Positions 1-60,922 of a DNA stretch of 60,922 nt are shown piece after piece. The stretch comes from Patescibacteria group bacterium (GTDB taxonomy: Bacteria; Patescibacteriota; Minisyncoccia; Phycocordibacterales; Phycocordibacteraceae). How positions within the stretch are numbered: the first letter of the stretch is position 1; each line of letters opens with the position of its first letter. The notes under the pieces are model-generated. The model did no database searches, was not told the origin of the DNA, and saw nothing but the letters and a program-made list of their open reading frames with translations. The position numbers were made by a program, and so were the translations under genes. The DNA lies in contig JAUPKX010000014.1 in NCBI GenBank assembly GCA_030837225.1, positions 1 through 60,922 on the forward strand. Reading direction: 5' to 3'.

Positions 1-299
1 CCCTCGATAACTACCATATCGCGGCTTATGGAAACATTGAGCTCGTCAGGTCGAACACCCGCAACGAATGCGCGGATAACGATCTCGTTCGGTGTCTGGT
101 AGACGTCTACCGGGAGCTGGCCCTCGCTCTGGTCCTCGTCGATGACGCTCGCATAGGAGCGAGTCTGAGGGGCACTACTCATAGGCACCGGAGTCTGCAT
201 GCCGCCTTGCATAGGAGGGAGGTCGTCGTCGAACGCGTCATAGTGATCGTCCATCGGAGCAGAGCCGGAGAGGCGGTCGAAGAAAGATCGTTTTTTCAT
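1..299 (-). CDS. Hsp20/alpha-crystallin small heat-shock protein; the 3' end runs off the window
   Basis: Not in the ORF track because it is cut by the edge. Reverse-strand ATG at 297-299. My translation is MKKRSFFDRLSGSAPMDDHYDAF...EGQLPVDVYQTPNEIVIRAFVAGVRPDELNVSISRDMVVIE, which looks like the start of an alpha-crystallin domain. Confidence 0.7.
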   Translation of the reverse strand, partial: MKKRSFFDRLSGSAPMDDHYDAFDDDLPPMQGGMQTPVPMSSAPQTRSYASVIDEDQSEGQLPVDVYQTPNEIVIRAFVAGVRPDELNVSISRDMVVIE

Positions 300-305
300 A
301 CGCGT

Positions 306-1019
306 TTAGATTTCGCAGGTGTTGGTGGGTAATTTCCGGTAACGGAGATATTTAAGTACTTCAAAGAGTGCGAACAGTACGACGGCGCCGCTCCATACCA
401 TGAAGAAGGCGAGGAGCGTGAATGAACCGCTTCCATCAATTATAAGGAAGTTGAAAAGCGCATGCAATGCTATCGCAAGGATAAGTCCTAGTGTTGCGCA
501 CGCGGTGCGCACGAAACGACTCCTCCTGAACGAGAAGGCGAGAGAGAATCCAATCACTGCAGACGCAACAACATGAAGAAGAGTAGAGCCAATAAAGCGA
601 AGATTTCCGGTAAGGAGACCTTCAACCATATTGCCGCCTGAGAATGGTGCAATGAGGAAGAGTGCGTTCTCAAGCGCTGCGAACCCTAGTGCGACGGTAA
701 TCATATATATCACGAGGTCTATAGACTCGTTCACCGAGCGTCGCCAAAGTACGATTATAGCGGCGAGGAGATACTTCACCGTCTCCTCTATAGCGGCCCA
801 GCCGATAATAACGGGAATACCCGCAGGGAGCGTAAGTACGGCGAAGCGCTCAAGGGGTAGTACGAGCACAACCGAGAGCATGCCGGCTACAACCGCAAGT
901 GCAATCATGTGGCGAGGCTCTGGGCAGCGACGGTCTTCCTTAAGAAGGAAGTAGAGCCAAACCATTGCAGGCAGAATCCCGCCAAGAAATGCAAAGAAGA
1001 GGGTCTCGAAGGACAACAT
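306..1019 (-). CDS. PrsW-family intramembrane protease-like membrane protein
   Basis: Multi-pass membrane ORF with EETVKY (EExxK-like) and HALFNF (HxxxN-like) motifs. Start moved to MLSFETLFF, where TAGAAT lies 7 nt upstream of the ATG. The track start at 1088 would overlap valS. Confidence 0.65.
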   Translation of the reverse strand: MLSFETLFFAFLGGILPAMVWLYFLLKEDRRCPEPRHMIALAVVAGMLSVVLVLPLERFAVLTLPAGIPVIIGWAAIEETVKYLLAAIIVLWRRSVNESIDLVIYMITVALGFAALENALFLIAPFSGGNMVEGLLTGNLRFIGSTLLHVVASAVIGFSLAFSFRRSRFVRTACATLGLILAIALHALFNFLIIDGSGSFTLLAFFMVWSGAVVLFALFEVLKYLRYRKLPTNTCEI

Positions 1020-1029
1020 CCTCTGTATT

Positions 1030-3180
1030 CTACACTGCCGAGGAAGGCCACTTCTCCACCATAAGCAGGGTATCCCCAGAGCGGACACTCTTCCAGATTT
1101 CTTCGGTTACGAACGGCATGAATGGGTGAAGGATCTTTAGAAGATCGCTTAGCAGGGATAGGAGGAGAACCTTGCGTGATGCTTTTGCTGACTCGTCATT
1201 CCCTATAAAGATACCTTTTGATTCCTCGATGAGTTCATCAGCGAGGCGATGCCACGCGAAATGGTAGATCTTCTCTGCAGCAAGGTAGATCCTGTGCTCG
1301 TCGATGTCAGTAGTGACATCTGTGATAAGTGCATCAAGCTCTGCACGAATAGCCTGGTCGCTATCAGTGAGTGGGTGCGAAAGGTCAGCACCTTCAGTTT
1401 CAGTGAGTATGTAGCGGGTAATATTCCAGAGCTTGTTCGCAAAGTTTTTGTAGCCCTTTATCTTATCCTCGCTGATACGTGTATCCGTTCCTGGGGTGTT
1501 TCCAACGATAAGCGCCATGCGAGCGGCATCCGCGCCGAATTTGTCCGCAATCTCAAGCGGATCGAGATTGTTGCCAAGAGACTTCGACATCTTGCGTCCC
1601 TGTGCATCACGAACCAGTCCATGCAGGTACACGGTCTTGAAGGGAATGTCGTTAAGCGCGAAGCCCGTCATAAGAATCATGCGAGCTACCCAGAAGAAGA
1701 TAATGTCGTAGCCGGTCTCAAGGAGAGCGGTTGGGTGGTATGTCTTAAAGTCTTCAGTTTGTTCAGGCCAACCGAGTGTTGAGAAAGTCCACAGGCCTGA
1801 GGAGAACCAGGTGTCGAGTGTGTCTTCGTCTTGACTCCAGCCGTCGCCGTCTGGCACTTCGCCAACTACAATCTCGTCCCCTCGGTACCAGACTGGAATT
1901 CGATGTCCGTACCAAATCTGTCGGCTTATGCACCAGTCTCTGAGATTCTCTATCCAATGGAAATAGGTCTTATCAAAATGCTCAGGGAGAATCGTTATTC
2001 GTCCGTCACGGACTGGTTCGAGCATAAGTTCCTTTAGCGATTTCCCGCGCTCTGGTATTTCCTTGTTCACATCAATGAACCACTGGAGTTTCGGGAGAGG
2101 TTCAATAACGCCGCTCGTGCGCTCAGCGAGGGAAATGTTCTGCGAGATGTCTTCCTCCTTCTCGAGGAGTCCTTCTTCACGAAGCCACTCAACAACCATG
2201 TCACGCGCTTCGGAAGTCTTCTTTCCGTTGAGTCTGCCTTCGACCATCATCTTTGCGTACTCGTTGATTACCTGTGTGCGCGGGAGATCATGACGGTCAG
2301 CAATATCCCAGTCAATCTGACTGTGTGCAGGGGTAACACCGAGAGCACCGGTACCGAAAGCCGGATCAACCTCTTTGTCGGCAACAACGCGAATAGATAT
2401 TGGAACCTCGCAGAACACAGCCTCGAAAGTCTTTCCAACGAACTCCTTGTAGCGAGTATCGTCCGGGTGCACGGCTACGGCTACGTCGCCAACCTTAGTC
2501 TCTGGGCGTGTTGTAGAGATGCTAATAGGAAAGTCCTTCGAATACTTAAAGGTATAGAGTTTTGCTTTACGCTCTTCGTGCACGATCTCATCGTCCGAGA
2601 TCGTTGTCTGGCCCTTTGGGTCCCAGTTCACGATGCGGTTGCCGCGATAGATAAGACCAGCGTCATACATCTGTTTGAATACGGTGTGGACTGCACGAGT
2701 ACGAGTCTCGTCGAGGGTGAACGCTTCGCGAGACCAGTCGAGGGAGGCGCCCATCACCTTAAGTTGGCTCACGATAGTGTCATGGCTTTCGTTCGCGAAC
2801 GCACCGATGCGCGCGAGGAGCTCTTCGCGTCCGAGATCATGGCGGCTCTTGCCCTCCTTCTTACTGATTTCCTTTTCAACAACGGACTGCGTCGCAATTG
2901 CTGCATGGTCGGTGCCGGGAATCCAGAGGGTGCGGTATCCCTGCATACGCTTGGTGCGAACGAATACGTCCTCAACGGCGAGCATGAGCGCGTGGCCCAT
3001 GTGGAGACGTCCGGTGACGTTGGGAGGTGGGAGGACTATGGAATATGCTTTCGCGCCAGGCTTTGTAAGGCCATCTTCGAGCATGCGATCAGGGTTGAAA
3101 TACCCGCTTTCCTCCCATTCCTGGAAGATACGGGGCTCGGTTGCCTGGGGGTCGTAGGGCTTGAGGAATTTGTCGTCCAT
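1030..3180 (-). CDS. valS: valyl-tRNA synthetase (short form, 716 aa)
   Basis: Class I HMGH and KMSKS motifs and a ValRS-type editing and anticodon-binding layout. TGcTATATT lies 8 nt upstream of the ATG. Confidence 0.95.
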   Translation of the reverse strand: MDDKFLKPYDPQATEPRIFQEWEESGYFNPDRMLEDGLTKPGAKAYSIVLPPPNVTGRLHMGHALMLAVEDVFVRTKRMQGYRTLWIPGTDHAAIATQSVVEKEISKKEGKSRHDLGREELLARIGAFANESHDTIVSQLKVMGASLDWSREAFTLDETRTRAVHTVFKQMYDAGLIYRGNRIVNWDPKGQTTISDDEIVHEERKAKLYTFKYSKDFPISISTTRPETKVGDVAVAVHPDDTRYKEFVGKTFEAVFCEVPISIRVVADKEVDPAFGTGALGVTPAHSQIDWDIADRHDLPRTQVINEYAKMMVEGRLNGKKTSEARDMVVEWLREEGLLEKEEDISQNISLAERTSGVIEPLPKLQWFIDVNKEIPERGKSLKELMLEPVRDGRITILPEHFDKTYFHWIENLRDWCISRQIWYGHRIPVWYRGDEIVVGEVPDGDGWSQDEDTLDTWFSSGLWTFSTLGWPEQTEDFKTYHPTALLETGYDIIFFWVARMILMTGFALNDIPFKTVYLHGLVRDAQGRKMSKSLGNNLDPLEIADKFGADAARMALIVGNTPGTDTRISEDKIKGYKNFANKLWNITRYILTETEGADLSHPLTDSDQAIRAELDALITDVTTDIDEHRIYLAAEKIYHFAWHRLADELIEESKGIFIGNDESAKASRKVLLLSLLSDLLKILHPFMPFVTEEIWKSVRSGDTLLMVEKWPSSAV

Positions 3181-3219
3181 TTACTTCGAATATAGCAAAT
3201 AACGCCCCTATCCGCCCGT

Positions 3220-4395
3220 CTATGTAAGGGAAAGGTTCCCGTTCGCTCGCATCTGGTCTGGCTCAGTGAATTCCTTCTTAAGCGCTCGATAGTAGCCAGC
3301 GATACCGATCATAATCGCGTTATCAGTAGTGAAGCGCGGAGTAGGAATCCGAAGAGCTACTTCAGGATGCTCATTACTAATGTGCTCTGTAAAGAATTTG
3401 CGGATATGCGTGTCGGCAGAGACGCCACCACCGAGCACGAGCGTCTTGGCGCCTGTTGTATACAGAGCCTTCGATGATTTCGCGAATAGCACTTCACTCG
3501 TAGCATCTTCGAATGCATGGGAGATTTCTTCCTTCTCTGTTTCTGTTAAGGTGCGATCTTTTACCATGTAGAGCACTGCGGTTTTGAGCCCTGAGAAAGA
3601 AAAGTCACAGGTATCGTCACGCATCATGGGACGGGGTAGTGATGGTTTGATTGTGTTTCCACGCGCAATAGCTGCTGTGGCGAGTTTGGATATCTCCGGC
3701 CCTCCTGGATATGGGAGCCCAAGCATACGCGCTGCTTTGTCGAATGCTTCGCCAACTGCATCATCCTTTGTCTGGCCAATAAGACGGTACGAGAGCCACT
3801 GGTCCATGGAGACGAGTTCGGTGTGTCCTCCAGATATAAGGAGACCAAGAACCGGAAGGGACACGTCCTTGATTTCAAACGTGCCATCTTCGTTTGGCTT
3901 AGTTAGAGCAGATAGCAAATGACCTTCCATATGGTTCACGCCGATAAGTGGCTTTTCCCATACCATCGCTAACGCACGTGCGAGGTTAACCCCAACCCAA
4001 AGCGCAGGCTCAAGTCCCGGCCCATGCGTTACGGCTATCGCATCAATGGCGGGAGTCTCAGACTCGTCAAGAAACGCGAAGAGCGCCTCGGCGAGCTCTG
4101 GCTCGCGCGTAAGCAGTGTTCCTATCTCAGTCCGGATTGCGTCCGGAAGCAGCTGTCGGTCTTCATGCAAAAGCTCAGCCTCTTCAAGAGATGCTGCGAG
4201 TACCGGCACGAGATTCTTCGCGTGCTCGCGCTTCGCAACAGCAGGGAACACGCCGCCAAACTCGCGGTGTATATCAATTTGCGAGAGGAGGACGTTCCCG
4301 AGGATCTTGAATGAAGTGTTCTGTTCGTCCCCTTTGCATTCAAGAATAGAGATTGCGGTCTCGTCGCACGATGTTTCAATCGCGAGTATTTTCAT
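3220..4395 (-). CDS. tsaD: tRNA N6-adenosine threonylcarbamoyltransferase
   Basis: N-terminus MKILAIETSCDETA, HMEGH metal motif and GGVSAD motif typical of Kae1/TsaD. Confidence 0.9.
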   Translation of the reverse strand: MKILAIETSCDETAISILECKGDEQNTSFKILGNVLLSQIDIHREFGGVFPAVAKREHAKNLVPVLAASLEEAELLHEDRQLLPDAIRTEIGTLLTREPELAEALFAFLDESETPAIDAIAVTHGPGLEPALWVGVNLARALAMVWEKPLIGVNHMEGHLLSALTKPNEDGTFEIKDVSLPVLGLLISGGHTELVSMDQWLSYRLIGQTKDDAVGEAFDKAARMLGLPYPGGPEISKLATAAIARGNTIKPSLPRPMMRDDTCDFSFSGLKTAVLYMVKDRTLTETEKEEISHAFEDATSEVLFAKSSKALYTTGAKTLVLGGGVSADTHIRKFFTEHISNEHPEVALRIPTPRFTTDNAIMIGIAGYYRALKKEFTEPDQMRANGNLSLT

Positions 4396-5239
4396 CTTTT
4401 TCTACCAGTGTCCACGGCATCAAGCCATCTGCAGGAATGAGAAATCCGGACGAACTCTTGTGCCCATTGCCGCCGTACTTCTGTGCAATCTCAGACACAT
4501 CGATTGTGCCGTCTCCGCGGATCGAGACACCGAATCCCTTGGGGTGTGCAGCAACAACAAGCGAGAAGGGCCCCTGCTTCTTTGCGAGCATGTTGCCAAC
4601 AAGGGACTTCATTGGCTTGAAGGGGTGCGCGGTTGCGAAATAGACTTGGTGTCCTTCGAATTCAACGAGCTTCGCGTGTTCAACCGCGTGTTCTGCAAGT
4701 ATCTCGAAGTATTCTCCGTACGTACGTATCTTCTCAAGGAATGCTTCGCTGGTCTCAGGGTTGTCGAGCGTTGCTACAAGCTCGTCCCAGAGTTCAAATG
4801 TGTACGGTTTAACGGCAAGATACGAGACAATTGCGCGAGTGTCCGGGAGCTTGAAAAGGAAGAGGTCATCATCCTCAACATAGGAGAGGAGTTTCGGGGT
4901 TAGCTCTTCTGGGTGGAAATAGTGCCAGGCAAGTGTCGCACCCGAGCGATCGTTATCAAAGATTGAGCCTGGGAATGATTCGGTAACCTCCCGCACACCT
5001 TCGTGGTGGTCGAGAATCATGATGCTGTTCGCATCTTTTGCTATAGCATCCATCTGTTCTTTTTCGTACACGAAATCAACAAAGTAGAGATCAGCTCCTG
5101 TAACGTCAGGAATTGGGTCATTCCCGCGAGTAAGCGGAACATACTCCGCCGCATCGCCGAACTTCTTCCAGGCAGCATACGCGCCGCCGAACCCGTCCGG
5201 GCAACTGCCATGATAGAAGATGATGGTGCGGGTATTCAT
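4376..5239 (-). CDS. DHH/DHHA1 phosphoesterase (NrnA-like)
   Basis: ILDHHEG (DHH motif) and GGNGHKSSSGF (DHHA1 GGGH-like motif). Start set at MNTRTIIFYHG, with TATAAC 6 nt upstream. Overlaps the tsaD start by 20 nt. Confidence 0.75.
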   Translation of the reverse strand: MNTRTIIFYHGSCPDGFGGAYAAWKKFGDAAEYVPLTRGNDPIPDVTGADLYFVDFVYEKEQMDAIAKDANSIMILDHHEGVREVTESFPGSIFDNDRSGATLAWHYFHPEELTPKLLSYVEDDDLFLFKLPDTRAIVSYLAVKPYTFELWDELVATLDNPETSEAFLEKIRTYGEYFEILAEHAVEHAKLVEFEGHQVYFATAHPFKPMKSLVGNMLAKKQGPFSLVVAAHPKGFGVSIRGDGTIDVSEIAQKYGGNGHKSSSGFLIPADGLMPWTLVEKDENTRD

Positions 5240-5289
5240 AGGTCCGTTATAGCGCATTTAAGTACGTAGTGCGAACGCATAGGCCGCCC

Positions 5290-5451
5290 TCAACGAGGGC
5301 GGCCATGGGTGTCAGAACCGAGATGGGAAACGACACACGCTACAGCAGCGACGACGAAGCATGCAGCCATCACACCGAACATCAAATTAGGGTTTTGAAT
5401 GGCTTCGTCTATTCTCTCGAGAACGGGCACAGGAACACTTTTCGAGTCCAT
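5290..5451 (-). CDS. small membrane protein (53 aa), hypothetical
   Basis: Start moved to the internal ATG preceded by GGAAGGAG with a 7 nt spacer. One hydrophobic helix (LMFGVMAACFVVAAVACVV). GC-rich hairpin 5282-5304 overlaps the stop codon. Confidence 0.4.
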   Translation of the reverse strand: MDSKSVPVPVLERIDEAIQNPNLMFGVMAACFVVAAVACVVSHLGSDTHGRPR

Positions 5452-5531
5452 GATGCTACTCCTTCCACCTAGCATGATACCAACGATCGAACAGACAGAG
5501 TCCGGTATTTAGACCGGACTCCGGATAACTT

Positions 5532-5607
5532 TGGTGCGCGGTGCAGGATTCGAACCTGCGACATCCACAACGTCAATGTGGCGCTCTACCAACTGAGCTA
5601 ACCGCGC
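5532..5607 (-). tRNA. tRNA-Val (anticodon GAC), CCA encoded
   Basis: The reverse complement GCGCGGTTAGCTCAGTTGGTAGAGCGCCACATTGACGTTGTGGATGTCGCAGGTTCGAATCCTGCACCGCGCACCA folds as a cloverleaf with anticodon loop TTGACGT. Confidence 0.9.
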
Positions 5608-5649
5608 ATGTGTTCGCACGATAGCGTATTTGGCGCTACCATTCAAGCC

Positions 5650-6270
5650 ATGGAAATACTTCGCGTAGGTGATGTAGGAGTTGAGGTTGCGGCCGCAAAA
5701 GCGGCGTTAGTCCTCAAATCCGATGGGCTCGTTGTTTACCCAACGGATACCCTCTATGGTTTAGGTGCTGCAATGGATAGTTCAGAGGCTGTAGCGAAAC
5801 TTCATGCAATTAAGTCTCGAAGCGAGGAAAAATTCCTTTCGTTCATAGTACCTGACGTTTCAATGATAGAGCGCTACGCCCACATGAATGAAACATCACG
5901 TACTCTTGCCACTAGTTTTTTGCCAGGTCCTCTTACACTTAAGCTTGAGGCAAAAGACTCGGTCCCTGCATCTGTTGCGCATGACGGTGCTATCCGTATT
6001 CGTATACCGGACGACACCTTTGCTCTGGCACTTGCACGAGCATACGGTGCGCCCTTTAGTGCAACGAGCGCAAACATTTCTGGAGAACCAACACCCTCTA
6101 CAATAGAAGGTATCGTTGCACAATTTGGAGAAAGAATTAGTGATATTGATCTTCTCGTTGATGACGGCCCTCGTGCAGGGGGAACACCATCCACGATTAT
6201 TTCGTGCGTAGGAGAGAAACTTGAGATTATACGAGAAGGAGCGCTTTCTAAAGAAGCGTTAGGTCTATAA
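5650..6270 (+). CDS. tsaC: L-threonylcarbamoyladenylate synthase (YrdC/TsaC domain)
   Basis: VVYPTDTLYGLGA and SATSANISGEP motifs of the YrdC/Sua5 family. Start moved to MEILRV, because the track start abuts tRNA-Val. Confidence 0.85.
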   Translation: MEILRVGDVGVEVAAAKAALVLKSDGLVVYPTDTLYGLGAAMDSSEAVAKLHAIKSRSEEKFLSFIVPDVSMIERYAHMNETSRTLATSFLPGPLTLKLEAKDSVPASVAHDGAIRIRIPDDTFALALARAYGAPFSATSANISGEPTPSTIEGIVAQFGERISDIDLLVDDGPRAGGTPSTIISCVGEKLEIIREGALSKEALGL

Positions 6271-6613
6271 AGCAAATCGGCCCCACCAGAAAGGCGGGGC
6301 CGATAATCGGACTTAGAGATAAAGCTCTTCGCATGGGCCATGTGTAGTGGTAGCAGACTGCGGCGTAGGCGTGGTTGCTGCGACATGCCGCCATGGCGTT
6401 CGATCGCGCCCGCCAGAGAACCTGATGAGTGCCGGACCAGTTTCCGCCCTGCGTGTCATAGGTCCAGCAGCGGTAGACCAGGGCCCGGCTTGCTGCAGCC
6501 ACGGTCAACTCAGAACGTGCCACGTCGGACGGCGAAATCGCCGGTGCAGCGCTTGCGGTGCCCATGGTGAGGACCGCGAGCGCCACGGCCGGCGCAAGGA
6601 ATATCTTCTTCAC
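6248..6613 (-). CDS. small secreted Cys-containing protein, hypothetical
   Basis: GTG start preceded by GGAGA with a 6 nt spacer. Signal peptide MKKIFLAPAVALAVLTMGTASA followed by AP. G+C-rich. The ORF reads through hairpin 6276-6304 and overlaps the tsaC 3' end, so the C-terminus is uncertain. Confidence 0.5.
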   Translation of the reverse strand: MKKIFLAPAVALAVLTMGTASAAPAISPSDVARSELTVAAASRALVYRCWTYDTQGGNWSGTHQVLWRARSNAMAACRSNHAYAAVCYHYTWPMRRALSLSPIIGPAFLVGPICFIDLTLL

Positions 6614-6694
6614 TTCAACTCTCCGTTGATAGGTTTATGAAAAGGTACGCGATACTCGTGAGAGCCTACCGCGGAAGCCGGTCCGTCGTCAAAT

Positions 6695-7174
6695 TTAAGA
6701 TACCGGGAACCAGCCCGTTGCCTTGCGACTCGTGGCAACCGAGTGCGTAAGCGGTTCTCCTCGTCCTGTCTCGCAGACAAGCTTCAGGCTCTGAAGTGCC
6801 TTCTCCCACTGATACCCATTGATACGGTAGAACTCGGTAATCTCGCTCCAGCCACTCTGATTGAATTTCACGAGTGTTCCGCGTCCGCCACTCTCAGAGA
6901 GGTCGATGCGTATGTCTGTAGGGAAGTCCACGGGGTTCGTTGAGAACGTACTGCGTAGGACAGTCCACTTAAGCATCTTATTCTTGCGGTAGTCAGAGAC
7001 AGCAACATGTGTTGCCTGCTCCTCGCCAAAGCCAAGTTTCAGCTCGCCACCTTTTTTGGGATCTCCCGTGATATCGCGTGAGTACCAACTGCGTAGTCCG
7101 CCGAGGGTAGTCATGATCTCATAGACGCTGCTCATAGGCATCGCTATTTCAATATCGAAGGTGATCTTTTCCAT
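6695..7174 (-). CDS. SRPBCC / AHSA1-like (START fold) protein
   Basis: MEKITFDIEIAMPMSSVYEIMTTLGGLRSWYS...LKWTV...IRIDLSE...GTLVKFNQSGW resembles Activator-of-Hsp90-ATPase-homolog/polyketide-cyclase-type proteins. Start trimmed so that it does not overlap the csp terminator. Confidence 0.55.
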   Translation of the reverse strand: MEKITFDIEIAMPMSSVYEIMTTLGGLRSWYSRDITGDPKKGGELKLGFGEEQATHVAVSDYRKNKMLKWTVLRSTFSTNPVDFPTDIRIDLSESGGRGTLVKFNQSGWSEITEFYRINGYQWEKALQSLKLVCETGRGEPLTHSVATSRKATGWFPVS

Positions 7175-7217
7175 AGAAGGGTAGAAACGCGAAAGCGCCC
7201 CGAAGGGCGCTTTTCGG

Positions 7218-7418
7218 TTAGACCTTGCTGACCTTGATCGCGTTCTGTCCCTTAGGACCTTCAGCGATTTCAAACTCGAGCGTGTCTCCCTCGCGAAGAT
7301 CGTCAAAGTTGACGTTCACGAGCTCGTTAGAGTGGAAGAAAAGATCCTTCGCTGCTCCTTCGATGCGGATGAAGCCGAACCCCTTATCGGTAAGTCCTGC
7401 AATTGTTCCCTGCTGCAT
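7218..7418 (-). CDS. cspA: cold-shock domain protein
   Basis: KGFGFI (RNP1) and FFH (RNP2-like) motifs, 66 aa. Confidence 0.9.
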   Translation of the reverse strand: MQQGTIAGLTDKGFGFIRIEGAAKDLFFHSNELVNVNFDDLREGDTLEFEIAEGPKGQNAIKVSKV

Positions 7419-7518
7419 ATACGATGTTTTGTTGAGAGCACCTAAGTAAGTATCAATGAGGCTGGATATCGAAACTACGATTTCCGTACTACTTACTCAG
7501 CGCTACGTTGATACGCCT

Positions 7519-7547
7519 ACACTACTACAATCGGTTTATTTTGTCAA
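7519..7547 (-). promoter_or_regulatory. candidate sigma70-type promoter for csp, giving a roughly 90 nt 5' UTR
   Basis: Reverse strand reads TTGACA (7542-7547), 17 nt, then TAGTGT (7519-7524). The TTGACA is half of the palindrome TTGTCAActcaaTTGAC. Confidence 0.35.
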
Positions 7548-7707
7548 CTCAATTGACCGCAAGGCTTGATAGGTACATACACCGCCTCTATTTCTAGGGA
7601 ACTTTCTGTGTACACCACCTCTTCGACTCCATCTTTTAAGGAGGCGTGTTCACTATCGCATAGACACTCATCTATAAATTTACTCAAACATAAGATACGA
7701 TAAGGCC

Positions 7708-9792
7708 ATGGAACTTTTCTCATACATTGGTCTGCATACTGCGTACCTACTTATTTTTTCGGTTACGCTTGGGCTTGGGCTTGGTGCATCTGCGTTAAGT
7801 CATATACTTTTTCTTTTCTCGGGAAATGATGGAAAGATATCGTACGACGAGTTCAAACTGTTAAAGATTTCACGCGTAGTGATATGGATCGCAATTCTTT
7901 TATACGGGTTTAGCGGTCTCGGTCTCTTTACGCTTGCGTACGAGTCAATGGTTGAGCTAGGAATCTTTTACGCCAGCATGACTGTCGCAATGATTCTCAT
8001 TGGGAATGAGATCGCATTTACCCTGCGTCACTTGCCGCGCGTGCGTGACATCCGTAAGGGAAGTATCGCTTTAGACGCATTCGTTCTCGAGAGCGGTGTA
8101 GTGTCGGCAGTTTCGTGGATATTTTTGATGTTCCACCATGTTATCTACCGAACCGATATTGGCTATTTTGCATTCATGGCGCTTTACGCAGTTGCTATTG
8201 CAGTGGGTATGCTTGCGACCTGGCTCATACGAAGATCAAGCGTTCGTTCGCATGACGCGTTGATATTGAAACGATCGGTTCTGGCGGCATTATTCTTTGC
8301 CCTCATATTCGCGGGAGCGTGGTATGCAAAGGCCGACCGCTTTATTAAGCCTGCAGACATTGGCAAGCGCATAGTTGCTGAAGTAGTAGGGCCGACCTAT
8401 ACGCTAGACGATGTCGCGCTTCATAATAATGATGAGGACTGCTGGCTCGCTATCGACAACAAAGTATTTAATGCGACCGAAGCATCACGCCTGCATCCTG
8501 CGATGTTCAATTGCGGCAAGGACGTGAGTGATAACTATCACAAAAATCACGGAGAGGGTATTAGGGATAAAATGATGAAGTATTACATTGGCGATCTTCG
8601 TAGCGGGAGTGGTCTAACAAGCGCAAGTGCTCAGTCTGAGAGGACTGAGGTGCTCAAGCCGTATCGTGAGCTGTACGTCGATGAAGGGTCATGGAACCCG
8701 CGCGAGCTTATGCTCGTTGTGGAGAAAGACGTAGAGAAGTTACTTGCCATCGATGGGACGACACACAAGGTTATCGGGCGTGTCCACGACGTTGGCTTTC
8801 AGCCTCACACTTCCGTCTACTCGTCGGATGCAAAATACATGTACATCATTTCTCGTGATGGCTGGCTTACAAAGATTGATCTTACGACTCTCGAGCCGGT
8901 TGTGTCGGTACTCGTTGGCGAGAATTCACGAGGTACTGCTATCACTGATAACGACAAGTACATTGCAATCGGCAATTATGAGCCAGGCAATCTTGTCATA
9001 CTCGATGCCCATTCGATGGAGATTTTAAAGACGATACCACTGACCATGGAAAAGGACGGTAAGCAAATTGAGTCTCGTGCGGGCGCGGTCGTCGAAGATG
9101 GAAACCGTATCATTGTGGCACTTAAGGATGGAACGAGCGTCTGGGCGATTGACACCGACCAGCCAGGATTTCCTGTGACACATAAGTTCTCGGATATTGG
9201 TGAGGGAAAACCAGCCCTTCATGATGCCTTCCTTACACCAAACGGTTCTCATTATATTGTTGCGTCGCAAGGGTCAAAGACGGTGTGGATTCTTGATGTG
9301 GCGACGATGAAACCGGTCGCGGAAGTAGAAACCGGCGAAACGCCGCACACGGGACCGGGTGCCGCGTGGGGTAATTACATTTATATACCGTCATTGGGAG
9401 AGGGTCTTATTACGGTTATCGACATAACCACATGGAAACCAGTGAAGTATATAAAGACTGGTGGACCAGGTCTTTTCGTACGAAGCTACAGCAAGAACCC
9501 AACCTACCCCTATGTGTGGGCTGACACCGCGTTCGGCGAACGCAAGGACGAGATTTACGTCATTGATGCGCGCATCAATGAAATTGTAAAAACTATTATC
9601 CCAGTTAAAGGAGAAAGCTCGTGGCACCCGGAATTTACTTATGACGGGAAGTTTGTGTACGTCGTCTCGCAATCTGCGAATGAAGTTGAGGTGTACGACG
9701 CATACACTTTCAATATCGTGAAGCGCATTAAGTCAGATACGCCGTCGGCGATATCTAATGTTGGCTTGCGTATTGAGGAGCCGGGCTTGTAG
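7708..9792 (+). CDS. membrane protein fused to a cytochrome b5-like domain and a cytochrome cd1 (NirS/NirN/NirF-type) beta-propeller
   Basis: About 210 aa with about 6 hydrophobic helices. Then YTLDDVALHNNDEDCWLAIDNKVFNATEASRLHPAMFNCGKDVSDNYHKNHG, which is b5-like. Then LLAIDGTTHKVIGRVHDVGFQPHTSVYSSDAKYMYIISRDGWLTKIDL...YIAIGNYEPGNLVILDAHSMEILKTI...TPHTGPGAAW, which is typical of the d1-heme propeller family. Confidence 0.7.
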   Translation: MELFSYIGLHTAYLLIFSVTLGLGLGASALSHILFLFSGNDGKISYDEFKLLKISRVVIWIAILLYGFSGLGLFTLAYESMVELGIFYASMTVAMILIGNEIAFTLRHLPRVRDIRKGSIALDAFVLESGVVSAVSWIFLMFHHVIYRTDIGYFAFMALYAVAIAVGMLATWLIRRSSVRSHDALILKRSVLAALFFALIFAGAWYAKADRFIKPADIGKRIVAEVVGPTYTLDDVALHNNDEDCWLAIDNKVFNATEASRLHPAMFNCGKDVSDNYHKNHGEGIRDKMMKYYIGDLRSGSGLTSASAQSERTEVLKPYRELYVDEGSWNPRELMLVVEKDVEKLLAIDGTTHKVIGRVHDVGFQPHTSVYSSDAKYMYIISRDGWLTKIDLTTLEPVVSVLVGENSRGTAITDNDKYIAIGNYEPGNLVILDAHSMEILKTIPLTMEKDGKQIESRAGAVVEDGNRIIVALKDGTSVWAIDTDQPGFPVTHKFSDIGEGKPALHDAFLTPNGSHYIVASQGSKTVWILDVATMKPVAEVETGETPHTGPGAAWGNYIYIPSLGEGLITVIDITTWKPVKYIKTGGPGLFVRSYSKNPTYPYVWADTAFGERKDEIYVIDARINEIVKTIIPVKGESSWHPEFTYDGKFVYVVSQSANEVEVYDAYTFNIVKRIKSDTPSAISNVGLRIEEPGL

Positions 9793-9816
9793 ACCGCAGC
9801 TCCATTTCGAACATGT

Positions 9817-9920
9817 TTCAATTTGTGACCCTAACGGGAAATAATTGGAACCGCTTCCTGCTACAGATACAAGCTTTCAATGTCTTGAAATAGTAAAACC
9901 CCAGACCGGATTGTCTGGGG
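9817..9920 (+). repeat. direct repeat copy A (micro-ORF plus hairpin module)
   Basis: caatttgtga/ccctaacgggaaataattggaaccgctt... matches 10626-10635 plus 10681-10774 at roughly 85 percent identity by hand alignment. Confidence 0.8.
9825..9893 (+). CDS. candidate micro-ORF copy A (22 aa from GTG 9825; 26 aa if from in-frame ATG 9813)
   Basis: (MFQF)VTLTGNNWNRFLLQIQAFNVLK, followed by hairpin 9899-9920 and TTTT. Paralogous to 10678..10749, and most differences between the two are synonymous. Confidence 0.3.
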   Translation: MTLTGNNWNRFLLQIQAFNVLK

Positions 9921-9938
9921 TTTTAGTGGGGAGATTGC

Positions 9939-10562
9939 TTACTCCTTGGATATATCGCCCTCGGTTCCTTGCTGAGTCTGATGTGTAGCGCTCGCATACT
10001 CGTAGACTTCGTGAACACTGGTCTGTATGAGTTTTACTAGAGCGTCAATATAGGCTTCGAGCGCGAGTATATTCTTCGCGTCGTTGTCATCCCAGCCCTC
10101 AGGGGTAAGGTCACCCTTCATATCAGCAAGATTCAAGTGGCTTGGGAATGGCAGATCCGCGTCATTAAGTGTGTCTATCCCTCTTTCAAAGCGAAGGCCG
10201 TCAGTATCCTTGTCTTCTTCAAGGGTAACTCTGAAATTAGATTCTATTTTATCTCCCATTTCCTCGACAAGGAACTTTCCATCCACATAGATACTTTCGT
10301 CAGTAGGTCCTTCAGGAAGGGGTTCCAGTTTGCAGAGAATCTTTACATCTTCTGCTAATTCTTCTGCACGCGCGTAGAGGGCGTCCCATGCTTCTTTTTG
10401 AGCAGGTTCCATGAGTTCTAAATCAGTCCAAAGAAATGGACCTCTCCCTGATGTAAGGTTCTTTTCAATCTTACTCCTAAGTTCTTGAGGGGTTGGGGAA
10501 GTTGCTTCCCATTTTGAAGTAGGAGCCTTTTCCGGGCTTGCAGACGAAGGTATTTTTTCCAT
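9939..10562 (-). CDS. highly acidic orphan protein (about 207 aa)
   Basis: Open frame rich in D and E (EDKDTDGLRFERGIDTLNDADLPF, EGWDDNDAKN). No family recognised. ATG chosen at 10562 (the track uses TTG at 10571). Reverse-strand TTGACA, 17 nt, ATGATT lies upstream. Confidence 0.6.
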   Translation of the reverse strand: MEKIPSSASPEKAPTSKWEATSPTPQELRSKIEKNLTSGRGPFLWTDLELMEPAQKEAWDALYARAEELAEDVKILCKLEPLPEGPTDESIYVDGKFLVEEMGDKIESNFRVTLEEDKDTDGLRFERGIDTLNDADLPFPSHLNLADMKGDLTPEGWDDNDAKNILALEAYIDALVKLIQTSVHEVYEYASATHQTQQGTEGDISKE

Positions 10563-10625
10563 ATGCTCCAATCATCCCTTATCCAGAGGCTTTGTCAAAG
10601 TCTTTTTTGGTAAACTCGCTACAGC

Positions 10626-10774
10626 CAATTTGTGATGAGACAAAAGGAAAGCCGCCCTTGCGGGCGGTTCCTGTCGCATGACCCTAACGGGAAATAATTG
10701 GAACCGCTTTCTGCTGCAGATACAGGCTTTCGATGTATTGGAACAATAAGGCTCCAGGCTGGATTGTCTGGAGC
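10626..10774 (+). repeat. direct repeat copy B, interrupted by a 45 nt hairpin-containing insertion (10636-10680)
   Basis: Same module as 9817-9920. The extra segment tgagacaaaaggaaagccgcccttgcgggcggttcctgtcgcatga lies between caatttgtga and ccctaacggg. Confidence 0.8.
10678..10749 (+). CDS. candidate micro-ORF copy B (23 aa)
   Basis: MTLTGNNWNRFLLQIQAFDVLEQ, followed by hairpin 10751-10774. Confidence 0.3.
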   Translation: MTLTGNNWNRFLLQIQAFDVLEQ

Positions 10775-10878
10775 TACGTCGCCAAAGCGCTTGCTTGGGG
10801 ATACTCGTCGAGTGCCTTAAACCAATGCGTCAACCAAAAACCCTCATGAGCGCCGTCTTAAGATGTTAATCTGATCGT

Positions 10879-11607
10879 ATGAAAATGAAGAAACTTTTAA
10901 AGACTGTGCGTCGGTCATTAGTCGTAGCATTTCTAGGGGTTTTGATTCTTCTCGTTCCCTATGTCCAGTTTCCTTTACTCTTTCTCAGTGGCCTTTTAAC
11001 GGCATATGATTTCCTATGGCCAGGTGAGACAATTTTTAGGTCCCCTCATGTATTAATTCATTTTTGGGGTTTTGGAATTCAATCGGCTAATGCCTTTGCA
11101 TTCTTCGGAAGCTTCATCTTCCTTCTCAGCTTGTTCGTGGAGAGTATAAGACATTGCTTAAAATATATTTTTGCAAGGTTGAGGGTTAAATTACCCACTT
11201 TCATCTCTTACGTATTAGGAATTTTGTTTGTCATCGGTCTCTCGACGCTGCTCCATAACATGAATTATCAGCTAATGAGCCAGTCTGAACTTGCTAGGAC
11301 AAATACGTCTACAGAAACTCATTTTACTTGTTCTGAAGAATTGGCTCTGGATGTCACACCTACTGGCGATATAGAGGTTTACGTAGCGATGAAAGATGAG
11401 TCAACCAACTCAATAGGGCATCAGACTTTGTCGATAGGAAATATTGATTTCGAGACAGCGGTCCTAAATCCTTACTATTTTCAAGAGAATACAAGTGGTA
11501 TGGCTAGTGCTTACGTAGATAAGATTCATTCCAGTATTAGATACGCAGTGGAAAACTGTAAGAATGTGCAAGGAAAAACGCTCCTGCAGAAATATCCCAT
11601 ACCATAG
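10879..11607 (+). CDS. multi-pass membrane protein, hypothetical (A+T-rich)
   Basis: 242 aa with several hydrophobic helices and no recognisable family. TGtTAATCT lies 6 nt upstream of the ATG. Confidence 0.6.
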   Translation: MKMKKLLKTVRRSLVVAFLGVLILLVPYVQFPLLFLSGLLTAYDFLWPGETIFRSPHVLIHFWGFGIQSANAFAFFGSFIFLLSLFVESIRHCLKYIFARLRVKLPTFISYVLGILFVIGLSTLLHNMNYQLMSQSELARTNTSTETHFTCSEELALDVTPTGDIEVYVAMKDESTNSIGHQTLSIGNIDFETAVLNPYYFQENTSGMASAYVDKIHSSIRYAVENCKNVQGKTLLQKYPIP

Positions 11608-11680
11608 GAAGAACGACTGTTATTGTCAGCATTCTTCATTTCTCGACGCGGCTTCGTCAAGGCTAATCGGGATTGCTAAC

Positions 11681-11708
11681 GCAAAACCGCCCATTCGGGC
11701 GGTTTTGC
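11681..11708. terminator. perfect 12 bp hairpin, bidirectional terminator
   Basis: gcaaaaccgccc attc gggcggttttgc. Confidence 0.7.
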
Positions 11709-11713
11709 TCGTG

Positions 11714-11785
11714 TGATCCCACGGGGAATCGAACCCCGATTTCCTGCGTGAAAGGCGGGCGTCCTAACCGTTAGACGATGGGACC
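11714..11785 (-). tRNA. tRNA-Glu (anticodon TTC), CCA not encoded
   Basis: The reverse complement is GGTCCCATCGTCTAACGGTTAGGACGCCCGCCTTTCACGCAGGAAATCGGGGTTCGATTCCCCGTGGGATCA. There is one C-A mismatch in the anticodon stem. Confidence 0.85.
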
Positions 11786-11858
11786 TTTCTTATATGTGGC
11801 ACCTACGTATCCTACATTTTTGAAGCCGGAAATGCTAGGATGTTTGAGTTCTAGGCAC

Positions 11859-11948
11859 GGAGGAGTGGCTGAGTGGTCGAAAGTACCACACTCGAAATGT
11901 GGCGTCCTGGAAACGGGACCGTGGGTTCGAATCCCACCTCCTCCGCCA
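11859..11948 (+). tRNA. tRNA-Ser (anticodon CGA), long variable arm, CCA encoded
   Basis: GGAGGAGTGGCTGAGTGGTCGAAAGTACCACACTCGAAATGTGGCGTCCTGGAAACGGGACCGTGGGTTCGAATCCCACCTCCTCCGCCA. Confidence 0.9.
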
Positions 11949-11954
11949 AGGAAA

Positions 11955-11982
11955 AAGGGCGCTCGCGAAAACGAGCGCCCTT
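11955..11982. terminator. hairpin terminator between tRNA-Ser and the convergent HAD-like gene
   Basis: aagggcgctcg cgaaaa cgagcgccctt. Confidence 0.65.
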
Positions 11983-11989
11983 GAGGTTT

Positions 11990-13192
11990 CTAATGCAGGG
12001 TAACGCTATACTCATCTTCAAGATACGCCTTGATAGTTTCGGGCCCTTTCGTTTCCGGATAAGCAATTGCTCCATTGATGAAGCGGATCTCTCGTCCGTT
12101 CTTAGCCGGTAGTTGCCCAAATCCTGGACGATCCATAGGCGAAAGAATCTGATGGAGCCAGCGGAAGCTTTCTCCAGCATAGAGTTTGTTCGGCTCGTTG
12201 GTTCCAGGTACAAGAAATCCTGAAAGAGGTGAGCCGCCGACTAGAAGAAAGCTTTTACGCCTCACCGGATCGTTCGTGTTTACCCCAGCCCGAATGTCCG
12301 GCGGCATATCGCCCGCGATGAGGAGATCCTCAATAAGTTCGTTCCCGAACATACGTGTAAGTGCCCGACTAACCATATGCTCCTTGGTCGCGAGTGTTGG
12401 TGTTGCATAGAACAACAGACGGTTCTCACTCGCGGGACTGCTTTCGTCGGTAATAACGAAGTTGTTGAGTATCGGTTTGAATTCGCGCGTTAGTTCCGCA
12501 AGCTCGACACCTTTCGTTTCAAGTTTACTTGCAAATTCGAGTCCCCCAATCGTAGAAAGTATTTCAACTTTTGCACGCTCTTTTAGATAAAGGTTCTCCC
12601 TCGCGTCCTCAAGCAGGAACTCGAATTGCAGACGATATTCAAGTGGCATGACGTCCCTAAGGCCGGTTTCGTAATTAACAGGATTCTCAATCATCGAATA
12701 GTACGCTTCGAGATCAATCGCTCGTGCTGGTCGTTCAAGCCGCATTGCTTCAGCGGCGTACCGGACGGCTTTCTTAGCACTCTCTCGCCAATTAATTCCA
12801 CCGAGCAGTGTATCGAAGCCGCGGTCAAGGCTGTAAAAACCCGACGCGTTCCGGTAGTGATTGCCCGTACCCAGGCTCATTATGAGATCCGGATCGGTGA
12901 ATGCGTGTCGCTCTTCGAGAGACTCTGGAGGGCGGTAGACATGACGTCCATTTTCGATCCCAAGTAATGGTCGAGCTCGCTTAAATCCTCCATAAAGGAC
13001 TGATGCGGCATATGCGCCCGAAGACATACCCATTTCCGCTGTCTGTGCAGTAACGGTACCGAACGTGCCGTGTGCATTTATGAAGCGTCGGACCGAATTT
13101 GCGGCGTTAATTTCAGAACGAGTAGGATTCTTGCACAAGAGCGTGCCATCAATATCGGAAATACAAACGAATTTCTTTGCATTGAATTTCAT
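11990..13192 (-). CDS. HAD-superfamily phosphatase-like protein with a large cap/insert (about 400 aa)
   Basis: Motif I ISDIDGTL (DxDxT) and a late GDMPPD (GDxxxD-like) motif. ATG at 13192 is preceded by GGGGGA with a 4 nt spacer. The track start is TTG at 13204. Confidence 0.6.
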   Translation of the reverse strand: MKFNAKKFVCISDIDGTLLCKNPTRSEINAANSVRRFINAHGTFGTVTAQTAEMGMSSGAYAASVLYGGFKRARPLLGIENGRHVYRPPESLEERHAFTDPDLIMSLGTGNHYRNASGFYSLDRGFDTLLGGINWRESAKKAVRYAAEAMRLERPARAIDLEAYYSMIENPVNYETGLRDVMPLEYRLQFEFLLEDARENLYLKERAKVEILSTIGGLEFASKLETKGVELAELTREFKPILNNFVITDESSPASENRLLFYATPTLATKEHMVSRALTRMFGNELIEDLLIAGDMPPDIRAGVNTNDPVRRKSFLLVGGSPLSGFLVPGTNEPNKLYAGESFRWLHQILSPMDRPGFGQLPAKNGREIRFINGAIAYPETKGPETIKAYLEDEYSVTLH

Positions 13193-13304
13193 AGGTTCCC
13201 CCAACAGTTTATGTGAATGAACATTCCTGAGGACTATACCGTATATGTTCTGAAGACTTCATGAACCCTATAGAAGAGCCTAGATACGCTATACTGTGCG
13301 CATT

Positions 13305-14510
13305 ATGCAGCTCAGCCTCCCAAAACCCAAAGACTGTGCCGAATGCGGGGACGGGGCGATCTTTCATAGGGTTACGTATATGAGCATCGTTGTGGACGAG
13401 ATTATGGCGCCTTTTTCCCAGCCAAACCCACTTCTCCGGGGATTCGTGCGATTTGTATACGGTATAGAAAGGAAGGTAACGCCAATGCTTTTGACCCACT
13501 TCATGCGACTAGGGTGGGCAACCAAAGTAACTGAACCAGACGACGATACGCAGCTACTCGCGCTCATGCTCTGGAATGAAGCAAAAGAGCGTGACATAAC
13601 GGTTTCGGAATTTCGTCTCTTTGGATTGCCGCGCAACATATTCGTGGCTAGGTATCCTAATGGACACCAAATAGCATACGAAGGTATCCCGATGCCAGGG
13701 AACTCAGACCTCGAGCGCGTACCCTGGATGGATAACAAAGCGGTACTAAAGCAGAAGTTCCGGAAGCTCGGACTTCCGGTTGCAAGGGGAGGTGCCGTAT
13801 CAAACCTTAAAGACGCAAAGAAACTCTTTGCAACACTCACGCCACCCGTTATCGCCAAGCCGTTCTCTGGATCAGCATCCCGCCATACGGTGCTGCACAT
13901 AACAAACGAGAAGGTACTCGAGCGCGGATTCAATGTTGCGAAGGAAATTGCGCCCAAGGTTGTTATAGAAGAAGAGCTCGTTGGAGCGGTGTATCGCGCA
14001 ACCGTTGTGGACGGAACGTTTGCCGCAGCACTCCGCAGGGATCAGCCGCATGTTGTTGGAGACGGAACGAGCACCATTACGGAACTCGTTGCGAAAGCAA
14101 ACAAACATCAGGGACGTCAGGGTCCGTATTTCCATCGAATGAAGCTCGACGAGTACGCGAAGGAGGAGCTTGCCTGGCAGGGTCTTACGTTCGAAAGCGT
14201 TCTTCCAGAAGGAAAGCGCGCAACGCTGCACCAGAAGATTAACTGGAGCGTGGGAGGAACAACCTGCGATGTCACCGACGAGACCCATCCAGACAATATT
14301 GAGCTCTTTGAGGAGGTGGCGAGAGTACTCAATACGAAGATGGTTGGTCTCGATTTCATTATTGGCGACATGAATAGGTCCTGGAAAGAACAAGACCGCT
14401 GCGGCATTCTTGAGTGCAACAGCATGCCGTTCTTCGACAATCATCATCTCCCGTTTGAAGGGAAGCCCCGGAATGTTGCGAGTCTCATCTGGGACATGAA
14501 TAGGGGATAA
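13305..14510 (+). CDS. ATP-grasp enzyme resembling the N-terminal plus ATP-grasp (G) part of cyanophycin synthetase
   Basis: ATP-grasp layout (LKQKFRKLGLPV...VIAKP...VIEEELVG..YR) and C-terminal GILECNSMPFFDNHHLPFEGKPRNVASLIWDM, which from memory resembles the CphA segment around ..EVN..PG...H..P..G.PRNV...I.DML. No Mur-ligase-like domain follows. Start set at ATG 13305, with TATACT 9 nt upstream. Confidence 0.6.
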   Translation: MQLSLPKPKDCAECGDGAIFHRVTYMSIVVDEIMAPFSQPNPLLRGFVRFVYGIERKVTPMLLTHFMRLGWATKVTEPDDDTQLLALMLWNEAKERDITVSEFRLFGLPRNIFVARYPNGHQIAYEGIPMPGNSDLERVPWMDNKAVLKQKFRKLGLPVARGGAVSNLKDAKKLFATLTPPVIAKPFSGSASRHTVLHITNEKVLERGFNVAKEIAPKVVIEEELVGAVYRATVVDGTFAAALRRDQPHVVGDGTSTITELVAKANKHQGRQGPYFHRMKLDEYAKEELAWQGLTFESVLPEGKRATLHQKINWSVGGTTCDVTDETHPDNIELFEEVARVLNTKMVGLDFIIGDMNRSWKEQDRCGILECNSMPFFDNHHLPFEGKPRNVASLIWDMNRG

Positions 14511-14641
14511 GGGCTCATTTCCTTTTCACCTGCCCCTCTGTTAAACTTCATGTATAGGTCGAATTGCCAGCCAATATATATTGGATGGCTTTGTTTTCGG
14601 CCTTTTAGGCCTTATACAGAGTCGTTCAAACAAACAACAAC

Positions 14642-14776
14642 ATGACTGATGACACACAGATGGACCCTATGGTCGGTGGCGAGGAGGAGGTAGCTCCTGT
14701 CGCACCAACTGAGGAGGGCATGGAGGAGGCGCCTGTAGAGGCTGCTCCCGAGGCTGGCGAGGAGGAGGCTGCATAA
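14642..14776 (+). CDS. candidate 44 aa extremely acidic micro-protein
   Basis: Below the ORF-track cutoff. MTDDTQMDPMVGGEEEVAPVAPTEEGMEEAPVEAAPEAGEEEAA. A long hairpin plus T-run follows 15 nt downstream. No SD or adjacent -10 box was seen. Confidence 0.3.
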   Translation: MTDDTQMDPMVGGEEEVAPVAPTEEGMEEAPVEAAPEAGEEEAA

Positions 14777-14790
14777 GCCCCTTTAGCAAA

Positions 14791-14828
14791 AGAAAGAACC
14801 GCATCCTTGGATGCGGTTCTTTCTTTTT
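14791..14828. terminator. 15 bp hairpin with T-runs on both strands, shared by the acidic micro-ORF and trxB
   Basis: agaaagaaccgcatc cttg gatgcggttctttct tttt. Confidence 0.75.
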
Positions 14829-14829
14829 C

Positions 14830-15756
14830 CTAGGAGTGCTTCATAAGCCATTGATAGATGTCCTCAAGTGCTTTCACGGCGTCTCCAGCTGCAATGTTGT
14901 TCTGATGGTAGAGCTCGTCGGTACAATCTCCCGCAGCCCACACGCCGTCTACAGACGTGTGCTGATTCCGGGGATCCGTTATAACGCGGCCAACCTCATC
15001 AAGATCCACAAGTCCCTTTGCATAGTCGGTGTTCGGAATAACCCCGACCTCAACAAAGACACCGGTAACGGGAAGCTCGGTAACAACCTCTGTCGTGCGA
15101 TCCTTAACGGTGAGCCCCGAGACGAACTTGTCGCCGAGTACCTCAACGGGCTCTGCGTTTAGCACGGTCTTCATGTTCGGATGCGCGAGCACCTTCTCGA
15201 CCGTTATTGCGTCGCCTTTGAAGGATGCGTGACGATGGATGAGTGTCACGGACTTTGCGTACGCAAGGAGCTGCGCAGCAGTCTCAAGGCCGGCATTCCC
15301 GCCACCCACAACTGCTACATCTTGGCCTGAGAATAGTGGGCCGTCGCAAGACGCACAGTACGTAACACCCATGTTCTCGAACTTCTCGGCACCAGGTACC
15401 AAAAGCTTCTTCCTTCCGGCTCCTGAAGCGAGAAGAACAGAGCGGCCGGTATAGGTCTTGCCGTTGCGTGTAGAGGCAGTAAACACCCCGTCAGCCTGTG
15501 TAAGGCCCTCCACACGATCTCCTTCTACTATCTCGAGCACGTCCTGCTTGTAGGCCTCAAGATGTGCCTTGAAGGACTTCTTAAGATCGTCCCCGTGTAT
15601 GTTCACGGTACCAATCCAGTTCTGGATACCGTCAGAGACTGTGGACTGGCCACCGATTTCTTCTGCTATGAGTACTGCTTTGAGACGTTTACGAGCGGCG
15701 TAGACGCCCGCAGCGACGCCCGCAGGTCCGCCGCCAATGATGATGAGATCGTTCAT
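14830..15756 (-). CDS. trxB: thioredoxin-disulfide reductase
   Basis: GGGPAG FAD motif, redox CASC (CxxC) motif and GGGNAG NADPH motif. TGcTATACT lies 6 nt upstream of the ATG. Confidence 0.9.
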   Translation of the reverse strand: MNDLIIIGGGPAGVAAGVYAARKRLKAVLIAEEIGGQSTVSDGIQNWIGTVNIHGDDLKKSFKAHLEAYKQDVLEIVEGDRVEGLTQADGVFTASTRNGKTYTGRSVLLASGAGRKKLLVPGAEKFENMGVTYCASCDGPLFSGQDVAVVGGGNAGLETAAQLLAYAKSVTLIHRHASFKGDAITVEKVLAHPNMKTVLNAEPVEVLGDKFVSGLTVKDRTTEVVTELPVTGVFVEVGVIPNTDYAKGLVDLDEVGRVITDPRNQHTSVDGVWAAGDCTDELYHQNNIAAGDAVKALEDIYQWLMKHS

Positions 15757-15762
15757 AGGGTC

Positions 15763-15771
15763 AGTATAGCA
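15763..15771 (-). promoter_or_regulatory. extended -10 box (TGcTATACT) 6 nt upstream of the trxB ATG
   Basis: Reverse complement of 15757-15771 reads TGCTATACTGACCCT, followed directly by ATG. Confidence 0.55.
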
Positions 15772-15811
15772 AAATCCCCTAGAGAGACTCTAGGGGATTT
15801 CGTCTACCTTC

Positions 15812-17092
15812 TTATTTCTTATGCCTTCGAAGGAAGCTTGGGATAGCGCCCCATGCCTCGTCTTCGTCCTCAGTCGCGTTCTGTTGTGCGGAAGGCGGGG
15901 TAACGGTCTTCTGGACCTGTACCTCCTCACGGCGCTGCGGCTGTGCGGTTACGAGAGGCTCTTCGCGACGCTTCTCAACCTTTGGCTCCTCAACGATAGG
16001 CTCAGGGAGCGGTGCCGGCTCCTCGCGGCGTCCCATATCGTTATAGATCTTCCCGCGGGTCTCCTCCTGCTCGGCAGGTGCCATAGCGAAAAGGGAACGC
16101 TCAATGCTGCCCTGACTGTGCTCGCCGTTGTCGCCCTCGGGGAAACCGGTTGCGATAACAATGATGCGGATCTGGCCCTTCTTGAGCTTCTCGTCGCGCA
16201 TGATACCGAAGATAACCTTGGCGGCTGGATCAACTGAGTCGGATACAACCTTCGCAGCCTCCTGGACCTCGAGGATACCCAGATCGTCAGCACCTGCCAC
16301 AACGAAGAGCACGCCCTTCGCGCCGGTAATAGAGACATCGAGAAGTGGGGAGTTAACGGCCTGCGCTGCTGCGTCTTGTGCACGGCGGTCGCCGTCAGCG
16401 ATACCGATACCCATGAGTGCGGGACCTGCACCCTCCATAATCGCCTTGATGTCGTTGAAGTCGGTGTTGATCTCTCCTGGGGTGGTGATGATATCAGAGA
16501 CGCCCTCAACTGCCTGGCGAAGGATCTCGTCGGCCATAGCGAACGCGGACTTCGCGGACGTCTGCGCCTCAACAATAGCGAGGAGCTTGTCGTTCGGAAT
16601 AACGATGAACGCATCTACTTCTTTCTTGAGCTCCATGAGACCGCGCTCAGCGAGCTCCTTGCGGTGCATACCCTCGAACATGAATGGGCGAGTAACAACC
16701 GCTACGGTAAGCGCACCGATCTCTTTTGCAATCCGTGCAACAACTGGTGCCGCGCCGGTTCCGGTGCCGCCTCCCATACCACAGGTGATGAAAACCATGT
16801 CTGAGCCCTGGAGTGCCTCCTGGATCTCCTGGCGAGTCTCTTCAGCAGCACGCTTGCCGAGTTCCGGATTCATGCCGGTACCAAGCCCGCGGGTCAGGTT
16901 CTTCCCGATGTGGATCTTCCGCTTCGCGAGGGAACGGTGAAGATCCTGCGCATCAGAGTTAACGGCGATGAATTCAACACCCTTCACCTTGGAATTAACC
17001 ATGTGATTCACGGCATTGCAGCCTGAGCCTCCGACTCCCACGACACGTATCCTGGCGAACGTCTCGACTTCTGGTTCTACTCGCTTTGACAT
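15812..17092 (-). CDS. ftsZ: cell division GTPase FtsZ
   Basis: GVGGSGCNAV and GGGTGTGAAP tubulin signature motifs. Confidence 0.95.
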   Translation of the reverse strand: MSKRVEPEVETFARIRVVGVGGSGCNAVNHMVNSKVKGVEFIAVNSDAQDLHRSLAKRKIHIGKNLTRGLGTGMNPELGKRAAEETRQEIQEALQGSDMVFITCGMGGGTGTGAAPVVARIAKEIGALTVAVVTRPFMFEGMHRKELAERGLMELKKEVDAFIVIPNDKLLAIVEAQTSAKSAFAMADEILRQAVEGVSDIITTPGEINTDFNDIKAIMEGAGPALMGIGIADGDRRAQDAAAQAVNSPLLDVSITGAKGVLFVVAGADDLGILEVQEAAKVVSDSVDPAAKVIFGIMRDEKLKKGQIRIIVIATGFPEGDNGEHSQGSIERSLFAMAPAEQEETRGKIYNDMGRREEPAPLPEPIVEEPKVEKRREEPLVTAQPQRREEVQVQKTVTPPSAQQNATEDEDEAWGAIPSFLRRHKK

Positions 17093-17216
17093 ATGGAGCT
17101 GTTAAATGGTCCCCTAATAAGTTCTGCCTCATCATACCAGGCAAATGCAGCATGCAAATACTGACAAAAATGGGAAACGTGCTGTAAAAAACAACACAAA
17201 AACACCGTGTATGCAG

Positions 17217-18392
17217 CTACGGAAGGAACTGTTTCAAAAACTTTTGCACGGTTGTCAAAAATTCGCCCATAACGAAACCGTCTTTCTTCTTCGGTGTTTC
17301 GGTGTCTCCCGTAAGACCCCATAACGCGAGCCCGTACGCAACCGCCCATGTCGCATCTTTTACTTTCGTGTCGCTCGAGACCTTAAGGTCAGCGATACGG
17401 GACGGAAGATTAAGCGTTCCTTTCGCAATGTCGCTAATAGACCCCTGGCCTGAAGCGCCGCCTGAGATAATGATGCCGGCAGGAAGGTTGCCGCGACGGC
17501 CGAGTACTTTCAAATGCTTGTCGATGAGCTCGAACATAGCGCGGAAACGTGCCGTAACAATCTCATCCACTTTCTTGCGCGGGTACATTGCGCCTCCTAG
17601 GCGCCCGAGCTTCAAACGCTCTGCGTCTTCAAGCGAAACCTTGAAGCCAAGCGCGAGGTCGTCCGTGATATTGGTGGAGCCAATAGGGAATACCTTTACA
17701 GAAATAGGGAGGCCCTCATCGTAGACAACGATAGACACGGTCTCTGCGCCAATGTTTGCGAGCACGCAGCCCTTCATCTTCTGGTCTTTGGTGAGCGTTA
17801 CGTATGAGCCAGCAAGGGGAGACGCCATCCGATCGATAACCTCAATGTTCGCTGCTTCCGTAGTCGCGGTCAGGACCTCTGCATGCTGCGTGAGGCAGGT
17901 AACGAAAAGATAGTCCGCGGTGAGGCGCGTGCCCTTGAGGCCAATGGGCTCGCCGAGCGACTTTGCCCCATCCACCCGGAACTCTACGGGAATCTCATGG
18001 AGAATGGTTCGATTCAAGAAGCTTGGTCTTGCAGCCTCGCGTGCAGTCTCAAGTACCTTTTCGAGGTCGAGGTCGGTTATTTCCTGATCAGCGCGAGAGA
18101 TAATGGTTTCGCCCGTAGCACGGATCTCGTCGAGGGATACGCCGCCTATAGCGAGGAATCCTCTCCTAATGGGAACTCGGGCAACCTGCTCAGCCTGAGC
18201 GCGTGCCTGACGCACGCTCTCTGCTGCATCCTCCGCATCCACCACGTACCCATGCCGCATGCCGCGGCTCTCACTGATGCCGGTCCCAATGATATGGAGC
18301 TCCGGTCCTGCCTCAGTCTGCACCTCTTCTACCACCACGACTTTCGTCTGGTGCGTGCCGATGTCGATGCCGGTAGCGATTCGTCGGGACAT
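17217..18392 (-). CDS. ftsA: cell division protein FtsA
   Basis: Actin-like ATPase fold (GIDIGTHQTKVVV, GGVSLD, ISGGASG) located immediately upstream of ftsZ. Confidence 0.9.
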   Translation of the reverse strand: MSRRIATGIDIGTHQTKVVVVEEVQTEAGPELHIIGTGISESRGMRHGYVVDAEDAAESVRQARAQAEQVARVPIRRGFLAIGGVSLDEIRATGETIISRADQEITDLDLEKVLETAREAARPSFLNRTILHEIPVEFRVDGAKSLGEPIGLKGTRLTADYLFVTCLTQHAEVLTATTEAANIEVIDRMASPLAGSYVTLTKDQKMKGCVLANIGAETVSIVVYDEGLPISVKVFPIGSTNITDDLALGFKVSLEDAERLKLGRLGGAMYPRKKVDEIVTARFRAMFELIDKHLKVLGRRGNLPAGIIISGGASGQGSISDIAKGTLNLPSRIADLKVSSDTKVKDATWAVAYGLALWGLTGDTETPKKKDGFVMGEFLTTVQKFLKQFLP

Positions 18393-18793
18393 TAAGAAGA
18401 GCGTTTTTTAGACTGACTAGTAAACCGCTTGAGGAGCAAGCGTTCCGTACGTTCCATTGTAGCCCCGTGGCGCTCTCCCTTCAAATGAAGGCATCCGTGG
18501 ATAAAGAGAAATCCAACGAATTCCGTATACGTCATGTCGTAGTCGGGTGCCTGTTTCTTCGCAACTTCAAGACAGATAACAATCTCGCCGGACTTTGTTC
18601 CTGATTCGTACGAGAGTACGTTCGGGACGTAGTCCTTCCCGCGCAACCGGATGTTCATAGACTGCGCACGCGTGGAGCCCGCAAACACCAAAGACATATC
18701 CCAGCCAGGCAACGCAGCCGCGAGAGCATCCTTGTATGGAAACTTTGGGATAGGAGACTTTGTAAAGTTCCGGGTGTCGAGCGTTGGGGGCAT
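18392..18793 (-). CDS. ybeY: rRNA maturation endoribonuclease YbeY
   Basis: HGCLHLKGERH zinc motif. The track ORF (to 19018) overruns rpsU, so the start was moved to MPPTLD, with TGcTATATC 8 nt upstream. The stop overlaps the ftsA start (TAATG). Confidence 0.85.
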   Translation of the reverse strand: MPPTLDTRNFTKSPIPKFPYKDALAAALPGWDMSLVFAGSTRAQSMNIRLRGKDYVPNVLSYESGTKSGEIVICLEVAKKQAPDYDMTYTEFVGFLFIHGCLHLKGERHGATMERTERLLLKRFTSQSKKRSS

Positions 18794-18811
18794 GTCTATA
18801 GGATATAGCAA

Positions 18812-18830
18812 AAAGCGCCCGAAGGCGCTT
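18812..18830 (-). terminator. hairpin after rpsU, immediately followed by the ybeY -10 box
   Basis: Reverse strand reads aagcgcc ttcg ggcgctt ttt, then TGCTATATC. Confidence 0.55.
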
Positions 18831-18836
18831 GTTGTT

Positions 18837-19097
18837 CTACTTGCGGCCGCGGGTCTTTCGGGCTGCTGGGTCGATCTTGCCGAGCTTAACCTGCTCGTTG
18901 TACTCCGCGATGCGCTCGCCACGGACCATAGCGCGAGCGTGATCCACGTTCTTGGACTTAGAACGGACGTAGTAACGGCGCTTCCTGAGTGCACGAACGA
19001 GACCGAGGCCTTGGCCACGGCGGGAGAAACGGCGGATAAGAGAAGCTGCGCTCTCGTTCTTAGCGCGGCGGACCTCTACGCGTACGGCGTTTTGCAT
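18837..19097 (-). CDS. rpsU: 30S ribosomal protein S21-like
   Basis: 86 aa basic protein with VEVRRAKNESAASLIRRFSRR...RKRRYYVRSKSK, resembling bS21. TGcTATGTT lies 6 nt upstream of the ATG. Confidence 0.65.
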   Translation of the reverse strand: MQNAVRVEVRRAKNESAASLIRRFSRRGQGLGLVRALRKRRYYVRSKSKNVDHARAMVRGERIAEYNEQVKLGKIDPAARKTRGRK

Positions 19098-19188
19098 GTA
19101 AGAAACATAGCATATGGGGGTGTTTCCTGTCTAGGATGGGTGCAGAAACGCCCGCCGAGTCGTGAGACTGGGCGGGCGCTGGGCTCCC

Positions 19189-19473
19189 CTAGGGAGCTTT
19201 GCTCAGGTCTCGAAGACCGTGGCAGAAGAAGTTGGATGCGACAGCCGCCAGAATAACCGGGGCCAGGGTGCCGAGCAGGCCGCCATCGATTGGGGGTGAT
19301 TCCTGGAGCGGATGCAGGGTAGCTCCGGTCCTGGAAGACTCCAGCATGACGCTCGAGTAATCCAGAGCTGCATTGTAGGCACTGGACCACTGGAGCATCA
19401 ACAAGATGCTGGATATGAAGACGGCGACGCCGAGCAGGATGAAGAAAAGAGCGATGGAACGTTCACGATTCAT
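19189..19473 (-). CDS. small two-helix membrane protein, hypothetical
   Basis: GGGAGG with a 5 nt spacer before the ATG. Hydrophobic segments SIALFFILLGVAVFISSILLML and LLGTLAPVILAAVASNFF. G+C-rich. Confidence 0.5.
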   Translation of the reverse strand: MNRERSIALFFILLGVAVFISSILLMLQWSSAYNAALDYSSVMLESSRTGATLHPLQESPPIDGGLLGTLAPVILAAVASNFFCHGLRDLSKAP

Positions 19474-19539
19474 TGCGGCCTCCCAGCCAGTGAAGTTGCT
19501 ACTGAAAGCAGTATAGCAGAATCTAAATATTTGTCAAGT

Positions 19540-20697
19540 CTACGCAACAATCTTCAATCTTTCAATAAGAGACGAGAGTGGAATGAACGTTTCCGTATGG
19601 GTGGAGCGCTCCCGGAGTATCACATTCCCTTCAAGCGCCTCCTTGCGGCCCATAATAAGCAGGTACTGCGGGTTCGAGACCTCAGCCAAGCGCATCTGCT
19701 CAGACAAAGACGCGATGCCCATAGCCTGCGTCATAGGAATACGCGCGCGGCGAAGATCGTCTGCCATCTTCATGCTCTCGCGCTTGGCCTCGTCTCCTAT
19801 GTGCACGAATACAAACCGAGGAGCAGCGCGTTCCTTAACGGGCGCAATTGGTTCGCGGTTCGCCGTATTGATGCGGATAACGGCGCCAATCGAGTGCACC
19901 GAAGACTTGAAGAAGGGACGAGCGAGCTCGTTATATCGAGAACCCCAGGCGCTCACGCTCCCGTCTCCGTTAGGTACAGAAAGATCGAAGCAGGTCTCTG
20001 CCCACGAGGATCCGTGCGAGAGAAGGTCCGGTGCGAGCTCGTATGGGGTGTCGGTAGTCTCAAGGTACTCAAGCACGCACTCGAAGTGCTTGCGACTTGC
20101 TTCGGAGAGGTGATCAGTTGGAGACGGAAGATGTTCAGAATCTTCTTTCGAGCGTGCGAGCATTTGTGCCGCCTCGAGAATGTCGCCATCCTTTGCGCAG
20201 TTAACGCACTCCTCAGGAAGAACCGGCCCGTGCTTGCGGAAGAACTGGGTAAGCTCGCGGGCAAAGCGACTCCTGGTCTCCTTGTCTCCCATGCTGTTGA
20301 GCTTTAGGTGTGGCTCAGTCTTTGTGAGGTCTTGCATAAGGGCGCGTACCGCGCGGATGAGTACCGCGTCGCCGATAGCGTGTTCAACACCCAGCACATG
20401 GAATTGGATAACGATCTGCTTTGGTGCGGGGCGGCCCGCAGCTGCGTTTGAGTGCCAGAAGAAAAGCGGCTGAAGTGCGGATGGGGTAATTCCTGAGTCA
20501 CGGACCTGTTTCAGAAGCGCTACAACGTCCTTTGCAGCTGGATCAAGTGAATCAAGTGCATACCCATCTGGGTATGGTGCTTTCACGTTCTGGCCACGTC
20601 TTGCGTGCGTGAGGGTTGAGAGCGGTGCAAAGCCGTAGTAGTTGCCGATCGCGTGCGCACGCTTGAGAACATCGGAGGGAAGAAGCGTGGTTGGCAT
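19540..20697 (-). CDS. histidyl-tRNA synthetase-like protein with degenerate catalytic motifs
   Basis: Class II HisRS architecture including the C-terminal anticodon-binding domain (RFVFVHIGDEAKRESMKMADDLRRARIP...YLLIMGRKEALEGNVILRER). However, the motif 2, RGLDYY and GGGRYD positions read FFWHSNAAAGRPAPKQIVIQ, SHGSSWAE and AWGSRYNE. Confidence 0.55.
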   Translation of the reverse strand: MPTTLLPSDVLKRAHAIGNYYGFAPLSTLTHARRGQNVKAPYPDGYALDSLDPAAKDVVALLKQVRDSGITPSALQPLFFWHSNAAAGRPAPKQIVIQFHVLGVEHAIGDAVLIRAVRALMQDLTKTEPHLKLNSMGDKETRSRFARELTQFFRKHGPVLPEECVNCAKDGDILEAAQMLARSKEDSEHLPSPTDHLSEASRKHFECVLEYLETTDTPYELAPDLLSHGSSWAETCFDLSVPNGDGSVSAWGSRYNELARPFFKSSVHSIGAVIRINTANREPIAPVKERAAPRFVFVHIGDEAKRESMKMADDLRRARIPMTQAMGIASLSEQMRLAEVSNPQYLLIMGRKEALEGNVILRERSTHTETFIPLSSLIERLKIVA

Positions 20698-20703
20698 AGT
20701 GTT

Positions 20704-21255
20704 TTATTGAACCTCTGGTACAGCACCCGGCAGCACGCCTATAGAATCGAACGGCAGCAGCCTCACGTAGGCGCGCCCCATAAGGTCGCGCTCTGGAAGT
20801 GCTCCCCATGTGCGAGAATCCGAGCTCTTTGGACGATTGTCACCCATAACGAAGTATTCTCCTTCGCCAAGAGAGCGATCAAGGGTGTAGGTAGCGTCTT
20901 CAGAGACCACATACGACTCATCAAGCTCGATCCTGGCGCCATCTATCTTTGTTACGAAGGTTTTTCCTTGCTCGATATGCACTGTTTCTCCAGGAAGACC
21001 GATAAGGCGCTTTATATAAAACACGGATTCGTCGTTTGGATACCGGAATACCACAACGTCGCCGCGCCTAGGCTCACCAACGCGATACGAAAGCTGATCA
21101 ACGATTAAATAATCGCCGCTATCAAAGGTTGGATACATGCTTTCGCCTTCAACAACGAATGGTTGTGCGACAAAGAGGCGGATGGGGACGACGATGACTA
21201 CAGCAAGGACAACGAAAGTGATGATCTCACGAAACGCGGTCCCAAGAACGTTCAT
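20704..21255 (-). CDS. lepB: signal peptidase I
   Basis: GESMYPTF (catalytic Ser), YIKRLIGLPGE (catalytic Lys) and GDNRPKSSDSR boxes. TACAAT lies 6 nt upstream of the ATG. Confidence 0.9.
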   Translation of the reverse strand: MNVLGTAFREIITFVVLAVVIVVPIRLFVAQPFVVEGESMYPTFDSGDYLIVDQLSYRVGEPRRGDVVVFRYPNDESVFYIKRLIGLPGETVHIEQGKTFVTKIDGARIELDESYVVSEDATYTLDRSLGEGEYFVMGDNRPKSSDSRTWGALPERDLMGRAYVRLLPFDSIGVLPGAVPEVQ

Positions 21256-21355
21256 GAGGGCATTGTATTCCTATGAAATCGCACGTCAACTTTTGTACTA
21301 AATTGCACATAAAGATAAACTGAAATTGAAAGTCATTTATACAAATAAATCATAA

Positions 21356-21381
21356 GGGCTCCAGCAGAATTGCTGGAGCCC
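21356..21381 (-). terminator. hairpin terminator downstream of 21401..21748
   Basis: gggctccagca gaat tgctggagccc. Confidence 0.6.
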
Positions 21382-21400
21382 CCGTATTCTTGGCGGAGGA

Positions 21401-21748
21401 TTAAGCCGCCTTCAGACTGACCACCGTAACTGGCGTGCTGATATCCCACCTAACCAGGCCGTTGCCGAATGCGCGGCGGAGCAGATCGGTGTATTTGTGA
21501 TAGAAGTCCTGATGTTCACGCTCGAAGTCCTTTTCGCCCGGAAGGGCGTAGAGGAAGTCGATGGCGACCATGTAGTCGGTCTCGCGAGCATCTGCGCCGG
21601 TGCAGTCACGCACTGCCAGATAACGGAATCTATGTCCGACACTGCTAGACATCCATTCCTGGGCCTGGAACAGAACGGATTTCACGTTCTCTCCTCTGAT
21701 CTTGAACTGGCCGCCGACGACATCATCCATTTGTTGGCTTAAAGCCAT
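21401..21748 (-). CDS. hypothetical protein (115 aa)
   Basis: AGGAG with a 7 nt spacer before the ATG and a terminator hairpin downstream. No family recognised. Confidence 0.5.
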   Translation of the reverse strand: MALSQQMDDVVGGQFKIRGENVKSVLFQAQEWMSSSVGHRFRYLAVRDCTGADARETDYMVAIDFLYALPGEKDFEREHQDFYHKYTDLLRRAFGNGLVRWDISTPVTVVSLKAA

Positions 21749-21887
21749 GGTAGTTCTCCTAGACTAGAAAGGACTTGAAGGTACGCCAGGACTGGAGTAC
21801 TTATACATAGTACAGTAATAAAGTATTTTGTCAATCACAGGAGGTCAGTTTAAAGGTATACAAACTCAGGGTGCTAGAATTGTGGTC

Positions 21888-22487
21888 ATGGCACACGTCA
21901 TCATTGGCCTCGGCAATCCTGGAGGGGAATATATGAACACGCGGCACAATGCCGGGAGGATGGCAGCGGAACTATTTGCAAAACAGGAAGGACTCTCTGA
22001 GTTCAAACTGAAGAAGACCGCACAGGCACTTCTTTCAGAAGGATCCGTAGACGGGACGAAGGTGCAGGTAGCACTTCCGGAGGTCTACATGAACCTCTCA
22101 GGCAAAAGCGCACTCGCGTTAGTGAAGAGCAAGCCCGCAGCAAAGAAGCTTCTCGTTATTCGCGACGATCTTGATCTGCCGCTTGGCGCCATTAAGATGA
22201 CAACCTATGGACGCGGTGCAGGCGGACACAAGGGTGCTGAAAGCATCATGCGCGCGCTTAAGACCAAGGACTTCGCACAGATGAAGATTGGTATCGCAGG
22301 ACAAACGCCCAAAGGAAAACTAAAGAAAGTGTCGGGAGAGGAGAAGGTAATCAAGCATGTAATCGGGAAGTTCAGGCCGGCAGAAGAGGTTCTTCTTAAA
22401 AAGACTTTGAAGAAGGCCGCTGAAGCTGTGCACCTTTTTGTTACGGACGGGATTGAGAAGGCAATGCTCGTCGCCAATACCCGCTAA
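21888..22487 (+). CDS. pth: peptidyl-tRNA hydrolase
   Basis: MAHVIIGLGNPG...TRHNAG...DDLDLPLG motifs. Start moved to this Met, with TAGAAT 7 nt upstream. Confidence 0.9.
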   Translation: MAHVIIGLGNPGGEYMNTRHNAGRMAAELFAKQEGLSEFKLKKTAQALLSEGSVDGTKVQVALPEVYMNLSGKSALALVKSKPAAKKLLVIRDDLDLPLGAIKMTTYGRGAGGHKGAESIMRALKTKDFAQMKIGIAGQTPKGKLKKVSGEEKVIKHVIGKFRPAEEVLLKKTLKKAAEAVHLFVTDGIEKAMLVANTR

Positions 22488-22552
22488 TTGCTCTTGGCGG
22501 CGATTAGTTGCATACTCCGGCCAGGACTGTTCCAAATGATTGGGGGATATAC

Positions 22553-23158
22553 GTGACTAGCAAAAAACGCAAGAAGCGGATTCCTTCGGGTATTCGCAAG
22601 GTGAAGAGCCTTAAAACACTCCGTAGTTTGCTGCAGCGCCACGGCGTCTGCTACGCAGACTGGGGCACTGGGTATACCAAATCGCCCCATGATCTGATGA
22701 AGGAGGTCAGACTGGGCGAATCCATACTCATTGTGAGACGCAGCAAACTCATTCGTCAGGTGCGTCATGCGCAGGCCGATATAACTGGTGAGATCGTTGG
22801 TGTTCTCCATACTCTTATCGAGTCGCACCAGATATTCGCGGGCGGCATCGAGCGTCCACGAGAGGGCGACCGCAGCGTTAGCGAGAAGATACAGTCTGGC
22901 GAGTCGCCGAAGGCTGCGATGATACGAGGGATCCAGGAAGAACTCGGCCTCGCTGACTTCGCAGGCAAAGGACTCATCCGGGATTCTCGTCGTCCGCGTA
23001 AGCGCTACAAGGATTCTGCCGTCTCCTATCCTGGACTCGCTGTCGAACACATTGAATTCCAGTTTACGTGGCGTATGCCTACCGAGTACATTGAGCCTCT
23101 CGGGTATGTCGAAACGCAAAGGCGCAAGACAACCTATTTCGTCTGGAAAGAAGCCTAG
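22553..23158 (+). CDS. Nudix-like protein with a partly conserved Nudix box; the strand choice is uncertain
   Basis: SGESPKAAMIRGIQEELGL fits Gx5Ex7REUxEExGU except that RE reads RG. Same direction as pth and ends just before the shared hairpin 23172-23199. GTG start follows GGGGGAtatac. A fully overlapping antisense ORF also exists. Confidence 0.45.
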   Translation: MTSKKRKKRIPSGIRKVKSLKTLRSLLQRHGVCYADWGTGYTKSPHDLMKEVRLGESILIVRRSKLIRQVRHAQADITGEIVGVLHTLIESHQIFAGGIERPREGDRSVSEKIQSGESPKAAMIRGIQEELGLADFAGKGLIRDSRRPRKRYKDSAVSYPGLAVEHIEFQFTWRMPTEYIEPLGYVETQRRKTTYFVWKEA

Positions 23159-23171
23159 GCTATCTACCGAA

Positions 23172-23199
23172 AACGCCCGGAACGAAAGTTCCGGGCGTT
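23172..23199. terminator. 12 bp hairpin between convergent genes
   Basis: aacgcccggaac gaaa gttccgggcgtt; T-run on the reverse strand, downstream of rpsA. Confidence 0.7.
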
Positions 23200-23212
23200 A
23201 TCAGTTTACTTA

Positions 23213-24361
23213 CTACTTCTTCGCTCCCTTCTTCGCTCCTTCGTAGGAGAGCGTCATGCGCTGATCCTTCGGTTCAAAGAGGGTAATGGAGAATGGGTAG
23301 GTCTTGCCGAGCTCGAGAGACTCGCGAAGCTCCACAGGAGACGCGAACTCTGAGATATGGACGAGACCAGCAACACCTTCCTCGATAGAGGCGAGTGCAC
23401 CATGCTTGTTGTACTTGATGATGACACCAGAGACCTCCATGCCCTTCTTGTAGCGGTCCTGCGCGGTCTTCCATGGGTTCTCCATGAGGGCCTTCACGGA
23501 AAGGGAAACCTTGCCGTCCTTCACCTCGATAACCTTCACGGATACCTTGTCGCCAACCTTGAACAACGAACGTGGATCCTCAACGAGGCCCCAGTCGAGC
23601 TCTGAGATATGGACGAGACCCTCGAGACCCTGCTCGAGCTTTACGAACACACCGAAGTCAACGGCGCCGGTAACCTCGCCTTCAACAACGTCACCAACCT
23701 GGTACTTGTCGATGAGCGACGCCTTCTCGTTCTCCTCGTCGCCTGCGCGCTCGGAGAAGATAAGCTTGCCCTCCTTAGCGTCCGCGGTAATGATGCGGAC
23801 CGAGAGCATAGTACCGGTAAGCTTCTGAAGTTCGCCGAAGATCTTGTCCTTGTCGCCCTCAGGAACGCGTGGGTAGTGCTCCTTGGTGAGCTGGGAAGCC
23901 GGAAGGAATCCCTGGATGCCCTGCCACGAGAGGATGAGTCCTCCCTTGTTCGCCTCGTCCACCATAAGGGTGTAGACGGTCTGAGACACAATAGCGGTCT
24001 CAGCCTCGCTCCAGATAGCTGCCTGACGTGCCTCCTTAAGGGAGAGCTCGATGTAGCCATCAAGACCCGCAGCATCAACAACCTTTGCAGAAATAGTGTC
24101 GCCAGGGTTCGCCTTGCGGAGAACGTCAGCGGCGTTTAGGTACTCGCGGCCGTAGATGATACCGGTACCGAACGGAGGAAGGTCTACGTAGAGACGTCCA
24201 CGGACGAGCTCGATGATAGTTCCCTCGATAAGGTCGCCAGCACGCGGCGGGGTAGCAATACCGTCAAGCATCCCCTCCATTGGATGGCCGGGCTCTACCG
24301 TAACGGTCGAGACAACTGGGGGAGCTTTGCGCTCCTCAGTTGCCTGAGTTTCTTCAGGCAT
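23213..24361 (-). CDS. rpsA: 30S ribosomal protein S1 (four S1 domains)
   Basis: Repeated S1 OB-fold signatures (GxV..v..fGaFV.l..g.eGLvHiSE), for example GEVTGAVDFGVFVKLEQGLEGLVHISEL. Confidence 0.85.
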   Translation of the reverse strand: MPEETQATEERKAPPVVSTVTVEPGHPMEGMLDGIATPPRAGDLIEGTIIELVRGRLYVDLPPFGTGIIYGREYLNAADVLRKANPGDTISAKVVDAAGLDGYIELSLKEARQAAIWSEAETAIVSQTVYTLMVDEANKGGLILSWQGIQGFLPASQLTKEHYPRVPEGDKDKIFGELQKLTGTMLSVRIITADAKEGKLIFSERAGDEENEKASLIDKYQVGDVVEGEVTGAVDFGVFVKLEQGLEGLVHISELDWGLVEDPRSLFKVGDKVSVKVIEVKDGKVSLSVKALMENPWKTAQDRYKKGMEVSGVIIKYNKHGALASIEEGVAGLVHISEFASPVELRESLELGKTYPFSITLFEPKDQRMTLSYEGAKKGAKK

Positions 24362-24536
24362 GATTAGAATACGAGGCGCTCATATGTGACGGGTACTAGC
24401 TGCCTTTCGGTATGCCAGGGATAGCCCGCTCACGGCTTGTATACGCGCTCGCGATAGGGAAAACCTATCATATATATAGAAAAAGGGAAGATAGAAAAGA
24501 AAAAACCCGGCGCAATGCGTCGAGTTTGAAGGGGGT

Positions 24537-24560
24537 GGGGAGACGGCGAACCGCCTCCCC
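24537..24560 (-). terminator. 10 bp GC hairpin with a UUCG loop downstream of the 48 aa ORF
   Basis: Reverse strand reads ggggaggcgg ttcg ccgtctcccc (one G-U pair). Confidence 0.55.
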
Positions 24561-24585
24561 GGGGGTTTCGGCCGCGGCCGCCCGA

Positions 24586-24732
24586 TCAGCAGCGCTGATG
24601 CGGGGCGCCGGCGGCGATCGCGGAGATGTTCAGCAGGTCCTGGCCGACGTCGATGACCGACGGGGCGCCGAGGTTCACGAAGCTCTTGAGACTATGCGGA
24701 GCCACGTGGCCCGGCGGATAACAAGTACGCAT
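24586..24732 (-). CDS. 48 aa Cys-bracketed peptide, hypothetical
   Basis: MRTCYPPGHVAPHSLKSFVNLGAPSVIDVGQDLLNISAIAAGAPHQRC. AAGGGAGAG with a 5 nt spacer before the ATG, its own TTGACA/TAACTT promoter and its own hairpin. About 66 percent G+C by hand count. Confidence 0.45.
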   Translation of the reverse strand: MRTCYPPGHVAPHSLKSFVNLGAPSVIDVGQDLLNISAIAAGAPHQRC

Positions 24733-24782
24733 GGTGCTCTCCCTTGCTTTGACATCCCGACAGCCGGGCTCATCGCTCAGGT

Positions 24783-24810
24783 AAGTTACCACACCCCTAA
24801 ATATTGTCAA
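24783..24810 (-). promoter_or_regulatory. candidate sigma70-type promoter of the 48 aa peptide gene
   Basis: Reverse strand reads TTGACA (24805-24810), 16 nt, then TAACTT (24783-24788). Confidence 0.45.
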
Positions 24811-24835
24811 TAGCCTGGGGATATGTCCTGATTAT

Positions 24836-25040
24836 TAAGAAACCTGCCCGGAAAGGGCAGGTGAGAGGGGAAAGAGCTGGCCCGCGTCTGGTGACGTCAA
24901 CCCGGATAACCGGCAACAGCCCGGAGGGGCCAGCTCTCCACGACCCTTCAAGGGTGCGCTCACTCATACTACTAGCGGCACCTACCATTCCTTCTGTTTC
25001 AGCCTGTGCACAGCCCTGACCTCCCTACCTACTCCCCTTC
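24836..25040 (-). ncRNA. candidate structured non-coding RNA of unknown class
   Basis: No credible ORF. Nested GC helices: agagctggccc 24873-24883 pairs with gggccagctct 24927-24937; there are also ccgg-ataa-ccgg and accct-tca-agggt hairpins. The reverse-strand terminator cctgccc tttcc gggcagg TTTCTT lies at 24843-24861 with no upstream reverse-strand gene. Confidence 0.2.
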
Positions 25041-25063
25041 GTTTGCGGTATAATGAAGGGAAC

Positions 25064-25705
25064 ATGGTCATCACCCACCACGGCGGGCAGTGCTTCAAGA
25101 TCACCCAAGGCGACCTCACGATCGTCTTTGATCCTATTTCTAAGGGCGGCTCTTTGCCTGCAGTCCGCTTCGGTGCAGATCTCGCGCTCGTAACCCGCAA
25201 GCACGCAGACATGAACGGCACAGACGAAGTGTCCTTCGGCGGCAAGGAACCGTTCGTTATCGACGGACCTGGAGAGTACGAGCATTCAGGTGTCAGGGTG
25301 CAAGGCTTCCTAACGAAGAGCCAGTACCAGCCAGCGAAGGGTTCGCTTGACGCGGTTAACACCGTCTACGCCATCACCGTTGATGGCATGACCCTTGTAC
25401 ACCTTGGCGCGCTTTCAGACCCAATGCTCTCGCATGACGCACGAGAAGCCATCGATGAGATCGATATCCTCTTCGTGCCGGTCGGGGGCGCAGGCGTGCT
25501 TTCTCCGGCTGAAGCATCAAAGCTCGCCGTAACGCTCCAGCCAAAGATTATTATTCCTATGCACTGGTCGGGGATGGGCGAAGCAAAGTCGCTTGAGGCG
25601 TTCCTCGGAGATGGCGGCAAGGATGTGGAGAAGGTTGATAAGCTAACCCTTAAGAAGAAGGACACGGCAGAGAAAGACGGTGCTATCATCGTGATAACCC
25701 CCTAA
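25064..25705 (+). CDS. metallo-beta-lactamase-fold protein (UPF0173-like) with a degenerate HxHxDH region
   Basis: MVITHHGGQCFKI...IVFDP...ADLALVTRKHADMNG...LFVPVGG...IIPMHW. Start moved to ATG 25064, with TATAAT 9 nt upstream. Confidence 0.6.
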   Translation: MVITHHGGQCFKITQGDLTIVFDPISKGGSLPAVRFGADLALVTRKHADMNGTDEVSFGGKEPFVIDGPGEYEHSGVRVQGFLTKSQYQPAKGSLDAVNTVYAITVDGMTLVHLGALSDPMLSHDAREAIDEIDILFVPVGGAGVLSPAEASKLAVTLQPKIIIPMHWSGMGEAKSLEAFLGDGGKDVEKVDKLTLKKKDTAEKDGAIIVITP

Positions 25706-25708
25706 TCT

Positions 25709-26077
25709 ATGGCTACCGACCGCATCATCGAGCACATCGACCGCCTCCGGGAGAAGCCGGAACATGTACGGCATCGCATTGCCGTCCTCACGGCTGCAGG
25801 TATCACAGGTGTCGTTGCGGTTACGTGGATGGGAGCGCTCGCTACCTCAGGCACGCTTGCGCTTAAGGCAACCGAGACCGCACCAGACCCTGAAGTGTCC
25901 AAATCAATCGCTGAATCTACATCGGCATTCTCAAACCTCATGGGTGCTGCAGGTGCTGCGTTCAGTGCATCTAGCTCCCAAGCCGCGCTTGATATTATCG
26001 AGACACGGACTTCGTCTACACTCGATGCCCAGGTTGCGCCTGCGAACGCGACGAATAAGACGGTTATTCCTTTTTAG
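25709..26077 (+). CDS. single-pass membrane protein, hypothetical
   Basis: 122 aa with TM segment IAVLTAAGITGVVAVTWMGAL. Translationally adjacent to its neighbours. Confidence 0.5.
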   Translation: MATDRIIEHIDRLREKPEHVRHRIAVLTAAGITGVVAVTWMGALATSGTLALKATETAPDPEVSKSIAESTSAFSNLMGAAGAAFSASSSQAALDIIETRTSSTLDAQVAPANATNKTVIPF

Positions 26078-26080
26078 TAC

Positions 26081-28564
26081 ATGGCAAAGAAAGCAGTTGT
26101 TCCTGAAGAGCCGATCGTACCGCGTGTAAACGTGATTGATCAGTCGATTGTGGGCGAGATGCGTGCCTCGTATCTTGATTACGCGATGTCGGTGATTACG
26201 TCGCGTGCGCTTCCTGACGTAAGGGACGGACTAAAGCCGGTGCACCGCCGTATTCTCTACGCGATGCGTATGACGGGCCTTACGCCTTCTGCAAAGTTCC
26301 GGAAATCGGCGACTGTGGTGGGAGAGGTGCTTGGTTCGTACCACCCGCATGGCGACTCGTCGGTATACGACGCGATGGTGAAGCTCGCGCAGGACTTCGC
26401 GACTCGGTACCCGCTTGTACAGGGTCAGGGTAACTTCGGTTCGATAGACGGGGACCCAGCCGCTGCATACCGCTATACCGAAGCGAAAATGTCGCGCCTA
26501 GCGGATGAGATGCTCAAGGATCTTGAAAAGGAGACTATCGAGTGGGCACCAAACTTTGACGGCTCGAAGCAGGAGCCCTCCGTGCTCCCGGCAGCCGTCC
26601 CGAACCTCCTACTGAACGGGACGCTCGGTATTGCCGTTGGTATGGCGACAAACATTCCGCCGCATAACCTGCGTGAGGTAGTTGCTGCTACGACGCATCT
26701 CATCGACGATCCGGATGCAACCATTGACGACCTTTTGACGCACGTAAAGGGACCTGACTTCCCTTTGGGTGCCGTTGCGTTCAACCAGACAGACATCAAG
26801 CACGCGTATACCACCGGCCGCGGGGGCGTTGTTGTGCGTGGGGAAGCCGATATTGTTGAGGAAAAGAAGGGAACGTCGATCATCATCACCTCGATTCCCT
26901 ACCGCGTGAACAAGGCGGACCTCATCACACGCATCGCAGACCTCGTGCGCGACAAGAAGCTTGAGGGCGTGAAAGACCTTCGTGACGAGTCCACGACCGA
27001 CATCCGCATCAACGTTGAGTTGAAGGGCAGTGCACACCCGCAGGCGGTGTTGAACAACCTCTACAAGCACACGGAGCTTGAGTCGACCTTCCACTACAAC
27101 ATGCTCGCACTCGTCGACGGCGTCCCGGAGACCCTCTCCCTGAAGGGCATGCTCGAGAGCTTCATTGCGCATCGTAAAGAGGTAGTGAAGCGTCGTACGG
27201 AGTTTGAGCTCCGCAAGGCACAGGAACGCGAGCACATCTTGCTCGGTCTCTCAAAGGCGCTCGACCATATCGACGAAGTTATCGCGACCATCAAGAAGGC
27301 GAAAGACGTGCCGGATGCAAGCGTACAGCTCCAGAAGAAGTTCGGTTTCTCTATCATTCAGGCGGCCGCCATTCTCGACATGCGTCTCCAGAAGCTCGCA
27401 GGTCTTGAGCGCAAGAAGATCGAGGACGAGCTCAAGGAAGTACAGGATCTTATCAAGCGTCTCCAGAAGATTCTTTCGAGTGCGAAGAACATTCTTGCGG
27501 TTGTCCGCGAGGAGCTTCAGGTGATCTCTGAGAAGTACGGCGACGACCGACGCACGAAGATCGTGAAGGGTGGCGTGAAGAACATTTCTATAGAAGATCT
27601 CGTTGCAGACGAGGAGTCCGTACTCGTGTTAACCCAAGGTGGGTACGTGAAGCGCACCAATCCTGAAGAGTTCAAGCTCCAAAAGCGCGGGGGAGTTGGC
27701 GTTATCGATATGTCTACGAAGGAAGAGGACGTCGTGACGCATTTCCTCGCAACAACCGCCCACTCTGACCTCCTCTTCTTTACGGACTTCGGCAAGGCAT
27801 ACCAGCTCAAGATGTACGAGCTTCCGGAAGGAAAGCGCGCTACCAAGGGCAAGAGCATCATGAACTTCCTGCAGCTTTCCGTTGAAGAGAAGGTAACAAG
27901 TGTCTTGGCGATGCCAAAGATGGAGAAAGGAAGTGGAGCACGTGATGCACTCTCTGTGTTCCTCGTAACCGAGTGCGGCACCATTAAGAAGGTTGAGGCG
28001 AAGTCGTTTGGCGACGTACGTCGTTCCGGCATTATCGCCATTGCGCTTAAGGGCGGCGACAAGCTCGTGTCTGCGCACCTGGCAGCCCCGGGAGACTCCG
28101 TATCGATTGTTACGGCTGAAGGCCAGTCCATTCGCTTCGATGAGAGCGAGACGCGTGCCATGGGTCGCACGGCTGCGGGTGTACGCGGTATGACCGTTAA
28201 GAAGGGAGATCGTATCGTCTCGGCGGAAGTGGTTCCTGCGGAAGCCGGCAACAACGCTTCCCTCCTCGTTATTATGGACAAGGGATACGGCAAGAAGACT
28301 TCCCTTTCTGAGTACAAGATTCAGGGGCGTGGCGGCTCCGGTATTAAGACCGCGGACGTAACCGCGAAGACCGGAAAGATTATCGGCGCCAAGGTCCTTA
28401 TTGGAGATGAGGCAAAGGATGAGGAGCTCGTGGTTATCTCGAAGAAGGGCCAGGTTATACGTTGCTTAGCCGGAGAAATTTCCACTCTGTCTCGTGCAAC
28501 GCAGGGCGTACGCATCATGAAGATGCGTGAAGGGGACTCAATCGCGTCGATGGTAGCGCTATAA
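26081..28564 (+). CDS. gyrA: DNA gyrase subunit A
   Basis: [23 protein letters not shown], catalytic YHPHGD region and C-terminal beta-pinwheel repeats. Confidence 0.97.
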
Positions 28565-28572
28565 TATTTCTC

Positions 28573-28923
28573 ATGACTATGGAACAAGGATTTAGTGCAA
28601 TACCAAACAAGGCAGAGAAGCCCCGCTCAGAAACAGCAGTGGTTATAGAGAATCTGCTGGGTATCCTGAGCCAAGAAGCGGTTGATATATACAGCGCACT
28701 TCCGCTTATGCAAACTCGTGAAGAATACGAAGAGGGCATCGCTCGTTTTAATGAACTTGGAGCAGCGCAGTTAGATAGAGTAGATGAGAAACGGCGTGAG
28801 CAGATTGAGAATGAGAAACTCGATAAGCGACAGATTGAGACGGTTATCGAATTGCCGCCCTATGGTAGGACACTGCGCATCACACGCGCTGCCAACGGCA
28901 TCGTTACGCTTGCGAGTACGTAG
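28573..28923 (+). CDS. hypothetical protein (116 aa)
   Basis: Open frame with TATAAT 7 nt upstream of the ATG. No family recognised. Confidence 0.5.
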   Translation: MTMEQGFSAIPNKAEKPRSETAVVIENLLGILSQEAVDIYSALPLMQTREEYEEGIARFNELGAAQLDRVDEKRREQIENEKLDKRQIETVIELPPYGRTLRITRAANGIVTLAST

Positions 28924-28983
28924 TTTTAAAGGCCAGTGTTGATTGCGAGCCGCTTTATGCGGCTCGCTTGCTATACTCCCTGT

Positions 28984-29514
28984 ATGAACTTTAGTAATCC
29001 GCAGAACAACGTGCTCCAGCTTGGTCTGCGTGAAGGTATGAAGGTGGCGGACCTCGGGGCGGGTTCCGGGCACTATGCTGTTGCCGCAGGCGCAATTGTT
29101 GGACCTGAGGGCCGTGTGTATGCGGTTGATATCCAGGAAGACATCCTAAAGCATGTGAAAGACCATGCAGAGAGCAAGGGTCTTCGGAACGTGGAGACAC
29201 TGTGGGGTAACTTTGAGAAGTTGGGTGGTACGAAGCTCAGAGATGCGTCCGTTGATGCAGTTATACTTTCAAACACCCTATTCCAGCTCAATCATAGAGA
29301 AGGGGCAGTTGCTGAAATGAAGCGCATTCTAAAGAGTGGCGGACGACTCCTTGTTGTTGACTGGGCTGGTGCGTACGGGGGCATGGGGCCGCTGCCACAT
29401 CACGTTGTCTCAGAGCATGTCGCTGAAGAGTTATTCATTGGCGCTGGCTTTCATAAAGTGAAGGATTTCCGTGCGGGGCCGCATCATTACTCCATAGTCT
29501 TTACCGCACCGTAG
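28984..29514 (+). CDS. class I SAM-dependent methyltransferase
   Basis: Motif I VADLGAGSGHYA and a later VDAVILSN motif. Start moved to MNFSNPQ, with TGcTATACT 6 nt upstream. Confidence 0.75.
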   Translation: MNFSNPQNNVLQLGLREGMKVADLGAGSGHYAVAAGAIVGPEGRVYAVDIQEDILKHVKDHAESKGLRNVETLWGNFEKLGGTKLRDASVDAVILSNTLFQLNHREGAVAEMKRILKSGGRLLVVDWAGAYGGMGPLPHHVVSEHVAEELFIGAGFHKVKDFRAGPHHYSIVFTAP

Positions 29515-29515
29515 T

Positions 29516-30820
29516 ATGCCTACCTTAAAACCGTTCCAGGTGATCATCATGGGAATCTTTGGATTCATCGCGCTTGCGGGTCTGTTCCTGTTTGCGAACT
29601 TCAAGGGATTCTCGAGTGGCGAAGTGAAGGTGGGTTCGGTAGCTATCTGGGGCACGGTTCCTGCGGCAGACTTCAACAATGCGCTGTCGAGTTTTCGTGA
29701 GGCACATCAGGAATACGGAAGAGTCTCCTATACGGAGAGACCGCAAGAGACCTTTGACGCCGATCTTGCAGAGGCGATCGCCTCAGGGCGTGGTCCGGAC
29801 CTCATTGTGATTTCACAAGAGGATCTGTTGGCAGCTGAGGCAAAGCTTTCAACCATTTCCTCTAAGACTCTTTCGGAACGAGACTTTAGAGATAATTATC
29901 TTCCCATCCATGAGCTCTATCTGATTGAAGGTGGCACCTATGCTATCCCGTTTTTGGTTGATCCCCTCGTCCTCTATTACAACCGTCCTATACTCGCGTC
30001 TGCGGGCGCAGCACGGCCGCCTTCGAGCTGGGAAGCGGTTACCGGCCTTTCAGCCATTGTAAACCAACAGACGGATACTCTGACCGTAACCAGAAGTCTC
30101 ATTGCGCTCGGTACGTACGAGAACGTTAGCAATGCGCGCGCTATCCTCTCCCTCCTGTTCCTTCAAGCTGGATACAACATAACAGAGCGAAGAAGTGTGG
30201 GTTTTCGATCAGATCTATCGGATTCAGTAGGTGAGACCTTTGGGAGTTCAGCGGGAGACAGTGCGCTCAACTTCTATACGGAATTCGCCAACCCTCAAAA
30301 AACAGTCTATTCCTGGAATAGGTCGTTACCTGAAAGTCGCGATGCATTTCTTGCAGGCGACCTCGCACTCTATTTCGGTTTCGCGTCTGAGCGCGCAGGG
30401 CTCGCGGCTGCTAATCCGAACCTCGACTTCGATATGGCACCTGCACCAGTTCCTTCTTTGTCCGCAACACGCGTTAGCTACGGCCAGGCTTATGCGTTCG
30501 CTATACCGCGCGCGTCAGGCAACAAGGAGGGAGCGCTTGAAGTAGCGCTCACGTTCTCTGAAAAGGATGCCTCATCTCTATTTGCCAGAGCTCTTGGGAT
30601 GGCTCCTGCACACCGCGCTGCGCTTTCCCCGCGCGCAGGCGACCTGTTCGAACCAATCTATTATCCGGAAGCATTAATCGCACGCGGCTGGCTCTCCCCA
30701 TCGCCTGAAGATACCGATCGCATCTTTGGTACCATGGTGAATAATGTGTTGAGTGGAAGAGAAGCAGTTGGAAGCGCTATCAATACCGCTGCCGAATCGC
30801 TTTCTGCTGCGCTAAAATAA
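29516..30820 (+). CDS. extracellular solute-binding-protein-like protein with an N-terminal membrane anchor
   Basis: TM segment VIIMGIFGFIALAGLFLFA followed by a family-1 SBP-like sequence (PDLIVISQEDLL.., PFLVDPLVLYYN). No permease or ATPase gene is adjacent. Confidence 0.55.
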   Translation: MPTLKPFQVIIMGIFGFIALAGLFLFANFKGFSSGEVKVGSVAIWGTVPAADFNNALSSFREAHQEYGRVSYTERPQETFDADLAEAIASGRGPDLIVISQEDLLAAEAKLSTISSKTLSERDFRDNYLPIHELYLIEGGTYAIPFLVDPLVLYYNRPILASAGAARPPSSWEAVTGLSAIVNQQTDTLTVTRSLIALGTYENVSNARAILSLLFLQAGYNITERRSVGFRSDLSDSVGETFGSSAGDSALNFYTEFANPQKTVYSWNRSLPESRDAFLAGDLALYFGFASERAGLAAANPNLDFDMAPAPVPSLSATRVSYGQAYAFAIPRASGNKEGALEVALTFSEKDASSLFARALGMAPAHRAALSPRAGDLFEPIYYPEALIARGWLSPSPEDTDRIFGTMVNNVLSGREAVGSAINTAAESLSAALK

Positions 30821-30829
30821 TATCTATCT

Positions 30830-31288
30830 ATGAATGTACTAACCCGTATTGTCGCTACTGCAGTAGTGGTTGTGTTCCTTAGTACCCCTTTCACATTAAC
30901 CGTATTTGCTCAACAGACGGGCGGGGGATCAGCCGGAGGACAGACGGGTGGCGGTACAGTTGGTGGACAGACGGGTGGAGGTACCGATGGCAGTACAAAT
31001 CCTGGTTGTGGCTCAGAATCAGGCGGCCTGGTAAACCCACTTAAAGAAGTGTGTTCCCTCGATGATTTTTTGAAAGCGATACTTGGAGGAATTATAGATA
31101 TAGGAACTATCATCCTCATCATGATGCTCGTGTATGTCGGCTTCCTATTCGTAGCGGCACGTGGAAATGCTGAGAAGATACAGAGTGCCAAGAGCGCCCT
31201 TGTCTGGACGGTTATCGGAGGACTGATACTTCTTGGTGCCAAATCCATCCAGATGGTAATTACGGAGACGGTTAAAACACTAAGTTAG
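30830..31288 (+). CDS. pilin-like small membrane protein (TrbC/VirB2-type topology), paralog 1 with a Gly-rich linker
   Basis: Signal peptide, (GGQTGGGT)-type repeats, a Cys pair, then two hydrophobic helices separated by ARGNAEKIQSAK. Confidence 0.6.
   Translation: MNVLTRIVATAVVVVFLSTPFTLTVFAQQTGGGSAGGQTGGGTVGGQTGGGTDGSTNPGCGSESGGLVNPLKEVCSLDDFLKAILGGIIDIGTIILIMMLVYVGFLFVAARGNAEKIQSAKSALVWTVIGGLILLGAKSIQMVITETVKTLS
30907..30990 (+). repeat. in-frame Gly-rich tandem repeat inside pilin-like paralog 1
   Basis: ggaggacagacgggtggcggtaca / ggtggacagacgggtggaggtacc units encoding GGQTGGGT. Confidence 0.7.
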
Positions 31289-31289
31289 T

Positions 31290-31586
31290 ATGAGATACGC
31301 TCTGCTCCTACTTGTGCTCATAACTCCAACGTGGGCACATGCCGCTAAAAGTTTTGCTGCAGTTACAGATGATATCGTAGATCTAGTTAACGGGTCAGTG
31401 GTGCCGCTTATCTATGCGCTCGCGTTCCTATTATTTATCTTTGGTATGGTACGGTTCTTCTTCTTTGGGGGAGAAGAGAATCGTGCGAAAGGAAAAACCT
31501 TCATGCTCTGGGGCATTATCGGCTTCGTCGTTATGTTCTCGGTCTGGGGTATTGTTCGCCTTCTTTTGACGGCATTACCCGGCTAG
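31290..31586 (+). CDS. pilin-like small membrane protein, paralog 2
   Basis: Signal peptide ending AHA, helix VVPLIYALAFLLFIFGMVRFFFFGG, loop EENRAKGK, helix FMLWGIIGFVVMFSVWGIV. Confidence 0.6.
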   Translation: MRYALLLLVLITPTWAHAAKSFAAVTDDIVDLVNGSVVPLIYALAFLLFIFGMVRFFFFGGEENRAKGKTFMLWGIIGFVVMFSVWGIVRLLLTALPG

Positions 31587-31632
31587 TGCATAACAGCTTG
31601 CTCGCAACCAGTATCCTGCTACGCTTCAGTAT

Positions 31633-32031
31633 ATGAAAACATTCGCTGCTACACTCTTGCTAGGTTTCTTCACTCTATCGAATATCGCTCTTGCTCAAGC
31701 CAGTGAGCCATCCGGTAAAATCGAGGGAAAGACTCTCGATGTCTACCTCCCAAGCATTGTCGGTTTTATAAGTAATATCCTCGTTCCTTTTCTCTTCGCG
31801 ATAGCGTTCATCGTCTTCATCTGGGGCGTGTTCCAGTACTTCATTGCTGGAGGAGCGAACGAGGAGCAGCGCGACAAAGGAAAACAGCTCGTCATGTGGG
31901 GCATCATCGGATTTGTGGTTATGGTGTCGCTCTGGGGGCTCGTGAATCTCATACGGAATACGCTCAACTTCGGTGAGGACGGCAATACACCACCATTGCC
32001 GACGTTCCAGGTGACCCCTCAAGGAAACTAA
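31633..32031 (+). CDS. pilin-like small membrane protein, paralog 3
   Basis: LVPFLFAIAFIVFIWGVFQYFIAGGANEEQRDKGKQLVMWGIIGFVVMVSLWGLVN. Confidence 0.6.
   Translation: MKTFAATLLLGFFTLSNIALAQASEPSGKIEGKTLDVYLPSIVGFISNILVPFLFAIAFIVFIWGVFQYFIAGGANEEQRDKGKQLVMWGIIGFVVMVSLWGLVNLIRNTLNFGEDGNTPPLPTFQVTPQGN
31792..31855 (+). repeat. 64 nt near-identical segment shared with 32273-32336 (3 mismatches)
   Basis: ctcttcgcgatWgcgttcatcgtcttcatctggggcgtRttccagtaYttcattgctggagga occurs in paralogs 3 and 4. Confidence 0.85.
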
Positions 32032-32137
32032 CAGAGAGATTTCCGTTCTCCACACGTATTTCCTAACTCTATTGACGCACCCTTATTACCGTCTATCCTA
32101 TAGCTATACGCCCACGCGTAACCCCTAATCAAACATT

Positions 32138-32500
32138 ATGAAGAAACTAGGTTATATCAGTGCTGCATTCCTCACACCATTCTTTGCGTTCGCGCAGCAG
32201 GTGGACGCGAGAAACGTTCAGGGTCTTGGAGAAGGTATCATCGGCCTTATCAACAATGTCGCGGTTCCTCTCCTCTTCGCGATTGCGTTCATCGTCTTCA
32301 TCTGGGGCGTATTCCAGTATTTCATTGCTGGAGGACACGACGAAGAGAAGCGTGAGACCGGAAAGAGCCTCATGCTCTGGGGTATCATCGGGTTCTTCAT
32401 CATGGTCTCGGTTTGGGGTCTCGTGAATATTCTCCGCGGTACGTTCCAATTCGATAATGATATCGATTACGGCCAGGAGCTCCCTGATCGCCGTCCGTAA
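32138..32500 (+). CDS. pilin-like small membrane protein, paralog 4
   Basis: AVPLLFAIAFIVFIWGVFQYFIAGGHDEEKRETGKSLMLWGIIGFFIMVSVWGLVN. Confidence 0.6.
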   Translation: MKKLGYISAAFLTPFFAFAQQVDARNVQGLGEGIIGLINNVAVPLLFAIAFIVFIWGVFQYFIAGGHDEEKRETGKSLMLWGIIGFFIMVSVWGLVNILRGTFQFDNDIDYGQELPDRRP

Positions 32501-32557
32501 GGATTCTCTCCACACAAGAGCCCGCGCAATTGCGCGGGCTCTTGGTATTATGAGGAC

Positions 32558-32803
32558 ATGACCTTCCACGAGTTTCTTGAGAAAGTTCAAGGTGCGATTC
32601 TTACTCCTATAATCACGCTACTGTCCCTCGGCGCGTTCCTTCTATTCATCTGGGGCATCGTTGAGTTCATCGCAGGCTCCGAGAACGAGGAGAAGCGACA
32701 GACCGGGCAGCAGCACATGGTCTGGGGCCTTATCGGCTTGGTTATCATCTTTGGAGCGAATGCCATTGTCTCGCTTATCAAGGCTACCGTAGGAAGCGAA
32801 TAG
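32558..32803 (+). CDS. pilin-like small membrane protein, paralog 5 (no obvious signal peptide)
   Basis: ILTPIITLLSLGAFLLFIWGIVEFIAGSENEEKRQTGQQHMVWGLIGLVIIFG. TGgTATTAT lies 6 nt upstream of the ATG. Confidence 0.55.
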   Translation: MTFHEFLEKVQGAILTPIITLLSLGAFLLFIWGIVEFIAGSENEEKRQTGQQHMVWGLIGLVIIFGANAIVSLIKATVGSE

Positions 32804-32815
32804 CGCTATATAAAA

Positions 32816-32840
32816 AGCCGCCCCGGGTAAGGGGGCGGCT
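32816..32840. terminator. hairpin between the pilin-like array and the convergent SPFH operon
   Basis: agccgcccc gggtaag ggggcggct. Confidence 0.65.
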
Positions 32841-32872
32841 GAAGTTTCGTCAGAAGGTATTCTCGATCAGGC

Positions 32873-33364
32873 CTAAGGACGACATTCTTCGGCCAGGTTG
32901 TAGGACAGCGTGGTCGGCTCTTTGGGAAAGAACCGGTACGCGACGGCGCCCTGAGGCTCTGGACCGGAAGGATCGAACGTGTGTGTCTTTCCGCCGATCA
33001 GATACTCGATCTTCGTGAACTCGTCCGGCTTGTTGTCCCAGCAGTATTTCGCAGCGTTCAGAGTGCTGCTTGAACTGTCGGGACGAATCCAAGCGGACCC
33101 TTCCGTACCAACTTCGCAGGTGGCACCGGCGACGCTGAACGGAAGGCAGACCACACCGGTCGGCTGCTGCGCTTGAGCAACAGGGACAACTGATGACGAT
33201 TCGCCCGAAAGGACAGATTCGCCCGATGGGGGTTTGTTTCCACCCCTCATCGCCATGTTGCCGACGGCGATAGTCAAGACCAGGATAGCCAGTCCGATAC
33301 CGATTGCTGCCGGGATCAGAAGGCCACCCTTTCCTCCAGATGCTGTTGAGGCACTTGAAGTCAT
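32873..33364 (-). CDS. membrane-anchored extracytoplasmic protein with 4 Cys, hypothetical
   Basis: TM segment LLIPAAIGIGLAILVLTIAV. AAGGAG with a 7 nt spacer before the ATG. Lies 4 nt downstream of the SPFH gene. Confidence 0.55.
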   Translation of the reverse strand: MTSSASTASGGKGGLLIPAAIGIGLAILVLTIAVGNMAMRGGNKPPSGESVLSGESSSVVPVAQAQQPTGVVCLPFSVAGATCEVGTEGSAWIRPDSSSSTLNAAKYCWDNKPDEFTKIEYLIGGKTHTFDPSGPEPQGAVAYRFFPKEPTTLSYNLAEECRP

Positions 33365-33368
33365 GGCA

Positions 33369-34505
33369 TTACTCCTTTTCTTGAGCTGGTTGTGGTGTAG
33401 CTGCTTCGGTGTCGCTAGCGGGTTGTCTCATAGCTGTCTCGGTCTCGTTAGTGGGGCGTGGAAGAGGTCCCTTTCCCATCATCACGAGGAGGCCTTCCAT
33501 AATGGTGCGCATGAGCGGCTCGAAGCCGACCACGTTGTGCGTCATCATGGACTGCGCCCGGTCTGGCATCAGCACCGCATGGGATTCGCCCATCGCTGCC
33601 GTTGGATTCACGCCCCGTGCTATAAGGGCGTCCATGTTCTCAACGATACCTTGAGTCAGCGTCTTGGAAGTTTGGACGTTCCGTTCAGCTTCATCGATTT
33701 GGTCGGCGGCGGTTGAGATTTCATCCGGGAGGGCGAAATCGCTCACGCTCACGCTTTCAATTCGAATGCCCCAAGGTGTTGCGTTAGGCATTCCCGGGAC
33801 CTTGCAGAAGTAATGGACGACATCGTGACACGTTGCGTCCACCAAGATGTCGAGCTCGACGATTTCTCCTCGTGCTCGCCTCTGCAGTGCCTCCAGGATG
33901 ATGGGTGCCAGATGTTCGGCATATTTTTCGTGCACAAGATCATCGAGATCTTGGTGCGCCATGCCGAACGTGCGTGCTGCTTGGGTCGCTTCTGCCCTGA
34001 AGGCTTTCACGATATCGTCCACATTGTCGAAGTGGACCAGCTTGCCTGACTCGGGTCTCCACTGAACGACGACCGTGGTTGGAATACGGTTGCCGTTTGC
34101 GACTTCGATGGGGATGTTCTCCAGCGTCTCAGTCTTTTCCTTCGTAAAGACTTCGGTGATATGGGAACCCATAACGCCGAAGAATTTGAGGACCCAGTGG
34201 TCGCCTTCCTTCATCTCGTACTGTGGATCGTCCATACGCTCGCTGAACCAGGTTGGGATCCCGCGATAGTTGGGACGGATAGTCATCTTCCCGTGACGGA
34301 AGACAAAGTAACCGACAGCTGGAGCGGCCGCGAGGCCAATGAGAGCGCCGACAAAGGCGCCCAACCCCATGTTGCCGAAAGATAATCCTATGAAAGCGCA
34401 GCTGATCGTCAGGAGTAAGAACTCGAGAAGGGCAGCCATGCTTCCTACGAAGATTCCCATCCGAAGACGGGTCTCACTCAGGAGAAAGTGTTTAAGGCCG
34501 AACAT
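33369..34505 (-). CDS. SPFH/Band-7 (stomatin/prohibitin-like) domain membrane protein
   Basis: N-terminal hydrophobic helices, then an SPFH-type core ending WGIRIESVSVSDFALPDEISTAADQIDEAER. Start set at MFGLKHF, with GAAGGA 8 nt upstream. The track start is TTG at 34565. Confidence 0.65.
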   Translation of the reverse strand: MFGLKHFLLSETRLRMGIFVGSMAALLEFLLLTISCAFIGLSFGNMGLGAFVGALIGLAAAPAVGYFVFRHGKMTIRPNYRGIPTWFSERMDDPQYEMKEGDHWVLKFFGVMGSHITEVFTKEKTETLENIPIEVANGNRIPTTVVVQWRPESGKLVHFDNVDDIVKAFRAEATQAARTFGMAHQDLDDLVHEKYAEHLAPIILEALQRRARGEIVELDILVDATCHDVVHYFCKVPGMPNATPWGIRIESVSVSDFALPDEISTAADQIDEAERNVQTSKTLTQGIVENMDALIARGVNPTAAMGESHAVLMPDRAQSMMTHNVVGFEPLMRTIMEGLLVMMGKGPLPRPTNETETAMRQPASDTEAATPQPAQEKE

Positions 34506-34631
34506 GTTCGCAATCCTTCTAGGGTTCGCGGGTTGTTGGAATGATTCCGAATACCTTGCTGACAAGGAACGGAGTCTGTATATAGTATACCACTAAAGTT
34601 GACAGAAAGTCAAGTAGTGGCTTAGTTGTTG

Positions 34632-34712
34632 TGCTGGAGAGAGGACTCGAACCTCCACCCCCGAAGGGACCTGCTCCTAAGGCAGGCGTGTCTACCATTT
34701 CACCACTCCAGC
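34632..34712 (-). tRNA. tRNA-Leu (anticodon TAG), CCA not encoded
   Basis: The reverse complement is GCTGGAGTGGTGAAATGGTAGACACGCCTGCCTTAGGAGCAGGTCCCTTCGGGGGTGGAGGTTCGAGTCCTCTCTCCAGCA. Confidence 0.85.
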
Positions 34713-34740
34713 GTCCCTCTATCCTACCAGGAAATAGGAA

Positions 34741-34770
34741 AGGGCGGGAATCCCGAGGATCCCGCCCTTT
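34741..34770 (-). terminator. hairpin between tRNA-Lys and tRNA-Leu
   Basis: Reverse strand reads aagggcggga tcctcggga ttcccgccctt tcctattt. Confidence 0.5.
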
Positions 34771-34777
34771 CCCCTTG

Positions 34778-34850
34778 TGCACCTGCCTGGGCTCGAACCA
34801 GGGACCATCTCCTTAAGAGGGAGTTGCTCTACCAACTGAGCTACAGGTGC
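34778..34850 (-). tRNA. tRNA-Lys (anticodon CTT), CCA not encoded
   Basis: The reverse complement is GCACCTGTAGCTCAGTTGGTAGAGCAACTCCCTCTTAAGGAGATGGTCCCTGGTTCGAGCCCAGGCAGGTGCA. Confidence 0.85.
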
Positions 34851-34887
34851 GTCCCTAGATACTAATAGATAAGCCTCTCTAATTCAA

Positions 34888-36027
34888 CTACACAACCGTC
34901 CGGTATAGGTGGGTAGGGATATGCGCCAGGATGACGTACGGCGTGGTGCCGGCCAGGCGAGCCATGGAGAGAACAGAGTTTGAGTCCACGGGGTTGGTGC
35001 TAATAAGTGTAACGACGTCGCCCCGCTTAACCTCTACACCCGTTACATCAAGTGACGTCATGTTCATCGATACGCGTCCTGCGATTGGGCAGGCCATTCC
35101 GTTCACTTGAAGACTTCCGACGTTGGAGAGACCGCGGTCAATGCCTTCGTAGTAACCGGCAGGGACGGTAGCAATACGCGAAGGTCGCGTCGCACGGAAC
35201 GTCGCGTTATACCCAACGGTGTCGCCTTCAGGAACGGTCCGTATGGACGTAACGAACGAGCGCATCGAGAGAACTGGTTTCAAGGGGAGCGTATCGCCTG
35301 GAGCGGTATCGCATCCGTATAAGCCCATACCGATACGGAGTACGTTCATAGGATGAGTGCTACTCGTTCGTACACCTTTGGTTGCAGCTGCATGGCGACA
35401 TTCAATTGAAGGGAACGAATCTTGAACGGTTTCAAGTAATGAATCCCACAGAGCAAGCTGCCTATTGGTAAACATAGCGTCAGTATTATCTGCGTCGGCG
35501 AGATGTGTTCCCACACCCACAACCGAAAGACGAGGGTTCTGTTTGATTAGTTCTGTGGCTTCAGTTAGTTCGTTCGGAAGAAGGCCCTGCCGATGCATGC
35601 CGGTATCAAATTTCAGGTGCAGACGTACAGGAGCATGAGCGTCCTTCGCAACAGATCGAAGCTGTTCAATATCAACAATCGCGAAGTCTGTATTGCGTAG
35701 CCTGCTTGAGACTATGGCTTCGGGACGCACGAACCCCATAACGACGATCCTGGAGTGTATGCCCGCTCTCCTGAGGACTTCTGCCTCGTAGAGGGAATCA
35801 ACCATAAAGAAGGCAATGTCCTCTTTGTCGAGGAGCTCGGCGATAACCACGAGCCCGTGTCCGTAGGCATTGCTTTTAAGGACAGGGGCAATCATTTGCT
35901 CCGGGTACGCCTCCTTATACGTGCGCAGGTTATGTAAAAGGTTCTCTTTCGAGATTGATACCGTTATAAGCGGTTCATGACGCCGCAGCATGCGACGCAG
36001 CCTTCTTGCTAAAGGACGAAGATTCAT
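34888..36027 (-). CDS. alr: alanine racemase
   Basis: PLP-lysine motif VLKSNAYGHG and a C-terminal beta-barrel domain. The annotated ATG shares 1 nt with the CCA end of tRNA-Leu(TAA); an alternative Met lies 12 codons in. Confidence 0.85.
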   Translation of the reverse strand: MNLRPLARRLRRMLRRHEPLITVSISKENLLHNLRTYKEAYPEQMIAPVLKSNAYGHGLVVIAELLDKEDIAFFMVDSLYEAEVLRRAGIHSRIVVMGFVRPEAIVSSRLRNTDFAIVDIEQLRSVAKDAHAPVRLHLKFDTGMHRQGLLPNELTEATELIKQNPRLSVVGVGTHLADADNTDAMFTNRQLALWDSLLETVQDSFPSIECRHAAATKGVRTSSTHPMNVLRIGMGLYGCDTAPGDTLPLKPVLSMRSFVTSIRTVPEGDTVGYNATFRATRPSRIATVPAGYYEGIDRGLSNVGSLQVNGMACPIAGRVSMNMTSLDVTGVEVKRGDVVTLISTNPVDSNSVLSMARLAGTTPYVILAHIPTHLYRTVV

Positions 36028-36112
36028 GGTACCAGGGGCGGGACTCGAACCCGCACGACATTGCTGTCTGAGGTGTTTAAGACCTCTATGTCTACCATTC
36101 CATCACCCTGGC
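36027..36112 (-). tRNA. tRNA-Leu (anticodon TAA), CCA encoded
   Basis: The reverse complement is GCCAGGGTGATGGAATGGTAGACATAGAGGTCTTAAACACCTCAGACAGCAATGTCGTGCGGGTTCGAGTCCCGCCCCTGGTACCA. Confidence 0.85.
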
Positions 36113-36121
36113 GTATGTAGG

Positions 36122-36127
36122 AGTATA
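36122..36127 (-). promoter_or_regulatory. TATACT -10 box inside the 18 nt tRNA-Cys/tRNA-Leu spacer, 9 nt upstream of tRNA-Leu position 1
   Basis: The spacer reverse complement is aggTATACTcctacatac, followed by GCCAGGG. Confidence 0.4.
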
Positions 36128-36130
36128 CCT

Positions 36131-36205
36131 TGGAGGCCCAGACGGAAATCGCATCCGTGCATAGCGGGTTTGCAATCCGCCGTGTTTCTACTTCACCACT
36201 GGGCC
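36131..36205 (-). tRNA. tRNA-Cys (anticodon GCA), atypical D and T loops, CCA encoded
   Basis: The reverse complement is GGCCCAGTGGTGAAGTAGAAACACGGCGGATTGCAAACCCGCTATGCACGGATGCGATTTCCGTCTGGGCCTCCA. It has a perfect acceptor stem and a U73 discriminator, as expected for Cys. Confidence 0.75.
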
Positions 36206-36231
36206 GGTATGGGCATGCTATCATATCATTC

Positions 36232-36576
36232 ATGATTTTGGATCAGGACATAGAGAAACTCAAGAAAGCCTTCGCAACTAAAGAGGACTTGAAGATCTAT
36301 GCAACTAAAGAGGATCTCAAGACCTATGCAACGCAAGACTCGTTGAATCGCCTCGAACAGAAAGTTGACGGGATTCAGGAAGAACTCGGGGACCTTAAGA
36401 TAGAGGTCGGAGAACTGCACGACAAGATTGATTCTATTGATAACAAAATTGATGGACTAGCTGGCCTCATTCATGCAAGTCTAGAGGAGCATGGAGCAGG
36501 TGCGGTGCACCTAGCACGTCACGACAGACAAATAAAAGCACTAGCGCAAGGCGCTGGCATGCTACTCCCAGACTAA
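36232..36576 (+). CDS. coiled-coil protein (114 aa), hypothetical
   Basis: Heptad-like sequence with a tandem 27 nt repeat (ATKEDLKIY/ATKEDLKTY). Start moved off tRNA-Cys to MILDQD, with TATCAT 7 nt upstream. Confidence 0.55.
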   Translation: MILDQDIEKLKKAFATKEDLKIYATKEDLKTYATQDSLNRLEQKVDGIQEELGDLKIEVGELHDKIDSIDNKIDGLAGLIHASLEEHGAGAVHLARHDRQIKALAQGAGMLLPD

Positions 36577-36590
36577 GACTTAGTCTGGGA
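36566..36590. terminator. 12 bp palindromic hairpin spanning both convergent stop codons
   Basis: tcccagactaag a cttagtctggga. Confidence 0.55.
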
Positions 36591-36930
36591 TGTCCTCTTT
36601 AGGAATCTCTAAACCGCGCGTCGCGTCCTCAAATGCCTGGCGAGCGCGCTCGCCCTTGTCGATCTCGAACCAGATGAAGGGAAGTCGAGCGAAACGCGTG
36701 GTCTTCTTCAGTTCGTTGCGGAAGAGATCCTTATGGCGCATTAAGAAGTCGATAGCGTTGCCTTCCTGGCTCTCTGGATACACACTCACATAAATGGTTG
36801 CGTTCTTGCGGTCCTTTGAGAAGGTGGCGCGCATAGGCGTGATTAAAGTGCCGCGACCCGCCTCACGGGCGATGTAGCGTCCGATGTTTTCTAGAAGTAT
36901 TGAAACTGCTCGTTCGTCTCGTGCGCTCAT
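36580..36930 (-). CDS. rbfA: ribosome-binding factor A
   Basis: 116 aa RbfA-like sequence located immediately downstream of infB. Confidence 0.8.
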   Translation of the reverse strand: MSARDERAVSILLENIGRYIAREAGRGTLITPMRATFSKDRKNATIYVSVYPESQEGNAIDFLMRHKDLFRNELKKTTRFARLPFIWFEIDKGERARQAFEDATRGLEIPKEDIPD

Positions 36931-36931
36931 A

Positions 36932-38416
36932 TTATTTTGATTCAGTCATACGGAATGCAATAAGCGTGTCTCCAGCTACGGTCTCGTGCTTGCTCTCGAT
37001 CTGAAGGCCAAACTCGCCCTCCATTTTTATCTCCTGTACGTCGGCACGCGCAACCTGGAGGTTCGTGAGCTTGGCGTTCCCAATATGTAGTCCACGACGA
37101 TCTATCTTCACCTGATCGCCAACGCTAAGGACGCCCGAGTTCCAGCGTGCACCAAGTACCTGCTTCACGCCGGCCGTACTAAAGGCCTTGAGGATCTTCG
37201 CTTCGCCGAGGATCTCCTCAACCGTTATGCGGGGTGCGCGCTCGGCAACGAGCTCCTCGATGCGCTCCTTCAGGTTGTAGATAATCGAGAACGTATCGAT
37301 AGAGACGTGCATACGCTCTGCAGAATCACGTGCTGCGGAGTCGGTGCCAACATTGAAGGCAATCACGTAGCCGTTGCCGGCTGCTGCAGCCTTCACATCG
37401 TTCTCAGAGACCGCGCCGATACCTTCCATGACGATCTTGATGGTGACGCGCTCATGCTCGATCTTGGCGAGCTCATGCTTGATGGCGAGGATACTGCCGG
37501 TTACGTCCGCCTTGAGGATCAAAGGAAGAAGTGTCTTTCCGTCAGCTTCAGGGCGCTCCTGGGTGTGCGCAGGATTTGCTTCAACGCCCATAAGCGCAAG
37601 CTTCTCCGCGTCCTTCTTGTTGGTGGTTGAGGAGAATGGCGTGCCTGCCGGAGGAAGACTCGTCCAGCCGCTAATACGGATTGGCTGAGAAGGAAGTGCC
37701 TCCTTAATGCGTGCGCCCGTGAAGTCCTCGATAAAACGCACGGGGGCGAGTGCGGCACCGGCAATTGCAAACGAACCAATAGGAAGCGTGCCGTTCTTCA
37801 TGATGAGAGTCGCAGAAAGGCCGCGCTTCGGGTCTTGCGAGGACTCAAGGACGAAACCTTCGGCAGGAGCATCGGGATCAGCGGAGAGTTCCGCAAGGTC
37901 TGCCGTAAGGAGTACGAGATCAAGAAGCTCAGGCACGCCGTCACCAGACTTCGAGGAGACGCCCGTGAAGGGAATCGAACCGCCGAGGCCTTCAAGATAA
38001 ATACCGTTCTCGAGTGCCGAAATACGTGCCTTCTCAATGTCTGCACCGGCTTTGTCGATCTTTGTGAACGCAACGACGAACGGAATGTTTGCCTCGGTGA
38101 TTGCCTCAAACGCCTCGAGGGTCTGTGGCTTTACGCCTTCTTCAGCGGCGATAACAAGAATTGCGATATCCGCAGCAGCGGCTCCACGAGCGCGAAGTGC
38201 ACGGAACGCTTCATGTCCAGGAGTATCAAGGAAGGTAATACGGCGGCTCGTTCCCTCATGCTCATGCTCTGCCTCGTAGGCGGATACGTGCTGGGTGATA
38301 CCACCCGCCTCGCCAGCGGTTACGTTTGCCTTACGAATATAGTCCAGCAAGGAAGACTTGCCGTGATCAATGTGTCCCATAACGGCCACAATTGGTGGTC
38401 GGGTGCTCGATGCCAT
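36932..38416 (-). CDS. infB: translation initiation factor IF-2 (short form lacking the long N-terminal region)
   Basis: GHIDHGKSSLLD, DTPGHEAF and TKIDK GTPase motifs, plus C-terminal IF-2 domains. Confidence 0.93.
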   Translation of the reverse strand: MASSTRPPIVAVMGHIDHGKSSLLDYIRKANVTAGEAGGITQHVSAYEAEHEHEGTSRRITFLDTPGHEAFRALRARGAAAADIAILVIAAEEGVKPQTLEAFEAITEANIPFVVAFTKIDKAGADIEKARISALENGIYLEGLGGSIPFTGVSSKSGDGVPELLDLVLLTADLAELSADPDAPAEGFVLESSQDPKRGLSATLIMKNGTLPIGSFAIAGAALAPVRFIEDFTGARIKEALPSQPIRISGWTSLPPAGTPFSSTTNKKDAEKLALMGVEANPAHTQERPEADGKTLLPLILKADVTGSILAIKHELAKIEHERVTIKIVMEGIGAVSENDVKAAAAGNGYVIAFNVGTDSAARDSAERMHVSIDTFSIIYNLKERIEELVAERAPRITVEEILGEAKILKAFSTAGVKQVLGARWNSGVLSVGDQVKIDRRGLHIGNAKLTNLQVARADVQEIKMEGEFGLQIESKHETVAGDTLIAFRMTESK

Positions 38417-38496
38417 AATGCGACTGATTATCTCATAAAATAAGGCTTTTACAACTCTCCACCTGTTTCTACGGTGGATGGGCGTACAATACGCTT

Positions 38497-39672
38497 ATGA
38501 ATAAGAAGCGAGTCTATCTGGATTGGGCAGCGGCAGCACCGGTATTGCCAAAGGCACATCGTGCGTTCTCGAAGGCGCTTTCCGTGTTCGGGAACCCCTC
38601 GTCGCCTCATACAGAGGGTCGCGAGGCGCACATGCTTCTTACTGACGCACGTGTGCGTATCGCACGCCTTGCGGGCGTGAAGCAGGACGCGGTCATTTTC
38701 ACCGGAGGTGCTACTGAAGCAAATGCCATCGCCATCCAGGGACAGATTCGCGCGCTCCTTACTAAGGGAGTACAGCCAGGAGCACTCCATGTGCTGTATC
38801 TACCGAGTGCGCACGCATCTACACGAGGCTGTGTTTCTGAACTAAAGAAGGAAGGGGTTCAGACTGAGCCGTTAATTGTTATGGGTGGAGCTATCGATCT
38901 AACGGCACTAAAGCGGCAGATTCGTCCCGAGACCGTACTTGTAGCGCTTGAGGTTGTCTGTGGGGAGACAGGAACGCGCTTTGATACACGCGGCGTACGC
39001 CAGGTACTAGACCTGGCTCGAAAGGAAGGCGGATCACGAATCCGTATGCACACAGACGCGAGTCAGCTGCCGTTAGTTGAATCATTCGAGTTAACCCGTA
39101 TTGCGTCCGATACACTCACGCTAGACGCGCAAAAGGTTGGAGGCGTTCGTGGTATAGGCGTCTTGCTTGCACCAAGGCACATCCCGATTGAGCCGTTGAT
39201 ACGTGGGGGAGGACAGGAACGGGGACTGCGCCCGGGTACGGAGTCTGCCGGACTAGCGAGCGCCTTTGCGTGCGCACTCGAGGAGGCACACGATGCGCAT
39301 GCGTCGTTCGCATTGAAGGCACGTGGTCTGAAAGAACGTCTCACGGCACGTCTTCAGGATGCTATTTCTAATACTGAGATAAACAGCGGGAAGAACACGG
39401 TGCCGCACATACTTAATGTGTCGTTAATTGGCAGGGACACTGACTACGTCTCCGCACTTCTTGACGAGGCAGGCTTCGCTGTATCGACTCGAAGTGCATG
39501 CGCAACTGACGAGGAAGGTTCTGTTGCGGTACTCGCGTATACCGAGGACTCCGACAGAGCGTCGTCGACACTTCGTATTTCGTGGGGACCAACGACCACA
39601 GAGAGGGAACTCGACCGCTCCGTAGACGCTCTTGTTAGCGCAGTTCGATTCGTAGACACGAACACGGTATAA
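38497..39672 (+). CDS. cysteine desulfurase (class V aminotransferase, NifS/IscS-like)
   Basis: YLDWAAAAP, PLP-Lys context LDAQKVGG and active-site STRSAC. TACAAT lies 6 nt upstream of the ATG. Confidence 0.8.
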   Translation: MNKKRVYLDWAAAAPVLPKAHRAFSKALSVFGNPSSPHTEGREAHMLLTDARVRIARLAGVKQDAVIFTGGATEANAIAIQGQIRALLTKGVQPGALHVLYLPSAHASTRGCVSELKKEGVQTEPLIVMGGAIDLTALKRQIRPETVLVALEVVCGETGTRFDTRGVRQVLDLARKEGGSRIRMHTDASQLPLVESFELTRIASDTLTLDAQKVGGVRGIGVLLAPRHIPIEPLIRGGGQERGLRPGTESAGLASAFACALEEAHDAHASFALKARGLKERLTARLQDAISNTEINSGKNTVPHILNVSLIGRDTDYVSALLDEAGFAVSTRSACATDEEGSVAVLAYTEDSDRASSTLRISWGPTTTERELDRSVDALVSAVRFVDTNTV

Positions 39673-39681
39673 TTTCCCTAT

Positions 39682-40434
39682 ATGAATATCGAGGACCTCA
39701 ACAAAACACAGCTTCTACTTCTCACCATTCTAGTGAACTTCGTGACGGCTATCGCGACCGGCATCATGACGGTGTCCTTGCTTGATCAGGCACCTCCTAC
39801 GGTTACGCAGACGGTGAACCGTATCGTCGAGCGAACAGTAGAGACAGCCGCTCAGGCGCCACTCCCGACAATTCCGGGCATTGCTGCTCCGGCAAAGGAG
39901 ACCATCATTATCCGTGACGAGGACCTCCTTTCAGCTGCTATTCGTGCGGACGCGGGAAGACGCGTCGCAATTCATAAGGGCGCAACCACGACACCGGTCC
40001 TTGCTGTCGGTACCTACCTCCCCGACAAGCGTGCAGTGGTAACGGCAACCGGCGCGGCGCTTCCTAAAGAGGCGACCATTGTGTTCGCTAACGGCGCAAC
40101 CGCCGAGGCCTCGCTCTCTCGTGCTGGCGCAACCCTCACCATCTTTGGTTTCTCGGACACGGCGGCCCTACCTGCCGCAACGACACCAGATCTCATTGCA
40201 GCCGCGAGCCTTAACCAGGGACAGACGCTCGTATCGCTCACGCGTGAGCTCGCCGCAGTCTCGGGCATCATCTCGATTGTCGATGAGATGGGCATTCGTG
40301 CAAACGTTACGGGCGTCCCGCCTGGCGCAGCAGCCGTTAATATCTCAGGCGACATCATTGGTATCGCAACGGCAATTCCTGGTGTTTTCGCACCCGCAGA
40401 TCGCATCAACACGCTCCTCTCTGAGGCACCGTAA
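39682..40434 (+). CDS. membrane-anchored trypsin/HtrA-like (S1C) domain protein with an apparently substituted catalytic triad
   Basis: N-terminal TM segment. GVPPGAAAVNISGDIIGIATAI aligns with the GNSGGPLVN..G.vIGInt region with Ser replaced. The expected TNxHV and DxAxL positions read TATGA and TLTIF. Confidence 0.4.
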   Translation: MNIEDLNKTQLLLLTILVNFVTAIATGIMTVSLLDQAPPTVTQTVNRIVERTVETAAQAPLPTIPGIAAPAKETIIIRDEDLLSAAIRADAGRRVAIHKGATTTPVLAVGTYLPDKRAVVTATGAALPKEATIVFANGATAEASLSRAGATLTIFGFSDTAALPAATTPDLIAAASLNQGQTLVSLTRELAAVSGIISIVDEMGIRANVTGVPPGAAAVNISGDIIGIATAIPGVFAPADRINTLLSEAP

Positions 40435-40479
40435 CCAGACGCTTTCTGGTACGTCATTACTAGTGTAAAACTCTATCCC

Positions 40480-43164
40480 ATGCCCCCATTCAAGAATTTC
40501 ACCGCAAAGGCTAAGGAAGCCATCAGGAAAGCGCACGAGCTCGCTATTGAGCGTGGACAGAACCACGTGAGCTCGTTGCATCTCCTTACAGCCCTCATAC
40601 ATCAGGAGGAGAGTCTTGTTTTTTCAGTGCTCGATCGTATGGACGTCGACACCATAATGTTCGCAGATACGCTGCTTGAGACGCTCGAGATCCCGGAGAC
40701 ATCGTCGACCCTCTCGCCGTCCTATAATCTCTACCTCACCCCGGACCTCGCGCAGGCGCTTGAGGCGGTTGATAAGGTCGCAGCACGCATGGGAGACGCG
40801 TTTGTTGGCACCGAGCACTTATTCGTAACAGTGCTTGAGCACCCAGGGCCTGCTGAGGAGATTCTCACACGCTTCCGCATCGATTCAGATACCGTGCTAC
40901 AGCTTTTGAAAGATTTGAAGTCTGCCAAAGACGGGGAAGTGAAGGAGCCAAAAAAGTTCCGCGCACTCGCAAAGTACACACGCAACCTAACGAAGATGGC
41001 CGCCGAGAATGCGCTGGACCCGGTTATTGGTCGCGACCAGGAAATTGGACGTGTCGTGCAGATACTCTCGCGCCGCACCAAGAACAATCCGGTCCTTATC
41101 GGCGAACCAGGAACCGGAAAGACAACAATCGCTGAAGGCCTTGCAACACGCATCGCAACCGGCGACGTGCCAGAGTCTCTTAAGGGCAAAGAGCTCCTAT
41201 CGCTCGATCTCGGGCTCATGATTGCGGGAACCAAATACCGTGGAGAGTTCGAGGAGCGCATGAAGGCGGTTATGAAGGAAGTAGAGAGGTCTGACGGAAA
41301 GGTCATCCTCTTCGTTGATGAGCTCCATACTATCGTTGGTGCGGGCGCTGCTGAAGGAGCGCTCGACGCATCGAACATGCTGAAGCCTGCGCTCTCGCGT
41401 GGCGAGATCCGCATGATTGGTGCAACAACCATTAAGGAGTACCAGCAGCACATAGAGAAGGACGGTGCACTTACGCGTCGTTTCCAGCCGGTCTATGTCG
41501 AGGAGCCATCCATTGAAGATGCAACGGCGATTCTTCGTGGACTCCGTGACAAGTACGAACTTTTCCATGGTGTGCGCATTACAGATGGCGCAGTTGTGTC
41601 GGCCGTTGAACTCTCAAGTCGTTACATAACGGACCGGTACCTTCCAGACAAAGCGGTTGACCTTATAGACGAGGCTGCGTCAGGTCTTCGCATTGCCCTT
41701 GAGAACAAGCCGCCGGCTCTTGAAGAGACGGACCGCAAGATTCGTAGACTTGAGATAGAGCGCGAGGCGCTTAAGAAAGATGAAGAAGGAGAACACGCGA
41801 AAGATATGAAGGTGCGTCTTTCCGCTATTGATACTGAGATCGCTGACCTTCGTGAGAAGACATCAGAACTTGAGCTTAAGTGGAAGAATGAGAAGGAGGT
41901 TCTCGAATCAATCCGCACGCTTAAGACCGAGCTTGATAAGGCGCGTGTTGAGGCTGATAACGCAGAAGCCATGGCAGACCTCGGTACTGCAGCCGAGATT
42001 CGCTACGGACGCATGCCGGCTCTCCAGAAGGAACTCGATACAAAGACGAAGCGCTTGAAGACGCTTCAGAAGTCGCGCCGCATTCTTCATGAGGAAGTAA
42101 CGGAAGGAGAAATCGCTGGTGTTGTTGCACGCTGGACCGGTATCCCTGTTGCGAAGATGCTCGAAGAAGAGGCAGCAAAGCTCGCACGTATGGAAGAGGC
42201 TCTCATGGGCGCTGTTATTGGTCAGGACAACGCCGTAAAGATAATCACCAACGCCGTGAAGCGTTCCCGTGTAGGTATTAGTGATCCGAACCGTCCTATA
42301 GGCTCGTTCCTATTCTTGGGACCTACAGGTGTTGGAAAGACGGAGCTCTCGCGGCGCCTTGCGGAATTCATGTTCAACGACAGGGAGTCTTTGGTCCGTG
42401 TTGATATGTCCGAGTTTATGGAGAAGCACTCGATTGCGAAATTGATTGGTGCGCCTCCAGGCTACGTAGGGTACGAGGAGGCAGGATCGCTCACTGAGCG
42501 CATTCGCCATCGTCCGTACGCCGTGATTCTTTTCGATGAAATTGAGAAGGCTCATAGCGAGGTGTTCAATATTCTTCTGCAAGTTCTTGATTCAGGGCAC
42601 TTAACTGACGGAAAGGGAAGAAAGGTGAACTTCAAGAACACCATCATTGTCCTCACCTCAAACATTGGTGCCGAGTTCATGGATCGTGCCGCAAACATTG
42701 GCTTTGCACCTGGAGATGGATCGGCATCAGCTGAAGCTGCCCAGATGAAAGAGAAGGTTATGGGGGCACTGAAGGATCATTTCCGTCCAGAGTTCCTGAA
42801 TCGCCTCGACGACATTGTTATGTTCGACTCCCTCGCAAAGGAAGCGCTCATGGATATTGTTGAGGTGCAGGTGGCTGAGATTGTGGAGCGTCTCTCAAAT
42901 AAGCGCATCACCCTCACCCTCACTCCCGAGGTTCGCGCGTGGCTTGCTGAGAAGGGCTACAACCCACAGTACGGTGCTCGCCCGCTTAAACGTGCCGTCC
43001 AGGACCATATCCTCACCCCTATAGCCACTCTTATGGTTGGACAGGGTGTTATGGAAGGAGGAACGGTTAATGTGAGCCTCAAGAATGGGGAACCGCACTT
43101 TGAGGTTAAGAAGGTTCCAGGACGAACGAAGGCAAGGACTAAGGCCGTTGCACAGACACGCTAG
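40480..43164 (+). CDS. clpB: ATP-dependent chaperone ClpB
   Basis: Clp N domain, two AAA+ modules ([16 protein letters not shown]) and the long middle coiled-coil typical of ClpB. Confidence 0.95.
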
Positions 43165-43186
43165 GGCTGGTATAGTCCTCCTATCT

Positions 43187-43339
43187 ATGTCACAGGATCG
43201 TCTAATTCTACTGCGCTCTGCTTCCGGGCACGTTCGCCGTACTCGCAAGAACAAGAAGAAGGTTGAGCGAAAGATTGAGCTTAAGAAGTTTGATCCGAAC
43301 ACTCGCACTCGCGAAATCTACAAGGAAGTAAAGAAGTAA
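43187..43339 (+). CDS. rpmG: 50S ribosomal protein L33 (Cys-less form)
   Basis: MSQDRLILLRSASGHVRRTRKNKKKVERKIELKKFDPNTRTREIYKEVKK. TGgTATAGT lies 10 nt upstream of the ATG. Confidence 0.8.
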   Translation: MSQDRLILLRSASGHVRRTRKNKKKVERKIELKKFDPNTRTREIYKEVKK

Positions 43340-43345
43340 TAGCAA

Positions 43346-43374
43346 GAAAAAACCGCCCATGTGGGCGGTTTTTT
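43346..43374 (+). terminator. Rho-independent terminator after rpmG
   Basis: aaaaaaccgccca tgt tgggcggtttttt. Confidence 0.8.
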
Positions 43375-43408
43375 CTAGTACGTACTGAAAAGGGGTGTGG
43401 GGAAATGG

Positions 43409-43432
43409 AAAAACCGTCCGGAGACGGTTTTT
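43409..43432 (+). terminator. second terminator-like hairpin in tandem
   Basis: aaaaaccgtc cgga gacggttttt. The flanking tttttcYagtacgt sequence is shared with the first terminator. Confidence 0.6.
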
Positions 43433-43520
43433 CCAGTACGTTCGCGAGCCTGCTGACCGGAGTCGGCGAACTTGCGAACGTTCGAGTACTTTATCCTAAG
43501 CGGTTTTAGCTGTCAATACC

Positions 43521-43594
43521 TGGCGGGCCCACTAGGAATCGAACCTAGGACGTCGGTTTTGGAGACCGAAGTTATACCATTTAACTATGGACCC
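43521..43594 (-). tRNA. tRNA-Trp (anticodon CCA), CCA end encoded
   Basis: The reverse complement is GGGTCCATAGTTAAATGGTATAACTTCGGTCTCCAAAACCGACGTCCTAGGTTCGATTCCTAGTGGGCCCGCCA. Confidence 0.88.
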
Positions 43595-43672
43595 GGTATT
43601 GCTCACGATACCAGATACACGGGTAGGGGAAAAGAAGCCATGATTCCTGCATCCGCGGGATACAATCACTCT

Positions 43673-44656
43673 ATGAAAAGGCTCTGGGCCCCGCTGCTCC
43701 TTTTGGTTGTGTTGTTCGTGCCGTTTGTTGTTAGTGCACAGTCAAATCTTCCACTCTTCGATCCTGACTGGCAGCTTGTGCCTGATGCGCATGAGATAGA
43801 TCCTGCGAACTGCCCGGAGGGATACCCGCTTGGTTTTGGCGGTGTGCTGCAACTCATCCAGAACGTGATGAACGCAGCGATATCCTTTGGCGTTATTATT
43901 TCGGTACTTGTAATAGCTGGCGCTGGCATTCTCTGGATGCTCACACCAACCAACCCAGAGAATCATTCACAAGCAAAGAAGATTCTCACGAATGGAGTTA
44001 TAGGTCTGCTCATCATTCTTTCAGCGTGGCTCATTGTCGATTTCGTTATGAAAATCCTTTACAACCCAAATGCTAATAACTTCGGGCCATGGAATGAGAT
44101 TCTCACCGGAGGAGATCTTTGTATTAAGCCTGGAGAATTACAAGCGCTCTTCACTGGATCGCTGGTAGCTGTGCCTGGCGTTACGAGCGAGTCGTATGAT
44201 CCTCGCTACACAACAAGCGGCGTGTGCTCTCCAAACAGCGTCCAGCAGGCAGGGCAAAGCGTAAACATAACAGCAAAGGAGGCTAAATTCCTCGCCTGCA
44301 TTGCTCGACCAGAAAGCCAGTGCGGCAGTGATCTTACAAACTATGCATGGGGAAGAGGATCAAGTGCTTATGGGCCGTTTATGATTCTACTCGACGGTAA
44401 TGCGCGTTACTTCGAGAATGAGGCGTGCAGGGTGGCAGCTAATGTTACGGGACGTCTTAATTGCCAGGATGGATTTAGAAACGGGAATCAAATTCCTGGA
44501 AGTGCTATTGCGAATCGTTGCATGCGTGCAGCAGCGAACCTTGCGTGCAGTACAGCAGCTGCAACAGCACTCGTGCGTGAGTCAGGAGCGACACCATGGA
44601 TAGGAAATCATGACAGCAAGCCTGCTCATAGACGGTGTGCTCAGGAACTGCGCTAG
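43673..44656 (+). CDS. pilin-like N-terminal membrane module fused to a lytic-transglycosylase-like (lysozyme-fold) C-terminal domain
   Basis: Signal peptide MKRLWAPLLLLVVLFVPFVVSAQS; PLGFGGVLQLIQNVMNAAISFGVIISVLVIAGAGILWML..TNPEN..VIGLLIILSAWLIVDFVMK; then ARPESQCGSDLTNYAWGRGSSAYGPFMILL (E-S...A.G..M/Q-like SLT motif). Start moved off tRNA-Trp, with TACAAT 6 nt upstream. Confidence 0.6.
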   Translation: MKRLWAPLLLLVVLFVPFVVSAQSNLPLFDPDWQLVPDAHEIDPANCPEGYPLGFGGVLQLIQNVMNAAISFGVIISVLVIAGAGILWMLTPTNPENHSQAKKILTNGVIGLLIILSAWLIVDFVMKILYNPNANNFGPWNEILTGGDLCIKPGELQALFTGSLVAVPGVTSESYDPRYTTSGVCSPNSVQQAGQSVNITAKEAKFLACIARPESQCGSDLTNYAWGRGSSAYGPFMILLDGNARYFENEACRVAANVTGRLNCQDGFRNGNQIPGSAIANRCMRAAANLACSTAAATALVRESGATPWIGNHDSKPAHRRCAQELR

Positions 44657-44678
44657 GGGCTATACTTAGTTACGACGT

Positions 44679-45260
44679 ATGAAAAATTCCACCCTTTGGA
44701 TCGCTGGTTCTGCACTCTTCATTCTGACGGGGATTATCATTGTTGGTGCCTATTTCTTCCTGGTCGAGCAGCGTCAGCAACCAGACACGGAACCAACTCC
44801 TACCGGAACCTACTTCCCAACGAACGGAGGAATCTCTGAGGGAACGTCAGAGTCGCAGACACGCTCGCTCGCACTTTCTACCGGCAAGCGCATTGCTGTG
44901 AAGGATTTTTTGGCAAATGGTGTGACATTCAAGGATCCCGCAAATCAAGGAGCATACTATCTTGCGGGTAAACTTGATTACTGTCTTGAAGACGGAACAT
45001 GTCCAGATACCAATACGCCTGCATTTAGCATTCTGTACCTCGAAGAAGGTCAGAACTTCTCAATAAGTCTGAATAGTGAACCACTTAAGAGTTCTCGAAT
45101 CGCTGCAGAGCGCTATCTCATGGCTGCGCTCGGTATATCAGAGCAGCAAATGTGCGAGCTTGAGTACACGCTAGGAACTACGGTTTCTGTAAATGAGGCG
45201 TATGGATCAATAACAAACCTGGGATTTAGCTTTTGTGAGGGAGCAATACCACTTCCGTAG
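44679..45260 (+). CDS. single-pass membrane protein, hypothetical
   Basis: TM segment LWIAGSALFILTGIIIVGAYFFLV followed by a 160 aa extracytoplasmic part. No family recognised. Confidence 0.55.
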   Translation: MKNSTLWIAGSALFILTGIIIVGAYFFLVEQRQQPDTEPTPTGTYFPTNGGISEGTSESQTRSLALSTGKRIAVKDFLANGVTFKDPANQGAYYLAGKLDYCLEDGTCPDTNTPAFSILYLEEGQNFSISLNSEPLKSSRIAAERYLMAALGISEQQMCELEYTLGTTVSVNEAYGSITNLGFSFCEGAIPLP

Positions 45261-45262
45261 TT

Positions 45263-46162
45263 ATGAAAAGATTTTACCTATTTTTCCTTTCCTTCGCGCT
45301 ACTCCTACCATCTGCGGTTGAGGCACAGTTTGGTCCTATTGTGCCTGAGGTGTGTCGTACCTGCGCCTGTGGATTCGGTGGCGTGCTCGCAATCATACAG
45401 AACGCTATTAATTTCATTATCGGACTTTCGATTATCGTCGCAACTATCATCATTGCGTGGGCGGGTGGCCTGTACATGCTTTCAGCAACGAACCCTGAGA
45501 GTCGTAGTACGGCAAATAAGATGCTCATCAATGCAGCAGTTGGTCTCGTTATTGTTCTTTCTGCGTGGCTGATCGTTGACTTCGTTATGAAGACGCTCTA
45601 CGGAGGACAGTTCGGGCCCTGGAACTCCATACTTATGGGTGACTCTGGTGACAGTTGTGTGATTGCGAAGCCAACCTCGCCGCTCTTCAGCGGAGATATC
45701 TTTGCGGTTCCTGGACAGGGTGGTAGTGACGGTGCGACTACACCACCACTAGAAGGAGCTGATGGAATATTTGACTATCAAGAAGGGATTTCAGCCCAAG
45801 CACGCCACGCATCTCAGCCATTGAATACGTTGTTGACCTGCATGGCACAAAGGGTTCCAGCAAATGTCGGACAGATATCGGGTATTTCAGACAGCAGAAT
45901 TACTTCAGGAGCAAAGACATTTAGTCAGTGTGTTGTTGAAGGTAATTCAAGACAAGGTGGAACTTGTAATCATGGTAAGAACTCTTGCCACTATGGCGGT
46001 AGCCGGTGCACCGGAAGCTCGTTTGCCGTCGATTTTGGAGATGAACAAAATACTGGCGTCCTGTCGGCTGCGGCGCGCGCATGCGGTGCCGATTTCGTAA
46101 ACCCTGAAGGCAGTCACCTCCATGTCAGTGTCGGCCAAGCAAACGGCTGCAACTGCAATTAA
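45263..46162 (+). CDS. pilin-like N-terminal membrane module fused to a LAS/M15-like zinc peptidase C-terminal domain
   Basis: The signal peptide, CRTCACGFGGVLAIIQNAINFIIGLSIIVATIIIAWAGGLYML..TNPES..AVGLVIVLSAWLIVDFVMK are paralogous to 43673..44656. The C-terminus SCHYGGSRCTGSSFAVDFGD...EGSHLHVSV fits the H..D / HxH ligand pattern of VanY/M15-type peptidases. Confidence 0.55.
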   Translation: MKRFYLFFLSFALLLPSAVEAQFGPIVPEVCRTCACGFGGVLAIIQNAINFIIGLSIIVATIIIAWAGGLYMLSATNPESRSTANKMLINAAVGLVIVLSAWLIVDFVMKTLYGGQFGPWNSILMGDSGDSCVIAKPTSPLFSGDIFAVPGQGGSDGATTPPLEGADGIFDYQEGISAQARHASQPLNTLLTCMAQRVPANVGQISGISDSRITSGAKTFSQCVVEGNSRQGGTCNHGKNSCHYGGSRCTGSSFAVDFGDEQNTGVLSAAARACGADFVNPEGSHLHVSVGQANGCNCN

Positions 46163-46995
46163 GAAGAAAGCTTCCGGAGCCACGCTTTCTGGTGCCTTGC
46201 GTAGTGCCAGACCTTTGTCGAGAGAGAATCAAGAAGTGTATCTTCGCTACGTTCGCCTCGAAGATACTCGCCAACAATTTTGTACTCGAGTCCAAGCTCA
46301 TTTAAGCGTACGTCTCCAACGTACTCTCGAACACAGCGTACTTCTTCCAAAAGGCCAGAGTCCAGAGCTTTTGTTAGACGTGTTTTGATACGAGACCTCA
46401 GTTCATCACGCTCTGGATTAAGAATAATCCACTCTACTGGAAACCTTGCGTCAGTTGCGTTACGCTCAGGCACTTTGCCGTGCGTCTCGATTATCTCGAG
46501 TGCTCGCACGAGCCGGCGCTTATTCATGGGATCAATTCGTTCTGCACGACGCGGGTCTCGTATACGAATCTCTTCCATGAGCGAGTCTATACTGCGCTTC
46601 TCGAGATTCTCCCGAAGCAGTGCATTTGGTTCTGTTTCCTCCGGCAGGCCATAGAGAAGTGCGTCGAAGTAGAAGTGGGTACCTCCTGCAAGAATAGGGC
46701 GCTTGCCTCGGCCTCTAATCTCCTCGATAAGACGTTCAGCGTCTTTAACAAAATCTCCTGCGCTATAGGTTTCCTTGGGGTCGCGGATATCTATGAGGTG
46801 GTGTGGAATGCCGTCCATCTCTTTCGTGGAGGTCTTTTCCGTACCGATGTCGAGCATTCGGTATACTTGACGCGAATCGACAGAAATAACTTCACCATCA
46901 AGCTCTTTCGCTAGTGCCACGGCACGCGCAGACTTGCCCGAGGCGGTCGGGCCGGCGACGCATAGTATGGGGGAAGGGTCGTCCACGTAGCTCAC
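46159..46995 (-). CDS. miaA: tRNA dimethylallyltransferase
   Basis: P-loop GPTASGKS, SVDSRQVYR and DIGT motifs. GTG start. The stop overlaps the convergent stop of 45263..46162. Confidence 0.88.
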   Translation of the reverse strand: MSYVDDPSPILCVAGPTASGKSARAVALAKELDGEVISVDSRQVYRMLDIGTEKTSTKEMDGIPHHLIDIRDPKETYSAGDFVKDAERLIEEIRGRGKRPILAGGTHFYFDALLYGLPEETEPNALLRENLEKRSIDSLMEEIRIRDPRRAERIDPMNKRRLVRALEIIETHGKVPERNATDARFPVEWIILNPERDELRSRIKTRLTKALDSGLLEEVRCVREYVGDVRLNELGLEYKIVGEYLRGERSEDTLLDSLSTKVWHYARHQKAWLRKLSS

Positions 46996-47039
46996 TGTGG
47001 CCAGAATGGTATCATGCCTCTACGTAACGAAACAGCACC

Positions 47040-47702
47040 ATGAATAAGGAACAGAAGAGTAACTATTGCGGCGAGTGCGGAGATTTCCACGATCCGTTCA
47101 ACGAGTATCGTTCGAGCGTGCGCGTAGGCGAGACGGTACCGGACTACGAGTTTGAGACCTTCTACAAAGGCGATGTGAAGTCTATGAAGTTCTCGGACTT
47201 CCGCGGGAAGTGGTTGATCGTGATGTTCTATCCAGCAGACTTCACCTTCGTGTGCCCCACGGAACTTGAGGAGATGGCGCTACAGTACCCAAAGCTTCAG
47301 GCTATTAATGCAGAGGTGGTTTCGTTCTCAACTGATACCGTCTTCGTACATAAGGCATGGCACGACACCTCGGACGCAATCAAAAAAATAACCTTCCCAA
47401 TGGGTGCTGATCCAACCGGTAAGATTGCAGATGCGTTCGGCGTTCTTATTGAAGGCGGCGATCTTCCGCTTGTTCCAGACGAAGGACTCGCCCTTCGCGG
47501 GACCTTTATTATTGATCCCTCAGGCACACTCCGTGCTATGGAGGTGAACGATAACAGTATCGGCCGCGCAGCGAAGGAAACGTATCGCAAGCTTCAGGCC
47601 GCTCAGTATGTTGAGAGTCATCAGGGGCAAGTGTGCCCTGCGTCCTGGGAGCCAGGAGACGACACGCTCGAGCCAGGGATGGATCTTGTAGGGAAGATCT
47701 AA
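47040..47702 (+). CDS. 2-Cys peroxiredoxin (AhpC/Prx1 type) with a roughly 28 aa N-terminal CxxC extension
   Basis: FTFVCPTE peroxidatic Cys and a C-terminal VCPASW resolving Cys. The extension MNKEQKSNYCGECGDFHDPF is unusual; an alternative GTG start lies at VRVGETVPDY. Confidence 0.85.
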   Translation: MNKEQKSNYCGECGDFHDPFNEYRSSVRVGETVPDYEFETFYKGDVKSMKFSDFRGKWLIVMFYPADFTFVCPTELEEMALQYPKLQAINAEVVSFSTDTVFVHKAWHDTSDAIKKITFPMGADPTGKIADAFGVLIEGGDLPLVPDEGLALRGTFIIDPSGTLRAMEVNDNSIGRAAKETYRKLQAAQYVESHQGQVCPASWEPGDDTLEPGMDLVGKI

Positions 47703-47708
47703 AAGGAG

Positions 47709-47742
47709 AAAATCGCCCGGACACCTAAGTCCGGGCGATTTT
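47709..47742 (+). terminator. Rho-independent terminator after the peroxiredoxin gene
   Basis: aaaatcgcccggac acctaa gtccgggcgatttt. Confidence 0.8.
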
Positions 47743-47747
47743 CTTTG

Positions 47748-47829
47748 TGCCGGGGGAGGGACTCGAACCCTCGACCTTTGCAGGAGCGGGTTTTGAATCC
47801 GCCGCGTATACCAACTCCGCCACCCCGGC
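47748..47829 (-). tRNA. tRNA-Leu (anticodon CAA), CCA not encoded
   Basis: The reverse complement is GCCGGGGTGGCGGAGTTGGTATACGCGGCGGATTCAAAACCCGCTCCTGCAAAGGTCGAGGGTTCGAGTCCCTCCCCCGGCA. Confidence 0.85.
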
Positions 47830-47971
47830 ATGCCGGAGCATCTGAAGGCGCACCTCCGGATGCCCGAACGAAGCTCCATAGAGCTGGGTGTACCAACGTA
47901 TCAGTACGAAGAGTATCGTACTTCACAGTCTGCGGTCCTGCAAAGTGAATGGGCGATGATACAATGCACTC

Positions 47972-48988
47972 ATGTTTGGGAATAAGCCACCGGAAGCGGA
48001 ATCATTCGCGCAGCCTACCAAGTACGACTCCGTGTACTGGGTGGAGGTGAGTCGTATCGAGCCGAATCCGTACCAGCCTCGCATCGAGTTCGATGAGGAG
48101 CGCCTCAAAGCGCTCGCTGAGTCGATTCGCCAGTACGGTGTGCTCCAACCGCTCGTGGTGACCCGTAACGAGGTTGAGAAGGCAGGAGGCGGCCTCCAGG
48201 CGTCCTACCAGCTCATTGCTGGAGAGCGCAGACTCCGCGCCTCGAAGCTCATTGGGCTTCGCGAAGTGCCGGTTGTTATTCGTGCAGGCGAGCAGTCCGA
48301 CAAGATGAAGCTTGAGCTCGCTATAATCGAGAATCTTCAGCGTGAGGATTTGAATGCCATAGATCGGGCAAAGGCTCTGGCGCAACTTGCTGAGACCTTC
48401 GCTATCTCGCACTCAGAGATTGGTGCAAAGATCGGACGCTCTCGCGAGTATGTCTCGAACTCAATCCGTCTCCTTATGCTTCCTGAAGCTATTCAGATGG
48501 CCGTTGTTGGAAAGGAATTATCCGAGGGTCACGCCCGCGCACTTTTGATGCTTAACGACAAGCCGCAGGAGCGCGACACCTTGTTCAAAGAGATTGTGCT
48601 CAAGAAGACGTCGGTACGTATGGTTGAGCAGATGGCACGTCGACTTGCACAGGACAAGATTCGCAAGCACGACAAGACGCCGGAGATGATGGCACTTGAG
48701 AAGTCTCTAACCGAGACGCTCGGCACACGTGTGCTTATCGAGAGCCGTCCGCAAGGAGGCCGCCTCCTTATTGAGTTCTTCTCTCCTGAAGATCTGTCAC
48801 ACATTGCCGCGATTCTCGCGACACAGGAAGAGACGGTTATGCAGGAGGCTGATCAGCCTGCAGCAGATGCTACTGAACCTGATGTGGCTCCTAATACGAC
48901 ACCGCTCCCACCTCTGGAAACAGCTGCCGCTCCCATAACGCCTGTTGTTGAAGAAGACCTCTACTCGGTCCGCAACTTTACGGTCTAG
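47972..48988 (+). CDS. parB: chromosome partitioning protein ParB/Spo0J
   Basis: IEPNPYQPR, GVLQPLVV and AGERRLRA ParB boxes. TGaTACAAT lies 6 nt upstream of the ATG. Confidence 0.9.
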   Translation: MFGNKPPEAESFAQPTKYDSVYWVEVSRIEPNPYQPRIEFDEERLKALAESIRQYGVLQPLVVTRNEVEKAGGGLQASYQLIAGERRLRASKLIGLREVPVVIRAGEQSDKMKLELAIIENLQREDLNAIDRAKALAQLAETFAISHSEIGAKIGRSREYVSNSIRLLMLPEAIQMAVVGKELSEGHARALLMLNDKPQERDTLFKEIVLKKTSVRMVEQMARRLAQDKIRKHDKTPEMMALEKSLTETLGTRVLIESRPQGGRLLIEFFSPEDLSHIAAILATQEETVMQEADQPAADATEPDVAPNTTPLPPLETAAAPITPVVEEDLYSVRNFTV

Positions 48989-50581
48989 CTACTTAGACTT
49001 CTTTACACGCTTTTCTTTTTTTGGCTTCGCACTCTCTGGGTGCGGACGTGCACGGTCTCCTGCATCGAGCGTTGCGCGTATGTGCCGCCGTGCCATGCTT
49101 GTGCGCGCATAATCCATCCACTTTGCGGTTGGATGTGCAGACTTTGATTTGAGTATTTCTATAATGTCTCCATTTCTGAGTTTTGTATCAAAGGAGACGA
49201 GTTTGCTATTTACTTTTGCTCCTTGCATATGGTCTCCAAGGTCGCTGTGTATGGCATAGGCAAAATCAATCGGTGTTGATTCGGTTGGGAGATCGATAAC
49301 ATCTCCAATTGGTGTGAAAACGAAAATGCGATGCGAGAAGAAATCACTCTTAAGTCCCTCAACGAATTCGTCCGACTCAACCTCTGCGTGCGCCTCCTTT
49401 AGGTCCGTAAGCCATCGAGGTACGTCCCCTGCAGCAAGTGCCGCTTTCTGGTTAGTTGCAACCGGGCGCTTTAGGTTAAGAAGAGCCGGGACAAGGTCCT
49501 TGATCCACGGGAAGGAAAGTCTCTGGAACGCATTCTTGTTTGCGCCCTTCGCGAGTGACTTGTATGACATGTGTGAGGCGATACCAAACTGCGCTCGCTG
49601 ATGCATATCCTTGGTACGCACCTGCATCTCAACGATACCCGCGTCGCCCGTTACAACAGTGGTGTGCAGGGACTGGTACCCGTTAGGTTTTGGAAAGGAT
49701 ATGTAATCCTTGAATTCGCCCGGGAGAGGCTTCCAGAGGGCGTGTATAACCCCGAGTGCGGTGTAGCAGTCGTCAACGGTAGGTACGAGCACACGTAGTG
49801 CCGCGATGTCGTGAATACGGGTTATGTCGTCTCCTTTACGCTTCAGCTTCTGGTGCAGACTCCAAAGCCCCTTTGTGCGTATAGAGGTTGAGAAGTCCTT
49901 CACCTCCTTTCGTGCGAGCGCATGACGCAAGTCCTTTTGAACGCGTATGAGTCCGGCCTCGGTCTCCTTGTTGTTAAGCTTTCGTACTTCAAGCGCGTGC
50001 TGGTATGCATCAGGGTCGATGGCGGGGAACGCGAGATCCTCAAGTTCCTTCTTAAGGGATCCCATACCAAGACGGTCGGCGATTGGGGCAAATATTTCGA
50101 GTGTCTCAAGTGCAATGCGTTTCCGTTTTTCCTCGGGCACGTGCTCGAGGGTTGTCATGTTGTGGTAGCGGTCTGCGAGCTTAATGATGAGGACGCGCAC
50201 GTCAGCAGACGTTGCAACAAGAAGTCGTCTTAGGGACTCTGCGTGCCGCTCGCCACCTTGATACTTGTGTTGGCCAAGTTTCGTTACGCCTTCCACGAGA
50301 AAAAGAACCTCGGCACCCAGTTCTTTTTCAACCTCCTCAGGAGTTATTCCGACATCCTCAATCGCGTCATGAAGAAGGGCGGCAGCAACGGTGGGAGCGT
50401 CCATACCGAGTTCTGCAAGGTGCTTCGCAACTGCCGCAGGATGTATAAAAAAAGGCTCGCCCGAATAGCGGGTATGGTCTTTGTGAGCGCTCTGGCCAAA
50501 TGCATACGCCTTCTCGATTAGTGTCTCGTCCTCAGGAGTGAGGACGCTCATTTGCGCGAGTATCTCCTTAGCAGTAGTCAC
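48989..50581 (-). CDS. rel: bifunctional (p)ppGpp synthetase/hydrolase (RelA/SpoT homolog, no ACT domain)
   Basis: HD hydrolase domain (HPAAVA..LLHDAIED), RelA_SpoT synthetase domain (YKSLH-like GYQSLHTTV) and TGS domain (VFTPIGDVIDLP). GTG start with TATCCT 6 nt upstream. Confidence 0.88.
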   Translation of the reverse strand: MTTAKEILAQMSVLTPEDETLIEKAYAFGQSAHKDHTRYSGEPFFIHPAAVAKHLAELGMDAPTVAAALLHDAIEDVGITPEEVEKELGAEVLFLVEGVTKLGQHKYQGGERHAESLRRLLVATSADVRVLIIKLADRYHNMTTLEHVPEEKRKRIALETLEIFAPIADRLGMGSLKKELEDLAFPAIDPDAYQHALEVRKLNNKETEAGLIRVQKDLRHALARKEVKDFSTSIRTKGLWSLHQKLKRKGDDITRIHDIAALRVLVPTVDDCYTALGVIHALWKPLPGEFKDYISFPKPNGYQSLHTTVVTGDAGIVEMQVRTKDMHQRAQFGIASHMSYKSLAKGANKNAFQRLSFPWIKDLVPALLNLKRPVATNQKAALAAGDVPRWLTDLKEAHAEVESDEFVEGLKSDFFSHRIFVFTPIGDVIDLPTESTPIDFAYAIHSDLGDHMQGAKVNSKLVSFDTKLRNGDIIEILKSKSAHPTAKWMDYARTSMARRHIRATLDAGDRARPHPESAKPKKEKRVKKSK

Positions 50582-50617
50582 TGGCTTAGGATACTGCTGT
50601 AACGGAGATGCAGCAAA

Positions 50618-53005
50618 CTATTTCAAATACTCAGCTGCCTCAAGCGGCGTTAGTGCATCCGCGTCCTGACTCTCGGGCAAGTAGATGCGACGAAGCCCTT
50701 TCTTTAAGAAGAGACCCGCCTTCGACTTGTAAAGCGTCAGTGTCTTTCCGGTCTTCGGGTGCTTGCCGATCTCGCGCACGAGGTCGACTCCTTTTGGAGG
50801 ACGCTTTGGCTCTGCAAGAATTTCTATCGCTCTATCAAGCGTAACGGTGTAGGGCTCGTCTGCGCCTTTGAGCGAACGGAACTCGCCATCATGCCCGATG
50901 TACGGACCGAACCTGCCTACGTTCGCAATAACCGGCTTTCCGGTTCCTGGATGGTTTCCGAGGTCGCGAGGAAGGGAAAGGAAGTGGAGTGCATCAGCAA
51001 GTGTAACGGAAGAGAGATCCGTTCCTGGCGGGATACTTGCGCGCTTCATCGCCTTCTTTGGGCGCCCACGCACTTTCTTTGGCTTGCCTGTTTTTGTGAG
51101 CTCAACCGGTGCTTCAACTTCTGGAAGCTCCATTTCGACATACGGTCCGTACCGTCCCGTCTTTACATATATAGGAGCGCCGGTAACAGGATCTGTTCCG
51201 ATTGGCTCGTCGCCCTTGAGCTCAAGGCCGTCTTCCTGGCGTGCGCCTTCGCATTCGGGGTAGCGCGTACAGCTCATGAACACACCGCCGCGTCCGAGCT
51301 TGAACTCCATAGCGGCGCCACACGTAGGGCATGGAAACTCTTCTGGTACGGGACCAAGTGAGGTTGCTTTTGGAAGCTTGTCTTTAGAAGCAACTGCTTT
51401 TGAGAACGGTCCGTAGAAGTCGGTAAGTGTTGCTTCGTACCCACGCTCGCCGCGTGCGATCTCGTCGAGTTCATCCTCCATCTCGGCGGTAAACGAATCA
51501 GAAATGTATTCAGCAAAATGTTCCTCAAGCCATCCCGAAACAACCATACCCGTTGCAGTTGGGGTAAGGGTGCGTCCCGTCTTCTCCACGTAGCCACGAT
51601 CTTGAATGGTCTTCATGATGCTCGCGTAGGTAGACGGCCTGCCGATGCCTCGCTTCTCAAGTTCTTTAACAAGACCTGCCTCGGTATAGCGGTTTGGCGG
51701 CTCTGTCTGCTTCTCAAGCGAGCCGAGCGAGATAAGGGTAAGAGGCTCTCCTTCGTTTAGTTTCGGTAGCTCAACATCTTCGCCACGCGCGCGAGTGTCA
51801 CATGCGAGCCATCCGGGGAACACGACGCGCGATCCGTTTCCGGAGAAGAGCGGGATATCAGCATCTGCCCTTGCCTTAACGCTCGTGCGGAGCATTTGCG
51901 CGGGCTTCATCTGGCTTGCGAGTGCGCGGGTGCGAATGAGTGCATAGAGGTTCTGCTCGTCTCCGGTAGCACCGGCTGTTTGACGTGCTGGGTCGGTTGG
52001 ACGCACGGCCTCGTGTGCCTCCTGTGCGTTCTTGCTCTTAGTCTTATATTCATGTCTTTCAGCATAGTCTTTGCCGAATTCTTTTTCGACAGTTTGCACG
52101 AGAACGGAAATTGCATCTTTAGAAAGATTCACCGAGTCAGTACGCATGTAGGTAATGTGTCCGGCCTCGTAAAGTTTTTGTGCTGCACGCATCGTGCGGC
52201 TTGGAGAAAGTCCAAGACGAGTAGAGCCTGCCTGCTGCAGTGTTGACGTCGTAAACGGAGGGCGAGGCTGACGCTCTTCGGCGCGTTCCTTCACTTCCGC
52301 AACGGTCCAGGACGCGGTACGACCAAGCGTTACAATGCGCTCTGCTTCTTCTGTGGTCTTCGGTTCCTCAACACAACTGGCAGGGAACTCTGTCTTAGCT
52401 TGTTTAGTATCAGCCTTAAAGACTGCATCAAGGGTGAAGTAGGTTTCCGGAATGAATGCTTTGATCTCACGCTCACGCTCAGCAAGGATACGAAGTGCCG
52501 GGGACTGCACACGGCCTGCGGATAGACCGTATCGCACTTTCTTCCAGATGAGACCGGAGAGGTCATACCCTACGAGGCGATCGAGCACGCGACGTGCTTC
52601 TTGCGCGCGACGAAGGTGTTCGTCAATGGCGCGTGGATGGAGAAGTGCCTCTTCAACTGCCGCTTTGGTGATTTCATGGAAGACCACGCGCTGCGGCTTC
52701 TTTAATCCAACCGCCTCCTTTACGTGCCAGGCAATAGCCTCACCTTCGCGGTCCGGGTCAGTTGCAAGAAATACCTCGTCTGCGCGAGCGGCTGCTTTCT
52801 GTATTTTCTCGATAACCTCACGCTTGTCTGGAGAGATAACGTAGCGAGGAACGAAGCCATCCTCAATGTCGACCGCGTCCTTATTGCTCTTTGGTAGGTC
52901 GCGAACATGGCCCACAGAGGCAAGCACCTCGTAATCCTTTCCGAGGTACTGCTGTATGGTTCGCGCCTTCGCAGGCGACTCAACGATGAGGAGTCTCTTT
53001 GTCAT
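50618..53005 (-). CDS. topA: DNA topoisomerase I
   Basis: TOPRIM segment LLIVESPAKA, catalytic GHITYMRTDS region and C-terminal Zn-ribbon-like repeats (CPTCGA..). Confidence 0.95.
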   Translation of the reverse strand: MTKRLLIVESPAKARTIQQYLGKDYEVLASVGHVRDLPKSNKDAVDIEDGFVPRYVISPDKREVIEKIQKAAARADEVFLATDPDREGEAIAWHVKEAVGLKKPQRVVFHEITKAAVEEALLHPRAIDEHLRRAQEARRVLDRLVGYDLSGLIWKKVRYGLSAGRVQSPALRILAEREREIKAFIPETYFTLDAVFKADTKQAKTEFPASCVEEPKTTEEAERIVTLGRTASWTVAEVKERAEERQPRPPFTTSTLQQAGSTRLGLSPSRTMRAAQKLYEAGHITYMRTDSVNLSKDAISVLVQTVEKEFGKDYAERHEYKTKSKNAQEAHEAVRPTDPARQTAGATGDEQNLYALIRTRALASQMKPAQMLRTSVKARADADIPLFSGNGSRVVFPGWLACDTRARGEDVELPKLNEGEPLTLISLGSLEKQTEPPNRYTEAGLVKELEKRGIGRPSTYASIMKTIQDRGYVEKTGRTLTPTATGMVVSGWLEEHFAEYISDSFTAEMEDELDEIARGERGYEATLTDFYGPFSKAVASKDKLPKATSLGPVPEEFPCPTCGAAMEFKLGRGGVFMSCTRYPECEGARQEDGLELKGDEPIGTDPVTGAPIYVKTGRYGPYVEMELPEVEAPVELTKTGKPKKVRGRPKKAMKRASIPPGTDLSSVTLADALHFLSLPRDLGNHPGTGKPVIANVGRFGPYIGHDGEFRSLKGADEPYTVTLDRAIEILAEPKRPPKGVDLVREIGKHPKTGKTLTLYKSKAGLFLKKGLRRIYLPESQDADALTPLEAAEYLK

Positions 53006-53042
53006 GCGTATCTCAACACATACCGCGCATACCTATATATGG

Positions 53043-53729
53043 TCAAGCACCCAGAGTGTGTGAAGGCTCGAAACCGAGCGTCTCAAGGATATCGTCGGGG
53101 CCCGTTATGAGCTCTGCACCTAGTCGTATGAACAGGTGCGGGCCTTCGCTATTAACGTCGCCAATGCGGTGCGGTACGCACATAAGGTCCCGACTGTACT
53201 CGCTCGCGAGACGGGCGGTTATAAGTGTACCTGAGCGTTCGCCGGCTTCGATAACTAAGACCGCGTCAGCCAAGCCAACCATAATGCGATTCCTTGAAGG
53301 GAAGTACTGTGGGCGCGCTGTGGTACCCGGCTCGTGTTCCGAGAGAAGTGCTCCGCCAGCGAGAAGAATCTCCTTGGCGAGTCCGAGGTTTGTCTGTGGC
53401 GCTATGACCTTATCGCTAAGTCCGGATCCCGGAATAGCTATGGTGTGAAGTCCAGCTTTGAGTGCTGCGCGATGTGCACAGGCATCAGTGCCAAGCGCGA
53501 GTCCAGAGACAATCGAGATAGGGAAGCCAGTTAGTCCTTGAATGAGTTTTTCACATATCTCCTCTCCATACGGGGTGAGTGCACGTGAGCCGACAACCAC
53601 GAGCTTCTTTATGTCCTTTGAAGGAAGCGTTCCTCGTATCCATAACGCTTCTGGTGGCTGAGGTATCTCAGTAAGTGCGCCGATGCCTTCTTTACCGTAT
53701 GCGCCCTGCACGATTGTGCGGATGTCCAT
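53043..53729 (-). CDS. dprA: DNA-processing protein DprA (Rossmann core only)
   Basis: SGLALGTDACAHRAAL, IAIPGSGL and SGTLITAR motifs of the DprA/Smf core. Confidence 0.85.
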   Translation of the reverse strand: MDIRTIVQGAYGKEGIGALTEIPQPPEALWIRGTLPSKDIKKLVVVGSRALTPYGEEICEKLIQGLTGFPISIVSGLALGTDACAHRAALKAGLHTIAIPGSGLSDKVIAPQTNLGLAKEILLAGGALLSEHEPGTTARPQYFPSRNRIMVGLADAVLVIEAGERSGTLITARLASEYSRDLMCVPHRIGDVNSEGPHLFIRLGAELITGPDDILETLGFEPSHTLGA

Positions 53730-53798
53730 ACCTATTAGTATGCGGCACGTATACAGCTGAAAAGGGGCGCGGCGGTATAACCGACACGCCCCTTGCGT

Positions 53799-53972
53799 TC
53801 AACGCCGCGCGCTGCGTGGAAACGCACTTCTCCCTGCAGAGAGTCTCTGCGAACAGAGAACCAGTTCTTTCTCTTCAGGAGGCAGTGCCATGAATCCGGC
53901 AGCACTTTGACTCAGTAACCGGTCGAAGGCGGGATCCTTGTTCTCTATGAGCGTCATTCTCTTGCTACCCAT
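53799..53972 (-). CDS. candidate 57 aa protein, hypothetical
   Basis: Below the track cutoff. MGSKRMTLIENKDPAFDRLLSQSAAGFMALPPEEKELVLCSQRLSAGRSAFPRSARR. GAAAGGA with a 6 nt spacer before the ATG. GC hairpin plus TTTT lies downstream at about 53763-53795. Confidence 0.3.
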   Translation of the reverse strand: MGSKRMTLIENKDPAFDRLLSQSAAGFMALPPEEKELVLCSQRLSAGRSAFPRSARR

Positions 53973-54058
53973 CAGCTATCCTTTCCGAGCAAGCTTCTGA
54001 GGAAAAGATACCATGTACCGACTTTTCGCTCAGGGCATCCTGCCGTATAGTGCAAGGA

Positions 54059-55327
54059 ATGCTAGATATCCATTTCATCCGGGAGAATGCGGACGTAATT
54101 AAGATGGGCGCCGCTAAGAAGCACCTCGATATAGACATCGACCGTCTCCTTGCGGTTGACGATGAGCGCAAGTCGCTTCGGCAGCAGCTTGACGCTAAGC
54201 GCGCGGAACAGAACCTTGCGAGCCGTACCATAGCGCTTTCAAGTGGGGAGGAAAAAGACAAGCTCCTAGAGGCCATGCGCTTCGTTAAGGAAGGGATGCA
54301 AGAACTTGATGAGAAGCACAAGACTGTCATGGAGGAGTGGCAGAAGCTCATGCTCATGGTCCCGAACATTCCGGACATGACCGTGCCGGAAGGCGAGAGT
54401 GATGCGGACAATCAGGAAGTGAAGACGTGGGGTGAACCAAAGGAGTTCTCATTCACACCCAAGGACCATGTTGAGCTAATGACGAAAGCGGGTATGGCGG
54501 ACTTTGAACGTGGTACCAAGGTCGCCGGATTCCGTGGATATTTCCTCAAGGGAGACGGCGTCCTTCTCAGTAACGCAATCTGGCAGCTTGCACTAAAGCA
54601 CTTTGCAGCGAAAGGTCTTGAACCCATGATTGTGCCGTCCTTGGTTCGCCGCGAAGCGTTCATGGGAACGGGGTACTTGCCACAAGGGGAAGAGGATCTC
54701 TATAAGACACAGGATGGTGAGTATCTTGCCGGCACTGCTGAGGTTGCAACCATGGGGTACTACATGGATGAGACCTTGGACAAGAGTGTGCTCCCAGCAA
54801 AGTTCCTCTCGTTCTCTCCGTGCTTTAGGCGTGAGGCAGGGGCGCACGGGAAGGATGTGCGTGGTCTCATCCGTGTGCACGAGTTTTATAAGTGGGAGCA
54901 GGTTGTTCTGTGTGAGGCATCACATGAGGAATCCGTAAAGACGCATGAGTGGTTGAATCGCAATACCGAGGAGTTCATCGAGTTACTTAATATTCCGTAC
55001 CACACGGTGGTTAACTGCGGCGGAGATCTCGGTCTCGGGCAGGTGAAGAAGTACGACATTGAGCTCTGGGTACCGGGCGAAGGCAAGTATCGCGAGATTA
55101 GTTCTGCTTCGTATTTCCATGATTTCCAAACCAGGCGTCTCAACATCCGCTACCGTGCTGAGGATGGCACCATGAAGTTCCCGCACTCATTGAACTCAAC
55201 CGCCATACCAACACCGCGTATCCTCGTCTCTATCGTTGAGAACTATCAGCAGGAGGACGGCACGATTCGCGTTCCTGAAGTACTTGTTCCGTATGTCGGC
55301 AAAGAAATCCTGGGACATAGCGCCTAG
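54059..55327 (+). CDS. serS: seryl-tRNA synthetase
   Basis: N-terminal coiled-coil arm (MLDIHFIREN) and class II motifs (FRRE, GLIRVHEF, GGDLGLGQ.. SASYFHDFQTRR). TATAGT lies 7 nt upstream of ATG 54059. Confidence 0.93.
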   Translation: MLDIHFIRENADVIKMGAAKKHLDIDIDRLLAVDDERKSLRQQLDAKRAEQNLASRTIALSSGEEKDKLLEAMRFVKEGMQELDEKHKTVMEEWQKLMLMVPNIPDMTVPEGESDADNQEVKTWGEPKEFSFTPKDHVELMTKAGMADFERGTKVAGFRGYFLKGDGVLLSNAIWQLALKHFAAKGLEPMIVPSLVRREAFMGTGYLPQGEEDLYKTQDGEYLAGTAEVATMGYYMDETLDKSVLPAKFLSFSPCFRREAGAHGKDVRGLIRVHEFYKWEQVVLCEASHEESVKTHEWLNRNTEEFIELLNIPYHTVVNCGGDLGLGQVKKYDIELWVPGEGKYREISSASYFHDFQTRRLNIRYRAEDGTMKFPHSLNSTAIPTPRILVSIVENYQQEDGTIRVPEVLVPYVGKEILGHSA

Positions 55328-55385
55328 AGCGCGCACAAAGCCAAGCGAACCTGCGAAGACATCCTCTTCGCAGGTGGCTCGTTCT

Positions 55386-56297
55386 ATGGACATGCAGCGG
55401 CCGCGCGCTAAGACGCCAGCTACGTCTATTCCGGTATCGAAACGCAACGTGACGATTACACGAGGCAAGAAACCCCGTACTGAATCACGCGAGCCACTCA
55501 AGAAGCGTCGTAAGAAGACGCAGAAGGCTTTTTTCGTCGTTGTGGGTGTTCTGGTATTCGCCCTCATTGCTGCCTTCTTCTATGTCGCATGGCTCCCTGC
55601 GTTTCGTATTAGTAGTGTAACGATGAGCGGTCCGCATGCCGAGGAAGCGAAGCTTTTTGTAGAGCGCACGCTCGAGGGCACTCATGCGTTTGTCCTCCCG
55701 CGCAACTCGCTGTTCTTTATCCCAGAGAGTGATGTTCGTGCACGCATACTCGCTGAGTATCCGGATATCGAAGCGGTATCTATTTCTGCCACCAGCTTGC
55801 ATGAGCTTTCTATAACTACACTGCCGCGTGCAGAAGCATTCGTCTGGTGCGGTACGTCTTCGGACGTTACTGACGGACAGTGTTATAGCGCCAACGCTGA
55901 GGGACTCATCTTTGCGCCCGTACCGCTCGAAGTCTCCTCAACCTCTGAAGCACTTCGCATATATGCAGCCATAGAAGGCCAGAAGGGTGAGACACCTGTT
56001 ACAGCGCGCATAAGTTATGCGTCTCGAATACCTGAGGCGCTCCGGTTTATCAAAGCTATACAGACACTGGGAGCGAACGTTGTATCAGTATCGTTCCGTG
56101 CAGATGAGGCAGATCTCTTTACAGAGGCTGGTACACGCATAACGTACGTTCTCGGTCGCGAGCAAGAAGCGGCAGGTATAGCGGCGAGCGTATTCCCGCA
56201 GTTATCCCTAAATGATGGATCTGTCTCCTATCTGGATCTACGGTTCTCCGGGAAAGCGTATTTCAAGAGAGCGAATGAAGTGCCTGTAGAGCAATAA
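55386..56297 (+). CDS. ftsQ: FtsQ/DivIB-like cell-division protein (basic N-terminus, TM, POTRA-like); start uncertain
   Basis: Basic N-terminal tail, TM segment FFVVVGVLVFALIAAFFYVAWL, then FRISSVTMSGPHAEEAKLFVERTLEG (POTRA-like). The track start at 55236 overlaps serS. Confidence 0.5.
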   Translation: MDMQRPRAKTPATSIPVSKRNVTITRGKKPRTESREPLKKRRKKTQKAFFVVVGVLVFALIAAFFYVAWLPAFRISSVTMSGPHAEEAKLFVERTLEGTHAFVLPRNSLFFIPESDVRARILAEYPDIEAVSISATSLHELSITTLPRAEAFVWCGTSSDVTDGQCYSANAEGLIFAPVPLEVSSTSEALRIYAAIEGQKGETPVTARISYASRIPEALRFIKAIQTLGANVVSVSFRADEADLFTEAGTRITYVLGREQEAAGIAASVFPQLSLNDGSVSYLDLRFSGKAYFKRANEVPVEQ

Positions 56298-56333
56298 AAA
56301 TTCCGGCGCAGAGAGGTAAGTCTCATGCGCCGG

Positions 56334-56816
56334 TTAGGTTTTCTTTGCAGGGCTGGGGACGAGTCCGTGTTTTTGTATGAATCTGCGATGCAGACCCAAA
56401 AAGTTTTTCATCTGGTGGTACTCGGAGAATTTGAAGAGGCGAACTTCCTCCATCCGATCAAGCGAGCGTAGCGTTGAGATGTCGTAGTCTTCGAGCTCAA
56501 TGACGAAATAATAGAGCTCGTAGAAATGCTTCTGCTTTATCCGTTGTTCCTTCTGGTACTTGAGTGTTGACCGAGAGATACGGTCCTGCACTTTGAAGGC
56601 ACCCGGAGGTAGCTTGATTCCTGTCTCTTCCCAGAGCTCGCGCGATGCGGTCTCTTCTACAGAAAGCTCGTATGGTTCCCGCTTTCCCCCGGGATTGTGC
56701 CAAGGTCCCAGCGTGCCGTCTTTTCTCCGTTTACGTACAGCAACGAGGCCACCTCCAATTCTCATGAAGATGGCGACTGACCAGTCGAACGGTTCGGTCA
56801 CGACGCACTCCTTCAC
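56334..56816 (-). CDS. Nudix hydrolase
   Basis: Complete Nudix box GGKREPYELSVEETASRELWEETGI. GTG start. Confidence 0.8.
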   Translation of the reverse strand: MKECVVTEPFDWSVAIFMRIGGGLVAVRKRRKDGTLGPWHNPGGKREPYELSVEETASRELWEETGIKLPPGAFKVQDRISRSTLKYQKEQRIKQKHFYELYYFVIELEDYDISTLRSLDRMEEVRLFKFSEYHQMKNFLGLHRRFIQKHGLVPSPAKKT

Positions 56817-56905
56817 TATGCTGTCCCGAAGTGGAACATCTGATGAAACTTTACTCCTGCCGTTCTATATTGTCGAATAAAGCTAGGAACGGTAGGATAG
56901 CGCGT

Positions 56906-57880
56906 ATGGAATCGTTCTGGACCGGGCTCTCGAAGCCTTTTTTTGTACTTGCGCCTATGGCGGATGTGACGGACGCTGCCTACCGGAAACTTATCGCCAA
57001 CAAGGGGAAGCCGCATGTAACGTGGACGGAGTTTGTCTCAGCTGATGGTCTGTACTACACCCGCGAAAAGAAGGGCATCCCGGACCAGGAGAACCCACTG
57101 ATGCGTGATCTTCAGTTTACGGATGCAGAGCGCCCTATCGTTGCGCAGCTCTTTTCCTCGAACCCCGAGACCATGAGCTATGCCTCGAAGCTCTGCAAAG
57201 AACTTGGGTTCGATGGTATCGACATAAACATGGGGTGTCCTGACAAATCTATTGAGAAGCAGGGATGTGGTGCGGCGATGATAAAGAATCCTGAGAAGGC
57301 GCGCGAGATAATCGCTGCTGCACGCGAAGCGGGACTGCCGGTCTCCGTTAAGACCCGCATCGGCTACAACACGGAAAGTATCGACGAGTGGATCGCGATA
57401 CTCCTTGGAGAGAATCTTCCGGCGTTAACGGTTCATTTACGAACTCGGAAGGAGATGTCGAACGTACCAGCACACTGGGATCTTATGCCGAGGATTGTGG
57501 CACTGCGCGACAGCATCGCGCCTCAAACCCGCACTGTCGGGAACGGCGACGTCGTTGATCTTAAGGACGCAGAAGAGAAGGTTAGTGCCAGCGGCTGCGA
57601 CGCGGCTATGATTGGACGCGGTATCTTCGGTAACCCGTGGGTATTTGCGGGACGCTCAATTGATGACACCACCCCCAAGGAGCGTCTTGAGGCTCTCATA
57701 GAGTTTGCATATGCTTTTGAAGCGATGCGGCCAGCTAAATCCTTCCACCTGGTCCGCAAGCACGTGAAAGCGTTTGCGACTGGCTTTGAGGGCGCTGCTG
57801 ATCTCCGTGCGAAGCTTATGGAAACCAGTTCTGCAGCCGCTATGGAGGAGGTGCTCCGCGAGCATGTGCTCCTGGTATAA
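56906..57880 (+). CDS. dus: tRNA-dihydrouridine synthase
   Basis: FVLAPMADVTD, GFDGIDINMGCP and VKTRIG motifs. Start moved to MESFW, with TAGGAT 7 nt upstream. Confidence 0.88.
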   Translation: MESFWTGLSKPFFVLAPMADVTDAAYRKLIANKGKPHVTWTEFVSADGLYYTREKKGIPDQENPLMRDLQFTDAERPIVAQLFSSNPETMSYASKLCKELGFDGIDINMGCPDKSIEKQGCGAAMIKNPEKAREIIAAAREAGLPVSVKTRIGYNTESIDEWIAILLGENLPALTVHLRTRKEMSNVPAHWDLMPRIVALRDSIAPQTRTVGNGDVVDLKDAEEKVSASGCDAAMIGRGIFGNPWVFAGRSIDDTTPKERLEALIEFAYAFEAMRPAKSFHLVRKHVKAFATGFEGAADLRAKLMETSSAAAMEEVLREHVLLV

Positions 57881-57881
57881 T
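57874..57881 (+). promoter_or_regulatory. extended -10 box (TGgTATAAT) 7 nt upstream of the dnaX ATG, overlapping the dus stop codon
   Basis: ctGGTATAATcggtactATG. Confidence 0.5.
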
Positions 57882-57888
57882 CGGTACT

Positions 57889-58920
57889 ATGGCACATCAG
57901 TCCCTCTATCGCGCATATCGCCCCGCTACATTCAAGGATGTTATTGGGCAGGACCAGGTAGTGGCACCACTTGAGGAACAGATCGCAAGTGGGAAGGTGG
58001 GGCATGCATATCTCTTTGCAGGCTCACGGGGTCTCGGCAAGACGTCTATCGCGCGCATATTCGCGCGTGCGCTTAAAACAGACGAACGAGACATCGTTGA
58101 GCTTGATGCCGCATCTAATAATGGTGTAGACGAAGTGCGTGCGTTAAATGAGAGCGTGCATACGCTTCCCTATAACTCTGAACGAAAGGTCTATATCCTG
58201 GACGAGGCCCACATGCTCTCGAAGAGTGCTTGGAATGCATTTCTGAAGACACTTGAGGAGCCGCCTGCGCATGTCGTTATTATTCTTGCAACTACCGAAC
58301 TTGAGAAAGTGCCAGAAACCGTTCGCTCTCGCTGCCAGGTATTTCAGTTCAAGAAGCCAACGCGTGCTGGGCTTGCGAAGCTTGTGCTTGGTGTAGGGAA
58401 GAAGGAAGGCTACGTTATTGAACCCGCGGCAGCTGATCTTATTGGTATGCTCGGGGACGGCTCGTATCGCGACGCGCTCTCGGTGCTTGAGAAGGCACTT
58501 GCCTCAAGCACGGACAAGAAACTTACGCGCGAGGACGCAGAGAAAGCAACGGGTGCCCCCCGCCACGCACTTGTGCACGGACTAGTGTCGGCCCTTTCTG
58601 AGGGGAATGAAGCGAATGCGCTTAGTACAATCCGCACGGTCTCAGAGCAGGGTATTGATATGCCGCTCTATCTAACTCTAGTGCTCGAGTACGTACGGCA
58701 GGTGCTCCTGCTCCGTTACGCGCCAGAGCTCGTGAAAGAGATTCAAGAGGAGCTCGGCGAGGATGCATATACCGAAGCTTCAAATCTCGCAGCATCTAAG
58801 GATTCACGCTTGTCGCACGAAACGCTCCGTACGTTCCTTGATGCGGCAGGACGTATGCGTTTCTCTCCGGTACCGTCGCTACCTCTCGAGCTCGCTGTTC
58901 TTGAGCTCGCGCGCTCATAA
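57889..58920 (+). CDS. dnaX: DNA polymerase III gamma/tau subunit (short form)
   Basis: GSRGLGKTS Walker A, ILDEAHML Walker B and SRC sensor motifs. Confidence 0.9.
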   Translation: MAHQSLYRAYRPATFKDVIGQDQVVAPLEEQIASGKVGHAYLFAGSRGLGKTSIARIFARALKTDERDIVELDAASNNGVDEVRALNESVHTLPYNSERKVYILDEAHMLSKSAWNAFLKTLEEPPAHVVIILATTELEKVPETVRSRCQVFQFKKPTRAGLAKLVLGVGKKEGYVIEPAAADLIGMLGDGSYRDALSVLEKALASSTDKKLTREDAEKATGAPRHALVHGLVSALSEGNEANALSTIRTVSEQGIDMPLYLTLVLEYVRQVLLLRYAPELVKEIQEELGEDAYTEASNLAASKDSRLSHETLRTFLDAAGRMRFSPVPSLPLELAVLELARS

Positions 58921-59837
58921 TGCTGAAATATCTAAAACCAGTCTTTATCTATCTTGTACCGGTTCTCGCGGTTGCGGTCCTGGCGCATGTTGCATTCCGA
59001 ACGGAAGAGCTCTCTTCCATTAATCCGTTCTACAAGCCATGTGCAGAACCTCTTGCGTACGCTATTGATGGCTATGACGAGCGCTTCGGTATTTCTCGCG
59101 AAGAGTTTGCAGTGGCCGTTGCTGAAGCTGCCGCGCTCTGGAATGATGCGGCAGGAATTCAGGTCTTGGCTTTGAGTAGCGAACCTTCCGTATCTGTAGG
59201 CATGCTCTATGACGAGCGTCAGAGAGCAGTTGCACTCGGTGAGACTATCGGCGGAGAGCAGGGCGCATACGACACCATGAAGATGGAAGTCGAAAGACTG
59301 AATGATCAGTTCGTTACACTTCGCACATCTCATGAGGCGAAGAGCGCTTCTTTTGAACGGGACGTGCGTACGTACGAAGAAGAGGTTCAGATGTGGAATG
59401 CTAAGGGAGGTGCACCGCCAGCTGCCTATGAGGAGCTCGAAGCAAAGAAGCGAGAGCTTGAGCGTCGAAAGAAGACACTTGATGCTGGTGTAGCGGCTCT
59501 TAACGCTCTAATTGCTTCGATTCAGGCGCAGGTGTCGGGACTAAACGTGCTTGCTGAGCAAACGAACGAAAAGGTGAATACGTATAACAAAGCTCTCGGC
59601 CACGATTTCGATCAAGGAAACTATGTTGAGGACGAGGCCGGCAAGCGCATTACGATCTTTACGTTTGAAGATCGTATGGAGCTGAAGCGCGTGCTTGCGC
59701 ATGAGTTCGGACATGCGCTCGGTATCGGGCATCTTGAGGACGCGGGTGCCATTATGTATTCCTACAACATCGGAAACGAGCTTATCCTAACGGCAGAGGA
59801 CATGGCGGCACTGAAGGAGGTTTGCGAGATTGAGTAG
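58920..59837 (+). CDS. membrane-anchored matrixin-like (metzincin) zinc metalloprotease with a coiled-coil insert
   Basis: HEFGHALGIGH (HExxHxxGxxH) followed by IMY (Met-turn). N-terminal TM segment. Confidence 0.75.
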   Translation: MLKYLKPVFIYLVPVLAVAVLAHVAFRTEELSSINPFYKPCAEPLAYAIDGYDERFGISREEFAVAVAEAAALWNDAAGIQVLALSSEPSVSVGMLYDERQRAVALGETIGGEQGAYDTMKMEVERLNDQFVTLRTSHEAKSASFERDVRTYEEEVQMWNAKGGAPPAAYEELEAKKRELERRKKTLDAGVAALNALIASIQAQVSGLNVLAEQTNEKVNTYNKALGHDFDQGNYVEDEAGKRITIFTFEDRMELKRVLAHEFGHALGIGHLEDAGAIMYSYNIGNELILTAEDMAALKEVCEIE

Positions 59838-59882
59838 CTTGCGGGAGAAGTGATTTGCAGGCAGGATTAATGGTGTGCGCAT

Positions 59883-59953
59883 TGGGAGATCGTCTAATGG
59901 TCGGACAATTGCCTTTGAAGCAATGAATCTAGGTTCGATCCCTAGTCTCCCAG
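59883..59953 (+). tRNA. tRNA-Gln (anticodon TTG), U1-A72, G73, CCA not encoded
   Basis: TGGGAGATCGTCTAATGGTCGGACAATTGCCTTTGAAGCAATGAATCTAGGTTCGATCCCTAGTCTCCCAG. Confidence 0.85.
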
Positions 59954-59963
59954 CAATACGAAA

Positions 59964-59989
59964 CCGCGCTCCCTCCTAAGAGAGCGCGG
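59964..59989. terminator. hairpin after tRNA-Gln and the convergent small membrane gene
   Basis: ccgcgctc cctcctaaga gagcgcgg. Confidence 0.5.
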
Positions 59990-60003
59990 CTTGACTGGTG
60001 ACC

Positions 60004-60246
60004 TCACGCCTTTACGAGCATGTAGATCTGGAATAGGGTAAGCAGGACCCAGAGCAGAATTGAGCCGGCCCACACTTCCCGCGAAAGCTGCTTTCGCTTG
60101 AGTAGGAACAGCGCGATCATTCCGAGATAGATTGCAATCCTGACGGGACTCTGAATCGGACCGGTCCCGAGCACAAAGGTGAATAGCGCGGCCATGCCCG
60201 TGAACATCAGGTACCGACTATCGTAGTGATTTCGTACAGAGTTCAT
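60004..60246 (-). CDS. small membrane protein (80 aa), hypothetical
   Basis: Start set at ATG 60246, preceded by GGAGG with a 5 nt spacer. Contains hydrophobic helices. Confidence 0.5.
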   Translation of the reverse strand: MNSVRNHYDSRYLMFTGMAALFTFVLGTGPIQSPVRIAIYLGMIALFLLKRKQLSREVWAGSILLWVLLTLFQIYMLVKA

Positions 60247-60339
60247 CTCAACCTCCAAAAGAACCTGGGCGCATTAGAGCATACTGCCACAAAAGGTTCC
60301 AACATCGTCCCAGACTGCCAGCTAAGCTATACTCAATAT

Positions 60340-60747
60340 ATGAGTGAAATCAAACACATATGCCTTTGTGGCTCTATGTCCGTTCTTCCACGTATTCTCG
60401 AGATTAAGAACACTCTCGAATTAAAAGGAATGATTGTAGAAACTCCTAGTCTTGATGAGCCGAGCGACTACTCGACGCTCTCTGAAGAGGATCGTGCACC
60501 CATAAAAACCGAAATGATCAGACGTCATCTAGAGCGGATTAAGACGTCCGATGCGATTCTTGTGGTGAATGAGACTGCTAAAGGAGTCGAGAACTATATT
60601 GGTGCAAATTCATTCCTCGAAATGGGTATCGCATTCGCGCTCGAAAAGCCAATTCTCTTGTTGAATTCTGTTCCTCAGCAGCCTAATCGTGATGAATTGC
60701 TGGGGCTTAATCCAACAGAGCTTAAAGGAGATCTGGATTCTATATAG
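60340..60747 (+). CDS. nucleoside 2-deoxyribosyltransferase-like protein
   Basis: MSEIKHICLCGSMS...DAILVVN...IGANSFLEMGIAFALEKPILLL resembles the flavodoxin-like NDT family. TATACT lies 6 nt upstream of the ATG. Confidence 0.5.
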   Translation: MSEIKHICLCGSMSVLPRILEIKNTLELKGMIVETPSLDEPSDYSTLSEEDRAPIKTEMIRRHLERIKTSDAILVVNETAKGVENYIGANSFLEMGIAFALEKPILLLNSVPQQPNRDELLGLNPTELKGDLDSI

Positions 60748-60833
60748 GTTCCAACATCATTCCATCCAGTTAACTCGTAGTACGTCCCTCGGCTTGCATG
60801 GTGGTACATTCAACCTCTAAACGCAACACCTAA

Positions 60834-60922
60834 CTATTAAATACCTCCTCCGGTGTCTTGTACCCAAGCCGCTTCCTCGGACGATTGTTTAAAGCATACT
60901 CTATGTCTCGTATCCGCGAAGC
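60834..60922 (-). mobile_element. 3' end (C-terminal 28 codons) of an IS30-family transposase gene entering from the right edge
   Basis: My reverse-strand translation is ASRIRDIEYALNNRPRKRLGYKTPEEVFNS*. The LNNRPRK.LG..TP.EVF tail is characteristic of IS30 transposases. Confidence 0.6.

What the first reader, a model, noticed from the sequence alone, without database searches (positions are those of the whole stretch)
9813..10774. Duplicated micro-ORF plus hairpin module flanking an acidic orphan gene, with a coding-like and structure-preserving substitution pattern
Two roughly 95-105 nt direct repeats (9817-9920 and 10626-10774) bracket the reverse-strand acidic gene 9939..10562.

Read on the plus strand, each repeat contains a tiny ORF: (MFQF)VTLTGNNWNRFLLQIQAFNVLK and MTLTGNNWNRFLLQIQAFDVLEQ. 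Across the 21 shared sense codons I count six differences. Four are synonymous third-position changes (TTC/TTT, CTA/CTG, CAA/CAG, GTC/GTA). Two are first-position charge changes (N/D, K/E). That is the pattern expected for a translated peptide under purifying selection.

The hairpin downstream of each ORF is also kept. It reads ccccagac-cggatt-gtctgggg in copy A and ctccaggc-tggatt-gtctggag in copy B. There is one compensatory double change (C-G to U-A) and one A-U to G-U change, and copy A is followed by TTTT. Copy B additionally carries a 45 nt hairpin-containing insertion exactly at the caatttgtga/ccctaacggg junction.

The peptide is too polar for a classic type I toxin. It could be a regulatory leader, a signalling or RiPP-like precursor, or part of a small mobile cassette boundary.
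Basis: seen in the sequence. Interest (0 to 1): 0.62.

Follow-up and report, generated by a model that had tools for sequence, protein, structure and literature searches.

The report
Detached integrase gene ends beside tRNA-Glu
The two repeats are most likely not a tiny gene: each looks like the cut-off last 22 codons plus terminator of a serine-integrase gene, left behind when small mobile elements inserted one after another into the neighbouring tRNA-Glu gene; this points to a bacterial integrase family that appears to carry its attachment site inside its own gene.

Summary
There is a 93-nt direct repeat at 86% identity, a conserved hairpin and a 45-46 nt insert in copy B.

The coding-like pattern is also real. 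dN/dS is about 0.06-0.3.

The ORF is probably not a gene of its own. Read antisense, its first 15 nt copy the 3' end of tRNA-Glu. The real tRNA-Glu lies 1-1.9 kb away in the same orientation.

In relatives the same peptide family always sits downstream of a tRNA gene (Glu, Arg or Ala). Its first codons co-vary with that tRNA's 3' end. Copies are often stacked in tandem with unrelated cargo genes between them.

In some genomes the peptide is fused in frame to the C-terminal region of a large serine recombinase (LSR). Full-length LSRs of that family read into the antisense strand of a tRNA gene. One complete 4.9-kb element at tRNA-Glu has the LSR at the tRNA end and the detached tail at the far end.

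My reading is that the window holds two stacked far-end (attR-type) scars around orphan cargo. Its genome has no serine recombinase. A W-type tail fused to an LSR was not found, so this link is inferred.

The parts
9813..9824 (-). Old chromosomal flank: former 3' trailer of tRNA-Glu (..CAAATTGAAAC on the minus strand)
   Evidence: Together with the core it matches the tRNA-Glu end plus trailer of a same-genus genome (G001, L005) over 24 nt at 96% identity, E = 6.7e-5 in that genome.
9825..9839 (-). Core A: displaced copy of the tRNA-Glu 3' end (minus strand TCCCGTTAGGGTCAC). It is the attR-type junction.
   Evidence: It resembles the tRNA-Glu ends of relatives, CCCCGTAGGGTCAC in L040/L008 and CCCGTTGGGGCCAC in L105. 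It is in the same orientation as the resident tRNA-Glu. In other genomes the equivalent core co-varies with the neighbouring tRNA.
9825..9893 (+). Tail A: inferred detached last 22 codons plus stop of a large-serine-recombinase gene (VTLTGNNWNRFLLQIQAFNVLK*).
   Evidence: Coding-type variation is shown. The peptide family appears. Fusion of related tails to LSR C-termini appears. The frame through the core (V-T-L-T-G) is the frame in which LSRs read through tRNA-Glu (V-A-P-T-G).
9894..9925 (.). Hairpin A: two-way intrinsic terminator (13-bp arms, 6-nt loop) shared by the tail and the convergent acidic gene
   Evidence: Six of the seven related copies examined (W_A, W_B, L034, L035, L038, L040, L064) keep a stem, with a changed stem sequence in L038 and L064; in L040 the stop is lost and the frame runs on through the hairpin.
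9939..10571 (-). Cargo 2: acidic orphan gene (207-210 aa)
   Evidence: It has no Pfam, PHROG or NCBIfam match. It finds only itself among 5.8 billion clusters. Relatives in other metagenomes do not cover it.
10571..10598 (-). Promoter-like site of the acidic gene (TTGACA-16-GATGAT)
   Evidence: 10 of 12 matches.
10636..10681 (-). 45-46 nt 'insert' of copy B. On the minus strand it is a terminator hairpin, CCGCCCGCAAGGGCGG plus a T-run. I read it as the former trailer/terminator of tRNA-Glu, displaced together with core B.
   Evidence: One search lists it as a terminator. It resembles the terminator behind the resident tRNA-Glu (CCGCCCGAATGGGCGG) and the one behind tRNA-Glu in G020 (CCGCCCGAGTGGGCGG).
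10678..10749 (+). Core B plus tail B: second detached integrase-gene end (MTLTGNNWNRFLLQIQAFDVLEQ*)
   Evidence: dN/dS against tail A is 0.18.
10751..10774 (.). Hairpin B (9-bp stem, loop TGGATT)
   Evidence: It shows compensatory changes relative to hairpin A.
10879..11607 (+). Cargo 1: 242-aa membrane-protein-like orphan gene
   Evidence: Relatives in runs X6 and X7 do not cover it.
11680..11712 (-). Present trailer and terminator of tRNA-Glu
11713..11785 (-). tRNA-Glu(ttc): the integration target (attL side)

Best explanation
[quoted passage not shown] The integrase of this element family is a large serine recombinase (LSR). By my reading its attachment site lies inside the last part of its own coding sequence.

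**How integration would split the gene.** The body of the integrase gene stays next to the tRNA. It then reads on into the antisense strand of the tRNA, which supplies a substitute C-terminal tail and stop codon. The original last 22-40 codons, together with the gene's terminator hairpin, are left at the far end. There they sit behind a displaced copy of the tRNA 3' end. That detached tail is the 'micro-ORF'.

**Why it looks coding.** The sequence evolved as part of a real protein gene, so its substitution pattern is coding-like. It need not be translated where it now lies.

**History of this window.** Two such integrations happened in turn.
1. The older element brought tail A and the acidic gene.
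2. The younger element (tail B and the 242-aa gene) entered the tRNA again. It pushed the older one outward, together with the old tRNA trailer terminator. That terminator is the '45-nt insert'.

The integrase bodies have since been lost. The alternative is that the cassettes never carried an integrase and were moved in trans. Today the two copies are inert boundaries of a strain-specific islet.

**Shown**
- The repeat and its coding-type variation.
- The tRNA-end copy, and its co-variation with the neighbouring tRNA in relatives.
- Tandem stacking with unrelated cargo.
- LSR-tail fusions, and LSRs that read into tRNA genes.
- One complete element in a relative.

**Inferred**
- That the window's short W-type tails come from the same kind of LSR gene.
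- The order of the two events.
- The loss of the integrase genes.
For: 1. **The repeat ends in a tRNA-Glu 3'-end copy.**
   - The minus strand of both copies ends in TCCCGTTAGGGTCA, like tRNA-Glu 3' ends of relatives.
   - Copy A also keeps the trailer CAAATTGAAA found behind tRNA-Glu in a same-genus genome.
2. **The element is always downstream of tRNA-Glu.**
   - It lies 0.4-1.9 kb downstream and antisense to the tRNA in the window, L034, L040, L038 and L037.
   - Unrelated cargo genes lie between.
3. **Coding signal.**
   - 8 of 12 variable codons are purely synonymous in this frame, against 1 of 13 and 0 of 11 in the other two.
   - Median dN/dS is about 0.17.
4. **A peptide family exists.**
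   - A peptide profile finds 58 clusters of short ORF calls. The motif is always the last 30-40 residues, and no long protein carries it.
   - It is patchy: about 10 of 400 genomes in the class and in the phylum.
5. **The first codons co-vary with the neighbouring tRNA's 3' end**.
   - tRNA-Glu variants: L042, L044, L070, L071.
   - tRNA-Arg: L068, L104.
   - tRNA-Ala: L088, where 19 of 21 nt match, including CCA and the trailer.
6. **Tandem stacks** occur in L037, L035, L071, L076, G268, G730 and L104.
7. **Fusion to LSR C-termini.**
   - In P0058, P0024, P0037 and P0039 the tail is fused in frame to a region (..FPxxxEYxxxxFxTAxLxxIY..).
   - A profile of that region (A5) hits ORFs of 513-575 aa. 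In G1085 the hit lies in the ORF that carries the Resolvase domain.
8. **LSRs of this family read into tRNA genes.**
   - In 10 of 12 such LSR loci an antisense tRNA directly abuts the motif: Glu x3, Ala x4, Arg x2, Met x1.
   - In the frames I could read, the ORF ends in tRNA-antisense residues such as VAPTGFEPVF.
9. **A complete element (L106).**
   - Its order is core plus tail (136-237), cargo, LSR (3521-5047), then tRNA-Glu (5009-5084).
   - Both junctions start GTAGCCC in the same frame.
   - L104 shows the same layout at tRNA-Arg, with a second tail further out.
10. **No recombinase in the cassettes.** The window's genome has no Resolvase-domain gene and a single tyrosine recombinase on another contig.
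11. **The cargo is strain-specific** and the acidic gene is an orphan.
Against: - **No direct link for the W-type tail.** No LSR fused to a tail of the window's own short type (TLTGNNWNRF...) was found. Only six copies of that type are known, all detached.
- **Modest sequence similarity.** W-type tails score 8.8-9.6 bits against a profile of the common type. About 0.3% of shuffles reach that. The link leans on position, frame and context, and on intermediates: L042 scores 13.6 bits, and P0004 shares MTLISENWN with it.
- **No free or empty form seen.** No excised circle, empty site or attP junction was observed. Only assembler contigs were available, not reads.
- **No unsplit full-length gene.** None of 1.84 billion representatives is a full-length LSR with the helical tail. 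One possible reason is clustering at 50% identity.
- **Both window copies are intact ORFs with GTG/ATG at the boundary.** That is also what an independent micro-gene would show.
- **The loss of the integrase bodies is not explained.** How they went while cargo and tails stayed is unknown.
Confidence: 0.72

Rival explanations
1. The cassettes are small integrase-less mobilisable units (cargo plus attachment site plus tail). An LSR supplied in trans by a complete element, phage or plasmid still moves them. The tail sequence would then be kept because it is the integrase's binding half-site. This rivals the 'decayed remnant' part of the best explanation only.
For: - Units are small and uniform, at 0.7-1.2 kb in the window, L037, L035 and L076.
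- They have their own promoters directly behind the core.
- The first 31 nt of the tail are invariant in all six W-type copies.
- Arrays with several units but without an integrase are common.
Against: - The invariance of the first 31 nt follows partly from how the copies were found, by exact 20-22-nt words.
- No circular form or empty site was seen.
- The genome has no serine recombinase.
- L076 and L077 show 5'-truncated LSR fragments, so decay by deletion does occur.
Confidence: 0.25
2. The micro-ORF is an independent, translated 22-45 aa helical protein gene. It is carried by the cassettes as their only conserved gene, for example as a recombination-directionality or accessory factor.
For: - Purifying selection is seen.
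- The ORF is intact in nearly all copies.
- GTG or ATG lies at the boundary in most Glu-type copies.
- AlphaFold2 gives one confident long helix, pLDDT 90.
Against: - The boundary codon is dictated by the tRNA end. It is not a start codon in L106 (GTA), L068 (TAC), L070 (GTA) or L066 (GCA).
- I see no Shine-Dalgarno sequence by eye, and the scan lists no promoter site upstream of either copy.
- A terminator hairpin directly precedes the ORF in copy B, L040 and L035.
- The peptide continues LSR ORFs in frame.
Confidence: 0.1
3. The repeat is a structured non-coding RNA, or a tRNA-like or CRISPR-type repeat, on one of the two strands.
For: - Both copies fold better than shuffles, with z = -3.7 and -2.4.
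- There is a weak resemblance to a CRISPR repeat model and to a T-loop (my reading).
Against: - No Rfam family reaches threshold; the best E-value is 2.7.
- ARAGORN finds no tRNA there.
- The T-arm cannot pair, and the distance from TTCCAA to the 3' end is 25 nt against 20 in real tRNAs.
- Variation follows codon phase, not pairing.
- Distant relatives keep the peptide, not the nucleotide sequence.
Confidence: 0.03

Closest known systems
Genomic islands integrated in tRNA genes, with stacked integrations separated by partial tRNA copies (Islander-type islands; tycheposon arrays in Prochlorococcus, bioRxiv 10.1101/2020.12.28.424599; accretion of integrase-less cis-mobilisable elements, from my own knowledge)
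   Same: - An intact tRNA gene lies at one end and a displaced copy of its 3' end at the other.
- New arrivals push older ones outward.
- There are integrase-less remnants.
- Cargo is strain-specific.
   Different: - Those systems use tyrosine recombinases encoded wholly inside the element.
- Here the recombinase is a large serine recombinase whose ORF crosses the attachment site.
- The displaced tRNA fragment therefore always carries a conserved piece of coding sequence.
SSV-type 'suicidal' integrases of archaeal viruses and plasmids (review PMC8371274)
   Same: The attachment site, a copy of part of a tRNA gene, lies inside the integrase's own gene. Integration splits that gene into two parts at the two ends of the element.
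   Different: - Those are tyrosine recombinases, and the review calls them exclusive to Archaea.
- Their gene is cut so that the enzyme is broken.
- Here the hosts are bacteria (Patescibacteria) and the enzyme is a serine recombinase.
- Only the last 22-40 codons are detached. They are replaced by residues encoded on the antisense strand of the tRNA.
Phage and ICE large serine integrases (phiC31, Bxb1, A118, CcrAB; from my own knowledge)
   Same: The domain plan is the same, Resolvase plus Recombinase/zinc ribbon. The gene lies at the edge of the element next to the attachment site.
   Different: Known examples have attP outside the gene and mostly target protein-coding genes. I know of no report of LSR ORFs that run into tRNA genes, and the paper library returned none.
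Integron gene-cassette arrays
   Same: Both are tandem arrays of small units of one or two genes, each ending in a conserved recombination-site module.
   Different: - There is no IntI next to the array.
- The site is a tRNA-end copy plus a coding remnant, not an attC hairpin.
- Cassettes have their own promoters and mixed orientation.

Membership tests
tRNA-gene-integrated genomic island (Islander-type) | Intact target tRNA gene at one end | tested here: met
   tRNA-Glu(ttc) at 11713-11785, 58.9 bits.
tRNA-gene-integrated genomic island (Islander-type) | Displaced fragment of the tRNA 3' end as a direct repeat at the far end | tested here: met
   Cores at 9825-9839 and 10678-10692 lie in the same orientation as the tRNA. 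They match tRNA-Glu ends of relatives, and copy A also matches the trailer. Co-variation with the neighbouring tRNA is seen in other genomes.
tRNA-gene-integrated genomic island (Islander-type) | Integrase gene inside the island | tested here: not met
   There is none between 9825 and 11712. The genome has no Resolvase-domain gene and one tyrosine recombinase on contig 12. The feature is met in relatives L106 and L104.
tRNA-gene-integrated genomic island (Islander-type) | Content variable between close relatives | tested here: met
   Relatives in other metagenomes cover 7700-9895 and the tRNAs but not 9896-11705. Close relative L064 has different cargo.
Large serine recombinase gene (3' fragment of) | Tail continues an ORF with Resolvase and Recombinase/zinc-ribbon domains, in frame | tested here: inconclusive
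   This is shown for the common tail type. P0058, P0024, P0037 and P0039 are fusions to LSR C-terminal fragments. Profile A5 of that fused LSR C-terminal region hits 513-575 aa LSR ORFs. It is not shown for the window's own short tail type. That link rests on frame, position and 8.8-9.6 bits of similarity.
Large serine recombinase gene (3' fragment of) | Catalytic domains present in the window | tested here: not met
   Neither PF00239 nor profile A5 has a match in the genome. Only the last 22-23 codons remain.
SSV-type 'suicidal' integrase | Attachment site inside the integrase's own gene, which is split on integration | tested here: met
   This holds for relatives. In L106 and L104 the LSR ORF crosses the tRNA junction and its tail lies at the far end, in the same frame.
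SSV-type 'suicidal' integrase | Tyrosine recombinase fold; archaeal host | tested here: not met
   The enzymes have Resolvase-type (serine) domains. The hosts are Parcubacteria/Paceibacterota.
Independent small-protein gene (leader peptide, RiPP precursor, type I toxin) | Own start codon, ribosome-binding site and promoter, conserved across copies | tested here: not met
   No promoter site is listed upstream and none is visible by eye. The boundary codon is GTA, TAC or GCA in several relatives. Upstream sequence is unrelated between copies.
Integron cassette array | IntI-type integrase and attI next to the array; attC sites | tested here: not met
   The only tyrosine recombinase is on another contig. 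The repeated module is a tRNA-end copy plus coding remnant.
Known RNA families (Rfam), tRNA | Match to a covariance model | tested here: not met

The most novel reading that the evidence does not exclude
The tail swap is a built-in switch. Only the circular, excised element encodes the full integrase with its ~30-residue helical tail. Once integrated, the enzyme carries a tRNA-antisense-encoded tail instead, with the stop codon coming from the anticodon loop. Its activity or directionality would then depend on the element's state. The detached tails stacked behind tRNA genes could be re-joined to an upstream integrase body by the next integration. This would be a bacterial, serine-recombinase counterpart of the archaeal 'suicidal' integrases, and a new way to control integration against excision without a separate directionality factor.
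Probability: 0.25. Interest if true: 0.8.

Novelty: new variant of a known kind. Interest (0 to 1): 0.6.

Why it matters
**For this genome.** The finding explains an odd 'duplicated micro-ORF' as two boundaries of a small flexible islet at tRNA-Glu. It also shows that a clean dN/dS signal does not prove that an ORF is a gene where it lies.

**More generally.** It points to a family of large serine recombinases in Patescibacteria with three unusual features.
- They target tRNA genes.
- Their own ORF spans the attachment site.
- Integration exchanges the protein's C-terminal tail and leaves recognisable 'tail scars' in arrays.

The review I read (PMC8371274) describes such self-splitting integrases only for archaeal tyrosine recombinases.

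**Practical uses.**
- Serine integrases are widely used genome-engineering tools, so a natural tail-dependent switch and tRNA-directed specificity would be of practical interest.
- The tail scars give a simple marker for mapping integration hot spots and gene flow in these reduced, uncultured bacteria.

Tried and rejected
- **CRISPR repeat or tracrRNA.** The repeat begins GTTTCAAT..ATTGGAAC. The Rfam CRISPR-DR6 match has E = 3.5. The genome holds only two copies, 853 nt apart. Rejected.
- **tRNA-like RNA or decayed full tRNA-Glu pseudogene on the minus strand.** ARAGORN finds nothing. The T-stem cannot pair, and the spacing is 25 nt against 20. Only the last ~15 nt are tRNA-derived. Rejected.
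- **Ribbon-helix-helix fold for the peptide** (suggested by the G-x-S/D turn). AlphaFold2 gives one continuous helix, and there are no PDB sequence relatives. Not supported.
- **Tyrosine-integrase att scars.** Genomes with arrays have as a rule one Xer-like tyrosine recombinase, far from the array. Nothing supports this.
- **Longer protein that begins with the peptide.** None was found among 1.84 billion representatives.
- **Viral contigs.** The scan with P0058 found nothing.
- **Homologs of the LSR-like fragment.** The word-based search found only the query itself. The six-frame profile search then succeeded.
- **Far end of the G931 element (L105).** Not found within 10 kb.
- **More W-type copies.** A degenerate codon pattern returned the same two genomes.
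- **Reads.** Only assembler contigs were on hand, so excision or empty sites could not be tested.
- **Earlier notes of this scan.** They added nothing on the element.
Full report
**1.

- The repeat 9826-9918 / 10679-10771 is 93 nt at 86% identity.
- A 28-nt word from it occurs twice in the window, against none in 100 shuffles.
- The whole 667-kb, 16-contig genome has only these two copies.
- The two small ORFs, the two hairpins with compensatory changes, the TTTT after copy A and the 45-46 nt insert in copy B are all as described.
- No Rfam family and no tRNA model matches the element.

**2. First lead: the other strand**

- A DNA search of 60 relatives gave no full copy. It gave a series of short hits to one part of the query. 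All of them are 3' ends of tRNA-Glu genes.
- Read on the minus strand, both copies end in ..TTCCCGTTAGGGTCA.
- In copy A the next bases, CAAATTGAAA, are the same as those behind tRNA-Glu in a same-genus genome. That match covers 24 nt at 96% identity, with E = 6.7e-5.
- The resident tRNA-Glu(ttc) lies at 11713-11785 in the same orientation. A terminator hairpin, CCGCCCGAATGGGCGG, follows it.
- The 'insert' of copy B holds a look-alike hairpin, CCGCCCGCAAGGGCGG, which scores as a minus-strand terminator.

**3. More copies, always in the same setting**

- Exact-word scans found the element in other Parcubacteria/Paceibacterota contigs: L033/L040, L034, L035 and L038. L036/L037 is a diverged relative.
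- Wherever enough sequence is available, the element lies 0.4-1.9 kb downstream of tRNA-Glu and antisense to it.
- tRNA-Ser(cga) sits on the other side of the tRNA.
- Unrelated genes fill the space between element and tRNA.
- In L034, L038 and L040 a TTGACT..TATAAT-type promoter starts directly behind the tRNA end.

**4. The coding signal is real**

- Six close copies were compared, outside the words used to find them.
The other two frames give 1 of 13 and 0 of 11.
- Variable sites fall 5/3/10 on codon positions 1/2/3.
- Pairwise dN/dS is 0.06-0.28 in 14 of 15 pairs. Copy A against copy B gives 0.18.
- A sequence-only model found weak hits in the order. These keep the peptide but not the DNA, for example MTLISENWNLLLKQMKVFKVLFS and VTQVGQNWNQIVSELNWW....
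- A peptide profile found 58 clusters among 1.84 billion representatives.
  - Almost all are ORF calls of 29-138 aa in which the motif is the last 30-40 residues.
  - The consensus is (M/V)TQVGQNWNQLVxELNxWxxFGRxLE.
  - The parts upstream of the motif are unrelated to each other.
  - No long protein carries the motif.
- No Pfam, PHROG, NCBIfam or PDB relative exists.
- AlphaFold2 predicts one long helix, pLDDT 90.

**5. The start of the ORF is a copy of the neighbouring tRNA's 3' end**

- The family is patchy: about 10 of 400 genomes in both the class and the phylum samples.
- By my tally, 15 of about 28 loci have an antisense tRNA within 1.5 kb downstream. These are mostly tRNA-Glu, with two Arg and two Ala. 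My rough estimate of the chance expectation is about 5%.
- The antisense of the first codons follows that tRNA's 3' end:

| Locus | Neighbouring tRNA end | Element core |
|---|---|---|
| L042 | ATTAGGGTCAT | ATTAGGGTCAT |
| L068 (tRNA-Arg) | GGGGTAC\|a | GGGGTAC\|a |
| L070 | GGGCTAC | GGGCTAC |
| L071 | TCCCCTTGGGACTATGGAT | two tandem elements, TCCCCTTAGTTCTATGGAT and TCCCCTTGGCTCCATGGAT |
| L088 (tRNA-Ala) | GGTCCACCAAGTCAAACTCGG | GGTCCACCAAGTCAGACTTGG |

- This is the signature of attachment-site repeats, with attL in the tRNA and attR at the far end.
- Tandem stacks of tails with different cargo between them occur in L037, L035, L071, L076 (three tails), G268, G730 and L104.

**6. What the tail belongs to**

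- In four clusters (P0058, P0024, P0037, P0039) the ORF runs into the tail in frame from a conserved stretch..FPxNxEYxxPGFKTAELAPIYxxKS-(10)-|VTQVGQNWNQL.
- A profile of that stretch (A5) hit 18 of 351 genomes of the class, mostly inside open frames of 513-575 aa.
  - In G1085 the hit lies in the very ORF that carries the Resolvase domain.
  - Two such ORFs have Resolvase plus Recombinase or zinc-ribbon domains.
  - The stretch is therefore the C-terminal region of large serine recombinases.
- In these full-length genes the ORF does not stop after the stretch. It reads on into the antisense strand of a tRNA gene.
  - An example is ..EKTRL|VAPTGFEPVFPH*, followed by the reverse complement of the 5' half of tRNA-Glu.
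  - An antisense tRNA abuts the motif in 10 of 12 loci: Glu x3, Ala x4, Arg x2, Met x1.
- The distance from the conserved Y to the boundary V is 13 residues both in fused tails and in integrated LSRs. The frame through the core is also the same.

**7. Complete examples**

- **L106 (G836).** This is a 4.9-kb element. Its parts, in order:
  - core plus tail at 136-237 (VALVGERWNQVIIEVKRWSEFAKSLHLANLTA*);
  - four cargo ORFs;
  - the LSR at 3521-5047, ending ..NKSHLVAPTGFEPVFAA*;
  - tRNA-Glu at 5009-5084, overlapped by the last 39 nt of the LSR ORF.
- Its two junctions read ..TTC|GTAGCCCTAGTGGGA.. and ..TTA|GTAGCCCCGACGGGA...
- The boundary codon there is GTA, so the detached tail has no start codon.
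- **L104 (G1085).** The same layout occurs at tRNA-Arg.
  - It has a 569-aa LSR.
  - Two tails lie about 8 and 13 kb out.
  - Both begin V-S-, like the LSR's passage through the tRNA.

**8. Reading of the window**

- Cores A and B are displaced tRNA-Glu ends.
- Tails A and B are the detached last 22-23 codons of two related LSR genes. They are 14% apart, and the divergence has coding character. This fits two separate arrivals rather than duplication in place.
- The hairpins are the terminators behind those genes, shared with the convergent cargo gene.
- The order of events follows from copy B. Core B is followed by a tRNA-trailer-type terminator and then by CACAAATTGG and the acidic gene's promoter. 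This is what lay behind tRNA-Glu before the second element entered.
- The genome has no serine recombinase and no A5 match.
- The acidic gene finds only itself in 5.8 billion clusters.
- Relatives in other metagenomes cover the cytochrome-d1 gene, tail A and the tRNAs, but not 9896-11705.

**9. Weak points**

- The link between the window's short tail type and LSR genes is indirect.
  - Sequence similarity to the common type is 8.8-9.6 bits, reached by about 0.3% of shuffles.
  - Intermediates help. L042 scores 13.6 bits, and P0004 combines L042's MTLISENWN with the common body.
  - Position, frame and context are identical. Even so, no W-type tail fused to an LSR was found.
- No free circle, empty site or full-length unsplit LSR gene was seen.
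- How the integrase bodies were lost, or whether the cassettes are integrase-less satellites moved in trans, is open.

**10. Comparison and novelty**

- Stacked integrations at tRNA genes separated by partial tRNA copies are known. Tycheposons are an example.
- Attachment sites inside the integrase gene are also known, but for archaeal tyrosine recombinases. The review states these are exclusive to Archaea.
- I found no report of serine recombinases whose ORF crosses a tRNA attachment site. The library returned nothing for LSR plus tRNA plus Patescibacteria.
- I therefore rate the system a new variant of a known kind.
- The window's own feature is its fossil: ordinary in effect, but informative.

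Noticed in passing
window 7549-9824 (gene 7708-9792): The 694-aa protein combines a membrane domain, cytochrome b5 and a cytochrome-d1 propeller (Pfam). It is missing in a close relative (L064, 83-90% identical up to 7548), where a tail-type micro-ORF follows directly. No tail remnant is visible at 7549-7707 in the window. The gene may itself belong to the flexible region.
   Followed up: partly
L105 8953-8993; L106 5009-5047: In LSR genes integrated at tRNA-Glu, the stop codon TGA is the antisense of the tRNA's anticodon loop (..TTTCA..). The last 12 residues, VAPTGFEPVF.., are the antisense of the T-arm.
   Followed up: partly
window 9827-10708, run X1: The assembler's unitigs break exactly at the shared 29-nt word. 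The middle unitig (acidic-gene unit) has depth 13.2, against 15.0 and 15.1 for its neighbours. This is a faint hint that part of the population lacks this unit. It could not be tested without reads.
   Followed up: no
window 9852->11712 and 9876->11679, run X7: Contigs of relatives in another freshwater metagenome join the start of tail A almost directly to tRNA-Glu or to its terminator. The sides are only 30-31 nt, so the evidence is weak. These may be minimal or empty-like versions of the locus.
   Followed up: no
L076 7280-9882 and L069 254-1157: L076 holds three tails in a row. Its cargo pair (an HTH_3 protein plus a 161-aa protein) recurs in L069 next to a tail, in the opposite orientation relative to it.
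   Followed up: no
L096 (G1005:C29): One 575-aa LSR of the same family continues after the conserved C-terminal stretch into a tail that is neither tRNA-antisense nor the helical tail. No tRNA is nearby. It may be a different target or state.
   Followed up: no
G062 (bin of L034): This bin shows 8 matches to the tyrosine-recombinase family on many short contigs. The other array-bearing genomes have one or two. The bin may be mixed or rich in mobile elements.
   Followed up: no
L034 1326-1979 and L064 1736-2368: The cargo genes next to the tail in these two genomes are distantly related (30% identity over 117 aa, E = 6e-7), although their tails are of different subtypes.
   Followed up: no
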